Positions 1 through 64,000 of a stretch of 64,000 nucleotides of DNA are shown piece by piece. This DNA comes from a bacterium (GTDB lineage Bacteria; UBA10199; 2-02-FULL-44-16; JAAZCA01), in NCBI GenBank assembly GCA_963674695.2, contig CAXXGI010000003.1:512001-576000 (forward strand). Direction: 5' to 3'. Under the pieces are notes generated by a model. The model was not told the DNA's origin, did no database searches, and was given only the letters and a program-made list of their open reading frames with translations. A program made the position numbers and the translations under genes. Position 1 is the stretch's first letter, and every line of letters begins with the position of its first letter.

Positions 1-177
1 ATCCATTTCAGACAAATTGCCATCTGGCGGTGTTAGCTCTACGGGGACAAAATCAGGCGGCAGCTTGTTGTCCCTGAGTTTATTCTCTCGCTTAATATCT
101 TCGTGTGAATCTGAATCCCACGAAAACAAGCATTTTCTGTTTTTGTACGTTACAATTCCGCTAAAGAAATTACACAT
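1..177 (-). CDS. Phage-type protein, N-terminal part (runs off window edge)
   Basis: My translation: MCNFFSGIVTYKNRKCLFSWDSDSHEDIKRENKLRDNKLPPDFVPVELTPPDG..., with a GGGAG RBS upstream and an open frame to base 1. Not in the ORF track. Confidence 0.6.
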   Translation of the reverse strand, partial: MCNFFSGIVTYKNRKCLFSWDSDSHEDIKRENKLRDNKLPPDFVPVELTPPDGNLSEMD

Positions 178-196
178 AGTTCACGCTCCCTGTTTG

Positions 197-868
197 TTAT
201 TGTCTCGCATGAACGCGCCCGAGAATGTCGAAGACTGGCTGCTCAACATGATTGATTCTCGCACGCCGCTCCTTCTCTTTTTCGGGATCGCTTTTGCTTG
301 TGAGGGCCTCACTCACTGATCCGGGCACGACCACACCGACAAGCCTATCCGCGGCTTCCCGGCAGTCTTGCGGCGCACACTTCCAAGCGCGGCTTTTCAC
401 TCCCATGAGCGCCAGGCCCTTGACCTGATGTTTGTCGTGTGGGTTCCACTCGCTGCGGTTTTTGAACGTCGGTGTGTAGCCGACTTTTGAAAAATCGTCC
501 TGCCATGCGGGGTAATCGTGAACGCAATTACTGCACGAGCACTTAAAAAGCGTGGTGTAACTGTGCCCGCTGTATTTCCGCACCGCTGACAGTGTTCCAG
601 AGCCCTCACACAACGCGCATACCTCCGACTCCCTCGCGACCGTTGGGTCTGGATACGTTCGGGCGATTTCGAGCAAAGCCTTGATTGTCGGGAACCTGTC
701 CGAGTTCGTCAGGACGTACTCGATCGTCCGTGTGAATTGGCTATCTGAGATACGAGGGTCAAGGGCGCGGTAGTAAACCGGCTCCATCTTCTCCACGCGG
801 CTTTCGGCCAACCCAAACGCTGCCGCAACTACCTTGATTTGCTCTTTAAAATACCCGTATGACAGCAT
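197..868 (-). CDS. Phage replicative helicase loader/inhibitor-like protein with Zn ribbon
   Basis: Directly downstream of the replisome organiser. N-terminal ...SDRFPTIKALL motif is typical of G39P-like loaders; CALC...CSC Cys pairs. Confidence 0.55.
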   Translation of the reverse strand: MLSYGYFKEQIKVVAAAFGLAESRVEKMEPVYYRALDPRISDSQFTRTIEYVLTNSDRFPTIKALLEIARTYPDPTVARESEVCALCEGSGTLSAVRKYSGHSYTTLFKCSCSNCVHDYPAWQDDFSKVGYTPTFKNRSEWNPHDKHQVKGLALMGVKSRAWKCAPQDCREAADRLVGVVVPGSVSEALTSKSDPEKEKERRARINHVEQPVFDILGRVHARQ

Positions 869-1654
869 CTACGCCTCCAATGGGATAACCTTGCCGTGCT
901 CGTCGAAAATGGGATTCCCCTTCTCGTCGGTCTTCCACTTTGGCTTTGGCACCTTGCTGCGATGCTTTTGCAAAAAAGCATTCACCTCTCCGGGGACAAA
1001 CGCCACTGGGAAGCCCTCCTCCTTTGCCTTGCCGCCCTTCGAAAAGAAAAACGCGCATAACTCAGGCCACTGCTCTTTCGGCACCGCCGCCGCTATTTGC
1101 TGGCCGATCTTTCCAGCCATCCCCCACCACTGCTTCGGAGTGTGGTAGTCCTCGCCAAAAGCCCGCTTGTACTCGTGGCAAAAAACAGATCCGAAATTAT
1201 TTGGGGACGGGGGGGGATCTTTGACCTTCTCCTTCCTTCCTTCCTTCCTTCCTTTCCTTTCCTTCCTTCCTTCCTTCCCCCCGGAGTGTTCCGGGAGTGT
1301 TCCCGGAATGTTCCCGGAATGTTCCGACATAACTGGAATCATTGATTTTTTCGGATGGCTGATCGATTGGTGGTCGTCGAAGTCGTGACATTGGATATAT
1401 TTCTTTCCGTCGACCTCGTACCTGTGGATAAGTTGCGTTTTTTCGAGTTCGTCGAGGAGTTTTTCAACCACCTCGCCGGTCGCCGAGTAGTACCTCGGAC
1501 ATCGTGCCCCGATCTCCATCACATCATCGACAAGACGCCCCTCATCGTCTGCGTGGTTCCACAGCGAAATATTGAGGAATGCCGCGTCAACAGAGCACCT
1601 AAGCTGTTTTCCGCTTGAGAAATAATCAGGTTTCACGGTTCGTATCCTCGCCAT
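869..1654 (-). CDS. Phage replication initiator (replisome organiser)
   Basis: N-terminus MARIRTVKPDYFS...LWNHADDEGR, followed by an internal iteron and purine-rich tract. Confidence 0.8.
   Translation of the reverse strand: MARIRTVKPDYFSSGKQLRCSVDAAFLNISLWNHADDEGRLVDDVMEIGARCPRYYSATGEVVEKLLDELEKTQLIHRYEVDGKKYIQCHDFDDHQSISHPKKSMIPVMSEHSGNIPGTLPEHSGGKEGRKERKGRKEGRKEKVKDPPPSPNNFGSVFCHEYKRAFGEDYHTPKQWWGMAGKIGQQIAAAVPKEQWPELCAFFFSKGGKAKEEGFPVAFVPGEVNAFLQKHRSKVPKPKWKTDEKGNPIFDEHGKVIPLEA
1230..1326. repeat. Putative phage replication origin: four 11-bp iterons plus a (CCTT)n tract
   Basis: CCGGAGTGTTC CGGGAGTGTTC CCGGAATGTTC CCGGAATGTTC at 1281-1324, next to a strand-biased CCTT run (1230-1277) inside the initiator gene, as in the lambda O ori. 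Confidence 0.65.
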
Positions 1655-1950
1655 TAGAAAAGCTCCCCCTGAGAATCACGCTCTTTTGTGCACCACTCGA
1701 TCGACATCCTACCGCTCACCCTGCACATGCGTTTGTGGCATCGATCTCCGCTCGGAACCGATCCCTCTTTCCTCAAATCGTCGATCCTCGCGCTGATCGT
1801 TCCCGGAAACCATCCGAACACCTCCGACAATTCCCTGATTGTGCTCGGGCGTCTTACCAGATGCCAATAGATCGCTTCTCTCTGGTTCCTCGCCGTTCCG
1901 TCGTTCAATATTTCATGCCGTGCCATCAGGCTTGTTGGTTGCACTCGCAT
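1654..1950 (-). CDS. Small winged-HTH DNA-binding phage protein
   Basis: STIRELSEVFGWFPGTISARIDDL HTH-like segment; 1-nt overlap with the next gene. Confidence 0.6.
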   Translation of the reverse strand: MRVQPTSLMARHEILNDGTARNQREAIYWHLVRRPSTIRELSEVFGWFPGTISARIDDLRKEGSVPSGDRCHKRMCRVSGRMSIEWCTKERDSQGELF

Positions 1951-2197
1951 ATTCCCTCCAATACTTTGCAGCGAGCTCCTTTAATTCGTCTCGATAAGCC
2001 CCAATGAAACGATGGACACGTTCATGACACCGACGGCAGAGAGGAACGCAGCTCTCATCGTCTCCTCGTTTAGAAAGCCCTCGATCATTGTAAACGTGAT
2101 GGGGATCATTGCCGTGCCATGATGATTGCGCCCCGCATCGACAACAGGGTTGCTCTCTGATCCAACGCAAATAAGGTTCATTTTTCACCTTCATCAA
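1913..2197 (-). CDS. DUF968/HNH-like phage nuclease
   Basis: YLRWIREQPCCRC...DPHH...DDESCVPLCRRCH pattern. Confidence 0.7.
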   Translation of the reverse strand: MMKVKNEPYLRWIREQPCCRCGAQSSWHGNDPHHVYNDRGLSKRGDDESCVPLCRRCHERVHRFIGAYRDELKELAAKYWREYASATNKPDGTA

Positions 2198-2540
2198 GTT
2201 TGTCCTTTACCCAACCGATCATCGACTCGACTTTGTCTCGATAAAAACGCTCGAAATCTCCCTCGCCACCAAGCTGTTTCCACCAGACAAACAAAACACC
2301 TCGCAACCGCTGCGCCGGCGTTTTCTCGCTGCGAAAGTCTTTCGGTGGCTCGCTTGGGATTTCAATCTGCGTTGACGATTCCGGGCAAAACAGCATCCAC
2401 CCGAAAGACTGGTTCATGCGCATGAGCGTTGCGCCCATTTCTGGTGAGATTTCTTGCGTATGGAACGTGACCTTCAGCGAGCGGTCCTTTAGCGTCTTGT
2501 GACCTTCGAGAAGGGCCCCAACCTTTAGAACGTCTTCCAT
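2178..2540 (-). CDS. Phage hypothetical protein
   Basis: 120-aa ORF with a GGGGAG RBS, in the operon; EKTPAQRLRGVLFVWWKQ segment. Confidence 0.65.
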   Translation of the reverse strand: MEDVLKVGALLEGHKTLKDRSLKVTFHTQEISPEMGATLMRMNQSFGWMLFCPESSTQIEIPSEPPKDFRSEKTPAQRLRGVLFVWWKQLGGEGDFERFYRDKVESMIGWVKDKLDEGEK

Positions 2541-2556
2541 GACTCCCCCAAGAGAG

Positions 2557-2602
2557 AGGAGGCGGGGTGGCGAACCACCCCGGCCCTTTCGGGCGACCTC
2601 CT
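2557..2602 (-). other. Structured intergenic RNA element (three-way junction)
   Basis: Minus strand: AGGAGG-TC-GCCC(GAAA)GGGC-C-GGGGTGG(TTCG)CCACCCC-G-CCTCCT. Confidence 0.45.
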
Positions 2603-2615
2603 GAACCCTAAAAGA

Positions 2616-3695
2616 TTAGATCGGCACATCCGCTTCATTTTCTTCCTTCGGCGGCTTGCTTCCATTTCCACCACCGGGCAACCCGAGGTGTTCAATTTTA
2701 ACGCGCTCAATTGCCGCCTCAATATCCTCCGGTCGCTTCCTCTCGATTGCAGTTTTTGAGCTTGTACCGAAAAGCTGCTCCAAAACTTCAATCCGTCGTT
2801 TTTTGGTATCGCCGGAAGTGCCCGTCAGGCCCGCCTTTGTGAGTACAGCATCGAACTCTTCAAGTGCTATGTCGCGCCGCCGAAACATTCGCTGCAATGA
2901 TCCATCACCATTATCATCGAACATATCTTCGGACGTGCTCGTGGTGTTCAGCCCGTAATGCTCACCTCCAAGGTTAAGGCATTCGATGTGTGGCAGATAG
3001 TCATCGAACTTCGGGTTGTCGAATGACTTTGAGTCGAGTATTCCGAACCGCTCTTTGACCACGTTGCAGCGACGAACGTAGGTCCCATCACCCTCTGAAT
3101 AGACCTTCTCCATCTCGCAGAGGATTGACGGCTCATACCCGGTGTCACCCTCTGCACGCATCTTCGTTCCGCTCTTCACGCTCGTCTTTTTTGTCCTGCC
3201 GTTTCGCTCTTGTTCTTCTGTGGTGTAGATCGCGCCTTCCCTGCCGCACATTATGATGTGGAGCTTGGAATTGACGAAACGATCGCGGTATTGCGTGCGC
3301 CACTCCTTCTTGATTGGCTTCCAGTCCCACAACTCGATGTAGTTCTGTTTCCGCTTCTTCATGTAGGCATCGGTGAACTCGTCCCATACGTTCGTGATCG
3401 AATCGATAATCAGAATGGAGCATTCCTTTTCCGCTTCATCCATGACCGCGACCAAGTCCTTGAGCGCCGATCCGTTGAACGTCACAAGCTCGATTCCCGC
3501 CGTCTTGAACTTCGGCAGAATAAAACTCGACCCCGTTTCTGTGTCGAAGAACGCAACGGGCTTGTCGCTCTTGATGAACTTATGCAGTCCGAGAGCCACC
3601 CCTGATGCCGTCCATGTTTTTCCGGACCCCGTATCTCCGTAGAGCCCCATTTTTAGATATGCCATTGTGTTTTGTGCTGGTTTTAAAAGTCCCAC
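2616..3695 (-). CDS. AAA_24 / Sak4-like phage ATPase (recombination)
   Basis: Walker A GDTGSGKT and ILIIDSIT Walker B; acidic C-terminal tail. GTG start at 3695 follows a GGAGAGGAGG RBS. Confidence 0.8.
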   Translation of the reverse strand: MGLLKPAQNTMAYLKMGLYGDTGSGKTWTASGVALGLHKFIKSDKPVAFFDTETGSSFILPKFKTAGIELVTFNGSALKDLVAVMDEAEKECSILIIDSITNVWDEFTDAYMKKRKQNYIELWDWKPIKKEWRTQYRDRFVNSKLHIIMCGREGAIYTTEEQERNGRTKKTSVKSGTKMRAEGDTGYEPSILCEMEKVYSEGDGTYVRRCNVVKERFGILDSKSFDNPKFDDYLPHIECLNLGGEHYGLNTTSTSEDMFDDNGDGSLQRMFRRRDIALEEFDAVLTKAGLTGTSGDTKKRRIEVLEQLFGTSSKTAIERKRPEDIEAAIERVKIEHLGLPGGGNGSKPPKEENEADVPI

Positions 3696-3728
3696 AACTG
3701 CCTCCTCTCCCGTTCTTGACACTCCCAA

Positions 3729-3932
3729 TCAATGAGAGTATCCAGAACGTGCTTGCGTGATCTTGTGCAATAGAGTCCGCACTCTGAACTGTTCTTCGAG
3801 ATACGATATTTCGTCCTCGAAAAACGCTTGCTCAAGATCCGGGTCCGGGTCGACCATACGGTCGGCCCGTTCTGCATCTACGAACGTCTTCCACTCTCCG
3901 TGCTGCCTGGTCCCCCACGCCATGAGCTTCAT
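3729..3932 (-). CDS. Phage hypothetical protein
   Basis: 67 aa, AGGAGG RBS, ATGA overlap with the upstream ORF. Confidence 0.55.
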   Translation of the reverse strand: MKLMAWGTRQHGEWKTFVDAERADRMVDPDPDLEQAFFEDEISYLEEQFRVRTLLHKITQARSGYSH

Positions 3933-4141
3933 GATTCACCTCCTTTCTCTAAAATATTTTTCGCCTTGTTTATTACAAGCAGTGCAAGAAAGATTGCGTT
4001 GGTAACGATCTTCGGATCTCCCCTCAACGACGGCCGTAGCAGGACTTTTGTTAGCGACTCACATTCCACGACCAACTCGCGGATAATCGCGTCCCTCTCC
4101 GCATCGACATCGGCGATCATTTTTAGTGCGTGCTCGGTCAT
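3929..4141 (-). CDS. Phage hypothetical protein (MTEHALKMIAD...)
   Basis: In-frame ATG at 4141 just after the stop of the upstream gene; 70 aa. Confidence 0.5.
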   Translation of the reverse strand: MTEHALKMIADVDAERDAIIRELVVECESLTKVLLRPSLRGDPKIVTNAIFLALLVINKAKNILEKGGES

Positions 4142-4145
4142 GGGT

Positions 4146-4448
4146 TCACCCCGCCTTTCTTTGCCACCGTTTATCGTTGCAGGTCGTGCAGATGAGGACG
4201 TAAACGAGGCATCCCGTTTCGGGATCGTACTGACGTTCCATGTCTTCTTTGAGAAGCCGCAGCCCGCAAGCTGCACACTCCGCGGTGTACTCTTCGCAGT
4301 CAGGGCAGAGAGGCTTTCCCTTGGAATCCACGGCCTCTTCCCCTGGGCGGCAGTCGATTCCACCCCCACAATGAGAGCAGCGCATATCCTCGTCCCGATC
4401 TTCCGGTGAGGCCAATTTGTATGCGTCGTATCCTGGCAGGCGTTCCAT
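4146..4448 (-). CDS. Phage Zn-finger protein
   Basis: LPGYDAYKLASP N-terminus and four CxxC pairs. Confidence 0.65.
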   Translation of the reverse strand: MERLPGYDAYKLASPEDRDEDMRCSHCGGGIDCRPGEEAVDSKGKPLCPDCEEYTAECAACGLRLLKEDMERQYDPETGCLVYVLICTTCNDKRWQRKAG

Positions 4449-4451
4449 CGT

Positions 4452-4823
4452 TCACCCCTTTCCGCCGGCAATGGCGATCAACGTAGGTCGTTGAGGTTCA
4501 ACGCGACGTTTCTTTGCGTCGTGAAAAATGCGCTGCTTGATGAGAGTGTTTTGCTTCGATTGATACCCGCTCGCGCGCGGCCCCTTGACAATCGGGGCAA
4601 ACGGATTGCGCGAGCGAAACACGCACCCCGAATGCTGTGCTCGACGCCACGCCACGGTTGCCGATAGCTCGTAGGCGACATGCCAACACCGGGAGTGCTG
4701 CCAGTTGATGTCGATAACTTGGTACAGTGCGGATTGTGCGCGCCTGACTCGGCGCTCGATCGGGCCACTGCGATAAATCGTGACTTCCTGGCGCACTTTG
4801 AGCGCCTTGACCACAGAGAGCAT
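4452..4823 (-). CDS. Hypothetical basic protein, first gene of the phage-like operon
   Basis: Strong GAGGAGG RBS; ends 3 nt before the next start. Confidence 0.55.
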   Translation of the reverse strand: MLSVVKALKVRQEVTIYRSGPIERRVRRAQSALYQVIDINWQHSRCWHVAYELSATVAWRRAQHSGCVFRSRNPFAPIVKGPRASGYQSKQNTLIKQRIFHDAKKRRVEPQRPTLIAIAGGKG

Positions 4824-4894
4824 AGATCCTCCTCATGCTCTCCCCCATGCGAGCATCCGGGTTGCGCCGACGGGCGGCGTGTGCTAACCCCGAT

Positions 4895-4939
4895 TGCATT
4901 GATCGTGCCAATTTTTGGGCCTTATTTATCAGGTACTTG
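4895..4939 (-). promoter_or_regulatory. Sigma54 -24/-12 promoter plus IHF site
   Basis: Minus strand TTGGCACGATCAATGCA (4911-4895). Plus strand TATCAGGTACTTG (4927-4939) matches WATCARNNNNTTR. Confidence 0.6.
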
Positions 4940-5145
4940 CGTGACTGGTGGCGCTGCGGATTGGAGCGGTTTTTGTCCAACTTCAAACTCAAGATATGGA
5001 CGGGCAAACTCAAGACGGATTTTGTACACGCTTGATTATCAAGAGGTTTTGATGTAAGTAGAGCGGTGTTTTTATATCTTATACGACCCTGTGTCGATAT
5101 CACGAGAGGGCGCGCTTTCAGCCCACATCCACGGAGTGACCGCAC

Positions 5146-7227
5146 ATGTATCGCAGAGCCAACATCGCGCCGGTTTCCGCCCAACAGCAATGCCCTGTAT
5201 CGATCGAGACGAGCCCTGCCGTCGATTACAAGGTCTCGATCCTGCAGCAGAGCGTCACCGCTCTCAAGACGATGCAGCGAACGGATGGCTACTGGTGGTT
5301 TGCGCTCGAGGCCAATGAATCGATCGGCTCGGAGTTCATCTTTCTGATGCACTATCTGGATGAGGTTGACGAATCGATCATGGCTGGCATCGCGCAGCGC
5401 ATTCGGGATATGCAGCGCAGCGATGGCAGCTGGACCCTCTATTATGACGGCCCCGGGCATCTCTCCGCATCGATCGAGTGCTATTTCGCCTTAAAACTCG
5501 CGGGATTCACCGAATCCGACCCGATGATGGCCAAGGCGCGTGACTTCATCAGGGCCAGTGGCGGCATTGAGCGAGCCACAGTCTTCACAAAGATCCACTT
5601 GGCCATGTTTGGGCTGGTGCCCTGGAGTGCCGCGCCCGCCATGCCGGTCGAGTTCATGCTCCTGCCCAGCTGGTTTCCGGTGAACATCTATAGCTTCTCG
5701 AGCTGGGCGCGCGCGACCATCGTGCCGCTGTTGGTCTTCATGTCGGAGCAAAAGACAAAAAAACTGAACAAGAACATTACGTTGGATGAAATCTTTCTGA
5801 ACCGGCCTGATGAGCGCGATTATGCCTTTCACACGGGAAAATCCTTTTTTTCCTGGGAGTCTTGGTTCATTCGGATCGATAAATACTTGAAATGGTACGA
5901 GAAACTCCCTTGGAAGCCGTTGCGTAACTATGCGAAAAAGAAGTGTTTATCCTGGACCTGGGAGCATGTCTCCAAGACGGAGGATATCTATCCGGCCATG
6001 GCCTATGCGGCGTTTGCAGCAAAGGCGGCGGGGTTTGAAAACAGCGATCCGCGCATTCGGCAGCCCTTTGAGGGGCTCAAGATGTTCCAGCAGTATTATG
6101 CGACGGAAGAGCTCGTGCCGATGCCGGACGAGATCCGCGATGACGGGCAGACGCGCCCTTCCGAGCTACGCGCGATGGGCATCGACCCCCGGGTCTCTGA
6201 TGGCGGGTCACGGGTTACGGGTCACGGGTTACGGATCCACCAACAGTGCTGCATCTCGCCGCTCTGGGATACGCCCTGGACGCTCACCGCACTCCTCGAT
6301 GCGGGCACTCCGGCGGATGATCCGGATCTGTTGCGCTCCGGGCGGTGGTTGCTGGCCAAGCAGATTACGGACGTCCGTGGCGATTGGGCGGTGAAAAATC
6401 CGAACGGAGTTCCCGGCGGATGGCCGTTCGAGTTCGAGAACGACTATTTTCCCGACATAGACGATTCGATCCAGATATTATCCGTCCTTCATCGGTTGGC
6501 GCTTTCCGAGGCGGAGACCGAGGGACCCTGCAAGCTGGGGCTCGACTGGGTGCTGTCGATGCAGAACGACGATGGCGGTTGGGGGGCGTTCGACAAGAAT
6601 CAGACGCAGGAGCTGGTCAACCGGATCCCCTTCTCCGACCATAAGGCCTGCCTCGATCCCTCATCCCCCGATATCGCCGGGCGCGTTCTGGAGCTGCTGG
6701 CGGCCTACGGTTTCGCGCAGGATCATCCTGCCGTGGCCCAGGCCCTGAGCTATATCTGGCGGCATCAGGAGTCATTCGGTGGCTGGTTTGCGCGTTGGGG
6801 CATCAACTATATCTATGGAACCTGGTGCGTGCTGACCGGTCTTTCCGCCATCGGGTGGGATATGGACGATCCGCGTGTGCTCAAGGCGATCGGCTGGCTG
6901 CGTTCGGTCCAGAATGCAGATGGCGGGTTTGGCGAGTCGGCCGAGTCGTATGATCGCGGAACCTATGTCCCGCTGGGCGTGAGTACGGCGTCACAGACCG
7001 CCTGGGGGCTGATGGGGCTCGTGGCTGCCGGGCGTGCCGATGCCGGCTGTGCGCGGCGTGCCGCTGAATATCTGCTGAACACGCGCAATCGCGCCGGCGC
7101 CTGGGATGAACAGCACTACACCGGGACGGGATTTCCCGGCCACTTCTACATCCGCTATCACGGTTACCGCCACTTCTTCCCGGTGATCGCCCTGGCCCGC
7201 TATCAACGCGCCGTCGGTGTGCTCTAG
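5146..7227 (+). CDS. shc: Squalene-hopene cyclase
   Basis: QW repeats (QRSDGSW, QNDDGGW, QNADGGF), DIDD catalytic motif, ISPLWDT, TGTGFPGHFYIRY. Confidence 0.93.
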   Translation: MYRRANIAPVSAQQQCPVSIETSPAVDYKVSILQQSVTALKTMQRTDGYWWFALEANESIGSEFIFLMHYLDEVDESIMAGIAQRIRDMQRSDGSWTLYYDGPGHLSASIECYFALKLAGFTESDPMMAKARDFIRASGGIERATVFTKIHLAMFGLVPWSAAPAMPVEFMLLPSWFPVNIYSFSSWARATIVPLLVFMSEQKTKKLNKNITLDEIFLNRPDERDYAFHTGKSFFSWESWFIRIDKYLKWYEKLPWKPLRNYAKKKCLSWTWEHVSKTEDIYPAMAYAAFAAKAAGFENSDPRIRQPFEGLKMFQQYYATEELVPMPDEIRDDGQTRPSELRAMGIDPRVSDGGSRVTGHGLRIHQQCCISPLWDTPWTLTALLDAGTPADDPDLLRSGRWLLAKQITDVRGDWAVKNPNGVPGGWPFEFENDYFPDIDDSIQILSVLHRLALSEAETEGPCKLGLDWVLSMQNDDGGWGAFDKNQTQELVNRIPFSDHKACLDPSSPDIAGRVLELLAAYGFAQDHPAVAQALSYIWRHQESFGGWFARWGINYIYGTWCVLTGLSAIGWDMDDPRVLKAIGWLRSVQNADGGFGESAESYDRGTYVPLGVSTASQTAWGLMGLVAAGRADAGCARRAAEYLLNTRNRAGAWDEQHYTGTGFPGHFYIRYHGYRHFFPVIALARYQRAVGVL
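6204..6234 (+). repeat. Heptamer tandem repeat (CGGGTYA)x4 inside shc
   Basis: CGGGTCA CGGGTTA CGGGTCA CGGGTTA CGG, encoding GSRVTGHGLR. Confidence 0.85.
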
Positions 7228-7252
7228 CATTTCAAGGGTGTCATTCATAAGG

Positions 7253-7350
7253 TGTCATTCCCGCCCCCGATTCAATCATTCGAGGGCAGGCTCCAGCGGG
7301 AATCTCGCTTTGTACGGCACATCGAGATCCCCGCCTGCGCGGGGATGACA
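7253..7350. repeat. REP-like inverted pair, expanded-loop variant
   Basis: TGTCATTCCCGC[CCCCGATTCAATCATTCGAGGGCAGGCTCCA]GCGGGAATCTCG-spacer-CGAGATCCCCGC..GCGGGGATGACA. Confidence 0.9.
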
Positions 7351-7397
7351 AAAACAAGGGTTTGTCATCAACCGGAGAACTCTGTCGATTATTCTCT

Positions 7398-7823
7398 TTA
7401 TGCCTTTTCCGCCTTCTTCTTAAAATGCTCGAGCATCGCTGGCACACTCTTCTGCATCAGGCCATCGATGATAGACGATGGAATCCAGCCCGAGAGTTCC
7501 ACCTCGGTTGAAAAGGTCGCCTCCGTCTTTTTCGCCCCCTTCTTTTCGAGTTTCCAGGAACCGATGTTCGATTCCATCATCTCCCCTTCGACGAGCGTCC
7601 AGGTGACGGCCGATGGTTTTTTCATCTTGAAGTCGAGCGTGTAGTTGATCTTCGTCATCATGTTCATGACGAAGGCGACGCGCGCGCCGGTCTTGGTGCT
7701 CTTGAGCACCTCGGCTTCTTCGATCTCGGGGAGAAATTTCGGGTACATGGCAAAATCGCTCACGACGGAGAAGACGTGGTCGATCGGGGCATCGATGATG
7801 GTGGTGGCGCTGACGTTCGGCAT
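7398..7823 (-). CDS. SRPBCC/START-domain protein (polyketide cyclase / Coq10 / RatA-like)
   Basis: IDAPIDHVFSVVSDFAMYPKFLP ... GSWKL signature. Confidence 0.85.
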   Translation of the reverse strand: MPNVSATTIIDAPIDHVFSVVSDFAMYPKFLPEIEEAEVLKSTKTGARVAFVMNMMTKINYTLDFKMKKPSAVTWTLVEGEMMESNIGSWKLEKKGAKKTEATFSTEVELSGWIPSSIIDGLMQKSVPAMLEHFKKKAEKA

Positions 7824-7855
7824 GGTGTTCCTTTCGATAACGAAGTCTTGGTTTT

Positions 7856-7883
7856 TGTCATCCCCGCGTTCGCGGGGATGACA
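7856..7883. repeat. Single REP-like palindrome
   Basis: TGTCATCCCCGCG-TT-CGCGGGGATGACA. Confidence 0.85.
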
Positions 7884-7912
7884 CCCTATAAATATAATAA
7901 TGAGGGCATACC

Positions 7913-8917
7913 CTAGGACGTTTGTTCACTCCCCATGTGGAGGTAAATCTTTCCTTCCGGTGTTGTATAGTATGGTTTTCGCTTAAAGTCATGCGTGGCT
8001 TCGATGAACCGAACGGTTCCCGTTTCGGAGCGCATGACGACCGAGTGCGTCGAAGCGCCGCCGCCGTAAAATCGCACGCCTTTGAGAAACGCTCCGTCTG
8101 TGACGCCGGTGGCGGCGAACATCACGTTTCCGGCGGCGAGATCCTCCAGACCGTAGATGCGTTCCAGGTCTTCAATGCCCATGTGGCGGGCGCGTTCTTT
8201 TTCCTGTTCGTTGCGCCACGCGAGCATCCCCTGCATGTCGCCGCCCAGGCAGCGCAGCGCGGCAGCTGCGAGCACGCCCTCGGGCGCGCCTCCGCTGCCC
8301 AGCAGGATGTCGACGCCGGAGTCGGGCTGGCAGGCGGCGATCGCGGCGGAGACATCGCCGTCGTCGATGAGGCGTATGCGTGCGCCGGCCTGGCGCACCT
8401 CCTTGATAAGATTCTCATGCCGCGGCCGGTTGAGGATGATGGCGGTGAGTTCGCGTACTTCGCATCGCTTGGCCTCCGCGACCGCGACGAGGTTCTGTGT
8501 CGGCGTTCGCTTCAGGTCGATCACGCCGCGGCAGTCGGGGCCGACGGCGATCTTCCACATATAGGTATCGGGTGCATGCAGGAAGTTCCCCCGGTCGGCC
8601 ATGGCGATCACCGCCAGCGAATTCTCCTTGCCGGTCGCACAGACGTTTGTCCCCTCGAGCGGGTCGAGCGCGATATCAATCTCGGGGCCTGTGCCATCGC
8701 CGACCTCCTCGCCGATATAGAGCATGGGCGCTTCGTCGCGTTCCCCCTCACCGATGACCACGCGCCCCTGAATGGACATCGAGCCCAGCGAGGTGCGCAT
8801 GGCATCCACGGCGGCCTGATCGGCGGCATCGGAGAGGCCCCGACCCATCAGGCGTGCTGCGGCAAGGGCAGCGGCCTCCGTGACTCGAACCATCTCCAGC
8901 GCCATATTCTTTTCCAT
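7913..8917 (-). CDS. glpX: Class II fructose-1,6-bisphosphatase
   Basis: VRVTEAAALAA, VVIGEGERDEAPMLYIGEEVG, DPLEGT. Start at MEKNMALE. Confidence 0.95.
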   Translation of the reverse strand: MEKNMALEMVRVTEAAALAAARLMGRGLSDAADQAAVDAMRTSLGSMSIQGRVVIGEGERDEAPMLYIGEEVGDGTGPEIDIALDPLEGTNVCATGKENSLAVIAMADRGNFLHAPDTYMWKIAVGPDCRGVIDLKRTPTQNLVAVAEAKRCEVRELTAIILNRPRHENLIKEVRQAGARIRLIDDGDVSAAIAACQPDSGVDILLGSGGAPEGVLAAAALRCLGGDMQGMLAWRNEQEKERARHMGIEDLERIYGLEDLAAGNVMFAATGVTDGAFLKGVRFYGGGASTHSVVMRSETGTVRFIEATHDFKRKPYYTTPEGKIYLHMGSEQTS

Positions 8918-8927
8918 GGTGCCCTCC

Positions 8928-9815
8928 CTATCTTCCGTGTGCTTCAAGCATCACTTCATCCGCGAGGTATGAACTGCGTACAAAGGGGCCAGCAAAAACG
9001 AATTTGAGCCCGTGCTTTAAACCCATCTGTTCATATTCACGAAAGTGATCCGGCTCGATGTAGCGCGCAACGGCAAGTGCTTTGCGCGATGGCTGCAGGT
9101 ATTGGCCGATGGTGACACAGCTGCATCCAGCGCAGGCAAGATCGCGCAATGCTTCATCGATCTCTTCGTCGGTCTCGCCAAGGCCGACCATGAGCCCCGA
9201 CTTGATGACGGCGTTCGGGAGCTGCTCGCGTGCGCGAGAAAGGACGGCGAGCGAGCAGTCGTAGTCGGCCCGGTTGCGCACCGTCGGGGTGAGGCGTCGT
9301 ACGGTCTCGAGGTTGTGGTTGAAGACATCCGGCTGCGCGGCACAGAGGGCGTCGATATCCCCTCCCCTCCCCTGGAAGTCGGGAGTGAGGATCTCAATCG
9401 TTGTCTTTGGGCAGGCGGCGCGGACGGCGCTGATGGTCTGTGCCAGGTGTGCGGCTCCTCCGTCTGACAGATCGTCGCGCGTCACCGAGGTGATCACGGC
9501 GTGTTTGAGCCCCATCTCTTGGACCTGTTCGGCTACGTGCCGGGGCTCATTCGCGTCGAGCGGGGCCGGATCGCCGTGGGCGACATCGCAGAAGCCGCAG
9601 TGGCGTGTGCAGTTCGGGCCCATGAGGAGGAAGGTGGCGGTGCCGCGTTCGAAACATTCCTGCAGATTGGGGCAGCGGGCCTGCTCGCAGACGGTGTGCA
9701 GCGCCTTTCCCCGCAGGGCAGCCCGCACGCGATGGGCGCTCGATCCGCTACAGCGGCGTTTGCGGAGCCAGGGGGGCAGACGGCCCGATTCAGGATGGAG
9801 CGGCTTTCCAGGCAT
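8928..9815 (-). CDS. lipA: Lipoyl synthase
   Basis: CEQARCPNLQEC, CTRHCGFC and RSSY motifs. The ORF-track N-terminal extension runs through a REP and is rejected. Confidence 0.95.
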   Translation of the reverse strand: MPGKPLHPESGRLPPWLRKRRCSGSSAHRVRAALRGKALHTVCEQARCPNLQECFERGTATFLLMGPNCTRHCGFCDVAHGDPAPLDANEPRHVAEQVQEMGLKHAVITSVTRDDLSDGGAAHLAQTISAVRAACPKTTIEILTPDFQGRGGDIDALCAAQPDVFNHNLETVRRLTPTVRNRADYDCSLAVLSRAREQLPNAVIKSGLMVGLGETDEEIDEALRDLACAGCSCVTIGQYLQPSRKALAVARYIEPDHFREYEQMGLKHGLKFVFAGPFVRSSYLADEVMLEAHGR

Positions 9816-9917
9816 GGAAAGCCCCATAGCATAGATTGGAGATGCGTCAAAGTGGTCAATATACGACCAGTACGAACGGCCTTCGTAGTGGTGGTGAAAT
9901 AACAAATCCACAAATAG

Positions 9918-10015
9918 TGTCATTCCCGCCCCCGATTCAATCATTCGAGGGCAGGCTCCAGCGGGAATCTCGCTTGAAACAATCAATCGAGATCCCCGCG
10001 TTCGCGGGGATGACA
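9918..10015. repeat. REP-like inverted pair, expanded-loop variant
   Basis: Near-identical to 7253-7350. Confidence 0.9.
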
Positions 10016-10030
10016 AAAACCGGGGTGCGT

Positions 10031-13000
10031 CTATCGTCCTCTCCGCTTCCTCCGTCTGACGCGGACCAGGACCATGGTGCCGCTGGGGAGCAGGAAGGCC
10101 AGGAGCATGAAGCCGAGGGCCGTCCAGGGCACGGGGTTTGGCTCGGTCGCGGCCAGGGCGCAGCCGCCGCCGCCCGCGGGCGACATCGGTTTGCCGCTCA
10201 GGAAGGTCACGCCAGTCGTAACCGGTGCGGGCGCCTCCTGTCCGGCGACGCCATAGACATCCTGGACGATCATGAAGCGATAGCTGTCCTTCTCCTCCCA
10301 GGATGTGGTCGACAGGTTGAGGAAGATGTTGGGGTTGCCCCGGCCGAAGCGCTCGGTGAGCATCTCGAGTTCCTCGAAGACGATCTCCTTATCATGCTGC
10401 TGGTTCTCGATGTACATATCCTCTTCGCTGGCATACCCCAGATCGCGATAGTCGGTCGCACCCTCGGTCCCCTGCGAAGATCCCACGCGGGGCAGTTCTG
10501 GGATGTTCAGCATCCACATCACCGATCCGGCGCCTGCTGGTCCTTCGCTCGTTGCATCGTCTGGAGCACTAGTCATGTCGATGCTCGGGAGTTCGCGGAA
10601 GGTCGGGCGTTCGACCGCCGAACCCATCACCACCTGGATGTCGGGCGGCACGGCGATGATCTTTACGGAGGCACGGTCGTTCACGATCATCTCGTTCGGA
10701 TTGATGCGTGTGAGTTTTTCCACCGGCATCTGTTCGACGCCGCCGAAGGAACTCAAATCCGGCATGATGGTGAGCGCCTTGATCAGATCGCCCTTGGCCG
10801 TATCCGGCGCAGGGGCCTCGGTGGGCACGATGATCTCCGGCTGACGGACGATGGCAATCCGATTGGACTCCGGCGTGGTCAGCTGCAGGCCTGTCATCTG
10901 GACGAGCGCTCCGGGTCGGATGTTGCCATTGCGATCCGGGTCGGCCGATCCGGAGAGCGACAGCGAGAGTTCCTGACGCGGAACGGTTGGTGCGGAGGCG
11001 TCTTTGATGACGCAGGCACAGGCTATCGTGTCGCCTTCGCCGATGAAGAGGTCATAGCCGACAACGCCCGTGATCTCCTGGACGCGTCGGTTGAGCTCCT
11101 TGAGCTCCTCGTCCGTGCTGTTCGACGAGCAGACGCAGCGGCCCGGATCGGCCTCGGCACGGCCAGCGTTCTGGCAGCGGCAGTTGGAGCAGAACTCGTT
11201 ATCCTCGCAGTCATTGTCTTGTTCGCACTGCTCGCCTTCCTCCAGCACGGCGTTGCCGCAGACGATGTTCGAAGGTTCACAGGCACAGGCGTCGGTGCAG
11301 ATCTCGCCTTCGCGGCAGCCCTCGCCCGCGTCGCAGATCTCACCCACATCCCAGGTGCCATTTCCGCAGACCGGTTCTGGTGTGACACAATGGCAGCTCT
11401 CGTCGCAGTTTTGGAGGTCGGAACAAGTGTTGAATCCGGGCTCACCGCACTGTTCGCCCTCTTCGATGAAGCCGTTGCCGCAGCCCGGCGTGATACAGCG
11501 GCAATCTCGGCAGTCCTGCCCGGAAGCGCATTCGAGGCCCAGTTCGCCGCACTGTTCGCCTTCATCGGCCGAGCCATCGCCGCAGCTCGGCGTGTGGCAC
11601 TGGCAGGTGTCTTCATTACAGATCTGTCCATCGCCGCAGGTGAGAGCGCCATCGCGGCACTGCTCGCCGGGATCGGCGACGTCGTTTCCGCAAACAGGCG
11701 TCAGACACTGGCATCCACTACAGTAGTCGCCATCCGGACAGTCGGCGTTGGATTCGCACACTTCATCCCCTTCGACGACTCCGTCTCCACATGCGGCCAA
11801 TCGGCAATGACACCCGTCGCAGACCTGATTGAGGGCAAAGGTGCAATCGGTGTCCTGTTCGCACTCCTCGTGGGATTCTTCAATCTTTCCGTTTCCACAA
11901 GCGGCATCGGTGTATTCGCATGCACACGATGCATTGCAGGCAAAGCCCGTGGCGCAGTTGCCGAACTCGGTGCCGTCGCATTCTTCACCCTTTTCAACAA
12001 CATTGTTTCCGCAGACGACATCGCAGTCGTTGTCGTTTGTGGAATCGCAGCCCTCTGCGCAACAGCCGTCGTCATTCGCGCAGGCGGTGATCAATTCATT
12101 CAGGCACTCGCCGTTTGCGGTACGACAGGTATCGATTGTGCAGGCATTATCATCAGTGCAGTCCTTCTCGACTTCATTGTCACAGGTTCCCCCAGCGGTG
12201 CACGTGCCGTTGACGAGACAGAGGTTTGTGCTGTTGTTGGTGCATTCAACGCCCTCGTTCGCAAGTGCAAATCCACAGCCATTTTCCAGCGTGCAGATGG
12301 AGACATGGCAGACTTCAGCGGCATCCGGGCAGACGTTTCCGGTTCCGCCCACACACTCGCCGGCATCATTACAGGTGGTGCCATCGGTGCAGGGGTTGCT
12401 GTCATCGCAGCTCTGGCCGATGCTTGCGGGATCCGGTTGTGGTTTGCAGATTCCGTCGGCTTCGTCACAGAGTGAAACAGTGCACTCACCGGTATCAGCG
12501 CAGCTCTTCGATTTGCCTGCGCATTCACCGTTGCTGCAGATATCATTTTCGGTGCAGTGATTTCCATCGTTGCAGAAAGCGGTGTTATTCGTATAGTAGC
12601 AACCGTTGTGTGCGAGATCGCAGGCATCAGCTGTGCAGACGTTTCCGTCGTCACAATTGTGAGCGGTTGAGATGCATTGGCCAGATGCATTGCATGCTCC
12701 GTCCATGCACGGATCGTCGAGCGCACAGTCAGTGCCTTGCTCCTTGGGCTCCGCCGCCGGACAGCTTCCATCGGTGGAACAGGTGACCGCCAGGGTGCAC
12801 TCTGTCTCACCTGCACATACCTCTCCGGGCACACACTCGCACCGGTTCTCATTGAGCCGGCAGGATCCCTCGCTACACTGATCGACCGTGCAGGCCAGTT
12901 CATCGAGATCGCACGGGAGCGTATTGTTGGTGACGGTGCAACCCGATGCGGGATTGCAGGAATCGGTCGTGCAGATATTGCCGTCATCGCATTCAACAGG

Positions 13001-16000
13001 CGAACCGCTCGCACAGACGCCCGATTGGCAGGAATCAGTTTCCGTGCAGGCGTTTCCGTCATCGCAGGGCGTATCGTTCGGCTTCGGTTGTGCATCGGGA
13101 CAACTGCCATCGACCGCACAGATGACGTGTTCCGTGCAGGCCGTTTCGGGTGCGCACTCTTCCCCGGGAACGCATTCGCAATTGTTGGCCTCTTGCTGAC
13201 AGCTGCCTCCTTGGCAGCGATCGATCGTGCAGGCCAGTGCATCAAGTTCGCCCTCGCACGGATTGGCGTTGTTCGTAGCGATGCAGCCTGTTGTCGGATC
13301 GCAGGAATCATCGGTGCAGATATTGCTGTCGTCGCACGTGAGCGGCTCGCCGCTGACGCAAACGCCTTCGCTGCAAATATCTCCCGTCGTGCACGCGTTT
13401 TCGTCATCGCATGCGTTGCTGTTCGAGGTGTTGACGCAGCCTGACGCCGGAACACAGGAATCGTCGGTGCAGACGTTGTCGTCATTGCAGTTTGGTGCGG
13501 CGCCGCCGATACAGGAACCGGCGCTACAGATATCCTCCGTCGTGCAGGCGTTTCCATCATCGCACGTTTCCGTGTTTGGTGCATGTACGCATCCCGTTGC
13601 TGCTTCGCAGGAATCACTCGTACAGACGTTGTCATCATTGCATTCGGGCGGAGCGCCGCCAACACAGGCTCCGGCACTGCAGGTATCCGCGGTCGTGCAG
13701 GCATTGCCGTCGTCGCAGGATGTGGTGTTATTCGTATGGACGCAACCGCCGGCGGGATCACAGGAATCGTCAGTACAGGGGTTGCCATCATCGCAGTTGA
13801 GTGCTGTCGTGCCGGAAATACAGCCACCGTCGGTGCACATGTCGCCAACGGTGCAGGCGTTCTGATCATCGCAATCGGTGCCATTCTTTGCAGTGGCATC
13901 GAAGATGCACCCTATTGTGGGATTACAGCTATCGGCCGTGCAGTTGTTTCCGTCGACACATGCCACGGGATTGCCCTGACATACTCCACTTCCGTCACAA
14001 GCATCGCCAGCAGTGCAGGCATCGCTGTCATCACAGTCCGTCCCAGGATCAGATGGCTGCGATTCACATCCTATGCCACCTGACCCAGGGGCGCAGACAT
14101 CGATCGTACAGGGGTTGCCGTTATCGCAGACGGTATCATCCGGGGCAAATTCACATTCGCCCGTATCGGGGTTGCACGTGTCGGTCGAGCACTCGGTGTT
14201 GTCTTCACATTCCACCTCGCTCCCGCTCTGGCAACTTCCTTGCGCATCACAGGTGTCATTGCGCGTGCAGGGATTCCCATCTTCACAAGTGACTCCAACA
14301 TCCGGTGTGTGCTGGCATTCTGTCGTGTATTGACCTGTCTGTACGCACTCATCCTTCGTGCAGGGGTCTTCATCGGCGCATTCTTCATGCGAGGTGCAAT
14401 CCGGTGGAGGCAGACATTGACAGTCGGGCGTGCAGATGAATCCGTCCTGATCGCCGGAACAGGCCGTGCCTACCATGTTGGCAGACCTTGGGTTATCGCA
14501 CTGCTCGACATCGGTATTGACCTGTCCATCACCGCAGTAGGCGTTACGACAATTTTCATCGCAATAGAGGTCAACGCCCGAGGTGGAGTGTGTTTCCCAA
14601 GGTACGGCAGTATTTGGCGGATCGCACTGCTCATAATCAGGGCCCCAAGTCTCTGTAATATTGTTTCCACATTCCGTTTCATTGTATTCATATCCATCAC
14701 AGGTCGCATTGCAGTGCTGGTTTGCGGGCCAACCGATGGGAGCGGGATCGAGCGGATCACAGGTCTCTCCCGCCCACTCCTGCCAAATCCCATCGCCGCA
14801 GTAGGCGCAGGTACAGGCGTCGGCGCCGGTCTGCCCATGTTCTCCACCGCAGATGCCGTCCACCACGATTCCGCCATAGGTTGCAGCATTGCAGGCAACT
14901 CCCTCTTCACACGTCTCCTCCCCTTCCAACACGCCATCCCCACAGGTGACGTTACGCGCGGGCAGCATGACGAGCGTGGCCATCTCACGATAGCCCGGCA
15001 TTGAGCGCCCGCGGGGGAGTGGAACGGATTGTGTCTTCATCCCGGGAAAGGGATCGGTGGGTTGAAATTCACGAAGGCCAAACGGAATAATCTCGAAGGC
15101 TTGTGATCCCTGAAAGGGAGGAAGCGCTGGTGCCAACTCAAGGCCCTCGTTGAGGATGATGGGCTGTGGATTGAAGAACTGTGCTTCTTCCAGATCGCTC
15201 CGATCGGCGATGGCATCCCCGCAGGAGTCGTTTCGGATGACGTCGGGCTGAAAGCCCTCGGCAAAGCGGATGACGTCGTCGTTCGCTTCCTGATCGTTCA
15301 TCGATTGAGGAAAGCAGAGTGGAGAAGCGTACCCCATATAGTAGGTAGCAAAAGCAGGCATAAAGGTGCTGAGGATGCTGAACTCGGTCGAGACCTGATC
15401 GGCGGGGATCTGGGAGAAATAATTGACGATGGGGCAACTTCCGTTGCAGAGATCAGTCGGATTGTCCACACAACAGGGATGATCGTCATAGAGCTCAACA
15501 GGGACTTCGGTGCCCTCCAGATAGGGCAGTGTGCAGACCTTCTTTTCGCTGCAGCTCTGTGTCTTCGGCAGATTTCCATCGATAAACGGTGGCGCGAGGT
15601 AGTTGTCTTCGCTCGATGCCATCATCTTCATACGCGCGGTTACGTAGTTTGAGCTATACCCCACGGCCATCGAAGAATAGAGCTCGTAGGGGCTCATGAC
15701 GGCATTATCCGCGCATCCGAATTCCGGTAGCATCAGCGGCAGACCGTTGATCACGGCCAAGGCATCGGAACCATTCGTTTGGGTGGTATCGGCCGCCATT
15801 TCCCCCGGTCCGAAGAGGCGCTTGCCCTCGATCGATCCATCCTGTGCGGACACGCTGGCCGAGCCAACGCGGATGCGTTTATAGCCACCTGCGCTTTTGT
15901 TGCTCATGTCATATTCGGAGAGTGTTGGAAAAGAAAGCTTGGTCTCCGTATCTACGCCATGGAGAATGTAGGCGTGTCCGGCATAGCTACTTGACATCAT

Positions 16001-18148
16001 TGATTCTACCCGTTCGATGATCAGATTTCCGGCGGCGATATCCACGACACCGTTTCCATCAAAATCCGCGATCGCAACGGAGGCGACCTCAACGGTGACG
16101 TCCCCACCAGGGATAGGCCCTAAGTTGATAAGCTCTTCCGCCATACCATCGCATGCGGAACCCGTGCGACGAACGATTGTGATCGTGTTCGCGAACATGT
16201 GACCGCTGCCATCATCGAATTTGAAGCTAGGATTGCCATCGGCATCATTCATGTCGCCATCGACGACGTTCATGCCACGCCAGGTGATGACGAGGTCTTC
16301 GCAGGTATCGTTGGAAAGATGCGCGGCCTTCACTTCATAGGGGACATAGGAGCCACCTTCGGGAGGTGTGATCTTTACGGCCTTCGGCAGGATGATCGGA
16401 TAGGAGTTGCTGCCGATGGTCACCTCGTCGTTGCAGATAATCTTTCCAGCCGCTGCATTGAGGCTGGAGGTGTCCTGCCGATGCCGAATGTGCTGGCCGT
16501 TCATTGGATCGATGAAATAGAGGATAGCTTTGTTCTCACCGGTCAGCGTACTGGAGGGGACGACGAGTTTTTGCGTATCCGTGCCAACGATCGTGTCGGT
16601 GATGCGAGCTGCGTCGTAGGCGTTCGGCCCGACGATCGATAGCGCCATGATCTCAAAGTTGTTGGAAGGGTTGTGGTTGACGAAGGCATCGGGGTCATCC
16701 TGATCGGGGCGCGTCTGTCTATAGAAGGCCACCGGGGCGATGACCGAATCGTGCAGATTGATTGGCGCCGAGTTATGGCATTCGGTATCGTCTGCAGTGA
16801 CGAGTGCTTCTCCCCAGGTCATGGTCGTAAAATACGGGGCTGCAGAAGTGTTAAACAAGTATGGACGCCCCAGGGCACCGATGATGAGTTCATCGAGATT
16901 GAGGATGGTCCCCTGATAGAGGACCGCGAAGTCGGTGTGGGCCTGTGGATATTCCGAACTGGCCATGCCGCTCAGACGCATCGACTCGACGGCGATCGGG
17001 TTCGTAAAGATCGGTGTGATCGGCACGTTCTTGATGCGCATGTCCTTGGTAGGGTTTGTTCCTGGCGCTTCATCCGGATCGGGAACATAGTAGGCGTAAA
17101 AGAGCTCTGTGGCATTCAGTTGTGGATTATAGTCGTTTGCCAATGAGGCAAGCGGTGGATACTCCCAGCTGGTGTAGCCCGCGAAGCGATAGATTCCCGC
17201 ATCCTTTTTCTCAAAAAATGCCAGGGGCGAAATGTAGGAGGCTGTCTTTCCGGTTTCGGAATATTCAGCGCCTTGGGTCCATAAGGGAAACGCAGCGCCT
17301 TTCCAGGCAACCTTGTGGTTCACATCGACGAGAAGGTTCAATGAATCATAGCTGGGCGCGACGATGCCGGTGCCAATATCGGCGGCGTCGTAGAGGTAGA
17401 CGCGATTCTGCGTTCCATTGAAATAGCCATAGCCGGTTTCTTCGTTGACTTCACATTCCCCCAGCGGTGTGCGGGGGAGGAAGGGTCGGCACCAGCGGAA
17501 GGGGTTTTCCTTTGAACGAATTGCAGCCAGCGGTGCGTTTTCAGGATAGGGTTCGTTTTTATGGGCATCGCCGGAGAGCTGTTCTTGAAAGAAAACAGTT
17601 TCAACGATGTCTTCACCCAACAGATCGGTCAGGCCTCCGACATGAATATCCGCGAGATCCAGCCGTTGTGAGGTGACATTTGCGTCCCCCGCCAGCGAAA
17701 GATCCATCGAAAAGACATAGATCGAACCGTCCTCAAGGTCCTCTCGATACTGATTCCACGCGATCGGGTTGCGCACCCCACCTGAAGGAAGCGTTGACGG
17801 GAACGACTCGATGCAACTGCCCTCTTTGAGACAGGTGTGGTCTTGCTGAAACCCCGGTGTGGCCATGATGTCGCCGATGAAGACTTTTTCCGTAAATCCG
17901 AATGCACTGAGGTTGAGGATTCCGTTGTCATAAAAACGGGATGAAGAGTCGGTCTGCTTCGGATGTTTGAAGAAGTGCAGGCGCAGCGCGTTGGATTGCA
18001 TGGTGGGTGCATTATCGTTCGAGTGGGTAACGACCACGATCGGCTTGGAATAACCGGCCGAATCACCAGCGGCGTGGGCGGTTGCCAGCGGAATGAGCAG
18101 CAGGCATGCCGCCAGGATTGCCGAACATCGAATGGATGGGTAATGCAT
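10031..18148 (-). CDS. Giant (2705 aa) secreted Cys-rich surface protein with FG-GAP-like motif and MYXO-CTERM-like anchor
   Basis: Signal peptide; ADFDGNGVVDIAAG; many CGDG..E.CD and CDDGNxCTxDxC repeats; C-terminal GGGGC-linker-TM-RVRRRKRR. Confidence 0.88.
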   Translation of the reverse strand: MHYPSIRCSAILAACLLLIPLATAHAAGDSAGYSKPIVVVTHSNDNAPTMQSNALRLHFFKHPKQTDSSSRFYDNGILNLSAFGFTEKVFIGDIMATPGFQQDHTCLKEGSCIESFPSTLPSGGVRNPIAWNQYREDLEDGSIYVFSMDLSLAGDANVTSQRLDLADIHVGGLTDLLGEDIVETVFFQEQLSGDAHKNEPYPENAPLAAIRSKENPFRWCRPFLPRTPLGECEVNEETGYGYFNGTQNRVYLYDAADIGTGIVAPSYDSLNLLVDVNHKVAWKGAAFPLWTQGAEYSETGKTASYISPLAFFEKKDAGIYRFAGYTSWEYPPLASLANDYNPQLNATELFYAYYVPDPDEAPGTNPTKDMRIKNVPITPIFTNPIAVESMRLSGMASSEYPQAHTDFAVLYQGTILNLDELIIGALGRPYLFNTSAAPYFTTMTWGEALVTADDTECHNSAPINLHDSVIAPVAFYRQTRPDQDDPDAFVNHNPSNNFEIMALSIVGPNAYDAARITDTIVGTDTQKLVVPSSTLTGENKAILYFIDPMNGQHIRHRQDTSSLNAAAGKIICNDEVTIGSNSYPIILPKAVKITPPEGGSYVPYEVKAAHLSNDTCEDLVITWRGMNVVDGDMNDADGNPSFKFDDGSGHMFANTITIVRRTGSACDGMAEELINLGPIPGGDVTVEVASVAIADFDGNGVVDIAAGNLIIERVESMMSSSYAGHAYILHGVDTETKLSFPTLSEYDMSNKSAGGYKRIRVGSASVSAQDGSIEGKRLFGPGEMAADTTQTNGSDALAVINGLPLMLPEFGCADNAVMSPYELYSSMAVGYSSNYVTARMKMMASSEDNYLAPPFIDGNLPKTQSCSEKKVCTLPYLEGTEVPVELYDDHPCCVDNPTDLCNGSCPIVNYFSQIPADQVSTEFSILSTFMPAFATYYMGYASPLCFPQSMNDQEANDDVIRFAEGFQPDVIRNDSCGDAIADRSDLEEAQFFNPQPIILNEGLELAPALPPFQGSQAFEIIPFGLREFQPTDPFPGMKTQSVPLPRGRSMPGYREMATLVMLPARNVTCGDGVLEGEETCEEGVACNAATYGGIVVDGICGGEHGQTGADACTCAYCGDGIWQEWAGETCDPLDPAPIGWPANQHCNATCDGYEYNETECGNNITETWGPDYEQCDPPNTAVPWETHSTSGVDLYCDENCRNAYCGDGQVNTDVEQCDNPRSANMVGTACSGDQDGFICTPDCQCLPPPDCTSHEECADEDPCTKDECVQTGQYTTECQHTPDVGVTCEDGNPCTRNDTCDAQGSCQSGSEVECEDNTECSTDTCNPDTGECEFAPDDTVCDNGNPCTIDVCAPGSGGIGCESQPSDPGTDCDDSDACTAGDACDGSGVCQGNPVACVDGNNCTADSCNPTIGCIFDATAKNGTDCDDQNACTVGDMCTDGGCISGTTALNCDDGNPCTDDSCDPAGGCVHTNNTTSCDDGNACTTADTCSAGACVGGAPPECNDDNVCTSDSCEAATGCVHAPNTETCDDGNACTTEDICSAGSCIGGAAPNCNDDNVCTDDSCVPASGCVNTSNSNACDDENACTTGDICSEGVCVSGEPLTCDDSNICTDDSCDPTTGCIATNNANPCEGELDALACTIDRCQGGSCQQEANNCECVPGEECAPETACTEHVICAVDGSCPDAQPKPNDTPCDDGNACTETDSCQSGVCASGSPVECDDGNICTTDSCNPASGCTVTNNTLPCDLDELACTVDQCSEGSCRLNENRCECVPGEVCAGETECTLAVTCSTDGSCPAAEPKEQGTDCALDDPCMDGACNASGQCISTAHNCDDGNVCTADACDLAHNGCYYTNNTAFCNDGNHCTENDICSNGECAGKSKSCADTGECTVSLCDEADGICKPQPDPASIGQSCDDSNPCTDGTTCNDAGECVGGTGNVCPDAAEVCHVSICTLENGCGFALANEGVECTNNSTNLCLVNGTCTAGGTCDNEVEKDCTDDNACTIDTCRTANGECLNELITACANDDGCCAEGCDSTNDNDCDVVCGNNVVEKGEECDGTEFGNCATGFACNASCACEYTDAACGNGKIEESHEECEQDTDCTFALNQVCDGCHCRLAACGDGVVEGDEVCESNADCPDGDYCSGCQCLTPVCGNDVADPGEQCRDGALTCGDGQICNEDTCQCHTPSCGDGSADEGEQCGELGLECASGQDCRDCRCITPGCGNGFIEEGEQCGEPGFNTCSDLQNCDESCHCVTPEPVCGNGTWDVGEICDAGEGCREGEICTDACACEPSNIVCGNAVLEEGEQCEQDNDCEDNEFCSNCRCQNAGRAEADPGRCVCSSNSTDEELKELNRRVQEITGVVGYDLFIGEGDTIACACVIKDASAPTVPRQELSLSLSGSADPDRNGNIRPGALVQMTGLQLTTPESNRIAIVRQPEIIVPTEAPAPDTAKGDLIKALTIMPDLSSFGGVEQMPVEKLTRINPNEMIVNDRASVKIIAVPPDIQVVMGSAVERPTFRELPSIDMTSAPDDATSEGPAGAGSVMWMLNIPELPRVGSSQGTEGATDYRDLGYASEEDMYIENQQHDKEIVFEELEMLTERFGRGNPNIFLNLSTTSWEEKDSYRFMIVQDVYGVAGQEAPAPVTTGVTFLSGKPMSPAGGGGCALAATEPNPVPWTALGFMLLAFLLPSGTMVLVRVRRRKRRGR

Positions 18149-18174
18149 AGAGACCTCCAGATGTCCCTAATGGT

Positions 18175-18305
18175 TGCAAGGAGGGTGCCAAAAAATGCAT
18201 GAGAAACGTTTTTTAACGCTATGATATATATGGTGATATTAATCGCGGCGCAGGGTGTGTCGTTTCAAAATGAGAGGATCAACACGGAATCGTCAAAGGA
18301 TTGAC
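18175..18305 (-). promoter_or_regulatory. Sigma54 promoter with two candidate upstream activator sites
   Basis: TTGGCACCCTCCTTGCA (18191-18175); TTTCAAAATGAGA (18263-18275); GTCAAAGGATTGAC (18292-18305). Confidence 0.7.
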
Positions 18306-18323
18306 AAGGGCACATGCGGTAGA

Positions 18324-18458
18324 TCGGGATCCCCGTTTTCACGGGGATGACAAGCAAGGGGGCTTCGAGGATGACAATGTAAGGGGTGTCATTCCCGCGA
18401 ACGCGGGAATCTCGATTGAGGTCTTTCCATCGGGATCCCCGTTTTCACGGGGATGACA
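18324..18458. repeat. REP-like cluster (three arms)
   Basis: Two copies of GATCCCCGTTTTCACGGGGATGACA flanking GTCATTCCCGCGAACGCGGGAATCTCG. Confidence 0.9.
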
Positions 18459-18470
18459 GGCCATGATGGC

Positions 18471-20639
18471 TCAGCTGATATCGGCGAGCGTGAGTTTCCC
18501 TTCCCAGCGAGTGAGGAGCACCTCTTTGATGCGGGTGTTGTCCGTGCTTGAAAGCTGCGGGTCGGCCTCGATCAGTTCGAAGGCGGCCTTGCGCGCCTCT
18601 CCCAAAATGCCGACATCGCGCGCGAGGTTGGCGATGCGAAACGGTGGCAGGCCGGACTGACGCGTGCCCAAAAATTCGCCAGGGCCGCGGATGGCCAGAT
18701 CTTCCTCGGCGATGCGAAATCCATCGGTGGTGGCCACCATCACCTCGAGCCGACGCATGGCGTCCTCGCTGCGGCGATATTCGGCCATGAGAATGCAATA
18801 GGACTGAAACGTGCTGCGCCCCACCCTGCCTCGCAGCTGGTGCAGTTGCGAGAGCCCGAAGCGCTCGGCGTGTTCGATGACCATGACCGTGGCGTTGGGG
18901 ACATCCACGCCCACCTCCACCACCGAAGTGGCCGCCAGCACATGCACCGTGCCCGCCTTGAACGCGTTCATGATGCGTTCCTTCTCATCCCCCGACATGC
19001 GGCCGTGCAGGAGCGCGACGTGAAAATCGGGCTCGAAGACGCGCCTGAGTTCCTCGCACATGTCGGTGGCGTTTTTGAGGTCGAGCTTTTCGCTCTCTTC
19101 GATGAGCGGATAGACGATGTAGGCCTGGTGCCCATTGGTGATCTCGTGGCGAATACCTTCATAGAGTTTCTGACGCTGATGCTCCTCATAGAGGCGCGTC
19201 ATAATCGGCTTGCGCCCTTTCGGCAGCTCGTCGATGACCGAGACGTCCAGGTCGCCATAGAGGGTCATGGCCAGCGTGCGCGGGATGGGCGTGGCGGTCA
19301 TGATCAGGACATCGGGCCAGGTCTGCGCGGCTTTGCCATCATGGCCCTTCTCGCGAATGGCGGCGCGCTGCAGGACGCCGAAGCGATGCTGCTCATCGAC
19401 GACGATGAACCCGAGGCGTTTGAACGCGACCCCCTCCTGGATGAGCGCGTGCGTGCCGACCGCCAGCGGGATGCTCCCGTCGGCGAGTCCCGCGAGGATC
19501 TCCTTGCGATCGGCGCCCTTCACCGAACTCGTGAGCAGGCGCACCGGCAGTCCCAACGACCCGCAGATGTCGCGGATGGTCGTCATGTGTTGCTCGGCCA
19601 GGATCTCGGTCGGCGCCATGATGGCGGCTTGATACCCGCCTGCAATTGCTTGCAAGGCAGCCGCGAGCGCGACGACCGTCTTGCCGCTGCCCACATCGCC
19701 CTGCAGCAGGCGATTCATCGGCGCAGCGCGGTGCATGTCGGCAAAGATCTCATCGATGACGCGTTTCTGAGCGCCGGTGAGCCGGAACGGGAGTGTCTTG
19801 AGAAAGTGGTTGTGTGCAGCCTCATCGACGGCAAAGGCGATCCCCGGTTTGACGGCGACGTTGCGTCGGCGCAGCGCCATCCCCAGTTCGAGAAAAAAGA
19901 ACTCGTCGAAGATCAGTGTGCGGTGCGCTGCCGATCGGCCGATGGTGAGCAGCTCCGGTTCGATGTCGTTCGAGGGAAAGTGAATTTGTTGCAGGCAGGT
20001 CCACGGGTCGAGCAGTGTATGCGCCTCGGAAAACGCCTCGGAAAAGATCGGTTTGATGTTTTCGTGATAGGCATCCCAGGCGTTGCGCACGATCTTGCGC
20101 ATCGTCTTCTGATAGAGCCCCTCGGTGAGCGGATAGACCGGCAAAATGCGCCCGACGTCCGGCGGGGCATCGCCGCCCGTTGCGAGGATATCGATCTCGG
20201 GGTGAATGAACTGCATCGTGTTGCGGTAGGCGCTCGCTTCACCCGCGAGCAGGACGCGCGTGCCGGGGGCAAATTTCTGTTCCATGTAGCGCTGATTGAA
20301 GTGGAAGAACTTTGCGGAGACGCGGCCGGTGCCATCTTCGACGATGATCTCGTAGATGCGACGACGCCTGCCGCCCATGAAACTGACACCAGCGCGTTCG
20401 ACCGCGCCCACGACGGTGCGATCTTTTCCCGGCGAGAGCTCCGAGATGCCCAGGATTTGCCGGCGGTCGAGGTAGCGCAGCGGCGTGAGCGCCAGCAGAT
20501 CGGCGACGTTGAGGATGCCCATGCGCCCGAGTTTGGCCGCAAGCGCCGGCCCCACCCCCTTCACATACTGCACGGGCGTGGCCAGCTTCGGTCGGACATC
20601 GGTTCGATGGTTCGATGGTTCGACGGTTCGATGGTTCAT
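18471..20639 (-). CDS. recG: ATP-dependent DNA helicase RecG
   Basis: VKGVGP, QGDVGSGKT, VDEQHRFG, MTATPIPRTL, QLHQLRGRVGR. Confidence 0.97.
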   Translation of the reverse strand: MNHRTVEPSNHRTDVRPKLATPVQYVKGVGPALAAKLGRMGILNVADLLALTPLRYLDRRQILGISELSPGKDRTVVGAVERAGVSFMGGRRRRIYEIIVEDGTGRVSAKFFHFNQRYMEQKFAPGTRVLLAGEASAYRNTMQFIHPEIDILATGGDAPPDVGRILPVYPLTEGLYQKTMRKIVRNAWDAYHENIKPIFSEAFSEAHTLLDPWTCLQQIHFPSNDIEPELLTIGRSAAHRTLIFDEFFFLELGMALRRRNVAVKPGIAFAVDEAAHNHFLKTLPFRLTGAQKRVIDEIFADMHRAAPMNRLLQGDVGSGKTVVALAAALQAIAGGYQAAIMAPTEILAEQHMTTIRDICGSLGLPVRLLTSSVKGADRKEILAGLADGSIPLAVGTHALIQEGVAFKRLGFIVVDEQHRFGVLQRAAIREKGHDGKAAQTWPDVLIMTATPIPRTLAMTLYGDLDVSVIDELPKGRKPIMTRLYEEHQRQKLYEGIRHEITNGHQAYIVYPLIEESEKLDLKNATDMCEELRRVFEPDFHVALLHGRMSGDEKERIMNAFKAGTVHVLAATSVVEVGVDVPNATVMVIEHAERFGLSQLHQLRGRVGRSTFQSYCILMAEYRRSEDAMRRLEVMVATTDGFRIAEEDLAIRGPGEFLGTRQSGLPPFRIANLARDVGILGEARKAAFELIEADPQLSSTDNTRIKEVLLTRWEGKLTLADIS
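20599..20637. repeat. Octamer tandem repeat (GGTTCGAY)x4.5 at the recG 5' end
   Basis: TCGGTTCGATGGTTCGATGGTTCGACGGTTCGATGGTTC. Confidence 0.9.
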
Positions 20640-20650
20640 AGCTCAGAACG

Positions 20651-20677
20651 AAAAAGGGGGAGCTTTTCCGCTCCCCC
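20651..20677 (-). terminator. Rho-independent terminator after the OmpA gene
   Basis: Minus strand GGGGGAGC-GGAAAA-GCTCCCCC-TTTTT. Confidence 0.7.
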
Positions 20678-20704
20678 GAGGGTAATGACTACGTCTACTT
20701 GTGC

Positions 20705-20779
20705 TGTCATTCCCGCGGGGGTAAGCGGGGATCTCGATTGTAATGCCACGTCGAGATCCCCGCTTTCGCGGGGATGACA
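20705..20779. repeat. REP-like inverted pair
   Basis: TGTCATTCCCGC..GCGGGGATCTCG / CGAGATCCCCGC..GCGGGGATGACA. Confidence 0.88.
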
Positions 20780-20801
20780 AAACTCTGGTTTGTCATCAAC
20801 G

Positions 20802-22124
20802 TCAGTACGTCACCTGCGTCACGGTGAATTCCACGCGGCGGTTGCGGGCGCGGCCCTTCACGGTGTTGTTGTCGGCGATCGGGCGGCTCTCGCCGTAGCC
20901 CACGGCCGTGAGACGATCGGGCTCGATCCCCTTCTTGACGAGGTATTCACGCACGGCCTTGGCACGACGTTCCGAGAGGATCTGGTTGAAGGAATCCGGA
21001 CCGATCCAGTCGGTGTGTCCTTCCACGTTCACGCGCAGGATCTGCGGGTTGCGCTGGAGCAGATAGGCCACGTCGTCCAAAATGGGGTACGAGATCGGAC
21101 GAATGACGGCACGCGCGAACTCAAAGTGGATCTTCTGCGTGATGATGATCTTCTCTTCGACGATGGCATCCACTTCCATCGGCGGAGGCGGAGGCGGCTC
21201 GTGGATGCGGCGATAGTTTACACCGAGCAGGATGCGAAAGTCGGGCGAGCCGACGCCGGTCGTGATGCCGCGGCCACCACCGAGGGTGACGCCCAGGCCC
21301 TTGGCCATGCTCTGCGGCGTGAAACGACCGGCCACGACGAACTCGGCCGGATTCTGCAGCTGGTTTTTGAAGAAGCTCTTGATGATCGACTCGGAATAGA
21401 CTTCGCCGATCACCGCCCACGAATCGTTGATGCGTACGTTGATACCGCCGCCGAGGGTGATGGCGTTATCGAGAAAGGCGTTCGGATTGTTGAAATCGTA
21501 ACGGAAGTTCTGATAGTAGCGATAGCCGGCGTTGAGCGTGAGGAAGACGCGGTTCTTGATGTCGGCGTCGAAGACGAGCTTACCGCCCGGCGACCACATG
21601 CCAGTGCCGAGCCAGTAGTTGCTGCGGCCGGTCGGAAAATTCATGTAGGGCACGAGCGCGAGGCCGACGTGATAGCGCTCGATGTCGAGCAGGCGGAATT
21701 TCATCTCTACGCGCAGATCACCCATTTTGCCAAAGAGGGTCTGTTTCTGCACCGCAGCCGCGGCGCGGTTTTCATTGTAGTAGATCTCATACAGCGCGAT
21801 CGGGAAATCGAAGCCCATCGTCCACCAGTCGGTAAAGCCGATGGCGGCCTGGACGTTGGCCATGACCAGGTCGTCCACGATGCCACGGCGACGCGTGCCG
21901 GTGGGGTCGGCATATTCGAGGGGTTCGAAGGCATAGTCGAAATAGGCGCCGGCGTTGAAGCTCCATTGCGGTAGCGTGAACGACTGATGCTGGGTGATGA
22001 ATCGGCCGCCGTCGGAAGCAGGAACGAACCGGACGACCTGGTTGTTCTTGGCCTGCGCGGGAAGCGCCATGGCGGCAATTGCGACGAATACGGCAAAAAA
22101 GACCAACGATTTAAAGCGCTTCAT
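20802..22124 (-). CDS. OmpA-family outer-membrane protein with TraB-like N-terminal beta-barrel
   Basis: Signal peptide; barrel strands (FDYAFEPL, GDLRVEMK, VGSPDFRILLG); poly-Pro hinge; OmpA_C motifs VEGHTD, LSERRA, GRARNRRVEF. Confidence 0.88.
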   Translation of the reverse strand: MKRFKSLVFFAVFVAIAAMALPAQAKNNQVVRFVPASDGGRFITQHQSFTLPQWSFNAGAYFDYAFEPLEYADPTGTRRRGIVDDLVMANVQAAIGFTDWWTMGFDFPIALYEIYYNENRAAAAVQKQTLFGKMGDLRVEMKFRLLDIERYHVGLALVPYMNFPTGRSNYWLGTGMWSPGGKLVFDADIKNRVFLTLNAGYRYYQNFRYDFNNPNAFLDNAITLGGGINVRINDSWAVIGEVYSESIIKSFFKNQLQNPAEFVVAGRFTPQSMAKGLGVTLGGGRGITTGVGSPDFRILLGVNYRRIHEPPPPPPMEVDAIVEEKIIITQKIHFEFARAVIRPISYPILDDVAYLLQRNPQILRVNVEGHTDWIGPDSFNQILSERRAKAVREYLVKKGIEPDRLTAVGYGESRPIADNNTVKGRARNRRVEFTVTQVTY

Positions 22125-22231
22125 CCCTCCCCCTCTCGCTCGGAAACAATTGCGAAGGATTGTAGGGACTTGCGCACAAAAGTCAATAAAGTCGTGGGGT
22201 TTTAAGGTGGGCTCGGGGAGTGTCTGAAGGG

Positions 22232-22390
22232 TGTCATTCCCGCGAAGGCGGGAATCTCGACTATCCCCGGACGTGTCATTCCCGCCCCCGATTCAATCGT
22301 TCGAGGGCAGGCTCCGGCGGGAATCTCGATTTTCAAGATCCATCGAGATCCCCGTTTTCACGGGGATGACAAACCAAGGCAGGGATGACA
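22232..22390. repeat. REP-like cluster including the expanded-loop variant
   Basis: Three palindromic arms plus an extra GGGATGACA tail. Confidence 0.9.
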
Positions 22391-22420
22391 ATCGCACGGG
22401 GTGTCATACCCGCCCCACGT

Positions 22421-25400
22421 TCACCTCTTCCTCCGTCTCCTCACCCTTCCGATGGCGATGCCGCCGACGGAGAGGAAGACCACGAGCAGCGTCGGCAGGA
22501 CGTTGGCCGCGGTGGCCGGTGCGCCGGCAACATAGCAGCCCTTGCAGCCGCCGGTGCCGGCAGCGCTTCCCATCAGGCCGGGTTCGCCCACGAGGGCGGC
22601 AAACCGAACATCGAGCGGAACGGGCTGACCCGCGGCGTCCTGCACCAACGTGATCTGGACGTTCTGGAAGCCATCCCAGGGGAGCTCCGGCGTGAAGATG
22701 CGCGAGTCAGACTGTGCCCCGGCGTTCTTCTTCGCCGCCAGAAAGCTGATCACCGCTTCCGGATCCATCATCCGGTTCTCGATGTAGAGGTCCTCCATAT
22801 GCTCGACGCCCAGGTTTTCGAGCGTCTGGGCATCCGGCGCTCCGGCCATGCCGCCGAACGATCCGAACGTGGTCGGCATGCGCAGGCGGATGATGTGGAC
22901 GTAACTGGGCGGACCGGACTGGCTCTGTTGTGCCGCGAAGTCGATCATCGGTCCCTCAAGGGGCCCCTGCTGCGCGGCCGCAAAATCGCCAGAAACCCCT
23001 GGTGCGGCGATGACCGCCCGGTGATCGATCATGTTGTTCACGATCGTGCGGTTCTGGGGAAAGCTCGTCAGCGACGTCGCTGTGAGCGAGAGGCTCGGCG
23101 CAATCGCCTGAATCGCTGGGTTCCCTGAACTCGACAGGTTCGGTAGCGAGAAGGCCTTGGCCATCTGCGCGGCGGCCGGTTCAGCCGGCACCACGGGCAG
23201 GATGCGCATCGGCTGTTGCACCGCGCGGATCTCGTTGCGGAAGGTCATCTGTGAGGCATCGTCGAATGCGGTGCCCGAGGTCTGCACAAACATCCAAGGT
23301 GGCACCTCGGTGGTCGACGCACTCGCCGAGAGCTGTGCTTGCGAACCGGAGAAGGCCGGACGCACCCGGATGAAACAGGTCATCGTCTGCATCGGCTCGA
23401 CGAAGAGGTCGTAATCCTCCACGCCCGTGGCGTCTTGCACACGCGCGTTGAGCGCCTTGATCATCGTGGCGGCCGCTTCGCTCGAGTAGGTGTCGACATG
23501 ACAACGCGCATCGGCGATCTGCGAGGCGACGATGCTGTCATCATCATCACCCGGGATGGGTAGGTCGCGCTGGTCGCTGCAGAAACAGTCGTAGGTGCAG
23601 ACCTGGCCGTCGGCGCATTCATAGTCGGATTGGCATTCAAACTCCGGACCGCAATGATTGACCTGGTACATACAGCTGCAGTCCATTTCGCACCCGAGCG
23701 GTGTGAGCTGCTCGGGATTTTCGTCGCAGTACTGCGACAGGTGTGCTGCCTGTTCGTCGGGCGACAGATCCGCCGTGTCGCACTGCTCCCCGTCCAGATC
23801 GACCGCACCGTTGCGATTGCAGGTGATGCGTTCGAGCGGCACCACCACCGACATCTCACGGGCGCCCGGCATATCCTGTCCGCGCGGCATGGGGATGTGG
23901 GCCTTCAGGGAGAGCGGCGCCCCGAGAACCGGCACGAGCGGTCGCAGCGGGATGTCGATGATCCGGAGGAGTTCCAGAGGGAGGAGACTGCTGAACGCAG
24001 GATCCAGCGTTCCGATGCCCCCGGTAGGGATGGCCTGACAGCCGAGTGAGAGTTGCTGCTTACTGCGGACGCCCGACTTTGAGCGTGTCTTTGGCATCAT
24101 CAGCTGACGGGCCACCATGAATCGCTTGAGCTCGTATCCTTCATACGTTCCTTCGACGAGCGCGAGCGTCTCGAGGAAGGTATTCTGGAGTGCCGCCATG
24201 GCCTCTTTGTTTTCGAAGAGATCCGTCATGCTCTCCAGCGGTTGTACCGTTGCCACCGGCACGAGGTTGCCGACCAGTGCGATGGCATCGCCGTTCGATG
24301 CCGACACGACCACATCCGGTCGCCAGGCGGCATAGTCGGTCTCACCGCTGTCAGCAGAGTCGGAGTCGTTCTCACCATCCGCGGCGAAGCGCATGTTGTT
24401 TTCAACCTCGAGCGCGGCGCCGGACGTGACGCACTGGCAGTCATCGCAGGTTTCGTCGGTATTGCAGTCAGTGTCGGATTCACACTGTTCATCTGTGCCG
24501 ATGGTGCCATCTCCGCAAACAGCATTGCATCGATCACATTTCGGAGCACAGGTTGGATTTGGATCAAAACATCCAACATGATCATCGCTGGAGTCTGGTG
24601 TGTTCGACCCCGTATCACAAGCTTCACCAAGGTTGAAGTCTATGATACCATTTCCGCATGTGGGAACAATGCACTGACAATCGATGCAGGTTGCATTCGA
24701 AGACCCACAATCGGAATCGGTTTCACACTGTTCACTGGTTTCGATGGTGCCGTTGCCGCACTCGGGTTGGTTCGGACAGAGACTCGTATCCGTCCGGTAG
24801 TCGCAGAACGCCTTTAGCGAAGGAATGAGATCGCTGTACGTGTCATAGGGATGATAGCAATAGATCTCAAGCGGACAGGTGCACGGATCTGTGCAACAGG
24901 GCTCGGTTTCATCGATATCCGTCGTCGCTGGATCGTCGCCGAAGAAAGGCAGGTACAGATCGTTTCCACCTTCCATGCCCTTATTGCAGCCGGGTATCGT
25001 GCGGCAATGCGGTGCGATCGGATACTGCGCCCCCGCGGGTCCCTCGATATACGGAATGGGGATGCCGTTTCCATATTGTGTGCTGGTCATATTGTAGACC
25101 ATGCCTTCGTAAATCCCTGGGGGTGTGGCAACGACTGTTGCGGTTGCCTCGGTCGGAACCGCGCAGCCGATTTCGGGGAGCATGAGCGGAAGGCCGCTGA
25201 TCTGCGCGAGGGCATCGGCGCCATCTTTCCTCTCGGCCGTGATGCGTCCGACGCCGAAGGGACGATCTTCGCTCACGGTCGTAACGGCCTCACTCGTTGC
25301 CGACAGGCTTCCGACGCGAACGCGTTTCACGCCGCCCACACCGGGGCTGTAGTCCATCGACGAGAAGACGAGGGCGTTTTGCGCATCGAGCGCGCCGTAG

Positions 25401-27685
25401 AAGACATGGGCGTAGGAAGCGAAGGCGTTCGCCATGCCCTCCCCCACTGCTTCCGGCGTCAGGTTTCCGGCGGCGATGTCGGTGATGTTGTCACCGTTGA
25501 AATCGCCAATCGTCGCGGAGGCGATCTGAACGCTCGCATCGAGGGTGAGATTATTGAACGGTTCCTGCGGTTCGCAGCCATCGTTCCCAGGGATACGGCG
25601 GATCACCGTCACGGCATTCGAAAACATCTTCTGCGATAAACCATCCGCAGCGGCATCGAAACGCACGTTTTCAGAGTCAGCAGCGACGAGGTCGTTGACC
25701 ACCGTGTGTGCCCCACGCCAGGTGACGATGAGGTCCTCACACGCGGTGTCGCTCTCCCCATTGAGGTGTCCCGTTGTCACTCCATACGGGACAAAGTCGC
25801 CGCCGGAGGGCGGATCGAGCAGGAGGAATTCCGGCTTCACCAACGGTGTGGCCACGCATCTCCGCTTGTCGGCCTTGTTGAGATACATATAGATTCGACG
25901 CTCCTCATCGAGCGGGTCGATGAGGGAGATCACACCCTTGCAGACATTCACTCCATCGACCTCCTGACAGAACGGAATGCCGGAGGGAACCACGACCGTC
26001 TGGTGACGCTTGCTCGGCAGATCGTCTTCATCGGTGAGGACGGCCATGTCGTACATGCCGGGACCCACGAGCGCCATACTGGCAATAAATTTACCCGACG
26101 CCTCGGTTCCGGCCATATCCATGAAGCTGGTCGGGTTCATCGCCTCGAAGTCGGTGGATGCGTTCCAGGCGTGATCCTCATTCTGCCGATAGAAGGCGAC
26201 CGGCGCGACGACCGTGTGCGGATAGTCGGCAGTTCCGGCGCCCAGCGGTGTACTCTGATCGACATAGCATGTACCCATGACGTCAGCGGGCGGCTGTGTC
26301 ATCGTGACAAGCATCTCCGACCAGGTGCCTGGAGCGTAATGACTGTATGTGCCGGAACTGCTGCTACCGCTACCAACCTCAAACATCGCCGGGCGTCCGA
26401 AGATGCCGAGGATATATTGCGTCAGGTCGCGCATGCTCGCTTGATAGGCCACCGCTACATCGCCGTCGCGATAGGCCAGCGCCAATGGGCCGTCGGTGAT
26501 CTTGCGTCCGCCGTGCAGGTCCATGGTCTCGACGGCCACGGGGTTCGTGAGCCGCGGGACGATCGTGTTCGACTCGGCCAGCGAGAAGAGCTCGTGGAGG
26601 ATCTTCTCCATCTCGAACGGTGGGTTGTTGCCCGTATTGATTTCAATCTGTGGCAGATCCCAGCTGCGATAACCGGTGAAACGATAGCGCATCTGATCGC
26701 CGTCCTTCCGGAAGAAGGCCAGCGGGGACATGTAGGAGAAGTTGAAGGATTTGTTCGGGATTTGAACTGGTTGATGGAGGTGATAGGATAATGTCGTACC
26801 GGTACGCAAAACCGTCAGCTCTACATCTGCACTCAAATTGAATTCATTTTTGACATGGAGATTGAACGGATCGTAGGAGGGAGCAACGATGCCCGTTCCG
26901 ATATCCGCCGTGTCGAAGAGGAAAACGTCGGTATATGGACCCGCATCGGTGATGTCAGCAAACCCAGGGAGGTTGCTGCAGTCATCCGAATACAACGGGG
27001 CGCTGAAGGGTCTACACCAGTGAAAGCCCTCGGTGCTGCTGATGGCAGCGGGATAGTGGCGTAGGGTTTCCGCGTTGTCGTAAGGGGCAAGCGCTTGCGC
27101 TTCGCCCATGACGCCGGGTTCGAAGAAGAACTGATCGGTCGGATCGCCGAGAAGCCTTATGAGCTGACCATCCGGATCGCCCTGGATGTTGGCGAACATG
27201 ATTTGGCGAACGGCATGGTTTGTTCTGCTCAGGGTGAAAACCGGTTGTAACGAGATGTCGACGCTACCGTCGAGAGCACTAGTATTGAATTCCAGATTCA
27301 GATTGAGCCCGCTTGGGGCAATTCCCCCGAAGATCATTGTCCCACTTTCAGGATGGGGGATTCTCTCCATCATGTCGTTGATGACTTCCGCACCCTCGTC
27401 GGCCACGCGCGCTCCCGGCGTGGCGATGAGGTCCTCCACGCGGAAGGGATGTGCGCTGGGCAGGTCGATCTCCAGGTTGCCGAAACGGCCCGCATTCTCC
27501 GGGTGATCGAAGAAGCGCAGGCTTATGGCCCCGGTCTGCAGCGCCGCGGCACCGGCTTCATCCCGTTGAACCACCGGGATCGGCTTGGACAGTTCCAGCT
27601 CCGGTGTGTGTCCCTGTGCCATCGCCATCGATGGCAGCATGAGACCCAGCGCGCAGAGCAGACAGAGAAAAGTGGTGTTCTTCAT
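22421..27685 (-). CDS. Giant secreted Cys-rich surface protein with MYXO-CTERM-like anchor; paralog of 10031-18148
   Basis: Start MKNTTFLCLL after a GAGGA RBS. Shares DIGTGIVAPSYD, SPLAFF, VAPVAFYRQ, CEDLxxTWRG and GLPLMLPExGC with the 2705-aa protein. C-terminal GTGGCKGC-TM-RVRRRRKR. Confidence 0.88.
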   Translation of the reverse strand: MKNTTFLCLLCALGLMLPSMAMAQGHTPELELSKPIPVVQRDEAGAAALQTGAISLRFFDHPENAGRFGNLEIDLPSAHPFRVEDLIATPGARVADEGAEVINDMMERIPHPESGTMIFGGIAPSGLNLNLEFNTSALDGSVDISLQPVFTLSRTNHAVRQIMFANIQGDPDGQLIRLLGDPTDQFFFEPGVMGEAQALAPYDNAETLRHYPAAISSTEGFHWCRPFSAPLYSDDCSNLPGFADITDAGPYTDVFLFDTADIGTGIVAPSYDPFNLHVKNEFNLSADVELTVLRTGTTLSYHLHQPVQIPNKSFNFSYMSPLAFFRKDGDQMRYRFTGYRSWDLPQIEINTGNNPPFEMEKILHELFSLAESNTIVPRLTNPVAVETMDLHGGRKITDGPLALAYRDGDVAVAYQASMRDLTQYILGIFGRPAMFEVGSGSSSSGTYSHYAPGTWSEMLVTMTQPPADVMGTCYVDQSTPLGAGTADYPHTVVAPVAFYRQNEDHAWNASTDFEAMNPTSFMDMAGTEASGKFIASMALVGPGMYDMAVLTDEDDLPSKRHQTVVVPSGIPFCQEVDGVNVCKGVISLIDPLDEERRIYMYLNKADKRRCVATPLVKPEFLLLDPPSGGDFVPYGVTTGHLNGESDTACEDLIVTWRGAHTVVNDLVAADSENVRFDAAADGLSQKMFSNAVTVIRRIPGNDGCEPQEPFNNLTLDASVQIASATIGDFNGDNITDIAAGNLTPEAVGEGMANAFASYAHVFYGALDAQNALVFSSMDYSPGVGGVKRVRVGSLSATSEAVTTVSEDRPFGVGRITAERKDGADALAQISGLPLMLPEIGCAVPTEATATVVATPPGIYEGMVYNMTSTQYGNGIPIPYIEGPAGAQYPIAPHCRTIPGCNKGMEGGNDLYLPFFGDDPATTDIDETEPCCTDPCTCPLEIYCYHPYDTYSDLIPSLKAFCDYRTDTSLCPNQPECGNGTIETSEQCETDSDCGSSNATCIDCQCIVPTCGNGIIDFNLGEACDTGSNTPDSSDDHVGCFDPNPTCAPKCDRCNAVCGDGTIGTDEQCESDTDCNTDETCDDCQCVTSGAALEVENNMRFAADGENDSDSADSGETDYAAWRPDVVVSASNGDAIALVGNLVPVATVQPLESMTDLFENKEAMAALQNTFLETLALVEGTYEGYELKRFMVARQLMMPKTRSKSGVRSKQQLSLGCQAIPTGGIGTLDPAFSSLLPLELLRIIDIPLRPLVPVLGAPLSLKAHIPMPRGQDMPGAREMSVVVPLERITCNRNGAVDLDGEQCDTADLSPDEQAAHLSQYCDENPEQLTPLGCEMDCSCMYQVNHCGPEFECQSDYECADGQVCTYDCFCSDQRDLPIPGDDDDSIVASQIADARCHVDTYSSEAAATMIKALNARVQDATGVEDYDLFVEPMQTMTCFIRVRPAFSGSQAQLSASASTTEVPPWMFVQTSGTAFDDASQMTFRNEIRAVQQPMRILPVVPAEPAAAQMAKAFSLPNLSSSGNPAIQAIAPSLSLTATSLTSFPQNRTIVNNMIDHRAVIAAPGVSGDFAAAQQGPLEGPMIDFAAQQSQSGPPSYVHIIRLRMPTTFGSFGGMAGAPDAQTLENLGVEHMEDLYIENRMMDPEAVISFLAAKKNAGAQSDSRIFTPELPWDGFQNVQITLVQDAAGQPVPLDVRFAALVGEPGLMGSAAGTGGCKGCYVAGAPATAANVLPTLLVVFLSVGGIAIGRVRRRRKR

Positions 27686-27714
27686 ATAGTCCTCTCTTTC
27701 CAGCATCCATAATA

Positions 27715-27847
27715 TGCAAGGAAAGTGCCAAGGAATTCGCTTGCGATATTTCTAGTTAGCATGTTGAAAAATAAGGAATTGTTGCACATTCTGTCTCTCG
27801 CGCATGTCATTTTGAGAGCAATAAACCGACGGTGTCAAGATTATGAC
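27715..27847 (-). promoter_or_regulatory. Sigma54 promoter with two candidate upstream activator sites
   Basis: TTGGCACTTTCCTTGCA (27731-27715); TGTCATTTTGAGA (27805-27817); GTCAAGATTATGAC (27834-27847). Confidence 0.7.
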
Positions 27848-27863
27848 GGGTGCATGGTTTCAG

Positions 27864-27952
27864 TCGAGATCCCCGCGTTCGCGGGGATGACAAAACTTCG
27901 GGGGATGACAAAGCCAAGGGGGGTGTCATTCCCGCGCACGCGGGAATCTCGA
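27864..27952. repeat. REP-like cluster
   Basis: CGAGATCCCCGCGTTCGCGGGGATGACA, an extra GGGGATGACA, and GTCATTCCCGCGCACGCGGGAATCTCG. Confidence 0.88.
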
Positions 27953-27966
27953 TTGTATCGGTTCCC

Positions 27967-29244
27967 CTATCCCCGCAACCCAAACTCTTCATGCAACACG
28001 CGGACGGCACGGTCGGCGTGTCGGCTGTCGATGACGATCGAGACCTTGATCTCACTGGTACCGATCATCTGCACGGCGATCCCCTCGCGCGCCAGCGCGG
28101 CAAACATACGGTGGGCAACGCCTGCGTGCGAGCGCATGCCGAGCCCCACGACCGAAATCTTGGCGATATCCCCCGCCGTCTCCACCTTCCCCGCTTCTAC
28201 CTGGCGCGCGGCCCCTTCGGCAAGCGTCATGGCGCGTTTCAAGTCCGCTTTAGGCACCGTGAAGGTGAGATCGGTGATGCCATCGGCCGAGACGTTCTGG
28301 ATGATGAGGTCCACGTCGATCCCCTCGCGTGCGATCGGCGCAAAGATCTGCGCGGTGACTCCCACACGATCGGGGACGCGTCGGATCGAGACCTTGGCCT
28401 CGTTGGTGTTGCAGGTGATGCCGGAGACGACGGTCCCCTCCAGACAGCTCTCCTCCGGCAGGACCGCGGTGCCCGGCTGATCGGAGAAGGAGGAACGCAC
28501 CACGAGCGGCACGCCGCACTTGGCGGCCAGTGCCACCGACCGACCGTGCAGGACCTTCGCGCCGGCGTCGGCCAGCTCCATCATCTCTTCGTAGCTGATG
28601 CGATCGATAATGCGCGCGTCGGGACAGAGGCGCGGGTCAGCGGAGAAGACGCCGTCGACATCGGTGTAGATCTCGCAGCGATCCGCCTCGATGGCTGCGG
28701 CCAGTGCGACCGCCGAGGTGTCCGAGCCGCCGCGACCGATCGTGGTGATCGCGCCCGTTTCGTTCACCCCCTGAAACCCGGCGACGATTGCCACCGCCCC
28801 TGCATCGAGGACGGTGCGAACATAACGGGGATCGATGGCGCGAATGCGCGCGCGGCCATGCGCCCCTTCGGTTTCGATGCCCGCCTGTGCCCCCGTCAGT
28901 GGTGTGCCGGTGATGCCGCGCTGGCTCAGCGCGAGGGAGAGCAGTGCGATGGAATGCTGTTCCCCGGTGGCCAGCAGCAGATCGACCGCGCAGGGGTCGG
29001 GCTCGGCACAGATGTCATGCGCCGTCTTGAGGAGCCGATCCGTCTGTCCCGCCATGGCCGAGAGCACCACCGCCACGCGCATGCCCTCGCGATGGGCGTC
29101 CGCCACACGATCGGCCACACGATTGATGCACTCGACGTCAGCAACCGATGTGCCACCGAATTTCATGACAAGCACCGAAGGTGCTTGTCGGTTCGATGGT
29201 TCGATGGTTCGACGGTTCGATGGTGAGTTTGGAGATGATGTCAT
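27967..29244 (-). CDS. lysC: Aspartate kinase
   Basis: VMKFGGTSV, GRGGSDTSAVALAAA, YTDVDGV, two ACT domains ending TSEIKVS. The N-terminal extension is made of octamer repeats. Confidence 0.95.
   Translation of the reverse strand: MTSSPNSPSNRRTIEPSNRQAPSVLVMKFGGTSVADVECINRVADRVADAHREGMRVAVVLSAMAGQTDRLLKTAHDICAEPDPCAVDLLLATGEQHSIALLSLALSQRGITGTPLTGAQAGIETEGAHGRARIRAIDPRYVRTVLDAGAVAIVAGFQGVNETGAITTIGRGGSDTSAVALAAAIEADRCEIYTDVDGVFSADPRLCPDARIIDRISYEEMMELADAGAKVLHGRSVALAAKCGVPLVVRSSFSDQPGTAVLPEESCLEGTVVSGITCNTNEAKVSIRRVPDRVGVTAQIFAPIAREGIDVDLIIQNVSADGITDLTFTVPKADLKRAMTLAEGAARQVEAGKVETAGDIAKISVVGLGMRSHAGVAHRMFAALAREGIAVQMIGTSEIKVSIVIDSRHADRAVRVLHEEFGLRG
29188..29224. repeat. Octamer tandem repeat, left arm
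   Basis: 37 bp identical to 20599-20635. Confidence 0.9.
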
Positions 29245-29438
29245 TATTTGATTCCTTGGCGAAACTTGGTCATACGTTTGCCGAGCGTGTGCATTTTTGT
29301 CTGAATATCCTGCAAATGGCTGATATCGACGTACTGTAATCGCGAAGAGAGCAGAAACTGTGTTTCTAGTTCGGCAAGCTCTCCCAGTGCTATCGAAATG
29401 CTCCTCTCCAATTCCTGAAATGAATGTGCAGTCGTCAT
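29244..29438 (-). pseudogene. Internally deleted four-helix-bundle (IVS protein / bAvd-like family) gene
   Basis: N-terminal HSFQEL is joined directly to the C-terminal ISIALGELAELETQFLLSSRLQYVD motif. The central W-Q-K...RRAAVSI...NIAEG part of the family is missing. Lower GC than neighbours. Confidence 0.65.
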
Positions 29439-29455
29439 ATGCGCCTTTTGGTTTT

Positions 29456-29473
29456 ACCATCGAACCATCGAAC
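29456..29473. repeat. Octamer tandem repeat, right (inverted) arm
   Basis: ACCATCGAACCATCGAAC abutting the lpdA stop codon. Confidence 0.8.
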
Positions 29474-30855
29474 TAACGTGGCCTTCCCAACTTGTGCACT
29501 GCCCGTCCTTCGGCGTCGGCGGCGGCTTCGGCAAGTACCTCGGGGAGCGTGGGGTGCGAGTGGATCGTCTCCTCGATGTCGCGCACGCGCATGCCCTTGG
29601 AAACGGCGAGCGCGGCTTCGGCGATCATGGTCGTGGCCTCACGGCCGATGAGATGCACGCCCAGAAGTTTCCCATCGGCGGCGATGTGGACGATCGCCTG
29701 TCCATCCGGGTCGCCGTCGCAGAGCGCCTTGCCGCTGGCGGCATACGGAAAACGGCCGGTGCGAAAATCGACGCCATCGGATTTGAGTTGTTCGGCGGTC
29801 TTGCCTACGCCAGCGATTTCCGGGTCGGTGAAGATGGGTGACGGGACGACGTTCGTCGTGCAGGCCTCTTCATGCCCGAAGAGCGTCTGCATCGCCGCGA
29901 TCCCCTGATGGCTGGCCGCATGCGCGAGCATCCATCCGCCGATGACATCGCCGATGGCAAGGATCTGCTCGTTCGATGTCTGAAACCGTTCGTTCACGGC
30001 GATGGCGCCGCGCTCGGTCACTTCCACCCCGGCCGCGCTGACGTTCAGCGCAGAGACATCCGGCCGACGCCCGACGGCGACGAGCACGTGACTGGCAGTG
30101 ATCGTCTCATCTCCCGAGAGCGTCACCGACACGCCTCCCTCGGAGGCGACGGCTGCGTCCACCGTGGTCTTCGTGCGGATGTCGATTCCGCGCCCCTTCA
30201 TCGCGCGCGCGAGCAGTCGTGAGATCGCGCCTTCCACCGGCGGCAGGATCGAATCCATCGCTTCGATGATCGTCACCTTCGCGCCGAAGGTCTGCATCAT
30301 GCAGGCGAACTCACAGCCGATCACGCCGCCGCCGACGATGACGAGGTGTTCTGGGATGAAGGTCCAATCGAGCGCTGCATCGCTCGTGACGATGCGTTCA
30401 TGGTCGATCGGAATGCCGGGCAGCTCAATCCACTTCGACCCCGTGGCGATGAGCACGTGCTTGGCCTCGATCGCGTTGCCATCGATGGCGAGCGCGCCGC
30501 CCTCCTGAAAGGCGGCCTGCCCGTGCAGGAGTTCCACGCCCCTTCCCTTGAGTAATTTCTCAATGCCGCCGCGCAGGTTTTCAACGATGGTCGTTTTGCG
30601 TGCCTGCACCGCACGCATGTCGATGGATGGCTCGCCCTCCGGCAGACGCACGCCTAATTCAGCGGCATGGAGTACGCCCTTGAGCGCATGTGCTGAGGCG
30701 ATGAATGATTTGGTCGGAATGCAACCGCGGTTCAAACAGACGCCACCGAGTTGATCCTTTTCGATCAAGGCGACTTTGGCACCGAGTGAGGCGGCACGAA
30801 GGGCGGCGACGTATCCGCCCGGCCCTGCCCCGATGATGGCGATATCGTAGGTCAT
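29473..30855 (-). CDS. lpdA: Dihydrolipoyl dehydrogenase
   Basis: GAGPGGY, GGVCLNRGCIP, GGGVIG, HSHPTLPE. Confidence 0.95.
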   Translation of the reverse strand: MTYDIAIIGAGPGGYVAALRAASLGAKVALIEKDQLGGVCLNRGCIPTKSFIASAHALKGVLHAAELGVRLPEGEPSIDMRAVQARKTTIVENLRGGIEKLLKGRGVELLHGQAAFQEGGALAIDGNAIEAKHVLIATGSKWIELPGIPIDHERIVTSDAALDWTFIPEHLVIVGGGVIGCEFACMMQTFGAKVTIIEAMDSILPPVEGAISRLLARAMKGRGIDIRTKTTVDAAVASEGGVSVTLSGDETITASHVLVAVGRRPDVSALNVSAAGVEVTERGAIAVNERFQTSNEQILAIGDVIGGWMLAHAASHQGIAAMQTLFGHEEACTTNVVPSPIFTDPEIAGVGKTAEQLKSDGVDFRTGRFPYAASGKALCDGDPDGQAIVHIAADGKLLGVHLIGREATTMIAEAALAVSKGMRVRDIEETIHSHPTLPEVLAEAAADAEGRAVHKLGRPR

Positions 30856-30871
30856 GTGAACTCCTTTGCTG

Positions 30872-30991
30872 TGTCATCCCCGCGAATCAAAGGCTGTCAT
30901 TCCCGCGAAAGCGGGAATCTCGCCTTATTGTATTACAATCGAGATCCCCGTTTTCACGGGGATGACAATCTAAACTCCTTCGGGAATGACA
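30872..30991. repeat. REP-like cluster
   Basis: Partial arm, a full inverted pair, and an extra GGGAATGACA. Confidence 0.88.
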
Positions 30992-30996
30992 GCTTT

Positions 30997-31410
30997 CTAA
31001 AAAACAATCGTTCTCGTGCATTCATCCTTCACGGTAAACGCGATCCACTGCGTGCGTTCGGGGAGTGCATCGGGAAAGCGGTCGGCCCATTCGATGACCG
31101 TGATTCCTTCGCCGTCGAGATACTCTTCGAGTCCGAGGTCGGCGAGCTCCGAGGCCTCGTCGAGTCGGTAGAAGTCGAAGTGAAAGAGCGGCAGGCGTCC
31201 CCCGCGATATTCGTTGATGATCGTGAACGACGGCGACCGCACATAGATGGTCGACGGAACGCCGAGTCCAGCCGCGAGCCCTTGCACGAAGCGCGTCTTG
31301 CCCGCGCCCAGTTCCCCGTTGAGGGCCAGCACTGCGCCGGGCGTGAGCTCTTGTGCAAAGCTGCGTGCCAACTCGAACGTTTCATCGGGTGATCTGGTCG
31401 TGTGGTTCAT
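30997..31410 (-). CDS. tsaE: tRNA t6A biosynthesis ATPase TsaE
   Basis: GELGAGKT, VRSPSFTIINEY, HFDFYRL, IEWAD. Confidence 0.95.
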   Translation of the reverse strand: MNHTTRSPDETFELARSFAQELTPGAVLALNGELGAGKTRFVQGLAAGLGVPSTIYVRSPSFTIINEYRGGRLPLFHFDFYRLDEASELADLGLEEYLDGEGITVIEWADRFPDALPERTQWIAFTVKDECTRTIVF

Positions 31411-31440
31411 CGTATCCTTAAAAATATCATTCCCGAAAGG

Positions 31441-31512
31441 TGTCATTCCCGCGAAAGCGGGAATCTCGCTTTATTATTTATAATTGAGATCCCCGTTTTC
31501 ACGGGGATGACA
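31441..31512. repeat. REP-like inverted pair overlapping the nnr stop codon
   Basis: TGTCATTCCCGCGAAAGCGGGAATCTC / GAGATCCCCGTTTTCACGGGGATGACA. Confidence 0.9.
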
Positions 31513-33031
31513 ACCCAAACACCTCCGGCAGTGCTTCGATGACGTCCGATGCGATGAGCGTGCGCTGGCTCGTGTGATCGGCGGCGATGTCACCGGCGAG
31601 TCCATGGCACCAGACCCCGGCCATCGCGGCGGTCATGGCATCGACCCCTTGCGCCAAGAAGGCGGCGATGATGCCGGTGAGGGCATCGCCCATTCCGGCG
31701 GTCGCCATGCCGGGATTGCCCGTCGGATTGATCGCGGCCATTCCGTCGGGTGCAGCAACGATCGTGCCGTGCCCTTTCAGAACGACGATCGCCCCGGTTT
31801 CGGCGGAAAGTGTTTTTGCCATGACCAGTCGATTGTCCTGAACATCGCTCGTGCTGGTGTGCATGAGCCGCGCCATCTCGCCCGGGTGCGGTGTGAGAAT
31901 CGTTGCGGCGCGACGCCCTTCGAGCGAGCGACGATCGAGGAGGTTGAGTCCGTCCGCATCGATGACCAGCGGTCGATCGCATCCCTTCACGAATACATTG
32001 AGAAACGATGCTGTCTCGGGATCCGTACCGATCGCGGGGCCGATGGCGGCGACCGTCTTGGCATCGACGAGCGCGAGCGCCTTTTCGAGACCATCGGGAT
32101 GAAAGTGCGCGCTCCCCCCATCCGGGATGAGGTCGCACATCAGCTCCGGCGCGTTTGCATCGAATTGCACAAAGGCCGATTCGGGGAGCGCATAGTGCAC
32201 GAGCCCCGCACCGGTGCGAAGCGCCGCGCGTCCTGCCAAGATTCCCGCGCCGAGATGACCGCGCGAACCGGCAAAGAGGGCGACCGTTCCGAAGGTCCCC
32301 TTGTGGCTCTGCGCCTCACGCGGGGCGAAGGCTTCGGCGAACATCGCGGGTTCGATCAGAAAGAGATCGGTCGCGGCGTGTTCGACCGCTTGCGAGGGAA
32401 GACCAATATCGATCGTCTCGACAATCCCCGAGAGCGAGAGGCCCTCGCGCAGGAACAGCCCGCGTTTGGGGCAGCCAAAGGTTACGGTGAGATCCGCGTT
32501 GATCGCATGCCCCAGGATGTCGCCGGTGTCGGCTGAGAGTCCCGAAGGGATATCGATCGCCACGATGGGGGCGCCGGCCGCGTTCATCGCGTCGATGGCG
32601 GCTTTTGCGATGCCATCTACATCGCGTTCGAGCCCGGTCCCCAGAATGCCGTCGACGATGCAGGCGGCATCGGCCAGCATCGGGCGGTGCGCGACGAGCG
32701 CGTTCTCATCCGGGATGACGATCGGTGTGACGTGAAGACGTTCGGCGTTTGCGCGTGCATCGGGCGATAGCGCATCGATGTCGTTCAACACGAGGATTGT
32801 GACGCGATATCCGGCATCGATGAGGAGTCGGGCGGCCACGAATCCATCGCCGCCGTTGTTGCCTTTTCCCGTGACGATGACGATCGCTCCGTCGTCGGGA
32901 GAAAATCGCATGCGGACGGCATCGGCTACACCCTCTCCCGCGCGTTCCATAAGATCGAGCGATGCGATGCCATATTCGGTGATGGCGGCGCGATCGATTT
33001 CACGCATCTGTTGAGCGGTGAGGAGCTTCAT
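31499..33031 (-). CDS. nnr: Bifunctional NAD(P)HX epimerase/dehydratase
   Basis: LMERAG, GKGNNGGDG, DIPSG, TPHPGEMARL, GNPGMATAGMGD. Start MKLLTAQQMR. Confidence 0.93.
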   Translation of the reverse strand: MKLLTAQQMREIDRAAITEYGIASLDLMERAGEGVADAVRMRFSPDDGAIVIVTGKGNNGGDGFVAARLLIDAGYRVTILVLNDIDALSPDARANAERLHVTPIVIPDENALVAHRPMLADAACIVDGILGTGLERDVDGIAKAAIDAMNAAGAPIVAIDIPSGLSADTGDILGHAINADLTVTFGCPKRGLFLREGLSLSGIVETIDIGLPSQAVEHAATDLFLIEPAMFAEAFAPREAQSHKGTFGTVALFAGSRGHLGAGILAGRAALRTGAGLVHYALPESAFVQFDANAPELMCDLIPDGGSAHFHPDGLEKALALVDAKTVAAIGPAIGTDPETASFLNVFVKGCDRPLVIDADGLNLLDRRSLEGRRAATILTPHPGEMARLMHTSTSDVQDNRLVMAKTLSAETGAIVVLKGHGTIVAAPDGMAAINPTGNPGMATAGMGDALTGIIAAFLAQGVDAMTAAMAGVWCHGLAGDIAADHTSQRTLIASDVIEALPEVFGLSSP

Positions 33032-33113
33032 CGGTTCGATGGTCCGATGGTCCGATGGTCCGTCGGTTTGGTGTTGAACCATCGAACCGACGAACTGACG
33101 AACCATCGAACGG
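33031..33113. repeat. Inverted pair of octamer arrays filling the acpS-nnr spacer
   Basis: GGTTCGAT GGTCCGAT GGTCCGAT GGTCCGTC GGTT - short spacer - AACCATCG AACCGACG AACTGACG AACCATCG AAC. Confidence 0.85.
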
Positions 33114-33115
33114 GT

Positions 33116-33490
33116 TCATCCTTCAAGCACTACATTCGCGATGCCGTAGTCGCCGTCATGGGAGATCATCAGGTGGACGTTCGATATGTCCTGCGCATCA
33201 GCCAATTCCTTGACGCGGCCGGTGAGTGTGACGAAGGGACGCGAATCCTTCTGGCCAATTTCGATATCCTTGAGCGAAATCCCCTCGACGCTGCGCGGAA
33301 AGAGCGCTTTGATGAAGGCTTCCTTCGCCGCGAATCGGGTGGCGAAACGCTGGGCAGGATTCTTCTTCGTGTTGCAATAGTGAATTTCGGTGTCGGTGAA
33401 GACGCGTTTGATGAAGTGCGTCTTCCACCGATAGATGATCGATTCGAACCGACGTACATCCACGAGATCTACTCCAATGCCGATGATCAT
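33116..33490 (-). CDS. acpS: Holo-ACP synthase
   Basis: MIIGIGVDLV, RFAAKEAFIKA, ISHD. Confidence 0.95.
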   Translation of the reverse strand: MIIGIGVDLVDVRRFESIIYRWKTHFIKRVFTDTEIHYCNTKKNPAQRFATRFAAKEAFIKALFPRSVEGISLKDIEIGQKDSRPFVTLTGRVKELADAQDISNVHLMISHDGDYGIANVVLEG

Positions 33491-33501
33491 GTGTAACCCC
33501 T

Positions 33502-33634
33502 GTTCGATGGTTCGATGGTTCGTCGGTTCGTCTCTGTTGTCATTCCCGCGGAGGCGGGAATCTCGATTGTGCAAGTACGTCGAGATTCCCGCCTCCGCGG
33601 GAATGACAACAAAAGTCCGTCGAACTATCGAACC
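33502..33634. repeat. Octamer inverted arrays enclosing a REP-like pair
   Basis: GTTCGATGGTTCGATGGTTCGTCGGTTCG (33502-33530), REP pair (33538-33608), CGTCGAACTATCGAACC (33618-33634). Confidence 0.8.
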
Positions 33635-34344
33635 AAAAGTCGTTTCATCTCCCCCACCGCCTGCTCCATGCCGACGATGACGGCGCGGGCGATGATGGCG
33701 TGCCCGATGTTGTATTCCACCACTTCCGGCAGCGCCTCGATGACGGTTGCCGTATTGTCGAGATTGAGTCCATGTCCGGCGCAGATCTCGAGGGTGCCCT
33801 TGGCCGCGTGCTGCGTGGCGATGCGAAGGCGTTCGAGTTCGGCGGCGGCCGCGCGCGCGTCGGGGGCATCGCAGTAGGCGCCGGTGTGCAACTCGATCGC
33901 ATCGGCGCCGGCCTCGACCGATGCATCCACCTGCGCGCATTCCGGGTCGATGAAGAGGCTCACGCGAATGCCGGCCTCTTTGAGGCGCCCCACCGCATCG
34001 CCGATCGCCTTCTGGTTTCCGGCGACATCGAGGCCCCCCTCGGTGGTGAGTTCTTCGCGGCGTTCCGGAACGAGCGTGGCTGAGGCGGGCTTCACCCGGC
34101 AGGCGATGGCGATGATCTCCTCAGCTGCGGCCATCTCGAGATTGAGCGGGACATCGATCGTATCGATCAATCGCGTGATATCCGCATCCTGGATGTGCCG
34201 GCGATCCTCGCGCAGGTGGACGGTGATCTGATCGGCCCCGGCGCGGATCGCATCGAGGGCGGCCGCGACGGGATCGGGATAGGTCGTGCCGCGTGCTTGG
34301 CGAAGGGTTGCCACATGGTCGACGTTCACACCGAGACGAATCAT
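33625..34344 (-). CDS. pdxJ: Pyridoxine 5'-phosphate synthase
   Basis: LGVNVDHVATLRQAR, ITVHLREDRRHI, ELTTEGGLD, NIGHAII. Confidence 0.97.
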   Translation of the reverse strand: MIRLGVNVDHVATLRQARGTTYPDPVAAALDAIRAGADQITVHLREDRRHIQDADITRLIDTIDVPLNLEMAAAEEIIAIACRVKPASATLVPERREELTTEGGLDVAGNQKAIGDAVGRLKEAGIRVSLFIDPECAQVDASVEAGADAIELHTGAYCDAPDARAAAAELERLRIATQHAAKGTLEICAGHGLNLDNTATVIEALPEVVEYNIGHAIIARAVIVGMEQAVGEMKRLLVR

Positions 34345-34361
34345 CGCTTTTCCTCGAATGG

Positions 34362-34432
34362 TGTCATTCCCGCGAAAGCGGGAATCCCGATTGTGACGAA
34401 ACATCGAGATCCCCGTTTTCACGGGGATGACA
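34362..34432. repeat. REP-like inverted pair
   Basis: Same arms as the other copies. Confidence 0.9.
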
Positions 34433-34438
34433 ACAGCC

Positions 34439-35797
<1,359 letters not shown>

Positions 35798-35852
35798 TGG
35801 GTCTTCCCCCCGCTTGAAAGATGGCGTTGCTTATAGGAAAACGATAGAAATA

Positions 35853-36686
35853 TCAAGGCTGAAGGGGGCTTTTCAGGCATTCGAACATGTCGAGAAAACG
35901 ACGCGCTGCTCCGGCGTCGTGGACCCGAAAGATCTGGGCTCCACCCTGTCGGGCGACGCCGATGGAGGCGAGCGTTGCTTCAAGTCGATTCTCGACATCA
36001 AGGCCTAACAGTTTACCGATAAAGGATTTTCTCGACGGGCCAATCAGGATCGGATATCCACGATCGGCGATCGATTGCAGTTGGCGCAGGAGCATCACGT
36101 TGTCCTGCACGCCCTTGCCGAACCCGATGCCGGGGTCGATGAGGATTCGGGCGCGATCGACCCCCTCATCCTGGGCGCATCCTGCCCGCTCCTCCAAAAA
36201 GGCGCCGACCTCCTCGAGCAGATCGTCGTAGTGGGGGTCGAGCTGCATCGTTGCCGGAGTGCCCTGCATGTGCATCAGGCAGATGGGGCAGCCGCGTTCT
36301 GCCGCCAGCGCGAACATATCGGGATCGTCGCGGCCCGCGGAGATGTCGTTGATCATGTTCGCACCCGCATCGAGGGCAGCACAGGCCACTTCCGCACTCG
36401 TCGTATCGATGGAGATGGGAATGGAATCGACTTCACGAATGCCGACGATGACCGGGGCGATGCGTTGAATCTGCATCTGCGGCGGAACATGGTCTGCACC
36501 CGGTCGCGTCGATTCGCCGCCGATATCGATGAGGTCGGCCCCTTCTTGGGCAAGCCGGAGCGCACCCTCGATCGCCGCTTGGGGCCCGAAATGGAGCCCG
36601 CCGTCGGAAAAGGAGTCGGGCGTGGCGTTGATGATGCCCATCACCGCCGGACGTTTCGATGTAAGGGTATAGGTACCGATGTTCAT
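35853..36686 (-). CDS. folP: Dihydropteroate synthase
   Basis: MGIINATPDSFSDGG, DIGGESTRPG, IDPGIGFGK, SRKSF. Start could instead be 36740. Confidence 0.95.
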   Translation of the reverse strand: MNIGTYTLTSKRPAVMGIINATPDSFSDGGLHFGPQAAIEGALRLAQEGADLIDIGGESTRPGADHVPPQMQIQRIAPVIVGIREVDSIPISIDTTSAEVACAALDAGANMINDISAGRDDPDMFALAAERGCPICLMHMQGTPATMQLDPHYDDLLEEVGAFLEERAGCAQDEGVDRARILIDPGIGFGKGVQDNVMLLRQLQSIADRGYPILIGPSRKSFIGKLLGLDVENRLEATLASIGVARQGGAQIFRVHDAGAARRFLDMFECLKSPLQP

Positions 36687-36779
36687 AAGCTGACCGATTA
36701 ATGAAAGGCTTTCGTCCGAGATCGCGAAGGGATCGATCATCCATCGTCCAAACGAACAACGTGAGTGATCGTCCCTCGT

Positions 36780-38732
36780 TTATGCGGTTGTTTCCGGTGA
36801 CAACTTCGGCGATGGCGTCTCTTCCGGTTTGGCATCCTCCGTCTCGGATGCGGTCGAAGCCGCTGCCGTGACTACCTCATCGACTTTCACCGGCTCGATC
36901 GTCTCCCCCTTCATGATGCGGTCGATCTGATCGCCGGAGAGCGATTCGTGTTCGAGCAGCGCCTCCGCCAAACGGATGAGTTGCTCCCGATGTTCGAGCA
37001 GGATCGCCTTGGCGCGCTCATAGTTTTCCGTGATGATGCGCTTGACCTCTTCATCGATTTGACGTGCGGTCTGCTCGCTGTAGTTGGAATGCTGCGCGAT
37101 CTCGCGCCCGAGGAAGATCTGCTCCTCCTTCTTTCCGAAAGAGAGCGGGCCGAGCTTCTCGCTCATCCCCCACTCACAGGCCATCTTGCGTGCCAGATCC
37201 GTGGCCCGTTCGATATCGTTTCCCGCGCCGGTGGTCGGCTGATTGAAGATCAGCTCCTCAGCGGCGCGTCCGCCCAACAGGATGGAGAGGCTGTTTTCGC
37301 AGAACTCGCGGTTCTGCGTGTAGCGATCGTCGGTGGGGAGTTGCTGGGTGAGCCCCAAGGCGGCACCGCGCGGAATGATCGTGACCTTGTGGATCGGGTC
37401 GGTGCCGGGGATGAGCTTGGCCACCAGCGTATGCCCCGCCTCATGGTAGGCGGTGTTCCGTTTCTCATCGTCGCTGATGATCATGCTCTTGCGCTCTGCG
37501 CCCATGAGCACCTTGTCCTTGGCCACCTCGAAATCGCTCATGTCGATCAACTTCTTCCCGCATCGAGCGGCGATGAGCGCCGCCTCGTTGACGACGTTCT
37601 CCAGATCGGCGCCGGAAAAACCGGGGGTGCCGCGGGCGATCGTGCCGAGTTTCACATCTTCGGCCAGCGGCTTGCCCTTGCAGTGCACGTCGAGGATCGC
37701 CTCGCGCCCGCCCACATCCGGCCGTGGCACGACGACGCGCCGGTCGAAGCGCCCGGGGCGCAACAGCGCCGGATCGAGCACATCCGGGCGGTTGGTCGCG
37801 GCCATGATGATGACGCCCTCGTTCGATTCAAACCCATCCATCTCGACGAGCAATTGGTTCAACGTCTGTTCGCGCTCGTCGTGTCCGCCGCCGAGGCCTG
37901 CGCCACGATGGCGGCCGACCGCGTCGATCTCATCGATGAAGACGATGCACGGGGCGTTCTTCTTGCCCTGTTCGAACATGTCGCGCACGCGCGAAGCCCC
38001 GACGCCGACGAACATCTCGACGAACTCGGAACCCGAGATCGAGAAGAACGGCACGCTCGCCTCGCCTGCAACGGCACGCGCCAGCAGCGTCTTGCCCGAC
38101 CCCGGCGGTCCCATGAGCAGCACGCCTTTCGGAATGCGACCGCCGAGCGCGGTGAAGGTTTTGGGCTCACGAAGGAAGGCGATGATCTCGCGCAGCTCCT
38201 CCTTGGCCTCCTCCACGCCCGCGACATCGGCGAAGGTGATCTTCTTCAGGTTGTCCGCCATAAGCTTGGCCTTGCTGCGCCCGAAGCTCATGGCCTTGCC
38301 GCCGCCTGCTTGGATTTGGCGCATGGAAAAGAAGAAAAATCCGAAGAGCAGCAGCATGGGGAGCCAGGAGATGAGCATGGTCTGCCAGAACGGCGTCTCC
38401 CGCTTCTTCACGAACTCGACCTTCGTCTTACTCTTGGAGAGCAGATCCAGCGCGCGTTCGCTATCGATGGGGCCGATGGTTTCAAAATGAGCGCCGTTGC
38501 TATGGCTGGCGTTGAACTGGCCGCGGTATTCATCCTCCTGGATGGTGACCTCTTCCACCTGGCCCGCCTCGACGGCGGTGAGAAACTCGGAGAAGCTGAT
38601 CTTCTCGGCCGAGCTGATGGGTTGGTTCATGATGTGCAAGACGCCCAAGACCATGAGGACGATGATCAGCCAGAGCGCGATCGTCTTGTGCGTCTGCTTG
38701 ATGCCGCTTGGGGGCTGTTTCTTGATGGGCAT
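36780..38732 (-). CDS. ftsH: ATP-dependent zinc metalloprotease FtsH
   Basis: Two TM helices, [23 protein letters not shown]. Confidence 0.98.
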
Positions 38733-38814
38733 GGTTCCTCCGTCAAAACCTTCGAAAACAACGTCGTTTCAGCTTGCTAGTGGGAAATATCGACAGATGC
38801 AACCAAATTGCGAA

Positions 38815-39804
38815 TCAGCGGTCACACTTCGAGCGCATACGTCTGATGACAAGCGCATCGCCCTTTCGGACGAACTGCCATCGTCGAGGGAGACGATAGG
38901 TGCCGGATGCTTTTTGGCGCGTGCAGGCGATGGCGTCCATGCGCTCGAGATGATCAGCGGCGAGATCGGCGGTGGAGCCGGCCAGCTGTTCGAAGAGCAG
39001 CCGCAACATGGCCTGTCGAAGGCCTCCGGGTGCAGCGCAGAAGCCGATGCGATCGATCGTGTTGGCGTCCTGTCGGATGCACTCAAGCGCTTCGGCGGCG
39101 ATGGTCTCTATCGTTTTTCGTACATCGAAGAGGCGCCGACCGGTGTCGGCGATATGCTCGCCCGCCTTCGGATTGATGGCCTGCAGCAGCGGGATGAGAT
39201 CGTGACGCACCCGGTTGCGCGCATATTTCTTCGCGGCGTTGGTGGAATCATCGCGGAAGGCAATGCTTCGTTCGTGGGCATAGCGCTCGATTTCAGAACG
39301 CGAGGCAAAGAGCAACGGTCGGATGAGGCGCATGCCGTCCTGCATCGCCAGCGGGTGCATGCCTGACAGGCCCGCCACCCCCGCGCCGCGGATGAGATGC
39401 ATGAGGATCGTTTCGACCTGATCGTCGCGATGATGTGCGGTGGCGATAGCGGCATGGTGTCTTTGCGCAACGCGTTCGAGGAACCGTCGCCGAATCGTTC
39501 GGGCCGCGTTCTGGAGGTTCTGTGATGCAGCGGGCTTTTTTTGCAGCACCTCGATGGGACAGCCGAGCGCTTCAGCGCGTTCGCGAACGAGCCGTTCATC
39601 GGCGTTCGATGCCCTCCCCCGCAGGCCATGATTGATGTGGGCGATGACCAGGGTGAGGCCGAGCGGTTTTCGCAGGCGCGCACAGAGATCCATGAGGACC
39701 ATCGAGTCGATGCCGCCCGAGATGGAGAGCAGGAGCGTATCGTTTTTCTCGATGAGCTTCTCTTTGGCGATGAACTGTTTGAAGTGTGGATAGAGCATGC
39801 TCAT
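38815..39804 (-). CDS. tilS: tRNA(Ile)-lysidine synthetase (short form)
   Basis: SGGIDS PP-loop, AHHRDDQVET, IRPLL, RNRVRH. Start uncertain. Confidence 0.92.
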   Translation of the reverse strand: MSMLYPHFKQFIAKEKLIEKNDTLLLSISGGIDSMVLMDLCARLRKPLGLTLVIAHINHGLRGRASNADERLVRERAEALGCPIEVLQKKPAASQNLQNAARTIRRRFLERVAQRHHAAIATAHHRDDQVETILMHLIRGAGVAGLSGMHPLAMQDGMRLIRPLLFASRSEIERYAHERSIAFRDDSTNAAKKYARNRVRHDLIPLLQAINPKAGEHIADTGRRLFDVRKTIETIAAEALECIRQDANTIDRIGFCAAPGGLRQAMLRLLFEQLAGSTADLAADHLERMDAIACTRQKASGTYRLPRRWQFVRKGDALVIRRMRSKCDR

Positions 39805-39844
39805 GAAAAGTTTTACGATTGTCACCCCCGAGTGCCCCTGCCTT

Positions 39845-39916
39845 TGTCATCCCCGTGAAAACGGGGATCTCGATCGAAAGATCAAAATCGAGATTCCCGC
39901 TTCCGCGGGAATGACA
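39845..39916. repeat. REP-like inverted pair
   Basis: TGTCATCCCCGTGAAAACGGGGATCTCG / CGAGATTCCCGCTTCCGCGGGAATGACA. Confidence 0.9.
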
Positions 39917-39933
39917 ACGACTCGTGTACGTTT

Positions 39934-40455
39934 CTATGATTCCATTATTCCCGCATCGATGTAGGTCTGGGCGAACTGGGCGTAGCGCTGTGCGGACTCC
40001 GCGAGCTTTGCCGTTGTCGATGGTTCGAGTTCGCCCTTGATCTTGGCGGGCACTCCCAAGACCAGCGAGCGCGGCGGGACGTTCATCCCCTCGGTAACCA
40101 CCGCTCCGGCGCCGATCACCGACTGCGCCCCGATGATCGCCCCGTTCATGATGGTGGCGCCCATGCCGATGAGTGCGCCATCGCCGATGGTGCAGCCGTG
40201 GAGGATGGCGCGATGGCCGACGGTCACCTCATCGCCGATGGTGAGCGCATGTTCGCGCTCGACATGCAGGACGCAGAGGTCTTGGACGTTGGTGTGATGA
40301 CCGATCTGAATAGAGCCGATGTCGCCGCGGATGACGGCGCCGAACCAGACGCTGGCATGCGCGCCGATGTGGACATCGCCGATGATGGTGGCGTTGGGTG
40401 CGACGAACGCCGTTGCCTCGATCGTGGGCGTCTTTTCGTTGAGCGCGATGATCAT
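39934..40455 (-). CDS. Gamma-carbonic-anhydrase family (YrdA-like) protein
   Basis: Hexapeptide repeats, VWFGAVIRGD, NVQD, VGHRAILHGC. Confidence 0.92.
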   Translation of the reverse strand: MIIALNEKTPTIEATAFVAPNATIIGDVHIGAHASVWFGAVIRGDIGSIQIGHHTNVQDLCVLHVEREHALTIGDEVTVGHRAILHGCTIGDGALIGMGATIMNGAIIGAQSVIGAGAVVTEGMNVPPRSLVLGVPAKIKGELEPSTTAKLAESAQRYAQFAQTYIDAGIMES

Positions 40456-40841
40456 ATCACTCCTCGAACGGTGGATGATCGGCGGCGGTTGGAGGAACGC
40501 ATAAAGAGTGCTGCGAGCGAAAGAAAAAACGCGGCGCCGATGGCATCGGCGATCACGTCGCCGAACTCAGCGCTGCGATGGGCAAGCCGCATCTGCACGA
40601 GCTCCATGCCGGAGCCATACGCGACGGCGATGATTCCGGCGATGAAGGGCAGACCAGATCGATCGCGCCAGTGGCTCGCGCGCAATGACCAGAGGCAGAG
40701 CAGTGCCAAGAGACCATAAAAGAGCGCGTGAAAGACCTTGTCGGCGTGCGGGAACATCGGCTCGCCAGAGAAGCTTGCCGTAGAGAGATAGAGGATGAAC
40801 CCCGCCTGTGCGAGGGTGAGGATGTAGCGAAGATATTTCAT
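40452..40841 (-). CDS. VanZ-like membrane protein
   Basis: DKVFHALFYGLL ... ELVQ ... RSAEFGDVIAD. Confidence 0.85.
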   Translation of the reverse strand: MKYLRYILTLAQAGFILYLSTASFSGEPMFPHADKVFHALFYGLLALLCLWSLRASHWRDRSGLPFIAGIIAVAYGSGMELVQMRLAHRSAEFGDVIADAIGAAFFLSLAALFMRSSNRRRSSTVRGVI

Positions 40842-40874
40842 GAATGTATCTTTCAAATCTGGGTACTGTGACCA

Positions 40875-40989
40875 TCGAGATTCCCGCTTTCGCGGGAATG
40901 ACAGCGGCTTGGTTTGTCATCCCCGCGAAAGCGGGGATCTCGATGTGTCGCAAAAAGCGAGATTCCCGCTTACACCTGCGGGAATGGCA
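40875..40989. repeat. REP-like cluster (three arms)
   Basis: Palindromic arms in alternating orientation. Confidence 0.88.
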
Positions 40990-40997
40990 CCCATCGA

Positions 40998-41516
40998 CTA
41001 CATCTTATACTTTCCAAAATCCTCCGGGGAGAGGTTCTCCAGGATCTCGGCCCACTTTTGTTTCTTCATGTCGTCGAGCGAACCCTCTTGGCTCAGGTCG
41101 ATCTTGCGTGATTTGTCGATCACATGGCGAGCGACGAAGATGGGCGACTTCGTGCGCAGCGCGATGGCGATGGCGTCAGACGGACGCGAGTCGAGCGTGT
41201 AGACGCGTTCATCCTGCGAGAGGGTCACGCGGGCATAGAAGGTGTTGTCGGATAGGTCGCTCACCTCGACGCGCTCGACATCGATGCCCGTTTCATCGAG
41301 GATGTTCTTGAGCAGGTCGTGCGTCATGGGTCTCGCGAGCTGAATGTCTTCAAGCTCGGTGGCAATCGCACTGGCCTCGATCAGCCCGATCCAGATCGGC
41401 AGCGCGCATTTCTCCGCCATATCCTTGAGGATGATGATGGGCATACTGGTGAAGGGGTCGATGGTGAGCCCGGTGACCTTCATCTCTACGTATTCAGGCG
41501 TATTGGCGTCGCTCAT
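40998..41516 (-). CDS. Bifunctional nuclease family protein (DUF151)
   Basis: LPIWIGLIEA, RPMTHDL, DSRPSDAIAIALR. Confidence 0.92.
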   Translation of the reverse strand: MSDANTPEYVEMKVTGLTIDPFTSMPIIILKDMAEKCALPIWIGLIEASAIATELEDIQLARPMTHDLLKNILDETGIDVERVEVSDLSDNTFYARVTLSQDERVYTLDSRPSDAIAIALRTKSPIFVARHVIDKSRKIDLSQEGSLDDMKKQKWAEILENLSPEDFGKYKM

Positions 41517-42916
41517 GAAGCCCTCTCCCCGGCCAGCGAGTTGTCGTATGCTGCGGTGATGCGCAAGCGGACTATAGCGCCAAGGTCGTCCGCTTTTCCA
41601 GCAAAATGTATGATGCGGTTATCGGGGAGGCGGCCGGTCATCATGCCCCGTCCCATGCGATCGGTTCCGGTGACGAGTGCGTCGGAAACGGTTCCGATGC
41701 GTGTCTCATTGGCGGCGCGAGAAAGCGTGCGCACCCGTGTGAGAAGATCATCGAGGCGGCGCTCCTTGTCCACGGTCGGGATATCGTCGGCAAACTGCTC
41801 GGCCGCGCGTGTTCCTGCGCGGGGGGAATATTTAAAGGCGAAGGCGGAATCGAAACCGACCTGTTCAATGAGATCCAGAGTCTGTCGAAAATCGGCGTCG
41901 CTCTCTCCGCAAAAACCCACGATGATGTCGGTGGTGATGCTCATGTCGGGGCGCGCTGCGCGCAATCGCTCGATGATGTTCAGATAGTCTTCGCGCGTAT
42001 AGCCGCGGTTCATGCGTTTGAGAACGGCATTCGCCCCCGCCTGCACCGGCAGATGGATGTGCGGCATGAGTTTTTCATTCTCCGCATATTCGCGGATGAG
42101 ATCGTCACCCACGTCCTTCGGATGGGGGGACATGAAGCGGATTCTCGTGATAGGCGTCTCGTGGGCGATGCGGCGCAATAGATCAGGAAACGAGAGGCCA
42201 TTGAACTTTTCGTGACCCGTGACCCCCGCCACTAATGCTTCGGCGGGCAGGCGTGACCCGTGACCCGGAAAGGCGTAGGCGTTCACGTTCTGGCCGAGGA
42301 GCGTGACCTCTTTGGTGCCAGCGTCGGCCAGACGCCCCACTTCTGCGACGATCGCATCCGGATCGCGGCAGACCTCGCGGCCGCGCACATAGGGGACGAT
42401 GCAGTAGGTGCAGAAGCAGTTGCAGCCTTTCATTATTGAAACAAAATTCGTAACTCGTAACTCGTGACTCGTAACTCCCGTGTCCAGGTCGAGAAAACGA
42501 TACTGCTCGGAATCGTTGATGAGATCGAGGGCGGCGGGACGTTTTCCCTGCTGGGCCTCACCGATCAGGCGCGGGAGTTCGTGGATCTGGTCGGGGCCGA
42601 AGGCAAAGTCGAGGCCATCGAAGCGTTCCAGGAGTTTTGCGCCCTCTTCCTGCGCCACACAGCCGCAGATGCCGACGAGCGCGCCGGGTCGGGCGGCCTT
42701 GAAATCGGGGATGCGACCGAGTTGGCTGACGGCCTTGTGGTGCGCCTTTTCCCGAATCGTACAGGTGTTGAAGAGGATGAGGTCAGCGTTATCCGTCGTA
42801 TCCGTGGAGGCATACCCTTCCTGCGCGAGCAACGCCCGGATCCGATCCGAGTCATGCTCGTTCATCTGACAGCCGAAGGTCTTAATATAGACGAGTTTTT
42901 GAGGGGTTGGGCTCAT
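41513..42916 (-). CDS. miaB: tRNA-2-methylthio-N6-dimethylallyladenosine synthase
   Basis: TFGCQMNEHDS, NTCTIREKA, CNCFCTYC, C-terminal TRAM domain. Confidence 0.96.
   Translation of the reverse strand: MSPTPQKLVYIKTFGCQMNEHDSDRIRALLAQEGYASTDTTDNADLILFNTCTIREKAHHKAVSQLGRIPDFKAARPGALVGICGCVAQEEGAKLLERFDGLDFAFGPDQIHELPRLIGEAQQGKRPAALDLINDSEQYRFLDLDTGVTSHELRVTNFVSIMKGCNCFCTYCIVPYVRGREVCRDPDAIVAEVGRLADAGTKEVTLLGQNVNAYAFPGHGSRLPAEALVAGVTGHEKFNGLSFPDLLRRIAHETPITRIRFMSPHPKDVGDDLIREYAENEKLMPHIHLPVQAGANAVLKRMNRGYTREDYLNIIERLRAARPDMSITTDIIVGFCGESDADFRQTLDLIEQVGFDSAFAFKYSPRAGTRAAEQFADDIPTVDKERRLDDLLTRVRTLSRAANETRIGTVSDALVTGTDRMGRGMMTGRLPDNRIIHFAGKADDLGAIVRLRITAAYDNSLAGERAS
42211..42268 (-). repeat. In-frame heptamer repeats enclosing a small palindrome in miaB
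   Basis: Coding strand CGGGTCA CGGGTCA CG[CCTGCCCGCCGAAGCATTAGTGGCGG]GGGTCA CGGGTCA CG, encoding PGHGSRLPAEALVAGVTGH. Confidence 0.8.
42448..42477 (-). repeat. In-frame heptamer repeat (GAGTYAC)x4 in miaB
   Basis: Plus strand TCGTAAC TCGTAAC TCGTGAC TCGTAAC, encoding VTSHELRVT. Confidence 0.85.
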
Positions 42917-42977
42917 TTGCTCAAGCGGAGTATCAGAAGCGGATGCCACCTGTCAACCGGGCATTATGTGCAAACAT

Positions 42978-43105
42978 TGTCATTCCGGAATGACAATGCA
43001 AGGGGGGTGTCATTCCCGCCCCCGATTCAATCATTCGAGGGCAGGCTCCGGCGGGAATCTCGCTTTTTACGGCACATCGAGATCCCCGTTTTCACGGGGA
43101 TGACA
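42978..43105. repeat. REP-like cluster: collapsed mini-palindrome plus expanded-loop pair
   Basis: TGTCATTCCGGAATGACA, then a copy of the 7253-type element. Confidence 0.9.
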
Positions 43106-43137
43106 ACAGCAGGGTCTGTCAGCAATTTGAGGGGCGG

Positions 43138-43491
43138 TTACTCCCCTGCCGGTTTGAAGAGTTCGACGAACTTGTCTTTGACGAGGATGGTGAGGAACTT
43201 CTGGAGGCGTTCATCGGCGGGTTCGATCTTCTCGCCGAAATGCGTGCGCATGGCCTCGACGACCTGTTGGAACGGGGTGCCGCCGTCGAGCGTGCGCCAG
43301 ACGAAGCTGCCGAACTCGTCGAGGCGCACACGGATGTGCGGGCGACGCAGCTTCGGCTGTAGCCAACGAGCGAGCGGCCCCTTGCGGAAACGAGGGACCA
43401 AAAGGACGGCCCCTCCGTCGGGGCCGTCCTCCCAGTCGATCGCATGTTTCGCTATGACATCAGTCCATGACGCTTGGTGGTGCTGGCTCAT
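43138..43491 (-). CDS. PqqD-family (RRE-like) protein
   Basis: VRLDEFGSFVWRTLDG...F...L..FL..L pattern; overlaps the end of the OPT gene. Confidence 0.8.
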   Translation of the reverse strand: MSQHHQASWTDVIAKHAIDWEDGPDGGAVLLVPRFRKGPLARWLQPKLRRPHIRVRLDEFGSFVWRTLDGGTPFQQVVEAMRTHFGEKIEPADERLQKFLTILVKDKFVELFKPAGE

Positions 43492-45496
43492 CCGGACTCC
43501 CTGCTTTGGAAAGTGGCAATTTGATCAGGTAGAAACCGAGCAGCGCCAGGACGATGTAGCCGACCCAGGCCGTCGGGTTGGAGAGCAGATGCGGCAGCTT
43601 GATGCTCGCAAATGCCAGCCCTGCGATAAAGAGACCCATGAGCGCCTCACCCGCGATGAGACCGGAGGCGAGCAGAATGCCCATGTTGTCGACCCGAATT
43701 TGTTGTCCTTCGTTGAACTGCTTGCGCTTGGCGATGCTGTCGCAGATGTAACGGACCACGCCGCCGGCGAAGATCGCAAACGTCGTCTCCAGCGGAAGAT
43801 ACATGCCCACCGCGATCAGCATGGGGCTGGGTGCTTTGACAAGAATGAGCCCCAACGACATGAACATACCGGCGATGACCAGCGGCCAGGCCATCTGCCC
43901 GTTGATGATCCCCTCGGAGAGCATGGCCATCAAACCCGCCTGCGGTGCCGGAAGCATTTTGCCGCCGAAGCCGATGCCGCCCATCTGGATGTCGCCCTGG
44001 TGCAGGATCATCAGCGGGATGAAGAGCATGGCGCCGGCAACGACCACGCCGATGAGTTCGCCCAACTCCATCTTCCAGGGCGTACCGCCCAGGATATGTC
44101 CGATCTTCATGTCCTGCATCATGTCGCCCGCAATACCGCAGGAGCAACAGACCACCGCGGCCACACCGATGGCAGCAGCAACGCCGAAGGCACCCGAGAC
44201 GCCGATGGCGACCATAAGGAGCGCGGCGATGATGAGGGTCGAGAGCGTGAGCCCCGAGATCGGGTTATTCGACGAGCCGATGACGCCGACGAGGTATCCG
44301 GCGACGGCGGCGAAGAAGAAACCGGCCACGGCCAGGACGATGGCCGAAACGATGGCACCGGAGACGTGTCCGCAGAAATGATAGTAGAGGAAGGCCATCA
44401 GGATGAGCGCGATGCCCACCAGCGGCAGGATGACCTTGAAGTTGATGTCCTTCTCGAGGCGGTTCGGCGTCACGCCGCTCTCGGCGGCCTTCCTCACATC
44501 GCTGAAGGAACGCTTGATGCCGCCGATGAGCTGGTTGCGCATGTTGTAGAGCGTGTAGATCGCGCCCACGATCATGCCGCCCACCGCGATGGGCCGTACC
44601 ATATAGAGCCAGCTGTAGGTGGCCAGGTTGCTCCATTCGATCGGGTTCGTCCCGGCGCCGTCGGGCATGCTGCCCAAAACGGTCTCGAGCGTCGGTGCCG
44701 TGAAATAGAGCAGCAGCGGGATGAAGAGCCCCCAGGCCAGCACGCCGCCAGCAAAGCAGATCGAGGCGAGCCGCGGCCCGATGATGTAGCCTACGCCCAA
44801 GAAAGCCGGGCTGACATACGGGGTGGAGACGATCATTCCTCCGCCACCAGCCAGCTCGATGACGGTCTTGCGCATGCCGGTCACAAAGGCGACCGAAGAC
44901 TTTGCAAACGGAATGAATTTTTCCCAGACCGGCAGGAACAGCGCCATGCCGGAGGCGAGCTTGATGAATCCACCGACGAGCATGGAGATGAGCAGATAGA
45001 GGGCACCCGTTCCGCCGGTGCGCCCCGCCTTGTGAATTTCAGCCGCCGCGACCGATTCCGGAAACGGCAGTTTGGCCTCTTCGCACATCGTGCGACGCAG
45101 CAGCGTGACGAAGAGCACACCCAGCGTACCGCCGACGATCATGATGGCAGATGATTCCAGATAGTGGGTCCAGGTGTCGAACTTGATCCAGACCTTGGCG
45201 ATGACGAACGCCGGGATCGTGAAGATGGCACCGGCCACGAGCGCCTCGCCGACGCTGGCCACGGTACGAGCGATGTTCTCCTCGAGGATCGACCCCTTGA
45301 AGATACGCAGCACCGCCATGGCGATCACGGCTGCCGGGAAGGCGGCGGCCACGGTCATGCCGGCCTTGAGCCCGAGATAGGCGTTGGCCCCGCCCAGGAT
45401 CACCGACATGATCAGACCCAACAGCATGGCCCTGAAGGTGAACTCCGGCAGGTTCGTCTTCTCGGGTACAAATGATACGTGTTTGTGCTGCGTCAT
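43460..45496 (-). CDS. OPT-family oligopeptide transporter
   Basis: EFTFRA, ANAYLGLKAG, ENIARTVAS, LPFPE, PAPQA. Start MTQHKH. Confidence 0.93.
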   Translation of the reverse strand: MTQHKHVSFVPEKTNLPEFTFRAMLLGLIMSVILGGANAYLGLKAGMTVAAAFPAAVIAMAVLRIFKGSILEENIARTVASVGEALVAGAIFTIPAFVIAKVWIKFDTWTHYLESSAIMIVGGTLGVLFVTLLRRTMCEEAKLPFPESVAAAEIHKAGRTGGTGALYLLISMLVGGFIKLASGMALFLPVWEKFIPFAKSSVAFVTGMRKTVIELAGGGGMIVSTPYVSPAFLGVGYIIGPRLASICFAGGVLAWGLFIPLLLYFTAPTLETVLGSMPDGAGTNPIEWSNLATYSWLYMVRPIAVGGMIVGAIYTLYNMRNQLIGGIKRSFSDVRKAAESGVTPNRLEKDINFKVILPLVGIALILMAFLYYHFCGHVSGAIVSAIVLAVAGFFFAAVAGYLVGVIGSSNNPISGLTLSTLIIAALLMVAIGVSGAFGVAAAIGVAAVVCCSCGIAGDMMQDMKIGHILGGTPWKMELGELIGVVVAGAMLFIPLMILHQGDIQMGGIGFGGKMLPAPQAGLMAMLSEGIINGQMAWPLVIAGMFMSLGLILVKAPSPMLIAVGMYLPLETTFAIFAGGVVRYICDSIAKRKQFNEGQQIRVDNMGILLASGLIAGEALMGLFIAGLAFASIKLPHLLSNPTAWVGYIVLALLGFYLIKLPLSKAGSPDEPAPPSVMD

Positions 45497-45624
45497 TGCC
45501 CCCCCCCTTCGATTCGATGTGAAAGTTGCCGATCCATAGCATGGGCCTAAAAAAACGCAAGTGTTACCAGAGGGTTTGACAGGAACCGCCGAGTTCACAT
45601 AAAGAGGATTATCAGTATGAACGA

Positions 45625-45772
45625 TGTCATTCCCGCGGAGGCGGGGATCTCGATTGTTGGGGAACATCGAGATCCCCGCCTCCGCGGGGATGACAAAGAG
45701 CCTTGGGGATGACAAAGAGCCTTGGGGATGACAAAGAGCCTTGGGGATGACAAAGAACTCGCCAGGATGACA
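45625..45772. repeat. REP-like pair followed by a 19-bp tandem array
   Basis: (GGGGATGACAAAGAGCCTT)x3 at 45686-45742, plus partial copies. Confidence 0.9.
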
Positions 45773-45789
45773 AACGAAAAGGAGACCAC

Positions 45790-47790
45790 ATGGCCACATC
45801 ATTTCAACCGTATGTTCCCGAAAAGACGAGTTTGCCGGAGCTGACCGTCAAAGCGGTCGTGCTCGGCGTGCTCATGGCGGTGGTTCTCGGCGCGGCCAAC
45901 GCCTATCTCGGGCTCAAGGCCGGCATGACCATTTCGGCAGCCTTTCCCGCGGCGGTGATCGCCATGGCCGCCTTTCGCCTCCCCTTCCTGCGCGGCAACG
46001 TGCTCGAGCAGAACATCGCGCGTACGACCGCCTCGGTGGGCGAAGCGCTGGTGGCCGGTGCCATCTTCACGATTCCGGCGTTCGTCATGGTCAATGTCGC
46101 CGGCCAGCGCCTCTGGACCGAGTTTCATTATTGGGAAGTGGCGATGATCACGCTCATCGGCGGTGTGATGGGCATCCTCTTCGTCATTCTGCTCCGTCGC
46201 ACGCTGGTGGTCGACGCCGACCTCCCCTTTCCCGAGGGGTTTGCCTGTTTTGAGATCGTCAAGACCGGCCAGGGTGGCGATACGGGCGCAAAGTATGTCT
46301 TCGGCGCCATGGGGCTGGGCATCCTGATCGAGATATTCAAGAATCCAAACGGTGTGCCTATCATTCAGGAGACGAAGGAGTTCTTCTTCCGCTTTCCGCG
46401 CTCGATCGTGGGGCATTTCACCAGTGCCAAAGAGACGCTGGGCAGTGTGACGCACGAGGGAGGCATGCCCTTTCTGACACCGCTGGCCTCCCCCGCGCTG
46501 ATGAGCGTTGGCTACATCATCGGGCCGAAATATGCGGCGATCAACTTCTCGGGCGGCGTCCTGGCCTGGCTGGTCTTCATTCCGCTCATCCTCTTCGTCA
46601 ATCCGGGTCTGGCGCAGGACGTGGCGGCAAACGGCATCACGCCCAATCACGGCGATATGGTCTTCTCGGTCTGGTTCAACCTCGTTCGTCCCTTCGCCGT
46701 CGGCGCCATGCTCGTCGGTTCGCTCTACACGCTCTGGGGGTTGCGCACTTCTCTCGGCAGCGCGCTCAAGGGGATCTTTTCAAAGCATCGGCACGAAGAG
46801 GCCAAGACGCATAATCGTATCGAGAAGGATCTCAACCTGCGCTGGGTCTTCATCGCGGCCATGGCGCTCGTGATCCCGATGATCTTCCTCTATCAGTATT
46901 TCACGCAGGATTGGGTCGGCGCGATCGTCGCCGCGTTGGTGATGACGCTCACGGCCTTTCTCTTTGCGGCGGTCGGTGGATGGCTGGTCGGTATCGTCGG
47001 CAACTCGAACCAGCCCGTCTCGGGGCTCACCCTCTCCGCGCTCATCATTGCGGCGGTTGTGCTCGTTGGCTTCGGCGTGAAGGGGATGCCGGGCATCGCG
47101 GCGGTGCTCGCGGTGGCGGCGGTGGTCTGCTGCGTGGCCTGCATGTCGGGCGACATGATCCAGGATCTGAAAGTCGGCCAGCTCCTCGGCGGTACGCCCT
47201 GGAAGATGGAGGTCGGCGAGATCATCGGTACGGTGGTCGTGGCGTTCGTGCTCGTCTTTCCGATCATCATGCTCCACGAGGGGACGCCCGGCGGAATCGG
47301 TGGCGCGCGTCTGCCGGCGCCGCAGGCCGGACTCATGGCGCAGCTCGCCGTCGGTATCGTGGGCGGTCAGATGCCGTGGGGGCTCCTCATCACCGGCATG
47401 TTCTTCGCCGTGGCGCTCATCCTCGTGAAGGCGCCGGCGCCCATGCTCATCGCCGTCGGTATGTACCTTCCCTTCGAGACGACCTTTGCCATCTTCGTCG
47501 GCGGCGTCATCGCCTGGATCGCGGGAATCATTGCGCGACGTCGCGGGATCGAGCGAACCTCGCTCGAAGGTCCGGGCATTCTCGTCGCCTCCGGGTTCAT
47601 CGCGGGCGAAGCGCTCACCGGGGTTTTTCTCGCCGGGCTCGTGCTCGTGGGCATTCCGTCGATCTCGGGTTCGCTCTTCGGCGTCGAGGTGCCCTCGCTG
47701 CTGGGCAGCGCCGGCGGATGGATCTCGCTCGCGGTCTTCGCCATCGTCGCCTACTGCCTCATCTGGATGCCGGTACGGAAGAAGGGGTAG
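45790..47790 (+). CDS. OPT-family oligopeptide transporter (paralog, divergent)
   Basis: ELTVKA, ANAYLGLKAG, EQNIARTTAS, LPFPEG, PAPQA; AAGGAG RBS. Confidence 0.94.
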   Translation: MATSFQPYVPEKTSLPELTVKAVVLGVLMAVVLGAANAYLGLKAGMTISAAFPAAVIAMAAFRLPFLRGNVLEQNIARTTASVGEALVAGAIFTIPAFVMVNVAGQRLWTEFHYWEVAMITLIGGVMGILFVILLRRTLVVDADLPFPEGFACFEIVKTGQGGDTGAKYVFGAMGLGILIEIFKNPNGVPIIQETKEFFFRFPRSIVGHFTSAKETLGSVTHEGGMPFLTPLASPALMSVGYIIGPKYAAINFSGGVLAWLVFIPLILFVNPGLAQDVAANGITPNHGDMVFSVWFNLVRPFAVGAMLVGSLYTLWGLRTSLGSALKGIFSKHRHEEAKTHNRIEKDLNLRWVFIAAMALVIPMIFLYQYFTQDWVGAIVAALVMTLTAFLFAAVGGWLVGIVGNSNQPVSGLTLSALIIAAVVLVGFGVKGMPGIAAVLAVAAVVCCVACMSGDMIQDLKVGQLLGGTPWKMEVGEIIGTVVVAFVLVFPIIMLHEGTPGGIGGARLPAPQAGLMAQLAVGIVGGQMPWGLLITGMFFAVALILVKAPAPMLIAVGMYLPFETTFAIFVGGVIAWIAGIIARRRGIERTSLEGPGILVASGFIAGEALTGVFLAGLVLVGIPSISGSLFGVEVPSLLGSAGGWISLAVFAIVAYCLIWMPVRKKG

Positions 47791-47816
47791 ATGAAAAACG
47801 GATGATGTGAATCTAT

Positions 47817-47853
47817 AACCCCCCGAGCGTTTTTCGCTCGGGGGGTTTTGTTT
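47817..47853 (+). terminator. Rho-independent terminator between convergent genes
   Basis: AACCCCCCGAGCG-TTTTT-CGCTCGGGGGGTT-TTGTTT. Confidence 0.8.
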
Positions 47854-47877
47854 GTGATGTAGGTGCGGCACGCTTCC

Positions 47878-50800
47878 CTACTCCGCCAATTGTGAGCAGA
47901 TGAGTCCCGCCTTCTGAATGCTGTCGCATTCGCCGGGCAAGCAGTCGCGTCCCATCTCGGCCGGGGAGATCTCCGGATCCCAGAGACCGATCATGCCCAC
48001 CGCGACGGCCAGCGAGTCATCCGCGGGATTGTCATCGCCACGGCAGAGCATCGTGCGTCGGCTGCCCTTGTCGAAGCCATCGCCGAACATGCCGGTCCAG
48101 ACGTGGTGTTCGGTGTCGATCGTCCACGTCCAGCTCTCCGGAGCATCGTTCGGGTTCGCGATGATGAGCGGGCTGCACTCCACATCGTAGATGCGCATGA
48201 GATATTCGTAGTCCCGTTCCTGCTCCTTGCCCAGGATCAGTGGCGCAACCGCGGGGATAACGACCGCGACCATCGTGTTGAGGTCGTTTGGGGTACTATT
48301 GATATATGTCTTCTTCGTCGCACGGTAGGATCCTGTCACGACATGCCCCGGCGGACAGAGGTAACGACTCGGGGCGCCACCGAGTTTATCGAAATCGGCG
48401 TCGTTGAGGGCATCCTGGTGTGTGCCGTAGCCGTAGGCGCGTTCGGGCTGCTGGACGCCGTCCGGATCTTCGTCGAAGCGATAGAGATCGTCGAAGACGT
48501 CGGTGAACGGCTTGTAGATGGGGCGCAAGTATTGGATGGGGAGCGACAGATCCCAATCGGCAGGGAGTATGTCGATGTAATCGATTTCGCTTTCACCGTG
48601 ATTGTGGGATACGGATGGTTCTGCGATGTTGTCGAGGATCTCATCGAGGCTGAGCGTATAGGCGTCGACGTCATAATATGATTCCACGATCGACTGATTG
48701 AGCTCCTGCAGCGCCCTCTTCTTTCCCTCATCACCGCTGAAGTCGACGAAGTTGAACCACCCTTTCACCGTGCCCGCGCGCGCCTTCATCGTGTCCCATT
48801 CGTCGAAGTCCTCGGCCCGCTTCCAGGAGGCGTTGATATCGATCAGGCCGTCCTGGTCGGTGTCGGAGAGCTTGAGGGATTCGAGATAGTAATACCCAGA
48901 CGAAGCGGGGTGAGCGGCATTCTGCAGGACGGCCGCATACGAAGAGAAGTGATCGCGCGACATATCGATGCCTTCATCGAAGGCCTCGATCATCCAAGAC
49001 TTATATTCATCTCCTCGAATAGAGAGCATCACTTCGCCATGCAGAAGCGATTGGATCGACTCAGCGCAACCGGGCTCACCCGCGCACAGGGGATGATCTT
49101 CAGGATTACGCGCGAGGGCCTCGTCGTCGAACATGTTCCCGAGGATGCCGGAGAGGACCTCGCGGGGAAGATCGTTCATAAACAGGCTGTCATAGGGGGT
49201 ATAGAAATGCGCCGGCAGATTCCAGACGGTTCCAGATGCGCGAGCTCCACGCTCTGGCAGGACCGCAAACCCGGTCATGACGAGTCCCTCGTCGGCGATG
49301 TCGGCTTCACCCGCGGCATAGTCCGGCTTGTGGAGGCCATTGGTCGTGAGAAACTTGAGGCCATCCTTGCGTTTGAGCCCGTCCATGCGCATCGTCTGCG
49401 CATTGTCGAACTGATCGACGAGCTGGATGTTGGGGACGTATTGCTGAGCCAGTGAATCTCGAGATCCCCTGCTGCGAACGCCGATGACATCGCGTTCAGA
49501 ACCGATCGTGATCTTCGAGCAGCCCATCTTCCACCGGGTGCCCGTTTCTGTGTCGACATGCGTGCACTCGGAGGCAAGAAGGTGTTTCACCTTGTCATAG
49601 GTCCAATGGGCACAGATGGTGCCGTGACAGTCTTTCTTGCGCTCGTACATGATCGGTCCAGTCCTATCCTTGGGCATGAAGCCGCTCATCCACTCGCTTC
49701 CCGAGGCATCGCCCCAGGGGCCGATGAAGACGGAGACGGTCGCGATGGCCTCGGCTTCGCGTTTGGCGTTGGTCATATAGATCGGCCCATATCGGTTCAC
49801 CTGAATGCACTCGGCAAACATCGCCTTGACCGAACGCTCTTTGCAGGACGCTTTGATGAGATAGTTTCCGCTGTCATCGTATTGAACCGTTCCTTCATCG
49901 TCGAGTTCCATGCAATCCCCGCACTCGTCATCAATCCGATTTTGTGCATACTCCGACCGGGTGAACGCCGTATTGATGCGGTGCAGGATAAAGTCTTCGG
50001 GGCAAAGACGATCGACGGTTGCCTCATCGGCATAGGATGTCACCGTTCGAGACATCTTGGTGAAGGTCTCGCCGACGAACCCCTGCCCGCCCTTGAATTC
50101 ATGGCAGATGACGCCATGGATGCGGGGCGCGCTCGTGCCGGTGATGAGCCCCACGACATAGGCGTCGTCGTCGCCGCAGTCGAATTCCTCTTCTTCCTCT
50201 TCGTCGTCATCTGTAGTGGCGATGAGCTTGCCACGCAGCATGCGGTCGATGCTTCGCTCGAGCGTGATGTCGGCGCTATTGAAGGGACTATCGAAGATCT
50301 GGTACTCCGTGTGCGCATCGCTGCAAGCCACGTTCGTGCGGGCGATTCCAAGACGCGAATCCATCGCGTGGGCTCTCGTCCGTCGGTCGGTGACCGTCTT
50401 GAGGGCGGTGCTCAGATCCGTGCGCAGCGCCACGCATGTTGCCGCAGCTTCTTGTGTCTCGATTCGCTTTGTGGCGATGGCGAGCGTGAGTCCAGCGATC
50501 TCTTCACTCGTCTCCTTCGAGACCGGCAGCTGCATATAATTGATCATCGCGGCACGGGTGAGCGCATCCATGTCGTGATCGACGGATGGATCGACCTGCG
50601 CGACGTTGAGGGCAAAATTGATCTCGCCCTCAAGTCTGAGGCCTTCGATCGTGCCGGGAATGGGATCAAGACAGATCGCAACCTCCTGGCTGAATTCGCG
50701 TTGGAACGCATCAAAGGCGCGTTTGTCTTTGAGTGTGCGCCGTGACGTCCTCAGCTCGTCGTAGCTGGCGGCTGTGGCCAGATCACGAAGCTCGACGAGC

Positions 50801-51702
50801 AGCGCCTGGCTGGCGGGGAAACGCTTTTCATTGAGTTTTCCGAGCGACATCTTGCCCTGCGCGCTTTTGGCATGCGGATTGCCGGCGATGCAGAGATCGA
50901 GGATCGCCTTCTGGCAGCCATCGGCCATGTTCGCGAGCGTGGCATGCGTATCGGCATTGGCATAGGTCAGGATGCGGCGCTGCAACGCTTCGAGGGATGA
51001 CGTGATGTGCTGGCGCAGTCCTTGACAGGTCACGGCCGCTTCATGCGCTCCCATTCGTTTGGTGGCGACAGCCAGCGTGAGGCCTGCGACCTCTTCGCTG
51101 ACCTCCCGTGCGATGGGGAGCTGCATAAAGTTGATCATCGCCGCGCGCGTGAGCTCATCCATCGTGTCATTCTGCGTGGGGTCGGCCTGCACGACATTGA
51201 GGGCGAAGCGAATCTCGCCTTCGAGCGTGGCATTGGGGATCGTTCCGGGAATGCCGTTGAGACAGGAGGCGACGACGTTATCGCTGTCGTTCAGAAATGA
51301 TTCGATGCCACTCATGACGCGAATGTCGTGTTGCGCAGCACGCAGTTCGTCGAAGTGGATCTGCTCGGCGAGACGTCGCAGAGAGACGAGGAGATCCTGG
51401 CTCGAGGCGAAGCGCTGTTCATTGAGTGTACCCAGCGACATCCTGTCGAGGACGCCCGGAGCGCTCGGATCGCCGGCCATGCAACGGTTGCGCATCCCTT
51501 CCGCATCGACCTGGATGACATCGCTGTCACCGCGACGCAGCGGGTCGTCCGCAACGGCGGTGTCATTTCCGCCGACGATGATGCGCGTCTCTTTCGGGGG
51601 CGTGAACCCGGTAATGAGGGTCCCTCCTGCGGCGAGGCTTATGTTCGCACAGAGGGTGGTGGTGAAGATGGTGACGGCAGTGATAATGAGTGATCGACGC
51701 AT
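47878..51702 (-). CDS. Large secreted hypothetical protein with a ~197-aa tandem-duplicated domain
   Basis: Signal peptide, AGGAGG RBS. Two copies of C.AG.P...MSLG.LNE.RF...IPGTI...LEGEI.FALNV...LTRAAMIN.MQLP. Confidence 0.8.
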   Translation of the reverse strand: MRRSLIITAVTIFTTTLCANISLAAGGTLITGFTPPKETRIIVGGNDTAVADDPLRRGDSDVIQVDAEGMRNRCMAGDPSAPGVLDRMSLGTLNEQRFASSQDLLVSLRRLAEQIHFDELRAAQHDIRVMSGIESFLNDSDNVVASCLNGIPGTIPNATLEGEIRFALNVVQADPTQNDTMDELTRAAMINFMQLPIAREVSEEVAGLTLAVATKRMGAHEAAVTCQGLRQHITSSLEALQRRILTYANADTHATLANMADGCQKAILDLCIAGNPHAKSAQGKMSLGKLNEKRFPASQALLVELRDLATAASYDELRTSRRTLKDKRAFDAFQREFSQEVAICLDPIPGTIEGLRLEGEINFALNVAQVDPSVDHDMDALTRAAMINYMQLPVSKETSEEIAGLTLAIATKRIETQEAAATCVALRTDLSTALKTVTDRRTRAHAMDSRLGIARTNVACSDAHTEYQIFDSPFNSADITLERSIDRMLRGKLIATTDDDEEEEEEFDCGDDDAYVVGLITGTSAPRIHGVICHEFKGGQGFVGETFTKMSRTVTSYADEATVDRLCPEDFILHRINTAFTRSEYAQNRIDDECGDCMELDDEGTVQYDDSGNYLIKASCKERSVKAMFAECIQVNRYGPIYMTNAKREAEAIATVSVFIGPWGDASGSEWMSGFMPKDRTGPIMYERKKDCHGTICAHWTYDKVKHLLASECTHVDTETGTRWKMGCSKITIGSERDVIGVRSRGSRDSLAQQYVPNIQLVDQFDNAQTMRMDGLKRKDGLKFLTTNGLHKPDYAAGEADIADEGLVMTGFAVLPERGARASGTVWNLPAHFYTPYDSLFMNDLPREVLSGILGNMFDDEALARNPEDHPLCAGEPGCAESIQSLLHGEVMLSIRGDEYKSWMIEAFDEGIDMSRDHFSSYAAVLQNAAHPASSGYYYLESLKLSDTDQDGLIDINASWKRAEDFDEWDTMKARAGTVKGWFNFVDFSGDEGKKRALQELNQSIVESYYDVDAYTLSLDEILDNIAEPSVSHNHGESEIDYIDILPADWDLSLPIQYLRPIYKPFTDVFDDLYRFDEDPDGVQQPERAYGYGTHQDALNDADFDKLGGAPSRYLCPPGHVVTGSYRATKKTYINSTPNDLNTMVAVVIPAVAPLILGKEQERDYEYLMRIYDVECSPLIIANPNDAPESWTWTIDTEHHVWTGMFGDGFDKGSRRTMLCRGDDNPADDSLAVAVGMIGLWDPEISPAEMGRDCLPGECDSIQKAGLICSQLAE

Positions 51703-51723
51703 GGTGAACCTCCTGTGTAGGTG

Positions 51724-51752
51724 TTATCGGCAAGGGGGTATTGTGATGTTGT
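51724..51752 (-). promoter_or_regulatory. Sigma28-like promoter
   Basis: ACAACAT-N14-GCCGATAA. Confidence 0.6.
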
Positions 51753-51893
51753 GTGTGATTTGAAGCTAAATACGGTCAATTCTAATATGGTGTGTGGATG
51801 CGGTAGGTTGCGAGGATTGCGGCCGAAAGAAACCGTGGACAGCTGTGTACAAATATGCGCGCCATATAGCAGTGTCGGGCGGGAGGGTACGTC

Positions 51894-53135
51894 TCAATCG
51901 TCCAGATCGTCCGTCTGGCCAGGGCTCTCGAACTCATTCCATTCCGCATAGGCAGTGATGGCACGCGTACAGGCTGTTTTTGCCTGCTTGATGTCATTGG
52001 TGAGCGTGCTGGACGTGTATGTTCTCGTTACGGTCTCGATTTCACGAATCCTCTGGAGAAGGTCTGAACGATACGTGGTGCAGCCCTCGGCTGCCGACTT
52101 GAAATAGACGTAGGCCTCGGTTGCATCGGTTTGAACATCCGTTCTCGTATTGGTACAGAATGTTTCTGCGTTTGCCGCACAGGTGGTCTTCTGGCCCTTC
52201 ACATCTCTTTCCAGTGCCTTGAGGGCGTCGTATTCCTGATCGAGCGCATCCAGATAGGAACCCATCTCGTCACAGGAAGCGTTGCGCGATGGTTCGGGTG
52301 TCTGATCCACGTCCAGATCCATGGTGATGGGGGTTCCAGAAAAGACCGGCACCTTCTCTTCATCGGGGATGGCGACTGTCGAGAGATCGGTCCAGGGAGC
52401 CGGGGTGGGAGCGGAGGAGCACAGGACATTGATCCCGATCTTCATAAATGGACTCAGAAGTGCATCCGTTCCGTAGATAAATGAAGGCGTCAGACAGGCA
52501 TCGACGTGTTCTTTGTCAATTCCGCTTTCACGAAAATCGCCAAAAGCTGGTGCGCCCGTGAGTTGATCCTTCGCTTCAACATAGGCGGCCAGTTCAGTGC
52601 TTCTGAACGCAGCGCTCACAGCGGACTGTAGGTCAGTACAGGCCGATCTGAACGTCCTGGTGCGGAGTGTCTCGAGGGATTCATCCCGATCGTTCCCCTC
52701 TTCACATCGCGTGAGCTTCTCCCGCTCATCGATCGCCTCGTCGATATTGCTGCTGCCGATCGAACAGGCCCTGCTTCCGCACGCTGATGCGACCGGTTCA
52801 ATGAGCCCGCCCTCCTCGATCTTCGTGCGCTGGCGTTCGATGTCAGCGAGCGCATCCTCGATATCGTCGGTAATCCGTTCGCAGCTCAGCGTTTCACAGT
52901 CTGGGCCAACGCAGGCCCTATCATCGTCGTCGTCATCATCGCCGGAATTATGGCAAAGCGGGCCCGTGCAGACAAAATCATCGTCATCGCCTCTGTTGAT
53001 ATCGATTTGGGTGTTATCGTCATCGGGTACTGCGGCGGCAGAACCACTGCTCAGGTTGCAGGAAATCATTCCGGCCACCAAGACGCAGGCGACGAGGATC
53101 CCAAAGAGGCGAATGCCGTTCGAATCGTTTTTCAT
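51894..53135 (-). CDS. Putative Cys-containing lipoprotein
   Basis: MKNDSNGIRLFGILVACVLVAGMISC lipobox-like signal; acidic tether; helical body with paired Cys. Confidence 0.7.
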   Translation of the reverse strand: MKNDSNGIRLFGILVACVLVAGMISCNLSSGSAAAVPDDDNTQIDINRGDDDDFVCTGPLCHNSGDDDDDDDRACVGPDCETLSCERITDDIEDALADIERQRTKIEEGGLIEPVASACGSRACSIGSSNIDEAIDEREKLTRCEEGNDRDESLETLRTRTFRSACTDLQSAVSAAFRSTELAAYVEAKDQLTGAPAFGDFRESGIDKEHVDACLTPSFIYGTDALLSPFMKIGINVLCSSAPTPAPWTDLSTVAIPDEEKVPVFSGTPITMDLDVDQTPEPSRNASCDEMGSYLDALDQEYDALKALERDVKGQKTTCAANAETFCTNTRTDVQTDATEAYVYFKSAAEGCTTYRSDLLQRIREIETVTRTYTSSTLTNDIKQAKTACTRAITAYAEWNEFESPGQTDDLDD

Positions 53136-53209
53136 GGGCAACCCTTTCCGATACCATTCATGCCGCGTGTCGATGACACGCACGGCGAGACAGATCATTT
53201 CCATCGGTA

Positions 53210-53238
53210 TTATCGGGTGACGCTGCTGCTCATGTTGT
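53210..53238 (-). promoter_or_regulatory. Sigma28-like promoter
   Basis: ACAACAT-N14-CCCGATAA. Confidence 0.6.
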
Positions 53239-53347
53239 GTGGGAAAACGGAGAAAAAGCGGACGCTTTTAAATACGACTTCAATTGCGAGGAGATGGCAT
53301 GATGGTGCGAAGACAGAAACCGTTGACTGCGTGTGTACACGACTCCC

Positions 53348-53689
53348 TCAAAACCCCTTTTCGATCTTCAGACCGCGGATGAGCTCGTCGACCTCTTCAT
53401 CATAGGTGGCGTCGTCGAAGAGGAGTTCCTCGCTGCGTTCAGCGCCGGCGGCCTCGTCGACCGAGCGGACAAAATCGGGGGAACGCAGTTCCTTCTTGAT
53501 GATCTCGACATAGCGATCGGGGTGCTCGCGCATGACGCCTTCGATATAGCGGTTGAGCCGCTTGGCCTGGCGCTTGCGCTTCTCGTCGCGAAGGCGTTTC
53601 CAGTTTCGCAGATAGTGCAGCCGACAATATCCCTCGGTCGTGGCGGAATTGTGGCACCCTTCTTCTTTGCAAATTCTGATGCGGGCCAT
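53348..53689 (-). CDS. Hypothetical protein with N-terminal C-C-C-H Zn-binding motif
   Basis: CKEEGC...GYCRLHY, basic middle and acidic tail; host-like codon usage. Confidence 0.7.
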   Translation of the reverse strand: MARIRICKEEGCHNSATTEGYCRLHYLRNWKRLRDEKRKRQAKRLNRYIEGVMREHPDRYVEIIKKELRSPDFVRSVDEAAGAERSEELLFDDATYDEEVDELIRGLKIEKGF

Positions 53690-53704
53690 AAAAAATCCAT
53701 GTCT

Positions 53705-53777
53705 GGATCCCCGATTACCCCCTCCCGCCGGAGGCGGGCAAGCGGGGATGACAATCGAGGAGAACTCGGGGATGACA
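53705..53777. repeat. REP-like arm with nested CCCGCCGGAGGCGGG palindrome
   Basis: GGATCCCCGATT..CCTCCCGCCGGAGGCGGGCAAG-CGGGGATGACA, plus an extra GGGGATGACA. Confidence 0.8.
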
Positions 53778-53825
53778 ATTCACGATCACTGTTGAGCGTC
53801 TCCGTAACAGCCGGATGGGCTTGCG

Positions 53826-54074
53826 TCAAGGGAGTGCATCCGGGCGCTGCTCTGCCGCCCTCTTTTCCTGCTCCTTGGCTTGCTCCAGCGCCTGGCGAAA
53901 ATGCGCCTGGCGCGTTTCGATTGCCTCTCGTTCCTCTTCGATCTCTTCCCAGATCTCTGCGCGCATCGCCTCCGAGGTGCGCATGCGCTCATAGCGCCGA
54001 TCACGGATGCGGGTGACCACGAGCAGGCCGATAGCGATCAAAAAGAGAATGGCGGATATGATGTACCAGGCCAT
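53826..54074 (-). CDS. Small single-pass membrane protein with coiled coil
   Basis: MAWYIISAILFLIAIGLLVV TM followed by an E/R/Q-rich helix; GAGG RBS. Confidence 0.65.
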   Translation of the reverse strand: MAWYIISAILFLIAIGLLVVTRIRDRRYERMRTSEAMRAEIWEEIEEEREAIETRQAHFRQALEQAKEQEKRAAEQRPDALP

Positions 54075-54086
54075 AAACAATCCTCT

Positions 54087-54136
54087 GGATCCCCGATTCA
54101 ATCCCTCCCGCCGGAGGCGGGCGAGCGGGGATGACA
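54087..54136. repeat. REP-like arm with nested CCCGCCGGAGGCGGG palindrome
   Basis: Direct near-copy of 53705-53753. Confidence 0.8.
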
Positions 54137-54147
54137 AACAAAACGTC

Positions 54148-56751
54148 CTACGTCTCCACCGCTTCGAGGAGGTTGCGGCGCAGACCCTCGATGGCGTCTG
54201 CCGATTCCACCTTCGCCCCGTTGGCATCTCGAATATAGAAGACGTCGATCACGCGGTCAATATGTGTGGTGATGCGTGCACGGTCGATGGAAAAACCGCC
54301 CGCGTGGATGGCTTGGGCCATAGCATAGAGCAGCCCCAGACGATCGTCGGTTGAGATTTCCACGACGGTCTCCGTTGCGGAGACGTCGTTGTCGATGGCC
54401 ACCTTCGAGGGGCGATTGGTATTCGCCCAGGACAACAGACGCCGCTTGAAGCGCGTACCCACGATGCGCTCGATATCCATTTCACCGCCGATGACCGCCT
54501 GCAGTTCGGTGCGGATGCGTTGCCACCGTTCGGGGTCGACCAGCGGTTTGTGCAGCGGATCGGTGGCACGGAAGACGTCGACGGCCAGGCCATCCTCATT
54601 GGTGAACAGCTGTGCCTCGATGATATTCGCCCCATTGACGGTGAGCACGCCCGCGAGCATGGCAAAGAGTCCCGGTGCGTCGGCGGTGACGACCGTGAGT
54701 TCCGTGCAGCTGGCCTCGGGGAGATGCTCCCAGGTCGTGGCCACCTCACCGGGCGACTGGATCTGCTGCGCGAGCACCATATGTGCGGCAATGGTCTCCG
54801 GGCGTGTGGCGGCCAGATAGCGTTCCGGCAGCTTCGCGATGAAGGCGGTAACGTCCCGAGCATCGACATCGCGTCCAAGCCGTCGCTTCACCAGACGCAA
54901 ACGCTTGTCGCGGTCACGGGCAGTTCGCTCAGATCGGCTGCCAACGCCGGTCATGACCGCGTGGGTTGACTGGTAGAGGTCGGCCAAGAGCCCCCCCTTC
55001 CAGCTGCTCCAGATGTTTGGGCCCACCGCTCGAATATCGGCGACCGTGAGCAAGTAGAGCATGGCGAGGAGTTCCGGCGTTCGCATCGATTGCGAGAAAC
55101 GGGCGATCAGCTCCGGGTCGCGGATGTCGCGACGAAAGGCGAGTTTGGCCATGAGCAGGTGCGAGCGGACAAGAAAGACGACATCGCGTGTGTCTCGCTC
55201 GGAGAACCCAATTCGTGTGCAGATGTCCGCCGCAAGCTTTGCCCCCACGAGATGGTGTTTACCCTCGCGTCCTTTTCCCACATCGTGCAGGAGCGTGGCC
55301 AGCGCCAGGACGTGCTGCCGTTTGATGCGCCGGAGGGCGCAAAAAGGCACGGGCAGCTCTTTGCGTCCGATGGCGGCAAGTCGCGTGATCTCGCCGATCG
55401 CCTTGATCGAATGCACGCCTGCGGTGAAGAAGTGATAGCCGTCGTGCTGCACGCGGTAGAGCATGGGGGCCATCTCGGGAAACCAGCGCACAAGCGTTCC
55501 GCATTCGATCATGTCGGCGAGTGTCCGGTCGAGATGTTTGAGGTTTCCGAGAATGTCCTGCCAGATGGCGTGTGCCTCGGGCCGCTCGTCGTCGATCGAC
55601 CCGGTTCGCGCGGCTTCATGCACCAGTCGATCCTTCATGGCGGGGTCGAGCGCGAGCTCCGCACGTTTGGCGACCGCGAAGAGCCGAAGCTCGGTGAGCG
55701 GATCGTCGAGGGGTGTCCCTTCGTCGACCGCCAGGGTGCCATACTCGGTCTGCACCAGATGGCTTCCCATGCGGCGGCGTCCCCGAAGCCGTTTCCAGCG
55801 TGAAGAGGGGATGATCTCCCGTCGCAGTCGTTCGATGCCCCAGGCACAGATGCGGTGGACGGTCAGCGCATGTCGGTAATAGTCCGACATCAAGGCCTCG
55901 GTTGGACTGGCGGGCTCCACACCGCTGTAGCCCAGGCGCTGGGCGAGCTCTGCTTGGACGCCTTCCTCCAAACGATCGGCGCGCGTTCCCCGAATGAGAT
56001 GCAGCCCATGTCGAACGCGCCAGAGAAAACGCAGCGATGTGCTCAGTTCATCGCGTCCGCGCGCAGAGCGCAGCGCATGCGCGAGCACCTCGGATATCGT
56101 CGCGGGGTACTGCGTTGCGCCACCGATCCAGAGCAGGTCGTGATAATCGCGCAGCCCCCCCTCCCCCTCCTTGAGGTGCGGCTGCAGCAGGTAGATGGAA
56201 TCACCGAAGCGGGAGAAGCGTTGCTGCCGTTCATCGAGTTTGAGGGTGACATAGCGGCGGCGGTTTTTTTGATCGGAGAGATGGAGGTGCAAGAGCTTTT
56301 TCAAGCGCGAAAAGAGGGATTCATCGCCGAAGATCAGACGGGCCTCCATCATGGCGGTGAGCGCACGGACGTCCTCGCCGATGACCCGGCGACAGTCGGC
56401 GAGCGATCGGGTCGCTCCTCCCACCTCGATGCCGTTGTTCCAGAAGGGATAGAGCACGCCATCGGTGAACGCTTTGACCGCAGCATCGTCGGCTCCGTCA
56501 TGCAGGAAGAGCAGGTCGATATCGCAGTGCAGTCCCATCTCCTGCCGACCATAGCCGCCGAGTGCCAGGACGCAGAAACGCGGTTTCGTCTCGGACGATG
56601 CACAGAGGCCACGCACGATTTCATCGATGCGATCGCTACGCGCATGACAGAGTTCGATCGGATCGCCTTTTTGGGCAAACCCTTCCTCGAACGCGCTACG
56701 GTCGTGTTGCAATTGTTGGCGGACTGAGTCGGTCCGATCGCTGCTCGTCAT
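54148..56751 (-). CDS. glnD: [Protein-PII] uridylyltransferase
   Basis: ALGGYGR..DIDLL, KEGEGGLRD, LLHDVGK HD domain, two ACT domains. Confidence 0.95.
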   Translation of the reverse strand: MTSSDRTDSVRQQLQHDRSAFEEGFAQKGDPIELCHARSDRIDEIVRGLCASSETKPRFCVLALGGYGRQEMGLHCDIDLLFLHDGADDAAVKAFTDGVLYPFWNNGIEVGGATRSLADCRRVIGEDVRALTAMMEARLIFGDESLFSRLKKLLHLHLSDQKNRRRYVTLKLDERQQRFSRFGDSIYLLQPHLKEGEGGLRDYHDLLWIGGATQYPATISEVLAHALRSARGRDELSTSLRFLWRVRHGLHLIRGTRADRLEEGVQAELAQRLGYSGVEPASPTEALMSDYYRHALTVHRICAWGIERLRREIIPSSRWKRLRGRRRMGSHLVQTEYGTLAVDEGTPLDDPLTELRLFAVAKRAELALDPAMKDRLVHEAARTGSIDDERPEAHAIWQDILGNLKHLDRTLADMIECGTLVRWFPEMAPMLYRVQHDGYHFFTAGVHSIKAIGEITRLAAIGRKELPVPFCALRRIKRQHVLALATLLHDVGKGREGKHHLVGAKLAADICTRIGFSERDTRDVVFLVRSHLLMAKLAFRRDIRDPELIARFSQSMRTPELLAMLYLLTVADIRAVGPNIWSSWKGGLLADLYQSTHAVMTGVGSRSERTARDRDKRLRLVKRRLGRDVDARDVTAFIAKLPERYLAATRPETIAAHMVLAQQIQSPGEVATTWEHLPEASCTELTVVTADAPGLFAMLAGVLTVNGANIIEAQLFTNEDGLAVDVFRATDPLHKPLVDPERWQRIRTELQAVIGGEMDIERIVGTRFKRRLLSWANTNRPSKVAIDNDVSATETVVEISTDDRLGLLYAMAQAIHAGGFSIDRARITTHIDRVIDVFYIRDANGAKVESADAIEGLRRNLLEAVET

Positions 56752-58523
56752 TAGAGGGAGGTGACGCGCGTGTCACGCGTTTTGAGGTATCGCCCCACGC
56801 CGTCGGCGACGGAGATCGCGACCGCTTCCTGGTAGGGCGTCGACTTGAGGCGCTTCTCTTCGCGCGGATTCGAGATGAATGCGGTCTCGACAAGGATGGC
56901 CGGACACTTGGCGCCGACGAGGACATAGAAGAGTGCTGAGCGAACGCCCCGGTCGCGCACCTTGGAATACCGTTTACCGACGCGTTTGACCATGCTGCGC
57001 TGCACATCGGTGGCCAGCGCGTTGGATTCGCCCGCGTCATGATTGAGCAACATCGTGGAGAGGATGTGCTCGACGGTGGAGAGGTTCTGTCCGGCGTTTC
57101 GATTTTCGCGTGCGGCGAGTTTGGCCGCGGCCTTATCGGTGGCGTTGTTGAGGTAATAGGTTTCGATGCCGACCTGATCGCGTTTGCGCGAGGCGTTGGC
57201 GTGTACCGAGATGAAGAGATTGGCTTTCTTCGACACGGCATAGGCGTTGCGTTGTTCCAGCGTGAGCGTTTTGTCGCGGCTGCGCGTGAGATAGACCTTG
57301 GCGCCGGTCTCTTTCTTGAGGCGTGTGGCGATCCGTTTGGAGATATCGAGGACGACGTCTTTCTCCTTCGTTCCGCTCGGACCGATCGCGCCCGGATCGT
57401 CTCCGCCGTGTCCCGGATCGATCACGATGCGCAGACGGTTCGGATCATTGCCAAAGAGCTTGCTCCAAAATGGCGTCTTCGCCGGCGGTGCCCTGGCTGC
57501 TTTTGGCTCGGTGCCGCGCGTGAAGCGCATGATGATCTGTTTCCCCTTCGGAACGATTTCATACGTCGTGCTCGGCTGCAGCATGATGAGCAGGCTTACG
57601 CCTGAACCGAGCAGCTGCTTCTTCATCTTGATGCGGTCGACGAACGTGGTGCCGACGGCAAGCTGTTTGCCCAGTGCTGATGAGGGCTTGGTATAGGCCA
57701 ATCGGAGATCGAGCTTCGGCTGCGATTGGGTGCGGGGCCCGACGCCGGTGAATTCGTAGGTATAGGTTGCCGGACGTGTGAGCGTGAGCGTGATGGTCGT
57801 GCCCGTATCGGACTCAGCGATGTCGATGGCGCTCAGCGTTGCCTCGCTGCCGCGGCCGGCCACCTGAATGTCGAAGGGGTTCTGTGTTGCGGCTTCGGCA
57901 TCCTCTGCAGTTGCTGCGGCAGGTTTTTCATCCACCTCGATGATGTCGCCGGCCGGCGGCGTCGTCGCCGTTGTTGCGGCAGCGTTCGTTGCTGCCGCCG
58001 TTGCGATGGCTGCCTTTTCGGCTTGGGGAACATCTCCCATCGTTTCGAGTGCAGCGCGCGCCTTGGGCGCCATGTCGCCCTGCGGATAGTGTTGGATCAG
58101 ATAGGTATAGGCCTTGCGCGCGCGGTCGTCTTCCTTCAGCGGGTCTTGGCGGAGCCGGGCGACGCGATAGAGGGAGTCATCGGCGAGCGAGTTCTTCGGA
58201 TAGCCGCGGATGACACCATTATACAGTTTGACCGCCGCCACGATGTCGCCGCGATCTTTGGTATGGGCATACAGCTCGCAGCGCAGACGCGCGGCGCTGT
58301 AGAGGGCCGACGGCGCCTTGGCGCTTTTCGGAAATTCGGTCGCGACCCCCTCGAATTTCGAGATGCACTCCTCCCAGGCTGCACGCTGAATGGAGGGCGC
58401 ACCCTTCACGCTCTGGTAGCAAGCGCGCGCTTCGTTGTAGGCGCTGCCCGCATCGGCCCGCGCTGCTGGGGCGAAGACGATGCTGGTGAGAAGGATGACC
58501 AGAAGAGCGAATGTTGTTTTCAT
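56751..58523 (-). CDS. N-acetylmuramoyl-L-alanine amidase (Amidase_3) with N-terminal TPR region
   Basis: Signal peptide, TPR-like YPKNSLADDSLY, IDPGHGG, FISVHANAS, ILVETAFISN. Confidence 0.92.
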   Translation of the reverse strand: MKTTFALLVILLTSIVFAPAARADAGSAYNEARACYQSVKGAPSIQRAAWEECISKFEGVATEFPKSAKAPSALYSAARLRCELYAHTKDRGDIVAAVKLYNGVIRGYPKNSLADDSLYRVARLRQDPLKEDDRARKAYTYLIQHYPQGDMAPKARAALETMGDVPQAEKAAIATAAATNAAATTATTPPAGDIIEVDEKPAAATAEDAEAATQNPFDIQVAGRGSEATLSAIDIAESDTGTTITLTLTRPATYTYEFTGVGPRTQSQPKLDLRLAYTKPSSALGKQLAVGTTFVDRIKMKKQLLGSGVSLLIMLQPSTTYEIVPKGKQIIMRFTRGTEPKAARAPPAKTPFWSKLFGNDPNRLRIVIDPGHGGDDPGAIGPSGTKEKDVVLDISKRIATRLKKETGAKVYLTRSRDKTLTLEQRNAYAVSKKANLFISVHANASRKRDQVGIETYYLNNATDKAAAKLAARENRNAGQNLSTVEHILSTMLLNHDAGESNALATDVQRSMVKRVGKRYSKVRDRGVRSALFYVLVGAKCPAILVETAFISNPREEKRLKSTPYQEAVAISVADGVGRYLKTRDTRVTSL

Positions 58524-58606
58524 GGTTCGGGATAATACCATTGAAAATCGGGGGGTTCAAATAAAAAGCCCATCGTGCGCTTTGCGGGGGTAATGAACCC
58601 TGGGTT

Positions 58607-58761
58607 TGTCATCCTCGCGAATGCGGGGATCTCGACGGAAAGACCTCAATCGAGATTCCCGTTTTCACGGGAATGACAAACCCGGCTGTTGTCATCCTCG
58701 CGAATGCGGGGATCTCGCTTCAAGGACTACAGGCGAGATTCCCGTTTTCACGGGAATGACA
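58607..58761. repeat. Two tandem REP-like inverted pairs
   Basis: TGTCATCCTCGCGAATGCGGGGATCTCG / CGAGATTCCCGTTTTCACGGGAATGACA, twice. Confidence 0.9.
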
Positions 58762-58770
58762 ATCGCTTGT

Positions 58771-58795
58771 ACGAGTCACGAGTTACGAGTCACGG
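58771..58795. repeat. Heptamer repeat spanning the mutS stop codon
   Basis: ACGAGTC ACGAGTT ACGAGTC ACGG; supplies ..VTRNS-stop. Confidence 0.8.
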
Positions 58796-61400
58796 TTTTC
58801 TTCAACTCCTGCAAGATGGTAAGGGCTTCCAGCGGTGTGGTGGTGTTGGGATCGATGTCGTGGAGGCGGGTGACGACCTCATGCGAGGGCGATTGCGTGA
58901 AGAGTTGAAATTGTGCGGGTTGCGCGGGCGCGGCGTGATCCGTCGCACGATGTCCGCCGATGCGTGGACTGCCGACCTCGTCGAACTCCCCCGCCTCGAG
59001 ATTGGTGAGCACCTCGGTGGCGCGACCGATGACGCCCTCGGGGAGCCCCGCGAGTTTGGCGACCTGGATGCCATAGCTGTGCGAGGTGGCTCCAGGGACG
59101 AGCCGGCGCAGGAAGACGACCTCGCCGTTCCACTCCTTCACCGCGATGTGCATGTTGCGCAGCCCGGTCTTTTGCAGGGCGAGCTCGGTGAGTTCGTGAT
59201 AGTGCGTGGCAAAGAGCGTGCGCGCCCGGACGCGGTCGTGCAGATCCTCGGCTACGGCCCAGGCGATGGCCAATCCGTCGAAGGTGGAGGTGCCTCGCCC
59301 GATCTCGTCGATGATGACGAGGCTTTTGGGCCCCGCTTCGCGCAGAATCGTGGCGGCCTCCGACATCTCCACCATAAAGGTCGACTGACCCTGGGCCAGC
59401 GCATCGGAAGCGCCCACGCGCGTGAAGATGCGGTCAGCCACGCCGATGCGCGCACTCGTTGCGGGGACGAATGAACCGATCTGCGCCATCAGGACGATGA
59501 GCGCGCTCTGTCGCATGACGGTCGATTTCCCCGCCATATTGGGGCCGGTGATGAGCAGCAGCCGGTTGTCGGTATCGTCGAGCAGCACATCGTTTGGCAC
59601 GAAGCGCACGCTGGGATCCATGCGTTCGACGATCGGGTGACGCCCTCCCTGGATATCGATCGCCGAACCGTCATCGACGGTCGGGCGACAATAGTCGTAT
59701 TCGGCGGCGATGCGCGCGAGCCCCGTCAGCGCATCGATGGCGGCGATCGCCTCAGCCGTGGCCTGGAGGCGCGGCGTCGCCTCAGCGATGCGCTCGCGCA
59801 GCGTGACGAAGAGGTCGTATTCGAGCGCGCGCGCCTTTTCCTGTGCGCCCAGGATCGTCTCTTCGCGTTCCTTGAGCTGCGGGGTGATATAGCGTTCCGC
59901 GTTCGCGAGCGTCTGTTTGCGGATGTAGTCGGCGGGGACCTTGTCGCGATGGGCGTTGGTCACCTCGAGGTAGTAGCCGAAGACCTTGTTATAGCGAATT
60001 TTCAGCGAGCTGATCCCGGTCCGTTTGCGCTCTGCCGCCTCGATCGAGGCGATGTAATCCTTTCCGTGATCGATGATGTGGCGCAGCTCATCGAGCCCTT
60101 CATCGATGCCGTTGCGGATGATTCCCCCTTCGCGGATGGTCAGCGGCGGCTCGTCGGCGATGGTCTGCGCGATGGCCTCGATCAGATCATCGGCGGGGTC
60201 GATGCATCCGGCATGCTGGGCGATGAGGCCGGCGCTATCGGCGAGCTGCTCGCGCACGAGGCGCGCGGCGGCGAGCGATTCCCGCAGGGCGAGCAGATCG
60301 CGCGCATTCGCGCTGCCCAGCGCCACGCGCGTGGTGATGCGCTCGAGGTCGTAGATCTCGCGCAGCGTCTCGGGCAGCGCGCGCAGCAGCCCCGGTTCGG
60401 AGAGGATCGAGGCAACCGCCTCCAGGCGTTCCTCGATCGCATCGACGTCGATGAGCGGATAGAGGATCCAGCGCTTGAGCAGACGCGATCCGAGCGCCGT
60501 GGTGGTTCGATCCAACGCGTGCAGGAGCGACCCCTCGCGCTCCCCCGCGGGCATGGTGCGGGTGAGTTCCAGGTTGCGCTTGGTCGCCTCGTCCAGGCGC
60601 ATGGCGTACGCGGCCCTGCCGCTCGAGATGGCGGTGATGTGCCGCAGGTTCCCCCGCTGCGTCTGCTGCAGATAGGAGAGCGTTCGCGCAGCGGCTTGTG
60701 CGGCGACGGGCATGCGTTCGATGAGTGCCGCCCCGCCGGTGAGCGCTTCGAGGGCATCGACGGCGGGTTCGCCATCATCGGTGCTGATGAGAACGTTCGG
60801 GAGTAGCCGCTGGATGCGCGCCATGAGCGATGGATGCTGCGCGCAGGCTTCGTTGACGAGGAGCTCACGCGGTTCGGCGCGGGCGAGCTCTTCGAGAAAT
60901 GCCTCGGGAGTATCGAAGGTATCGGCCTGAAAAAGCCCCGTGGAGATATCGGCGAGCGCCAGACCGAATTGCCCCTTCTCATCCAGGGCAATTCCCGCCA
61001 GGAAATTGTCGGCCGTGGCATCGAGACCAAGGCCATCGGCGACCACCCCCGGGGTGACCACCCGCGTGACCTCGCGTTTGACGACTCCTTTTGCCTGCCG
61101 CGGGTCCTCGACCTGATCGCAGATGGCGACCTTCTCCCCCTTTTCCAGCAGCTTGGCGATATAGGGTTCGATCGAATGATACGGAACGCCGCAGAGCGGG
61201 ATCGGGTTGGGGTCATTCTTGTTTCGAGAGGTTAAAGTGATTTCGAGATGTTTGGATGCAACTACAGCATCATCATAGAACATTTCATAGAAGTCACCGA
61301 GGCGAAAAAGGAGGATCGCATCCGGGTGCTGCGCCTTGATGCTCTGATACTGGCGCAACATCGGTGTGGGCGCATCATTATATGGTGGCTTCTTGGACAT
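58776..61400 (-). CDS. mutS: DNA mismatch repair protein MutS
   Basis: TPMLRQY, GDFYEMF, TGPNMAGKST, DEIGRGTST, FATHYHELT. Confidence 0.98.
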   Translation of the reverse strand: MSKKPPYNDAPTPMLRQYQSIKAQHPDAILLFRLGDFYEMFYDDAVVASKHLEITLTSRNKNDPNPIPLCGVPYHSIEPYIAKLLEKGEKVAICDQVEDPRQAKGVVKREVTRVVTPGVVADGLGLDATADNFLAGIALDEKGQFGLALADISTGLFQADTFDTPEAFLEELARAEPRELLVNEACAQHPSLMARIQRLLPNVLISTDDGEPAVDALEALTGGAALIERMPVAAQAAARTLSYLQQTQRGNLRHITAISSGRAAYAMRLDEATKRNLELTRTMPAGEREGSLLHALDRTTTALGSRLLKRWILYPLIDVDAIEERLEAVASILSEPGLLRALPETLREIYDLERITTRVALGSANARDLLALRESLAAARLVREQLADSAGLIAQHAGCIDPADDLIEAIAQTIADEPPLTIREGGIIRNGIDEGLDELRHIIDHGKDYIASIEAAERKRTGISSLKIRYNKVFGYYLEVTNAHRDKVPADYIRKQTLANAERYITPQLKEREETILGAQEKARALEYDLFVTLRERIAEATPRLQATAEAIAAIDALTGLARIAAEYDYCRPTVDDGSAIDIQGGRHPIVERMDPSVRFVPNDVLLDDTDNRLLLITGPNMAGKSTVMRQSALIVLMAQIGSFVPATSARIGVADRIFTRVGASDALAQGQSTFMVEMSEAATILREAGPKSLVIIDEIGRGTSTFDGLAIAWAVAEDLHDRVRARTLFATHYHELTELALQKTGLRNMHIAVKEWNGEVVFLRRLVPGATSHSYGIQVAKLAGLPEGVIGRATEVLTNLEAGEFDEVGSPRIGGHRATDHAAPAQPAQFQLFTQSPSHEVVTRLHDIDPNTTTPLEALTILQELKKTVTRNS

Positions 61401-61459
61401 GGAGCCCTTCCATACAAGGGCCGCACCGCAGAATCAAGCGTAGAGCGCATGGTGATCGT

Positions 61460-61530
61460 TGTCATCCCCGTGAAAACGGGGATCTCGATGTTCCGTATAG
61501 AACGAGATTCCCGCGTTCGCGGGAATGACA
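61460..61530. repeat. REP-like inverted pair
   Basis: Same arms as the other copies. Confidence 0.9.
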
Positions 61531-61600
61531 AAACAAGTCCTCCCCGGTAACAGGCGTTACCGAATATGTTGATATTGAAGGGGAAATCGGACAGCCGCCG

Positions 61601-61630
61601 GCAACTTTGACCTGTCGCCGAACCGATAAT
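61601..61630 (+). promoter_or_regulatory. Sigma28-like promoter of cassette copy 1
   Basis: GCAACTT-N14-ACCGATAAT. Confidence 0.6.
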
Positions 61631-61660
61631 GTCTACGAGGGGCACGTTTTGGAGGCAACT

Positions 61661-62059
61661 ATGCTGGGACTTCTCGGATGTGGATTTTTGATTGCGGGAA
61701 TCATTTGTGGGGCCGTCGTTGGCGCGACCTCGATGGGCGTTCAGATCCAGGGAGCCATAGATCAAAAGAAAGCGGCTCAGGATAATCTGGAACTTCAGCA
61801 GCAACAGGCGCAGAAGGCGGAGAACAAAGAGGACAAGTTCAACGAATATCAAGAACGCGTGGCCTCGAAGGAGACGCTCACAGCGACGATGAAGGCCAAC
61901 GCGATGATCGGGCGCATCGAGAAACAGACCGACGATGCGCGCAACGGCACGCTGAGCAATCGGCGCAAGGCGAGGAAAGAGGGGCATGGACTCGGCCACC
62001 GGCGCGTGCACACCCCTCGCCCAAGTTATGCCAATCATGGCAAACCGGCACAGGCATGA
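61661..62059 (+). CDS. Cassette gene A: Gly-rich hydrophobic N-terminus plus coiled coil
   Basis: GGAGG RBS; MLGLLGCGFLIAGIICGAVVGA; Q/K/E-rich helix; strongly similar to 63349-63747. Confidence 0.8.
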   Translation: MLGLLGCGFLIAGIICGAVVGATSMGVQIQGAIDQKKAAQDNLELQQQQAQKAENKEDKFNEYQERVASKETLTATMKANAMIGRIEKQTDDARNGTLSNRRKARKEGHGLGHRRVHTPRPSYANHGKPAQA

Positions 62060-62078
62060 TGAAGCGGAAGGAGATCCG

Positions 62079-62678
62079 ATGATCAGCGCGGGATTCATCA
62101 ATCAAAATACGGGACAGCGAACGAATCAGCAGCAGAGCAATCCCTACATGCAGGGCGGCGGCATGGCTCCCCCGCAGGCGGTCGGGCCGAGCTTTCAGCC
62201 GACCTTCGGGCCACAGTGGACCGCCCCCTCCTCTGCGCCGGGGATCAATTTCAAGGCGGAGCTGAGTGAAGCGGATGCCGCCGAGGCGATGCGCTGGGGA
62301 TTCGGGACGCAGATGGCGGGCATGGCGGTGAACACCATCATGCAGGGGTTCAACTACGGTCTCGCCGCCAAGTCGATGGAGTATCAGGCCTCGATCGCAA
62401 ACAAATACTACGACACACAGGAGACGATCGCCGGGTATCAGAAGGAGGTGGCGATCGAGCAGCTCAGCGTCCAGAAGGAAGGCATGGGGATCCAGCAGGA
62501 GATGCATGCCGCACAGATCGAACACGAGAAGGGAATGGCGCGGCTCGAAGGCAACACGCAGGCGCGGCTGAAGATGATCGAAGACCGCGGCAAGACGAAC
62601 CGGGCGAAGATCCTCACGGTGTCGAACGCCTTCGATCGCCGTGGCTGGAGCAACTACGGCATGCCGCACGCGGCATGA
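62079..62678 (+). CDS. Cassette gene B: Q/P-rich N-terminus, Gly/Ala helix, coiled coil
   Basis: AAGGAG RBS; MISAGFINQN...; paralog begins at 63766. Confidence 0.8.
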   Translation: MISAGFINQNTGQRTNQQQSNPYMQGGGMAPPQAVGPSFQPTFGPQWTAPSSAPGINFKAELSEADAAEAMRWGFGTQMAGMAVNTIMQGFNYGLAAKSMEYQASIANKYYDTQETIAGYQKEVAIEQLSVQKEGMGIQQEMHAAQIEHEKGMARLEGNTQARLKMIEDRGKTNRAKILTVSNAFDRRGWSNYGMPHAA

Positions 62679-62691
62679 AGGAGCGGAACCT

Positions 62692-63195
62692 ATGAATGAG
62701 ATGATAGCGAATGATCCTCATGCAGAAATTATGTGGCAAGAGTTTGATATCATCGAACAAAATAGTGCCTCCGGAATGGGCGGCGCTTCAGCCGGGATGT
62801 TTGCCTTCGGCGCTACGGTGGCGGCCTTCCAGACCATCGGCGCGGGCGTGGCGTATCACTTTCAGAGCGAGACGCTCGACATCCAGCGCGATACCAAGAT
62901 CGCGGCATACGATCATCAGGAGCGGATGGGCGAGAAGCAGAAGAATATGCAGCTGACCACGCTCAAGGAACAGAAGAAACAGCAACAGAATGCCAAGGTG
63001 GCCAATCAGAAGTATCTGGACGCGCAGCAGAAGCTGGCGCGGGCCAAGGGCGAAAAGACGATCTCCGAGGCCGACCTCAAGGAGGCCAGGCTGACGATGA
63101 AGGCGGGCAAGACCGATGGTCGCGCCCTGGACAAACTCTTCGATCGACGTGGAAACTACCGGTATGGCAACCCCATTGCGCACGGAACCGGTTGA
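62692..63195 (+). CDS. Cassette gene C: Gly/Ala hydrophobic segment plus coiled coil
   Basis: AAGGAG RBS; GMGGASAGMFAFGATVAAFQTIGAGVAY; ends FDRRGNYRYGNP. Confidence 0.78.
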   Translation: MNEMIANDPHAEIMWQEFDIIEQNSASGMGGASAGMFAFGATVAAFQTIGAGVAYHFQSETLDIQRDTKIAAYDHQERMGEKQKNMQLTTLKEQKKQQQNAKVANQKYLDAQQKLARAKGEKTISEADLKEARLTMKAGKTDGRALDKLFDRRGNYRYGNPIAHGTG

Positions 63196-63288
63196 AATGT
63201 AATGTGATTTACTTCAGGCCTCCTCTTTGTGGTGACAGTCCTTTCTTGCAATAAAATGGACTTTAAGCACCATTTCACGCAAATCCAC

Positions 63289-63318
63289 GCAACTTCCGAC
63301 TCTCATCCAACCGATAAT
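63289..63318 (+). promoter_or_regulatory. Sigma28-like promoter of cassette copy 2
   Basis: GCAACTT-N14-ACCGATAAT. Confidence 0.6.
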
Positions 63319-63348
63319 GTCAACGAGGGGTAGAACCACGGAGGCGTT

Positions 63349-63747
63349 ATGCTCGGACTGTTGGGATGCGGATTTTTGATTGCGGGGGTTGTCTGCGGTG
63401 TCGTCTTGGGCGGTGTCAATGCGGCCATGCAGGCCAATGCCGCTGCCGATGCCAAGGATATGGCCAAAAAAGAACAGGCGCTCACCAAAGAGCGCATGAC
63501 CAACGCCGAGAATAAAGAGGACAAGTTCAACGAATACAAGGAACGCATGGCCTCGAAGGAGACGCTCCAGACGACGATGAAGGCGAATGCCCTGATCGGA
63601 CGCGTGGAGAAACAGGCCGAGGATGCGCGCAACGATACGCTGAGCAATCGGCGCAAGGCCTTGAAAGAGGGACATGGGCTGGGCCAGCGGCGCGTACAGA
63701 CCTCACGTCCGAGCTATGCCAACAACGGTCGGCCGGCACAGGCATAA
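63349..63747 (+). CDS. Cassette gene A, second copy
   Basis: 132 aa, colinear with 61661-62059. Confidence 0.82.
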   Translation: MLGLLGCGFLIAGVVCGVVLGGVNAAMQANAAADAKDMAKKEQALTKERMTNAENKEDKFNEYKERMASKETLQTTMKANALIGRVEKQAEDARNDTLSNRRKALKEGHGLGQRRVQTSRPSYANNGRPAQA

Positions 63748-63765
63748 TTTCCGAAGGGAGCTTTT

Positions 63766-64000
63766 ATGATCGGAGCGGGAAACAACTATCAGTCGACGCA
63801 GACCGCCCAACAAGGCCAGCAGACCAATCCCTATATGCAGGGCGGCGGCATGGCTCCTCCCAGTGCGATGGGGCCGAGCTTTCAGCCGACCTTCGGGCCG
63901 CAGTGGACGGCCCCCACCTCTGCCCCGGGGATCAATTTCAAGGCGGAGTTGGGTACAAAGGAATCGGCCGAGGCGATGCGCTGGGGGTTCGGGACGCAGA
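63766..64000 (+). CDS. Cassette gene B, second copy (truncated by window end)
   Basis: My translation: MIGAGNNYQSTQTAQQGQQTNPYMQGGGMAPPSAMGPSFQPTFGPQWTAP...AEAMRWGFGTQ. Confidence 0.8.
   Translation, partial: MIGAGNNYQSTQTAQQGQQTNPYMQGGGMAPPSAMGPSFQPTFGPQWTAPTSAPGINFKAELGTKESAEAMRWGFGTQ

Follow-up and report, generated by a model that had tools for sequence, protein, structure and literature searches.

A tandemly duplicated three-gene cassette behind a sigma28-type promoter encodes an apparently undescribed family of stalk proteins with a conserved C-terminal tail in an uncultured bacterial lineage

The window analyzed here, by which we mean the whole stretch of 64,000 nucleotides from the genome of an uncultured bacterium, ends within a tandem duplication of a small gene cassette that occupies C3:573.6-577.0 kb. 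The first unit consists of a promoter followed by the genes A, B, and C and measures 1688 bases, which is also the spacing from A to A', and a complete second unit (A', B', and C') follows, with gene D lying 3' of it. The features are as follows, with window-equivalent positions beyond 64000.

61601..61630, forward strand: sigma28-type promoter of unit 1, with GCAACTT at 61601-61607, a 15-base spacer, and CCGATAAT at 61623-61630
61661..62059, forward strand: gene A, 132 aa, with an anchor from residue 1, a polar helix, and the tail RPSYANHGKP
62079..62678, forward strand: gene B, 199 aa, with the N-terminal word MISAG and the tail RRGWSNYGMP
62692..63195, forward strand: gene C, 167 aa, a paralogue of B with the tail RRGNYRYGNP
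63289..63318, forward strand: sigma28-type promoter of unit 2, with GCAACTT at 63289-63295, a 15-base spacer, and CCGATAAT at 63311-63318
63349..63747, forward strand: gene A', 132 aa, 67% identical to A and diverged at residues 16-50
63766..64000, forward strand: gene B', cut by the window end; whole in the genome, 199 aa, reaching window-equivalent 64365
window-equivalent 64382-65005: gene C', 207 aa, 3' of B'
window-equivalent 65250-66029: gene D, 3' of C', with its own sigma70-like promoter

The preliminary description of this DNA had reported a tandem 1688-bp unit with a diverged second copy running off the window, and both the coordinates and the content agree with what is found here. 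Reading on past position 64000 completes the second unit with B' and C', and no third unit was found downstream in the genome, so that the units number exactly two; the system is therefore multi-copy here in the sense of two copies, whereas related genomes carry single A-B-C sets. A GC-rich hairpin, spotted by eye and absent from the terminator-scan list, lies 3' of C', and the promoter of D reads TTGACA-17-TAAAAT (11/12 matches, L040 4195-4223). Because D has a sigma70-like promoter of its own and stands behind the hairpin, its co-expression with A-B-C is not required.

The duplication is old, and purifying selection has acted on both copies. Identity between the copies is 67% for A/A', 82% for B/B', and 56-60% for C/C', with dS values of 0.88, 0.42, and 0.83 and dN/dS values of 0.29, 0.28, and 0.43 for A, B, and C, respectively. 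In 15-residue windows, the identity between A and A' falls from 0.9 to 0.3, 0.3, and 0.5 before recovering to 0.7-0.8, in keeping with the earlier remark that A diverges centrally while its ends are kept. The concern that the duplication might be an assembly artifact can be dismissed, since independent contigs bridge the junction: a Logan contig of 1701 bases from run X1 spans L040 1483-3183 (B, C, and A', into B'), and overlapping pieces from run X3 cross the C-to-A' junction, both with 0 differences, these runs being different samples of one single study.

A, B, and C are ancient paralogues that follow one plan, in which a hydrophobic Gly/Ala-rich segment comes first, then some 100 residues of polar helix, and finally a short tail at the C terminus. 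In hhalign comparisons, B and C align over 132 columns with a probability of 98.8% (E 1.1e-16) and A and B over 81 columns (80.8%, E 1.3e-5), and the alignment of A with C (95.8%) is limited to the 17-column tail. The tail consensus across the three proteins is R-x2-[YW]-x-[YFM]-G-x-P, and in all three family alignments (20-22 orthologues, 20 of them for C) its glycine is the one column that never varies; in the alignment of 20 A orthologues, G127 alone is invariant. The related C-terminal motifs quoted in the preliminary description are thus far above chance and constitute the most conserved feature of these proteins. The motif glycine lies 98±8 residues beyond the hydrophobic segment in A, 98±9 in B, and 100±9 in C (n = 19, 20, and 20), so that the stalks are equal despite total lengths of 128, 187, and 159 aa in the respective orthologue families, and the correlation of stalk length between A, B, and C across genomes is weak (r 0.15-0.49).

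The hydrophobic segment attributed to all of these proteins is indeed present in each, but only that of A amounts to a membrane-grade anchor, with a best 19-residue Kyte-Doolittle mean of 2.43, whereas those of B (0.92) and C (1.23) are sub-threshold. The proposed coiled coil fared similarly: the AlphaFold model of B, a poor monomer model with a pLDDT of 54, has a weak hydrophobic helix at residues 64-90 and a long helix at 99-184, but a heptad pattern, sought as a periodicity of 3.4-3.7 residues in column-averaged stalk hydropathy, is not significant in A, B, or C, where 359, 169, and 436 of 1000 shuffles, respectively, matched the observed power. B, C, and D are devoid of a signal peptide. 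After its initial MISAG, B continues with ∼60 Q/N/P/G-rich residues, and its first 63 residues are predicted to be disordered. A looser form of the MISAG word, M[IL][SGA][AG]G, stands at the start of 9 of ∼2330 approximate genes in the genome as opposed to 0.45 expected, and 3 of these 9 genes carry a cassette-type promoter. The flanks of the A anchor are poor in charge (K+R 0.0 before and 0.6 after, D+E 1.1 after), and the variable part of A' shares 44% identity over 55 residues with a protein that has a cleavable-looking signal peptide. Many A orthologues carry [IL][LM][GAS]C near the start; a lipoprotein reading of A was nevertheless rejected under the usual lipobox rules, given the 6-11 residues before the Cys, the lack of a positive n-region, and the long hydrophobic stretch that follows.

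By the searches made here, the family appears to be undescribed and confined to one uncultured bacterial lineage, in agreement with the earlier suggestion of an undescribed system. No family in Pfam, NCBIfam, PADLOC, or the PDB claims A, B, or C, and of 5.8 billion proteins just 7 are outside relatives of B. Within the order, the B/C family occurs in 20 of 22 genomes, including all 17 high-quality ones, and the B/C profile finds matches in 29/93 genomes of the phylum. Related genomes carry one A-B-C set in the same place, in the order mutS, A, B, C, D, a LapA-domain gene, HIT, SppA, and rpsA; among 20 related loci, mutS is present in 14 and D in 18. A defense system was also considered and rejected, as PADLOC yielded nothing beyond a JetC coiled-coil match (E 0.008).

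The promoter stands upstream of A in 22/22 orthologous loci, 18 of them by the strict pattern and 4 as near-matches recognized by eye. The two-box word GCAACTT-N12/13-CCGATAAT has 62 sites in the genome, nearly all of them a short way 5' of an ORF start; the strict word has 17 exact matches versus 0 for the reversed word, and phylum-wide the word occurs in 91/93 genomes, with 0-1 for the reversed-word control. Judged by its -10 element CCGATA(A/T), its spaced -35 element, its enrichment upstream of genes, and the presence of a FliA-like sigma factor in the genome, the cassette promoter probably belongs to the FliA/sigma28 class, and its maintenance before A in every locus indicates that it is functionally constrained. 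The best sigma-factor match, at C3:8530-9399, is FliA/WhiG-like and scores 132 bits, under the 189.6-bit cut-off. The CCGATA consensus used to test the class was taken from work on Bdellovibrio bacteriovorus that reports TTAAG-N16-CCGATA in 92/140 attack-phase promoters (PMC3627812). Genes that share the promoter in the present genome encode S8, M23, C25, and S41 peptidases, lipoproteins, a SET-domain protein, and many unknowns. As in the B. bacteriovorus FliA attack-phase regulon, sigma28-type promoter use extends beyond flagella to proteases, surface proteins, and unknowns; unlike that regulon, the -35 word is a different one, flagellin, rod, and hook genes are absent, and the sigma factor falls under the FliA/WhiG cut-off.

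The genome also holds a flagellar-type secretion core (FlhA and FliG/H/I/J/M/N/O/P/Q/R), so that a type III secretion core is present, whereas flagellin, the rod/hook C-terminal domain, a needle, and an SseC-type translocator were sought in the genome and not found. FHIPEP occurs in 91/93 genomes of the phylum, which makes the co-occurrence of the cassette with type III genes uninformative. A distance of ∼550 kb separates the cassette from both the secretion cluster and the TPR chaperone-like genes, the two best LcrH/SycD-like TPR genes (C3:22.4-24.9 kb) score 66 bits, under the 104.8-bit cut-off, and no class II TPR chaperone adjoins the cassette. A comparable situation is reported for Lysobacter enzymogenes, a non-flagellated predator with a leftover flagellar type III system (PMC7688988). 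Like L. enzymogenes, the lineage studied here has retained a flagellar-type export core without a flagellum; unlike it, the core is universal in a candidate phylum (91/93) and is accompanied by a large sigma28-type regulon.

The neighbor D is found in 79/93 genomes of the phylum versus 29/93 for the B/C profile. Of 13 D loci from other orders, 5 have a sigma28-type word upstream of small ORFs that run in the same direction; in 4 of those 5, an ORF closes with an aromatic-Gly tail, meaning Y/W close to a G at the C terminus, and the fifth, L048, has an ORF resembling A whose end reads RRGYDLPQPSRDI. At L044, L046, and L047 these small ORFs run right up to the D paralogue; a 460-aa gene intervenes in L048 and a gap of ∼0.8 kb in L042. 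D has no Pfam match and no usable match in the ESM Atlas. Its model (pLDDT 77.6) gave Foldseek top rows that are almost all EF-hand proteins, the matches being weak with E at best 0.05, and VIA-align found a weak likeness of residues 5-84 and 89-162 to EF-hand pairs (Z at most 4.6). Giant proteins that matched the D profile (P0133, P0134, and others) were discarded as Cna_B repeat proteins with a short common motif only.

A, B, and C thus share a plan and are paralogues, and their stalk length, genomic position, and sigma28-type promoter are conserved across this lineage. The explanation that we prefer, tentatively and at somewhat less than an even chance, is that A-B-C is a membrane-anchored spacer bundle showing its tails to a partner, for which D is the probable candidate. 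A would enter the cell's own inner membrane by its N-terminal anchor, and B and C would lie beside A, their hydrophobic segments being too weak for autonomous insertion. The equal stalks may serve as a spacer of ∼15 nm (100 residues × 0.15 nm) that brings three tails to one partner; because the stalks have no significant heptad pattern, the argument for side-by-side bundling is their equal length alone. The stalks and tails would be cytoplasmic, and B, C, and D have no signal peptide; on the other hand, few charges flank the anchor, and the resemblance of the A' variable part to the mature N-terminus of a signal-peptide protein would fit a periplasmic stalk. The partner of the tails is most likely D, which is conserved, presumably soluble, and encoded beside C, and which is proposed as a candidate because D paralogues occur phylum-wide behind sigma28-driven small genes with aromatic-Gly tails, although D also occurs in many genomes that give no match to the B/C profile. 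The module may form part of a phylum-wide sigma28 "late" program in a cell with a secretion core, and the second copy would be a diverged variant of the A-B-C assembly.

An unlikely alternative, close in part to the preliminary description, is that the type III machine exports B and C, and perhaps A, to form a translocon or pilot inserted in a target membrane, with MI(S/G)AG and the disordered region of B as the export signal and the tail as an assembly or chaperone signal. This would agree with a secretion core whose flagellin, rod/hook, needle, or SseC-type exports are not recognized, with a promoter type common to probable secreted or host-directed S8, M23, C25, and S41 peptidases and a SET-domain protein, with the excess of the M[IL][SGA][AG]G start word, partly behind cassette-type promoters, with the predicted disorder at the start of B, and with the sub-threshold hydrophobic segments of B and C, such segments having been described for exported translocators. 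A-B-C resembles SctE/SctB (YopB/YopD, IpaB/IpaC, and CopB/CopD) in its moderate hydrophobic segment, long helices, paired paralogues, and type III core and in the absence of a Sec signal from B and C. However, no significant similarity to a translocator, tip, or needle family emerged: in Pfam, neither A, B, and C nor A' had an SseC/YopB-, YopD-, IpaB-, or IpaC-type match, a genome-wide search with PF04888 came up empty at E ≤ 0.1, and the PDB profile search, whose best matches have E values of 0.17-0.57, listed no translocator. Nor did the tripartite alpha-pore-forming toxins (Hbl/Nhe/Ahl/Smh), a class to which the architecture had been likened, fare better, since the HBL-type ClyA-fold family gave no Pfam or NCBIfam match at E ≤ 1-10 and none in the PDB profile search. 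Hydrophobic translocators are much larger than A-B-C, which has a single hydrophobic segment and no hairpin, and the cassette differs further from SctE/SctB in the absence of an adjacent class II chaperone and the presence of a membrane anchor in A. That anchor, strongly hydrophobic and starting at residue 1, speaks for A being inserted in the membrane of the producing cell, with no space left for an export signal at the N terminus. The cassette is also far from the secretion and LcrH-like TPR genes, and the 96% complete genome G015 has A-B-C-D with no FHIPEP match, albeit as one genome with a possible assembly gap. The suggestion that the tail is a general export signal is not borne out, as the motif is confined in the genome to the cassette paralogues: a loose tail pattern occurs in 9 of 16371 ORFs, where ∼6 are expected, and these are 5 cassette proteins and 4 chance-like matches. 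It is quite improbable that A-B-C represents the missing substrates or outer parts of the flagellum-derived type III machine with D as a cytoplasmic tail-binding chaperone or sorter; MI(S/G)AG would then be an export tag, the tail a recognition signal, and the second copy an alternative exported structure.

The direction of the stalks is the point at issue in another reading, itself rather unlikely, in which A, with B and C, would be anchored in the inner membrane and span the periplasm as a tether in the manner of an i-spanin or TolA, the tail binding peptidoglycan or an outer-membrane partner. The plan of A, an N-terminal anchor and then helices, is that of an i-spanin, the constant stalk length suits a spacer spanning a compartment whose width is fixed, and both the mildly acidic stretch after the anchor and the likeness of the A' variable part to a signal-peptide protein point the same way. 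An Rz-like spanin family (phrog_1403) is matched by 2/20 A orthologues (best E 8.2e-5), and spanin-type PHROG families match B and C weakly (E 0.035-0.1). The PHROG matches of the 20 A orthologues are, however, weak and inconsistent, being scattered over five unrelated families with 1-2 members each, which indicates shared composition and not kinship. It is also hard to see how the polar C-terminal parts of B and C would cross the membrane behind weak hydrophobic segments and no signal peptide, and the conserved neighbor D is likewise devoid of one. The cassette has no small lipoprotein partner, holin, or endolysin, and no lysis genes appear among the ORFs listed for the cassette or for the 20 related loci. 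Weak leads to phages would be explained if the module had been domesticated from one and its internal virion, ejection, or DNA-pilot proteins reused by the cell, which we consider very improbable. These leads are a match of A to phrog_2867, annotated as a virion structural protein, at E 4.1e-5; ESM Atlas clusters of phage hypotheticals as the nearest to B, at 0.82-0.84 and under the 0.9 lead level; and phiX174 H (4jpn_A) against the B-family profile, at E 0.57 and 13.3 bits, which is not significant. Against them, phrog_2867 is matched by 1/20 A orthologues only, tblastn of A and B against 50,697 phage records gave no match, a scan of viral contigs returned 40 pattern matches of which none is a relative, no phage genes lie nearby, and the chromosomal position is fixed and vertically conserved order-wide. 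A-B-C is like Rz i-spanins, T7 gp14-like proteins, and phiX174 H in its N-terminal anchor, long Q/K/E/A-rich helix, and weak PHROG, Pfam, and PDB matches but unlike Rz and ejection proteins in having no consistent family match, no phage context, and no o-spanin, holin, or endolysin.

If the module is what it appears to be, both the protein family and its short recognition motif at the C terminus would be new, in the setting of a little-known uncultured phylum that has a secretion core and a large sigma28-type regulon but no flagellum genes. This raises the question of what role a flagellum-derived export machine plays, and what it exports, after loss of the flagellum; few small, highly conserved, sigma28-driven genes could be parts of the machine or its clients, and A, B, and C belong to these few. 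Even on the more modest reading of a membrane spacer that shows its tails to D, the 100-residue stalk and the invariant tail glycine provide experimental handles. The novelty that these comparisons suggest concerns the family and the module and not the kind of system. PilN/PilO and GspL/GspM are small bitopic alignment proteins that have a conserved N-terminal docking word and form hetero-oligomers. A-B-C is like them in comprising small paralogues with an N-terminal word, one hydrophobic segment, and a helix but, unlike them, has no globular C-terminal domain and carries a short tail in its place.

Our sequence comparisons indicate that A, B and C, three small proteins encoded at the end of the window, are paralogues built on one plan, each closing in a related tail, and that their genes form a cassette present in the source genome (G000) as two tandem units, the second made up of A', B' and C', with a further gene, D, downstream. 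The window corresponds to C3:512001-576000 of G000.

Features of the cassette and its surroundings (window numbering; positions past 64000, continued into the same genome, are marked window-equivalent)
58776-61400, minus strand: mutS, divergently placed, near the window end
61601-61630: sigma28-type promoter of unit 1
61661-62059, plus strand: A, 132 aa
62079-62678, plus strand: B, 199 aa
62692-63195, plus strand: C, 167 aa
63289-63318: sigma28-type promoter of unit 2
63349-63747, plus strand: A'
from 63766 past the window end, plus strand: B', complete in the genome, 199 aa
window-equivalent 64382-65005: C', 207 aa
between C' and D, followed by a gap: GC-rich hairpin, seen by eye
window-equivalent 65250-66029 (L040:4250-5029, L040 being this locus): D, 259 aa
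beyond D, minus strand: LapA-domain gene, HIT, IHF-like gene, SppA and rpsA

The preliminary description had seen the repeat run off the window; reading on past position 64000 gives exactly two units with a tandem period of 1688 bases, and a tblastn search of the entire 3.03-Mb genome with all six proteins found no further copy. Within the order (22 genomes), four B/C-type matches occur in G000 alone; the others have at most two, i.e. one cassette. The copies are old and under purifying selection, with dS between them of 0.88 for A, 0.42 for B and 0.83 for C and dN/dS of 0.29, 0.28 and 0.43, respectively, and the central divergence of A between copies that had been described holds and is located at residues 16-50. 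The duplication, as had been supposed, is not an assembly artefact, the junction being bridged by Logan contigs of sequencing runs that contain this DNA: one 1701-base contig of run X1 spans B-C-A'-B', and run X3, from a second sample, supplies pieces that cross the C-to-A' junction, both with 0 differences. The three runs come from a single study, however, and the best-matching one may be the source sample, so that this evidence supports the duplication without being a fully independent proof of it. The divergent central part of A' (window 63370-63530, residues about 8-61) resembles the start of an unrelated gene at G000:C2:74342-74506 (44% identity over 55 residues, E 3.6e-8), which encodes a protein with a signal-peptide-like N-terminus; this resemblance suggests that the variable segment arose as a mosaic or by gene conversion. 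Short palindromic multi-copy repeats lie on either side of the cassette (window 61400-61560; window-equivalent 65103-65263 and 66069-66200), with Logan word depths of 350-760 and 17-43 compared with about 5-10 within the cassette.

The common plan is seen in alignments of 20-22 orthologues per family (A4, A3 and A5 for A, B and C), which have almost nothing in common except a C-terminal tail of consensus R-x2-[YW]-x-[YFM]-G-x-P, whose Gly is the only invariant column in each of the three families. By hhalign, B and C match from the hydrophobic segment through the tail (98.8%, E 1.1e-16, 132 columns), A and B match over 81 columns (80.8%, E 1.3e-5), and the match of A to C (95.8%) is confined to the 17-column tail. 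The stalk, taken as the distance between the last residue of the most hydrophobic 19-residue window and the motif Gly, is 98±8 residues in A (n=19), 98±9 in B (n=20) and 100±9 in C (n=20). Because these stalks are equal and total lengths are not (128±9, 187±17 and 159±20, respectively), the three proteins differ mainly N-terminal of the hydrophobic segment, where A has nothing and B and C carry a Q/N/P/G-rich stretch. Only the anchor of A is membrane-grade (best-window mean 2.43, range 1.97-2.82), the corresponding means being 0.92 for the B segment and 1.23 for the C segment. AlphaFold run on the B alignment predicts disorder at 1-63, a helix at 64-90 and a long helix at 99-184, at low overall confidence (pLDDT 54). 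The proposed coiled coil therefore stands as a long polar helix but not as a coiled coil, because in none of the stalks did column-averaged hydropathy reveal a significant heptad pattern.

The proteins match no characterised family in Pfam, NCBIfam, PADLOC or PDB sequences, and in PHROG they match weakly and inconsistently, in line with the earlier reading. A, B, C and D gave nothing above noise in the first three libraries, and a B-family profile searched against all PDB sequences reached a best E of 0.17, with phiX174 H at 0.57. Outside G000, 7 relatives of B were found among 5.8 billion clustered proteins, all nameless or 'hypothetical'. Judged by family libraries and source names rather than by the literature, the A-B-C family appears to be undescribed. 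A B/C profile finds it in 20 of the 22 genomes of the order, including 17/17 high-quality ones, and a broader profile (E <= 0.01) in 29 of 93 species genomes representing one class of the phylum, spread over the window's own order and families f11, f12, f13 and f19, with one marginal match in f21. Across 20 fetched loci and two named MAG contigs, one labelled by NCBI 'uncultured Myxococcales bacterium', the recurring order is mutS, A, B, C, D and a LapA-domain gene, with mutS in 14/20 loci and D in 18/20; of the two loci without D, one ends at a contig end, and the other belongs to a genome (G010) whose D match lies on C91 and whose B and C lie on C14. The module is inherited vertically on the chromosome and is no mobile element. 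In one relative (G007, L027:6256-9279), C and D are separated by an inserted 1007-aa protein that has no obvious family.

D is conserved more strongly than A, B and C (39-60% identity) and occurs in 79/93 phylum genomes (59/63 of those of high quality); a genome can hold as many as five paralogues, which are clustered in some lineages. Its distribution is otherwise narrow, at 147 cluster representatives among 1.84 billion, a count that includes some spurious Cna_B proteins, and all named matches are 'hypothetical protein' from MAGs. Its model (pLDDT 77.6) predicts two helical lobes with a weak EF-hand-pair likeness (best Foldseek E 0.05; VIA Z no higher than 4.6) and a C-terminus that is conserved, basic and disordered, with the invariant end ...RRS.KG.RG. 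A near-consensus sigma70 promoter of its own precedes D in G000. At 5 of 13 D loci inspected in other orders (L042, L044, L046, L047 and L048), a sigma28-type word is followed by small co-directional ORFs. Under a tail pattern applied loosely there, four of these loci have aromatic-Gly ends (L042 ...YWTG, L044 ...HWYG, L046 ...QWGGSGDAGA, L047 ...VYPGA), and the L048 ORF is A-like: its anchor starts at residue 1, and in its tail, RRGYDLPQPSRDI, no Gly follows the aromatic residue. Profile matches among the small ORFs are two to A and one to C (E 5e-5 to 6e-7 in a 12-sequence set). The chain abuts the D paralogue in L044, L046 and L047 and is separated from it by a 460-aa gene in L048 and a gap of about 0.8 kb in L042. 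It is mainly because such ORFs precede D paralogues in other orders that D seems to us the probable partner for the tails. Genes of 446-460 aa lie between small tail-motif genes and D paralogues in two genomes (L048:5966-7348 in G065; L043:6934-8274 and 8904-10244 in G086), the first of which, judged by eye alone, may encode a radical-SAM/B12-type enzyme.

Units 1 and 2 are each preceded by GCAACTT, 15 bases and CCGATAAT, with 30 bases between the end of the promoter and the start codon, and this promoter lies upstream of A in 22/22 loci (18 by the strict pattern, 4 as near-matches by eye). In the genome, AAC[AT]T-N12-16-CCGATAA occurs at 62 sites, almost all directly 5' of an ORF start, against about 2 expected by our own arithmetic from base composition. 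The stricter GCAACTT-N11-14-CCGATAA has 17 exact matches in G000 and the reversed word none; across the phylum it is found in 91/93 genomes, mostly in 5-57 copies, compared with 0-1 for the reversed-word control. At 132 bits, the best FliA/WhiG-type sigma factor (C3:8530-9399) falls short of the 189.6-bit cut-off, and a same-type site lies directly upstream of the ORF preceding its gene. Of the 62 downstream ORFs we scanned the 40 that reach 100 aa, nearly all of which have a ribosome-binding site; their products include peptidases (S8, M23, C25, S41), transglutaminase-like, SET-domain and thioredoxin-like products, a BrxL-type Lon protease and thrombospondin-repeat proteins with lipoprotein-like N-termini; 22 had no Pfam match, and flagellar or chemotaxis proteins were absent from the 40. 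The closest precedent found is the FliA regulon of Bdellovibrio, where the site TTAAG-N16-CCGATA is reported to govern two thirds of attack-phase promoters, proteases and surface proteins among them (PMC3627812).

The sigma-factor gene adjoins a cluster (C3:~9.9-20.4 kb) encoding FliG-, FliH-, FliI-, FliJ/YscO-, FliK-, FliM- and FliN-like proteins, with FliO/P/Q/R assigned by position and sequence and two LcrH/SycD-like TPR genes following (whole region C3:~8.5-25 kb); FlhA is encoded at C1:140901-143066. The genome, rated 100% complete by the tool, yielded no flagellin N or C domain, rod/hook C-terminal domain, needle protein or SseC-type translocator. With these exported parts missing, the suggestion that A, B and C are translocon or pilot proteins stays alive, although this is context rather than evidence for the three proteins. 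Lysobacter enzymogenes offers a published example of such an export core kept by a bacterium that has no flagellum (PMC7688988). The cassette lies about 550 kb from the cluster, and co-occurrence with type III secretion is uninformative because FHIPEP is near-universal (91/93 phylum genomes); we consider the translocon or pilot reading unlikely. Derivation from a domesticated phage module could draw on a weak PHROG match of A (phrog_2867, E 4.1e-5); B and C match Rz-like spanins at E 0.035-0.1. The PHROG matches are inconsistent, with five different PHROGs matched among 20 A orthologues by 1-2 members apiece, and no relative was found in phage records or viral contigs; the phage derivation appears very improbable.

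The reading that we tentatively prefer is that A-B-C forms a membrane-anchored spacer, produced within the sigma28-type programme, in which A would sit in the inner membrane with B and C beside it, held by their weaker Gly/Ala-rich segments, and the three equal stalks would place the tails roughly 15 nm off the membrane as putative docking sites, most likely for D. Stalks and tails would be cytoplasmic, since B, C and D have no signal peptide and the B and C segments are too weak to drive translocation; the charges around the A anchor are nearly neutral. The mosaic of A', however, hints at the opposite side, and a periplasmic tether is judged somewhat less probable than the translocon. The probability left over falls to something else.

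Besides spacer and tail, 12/20 B and about 8/20 C orthologues begin M-[ILM]-[SGA]-[AG]-G. In an approximate gene call that missed B, 9 of about 2330 genes begin with M[IL][SGA][AG]G, compared with 0.45 expected from positional residue frequencies; the carriers of this word in G000 are at C1:236689, C1:61763(-), C2:222294(-), C3:180885, C3:716750(-) and C3:995453(-), together with B, B' and C'. A sequence-defined N-terminal tag common to unrelated proteins would be unusual, and the carriers are otherwise unrelated, with no Pfam match. An ORF scan found the sigma28-type promoter also on three proteins bearing the word, and two of the large ones have outer-membrane beta-barrel-like ends (...LSLKF and ...VGYKY).
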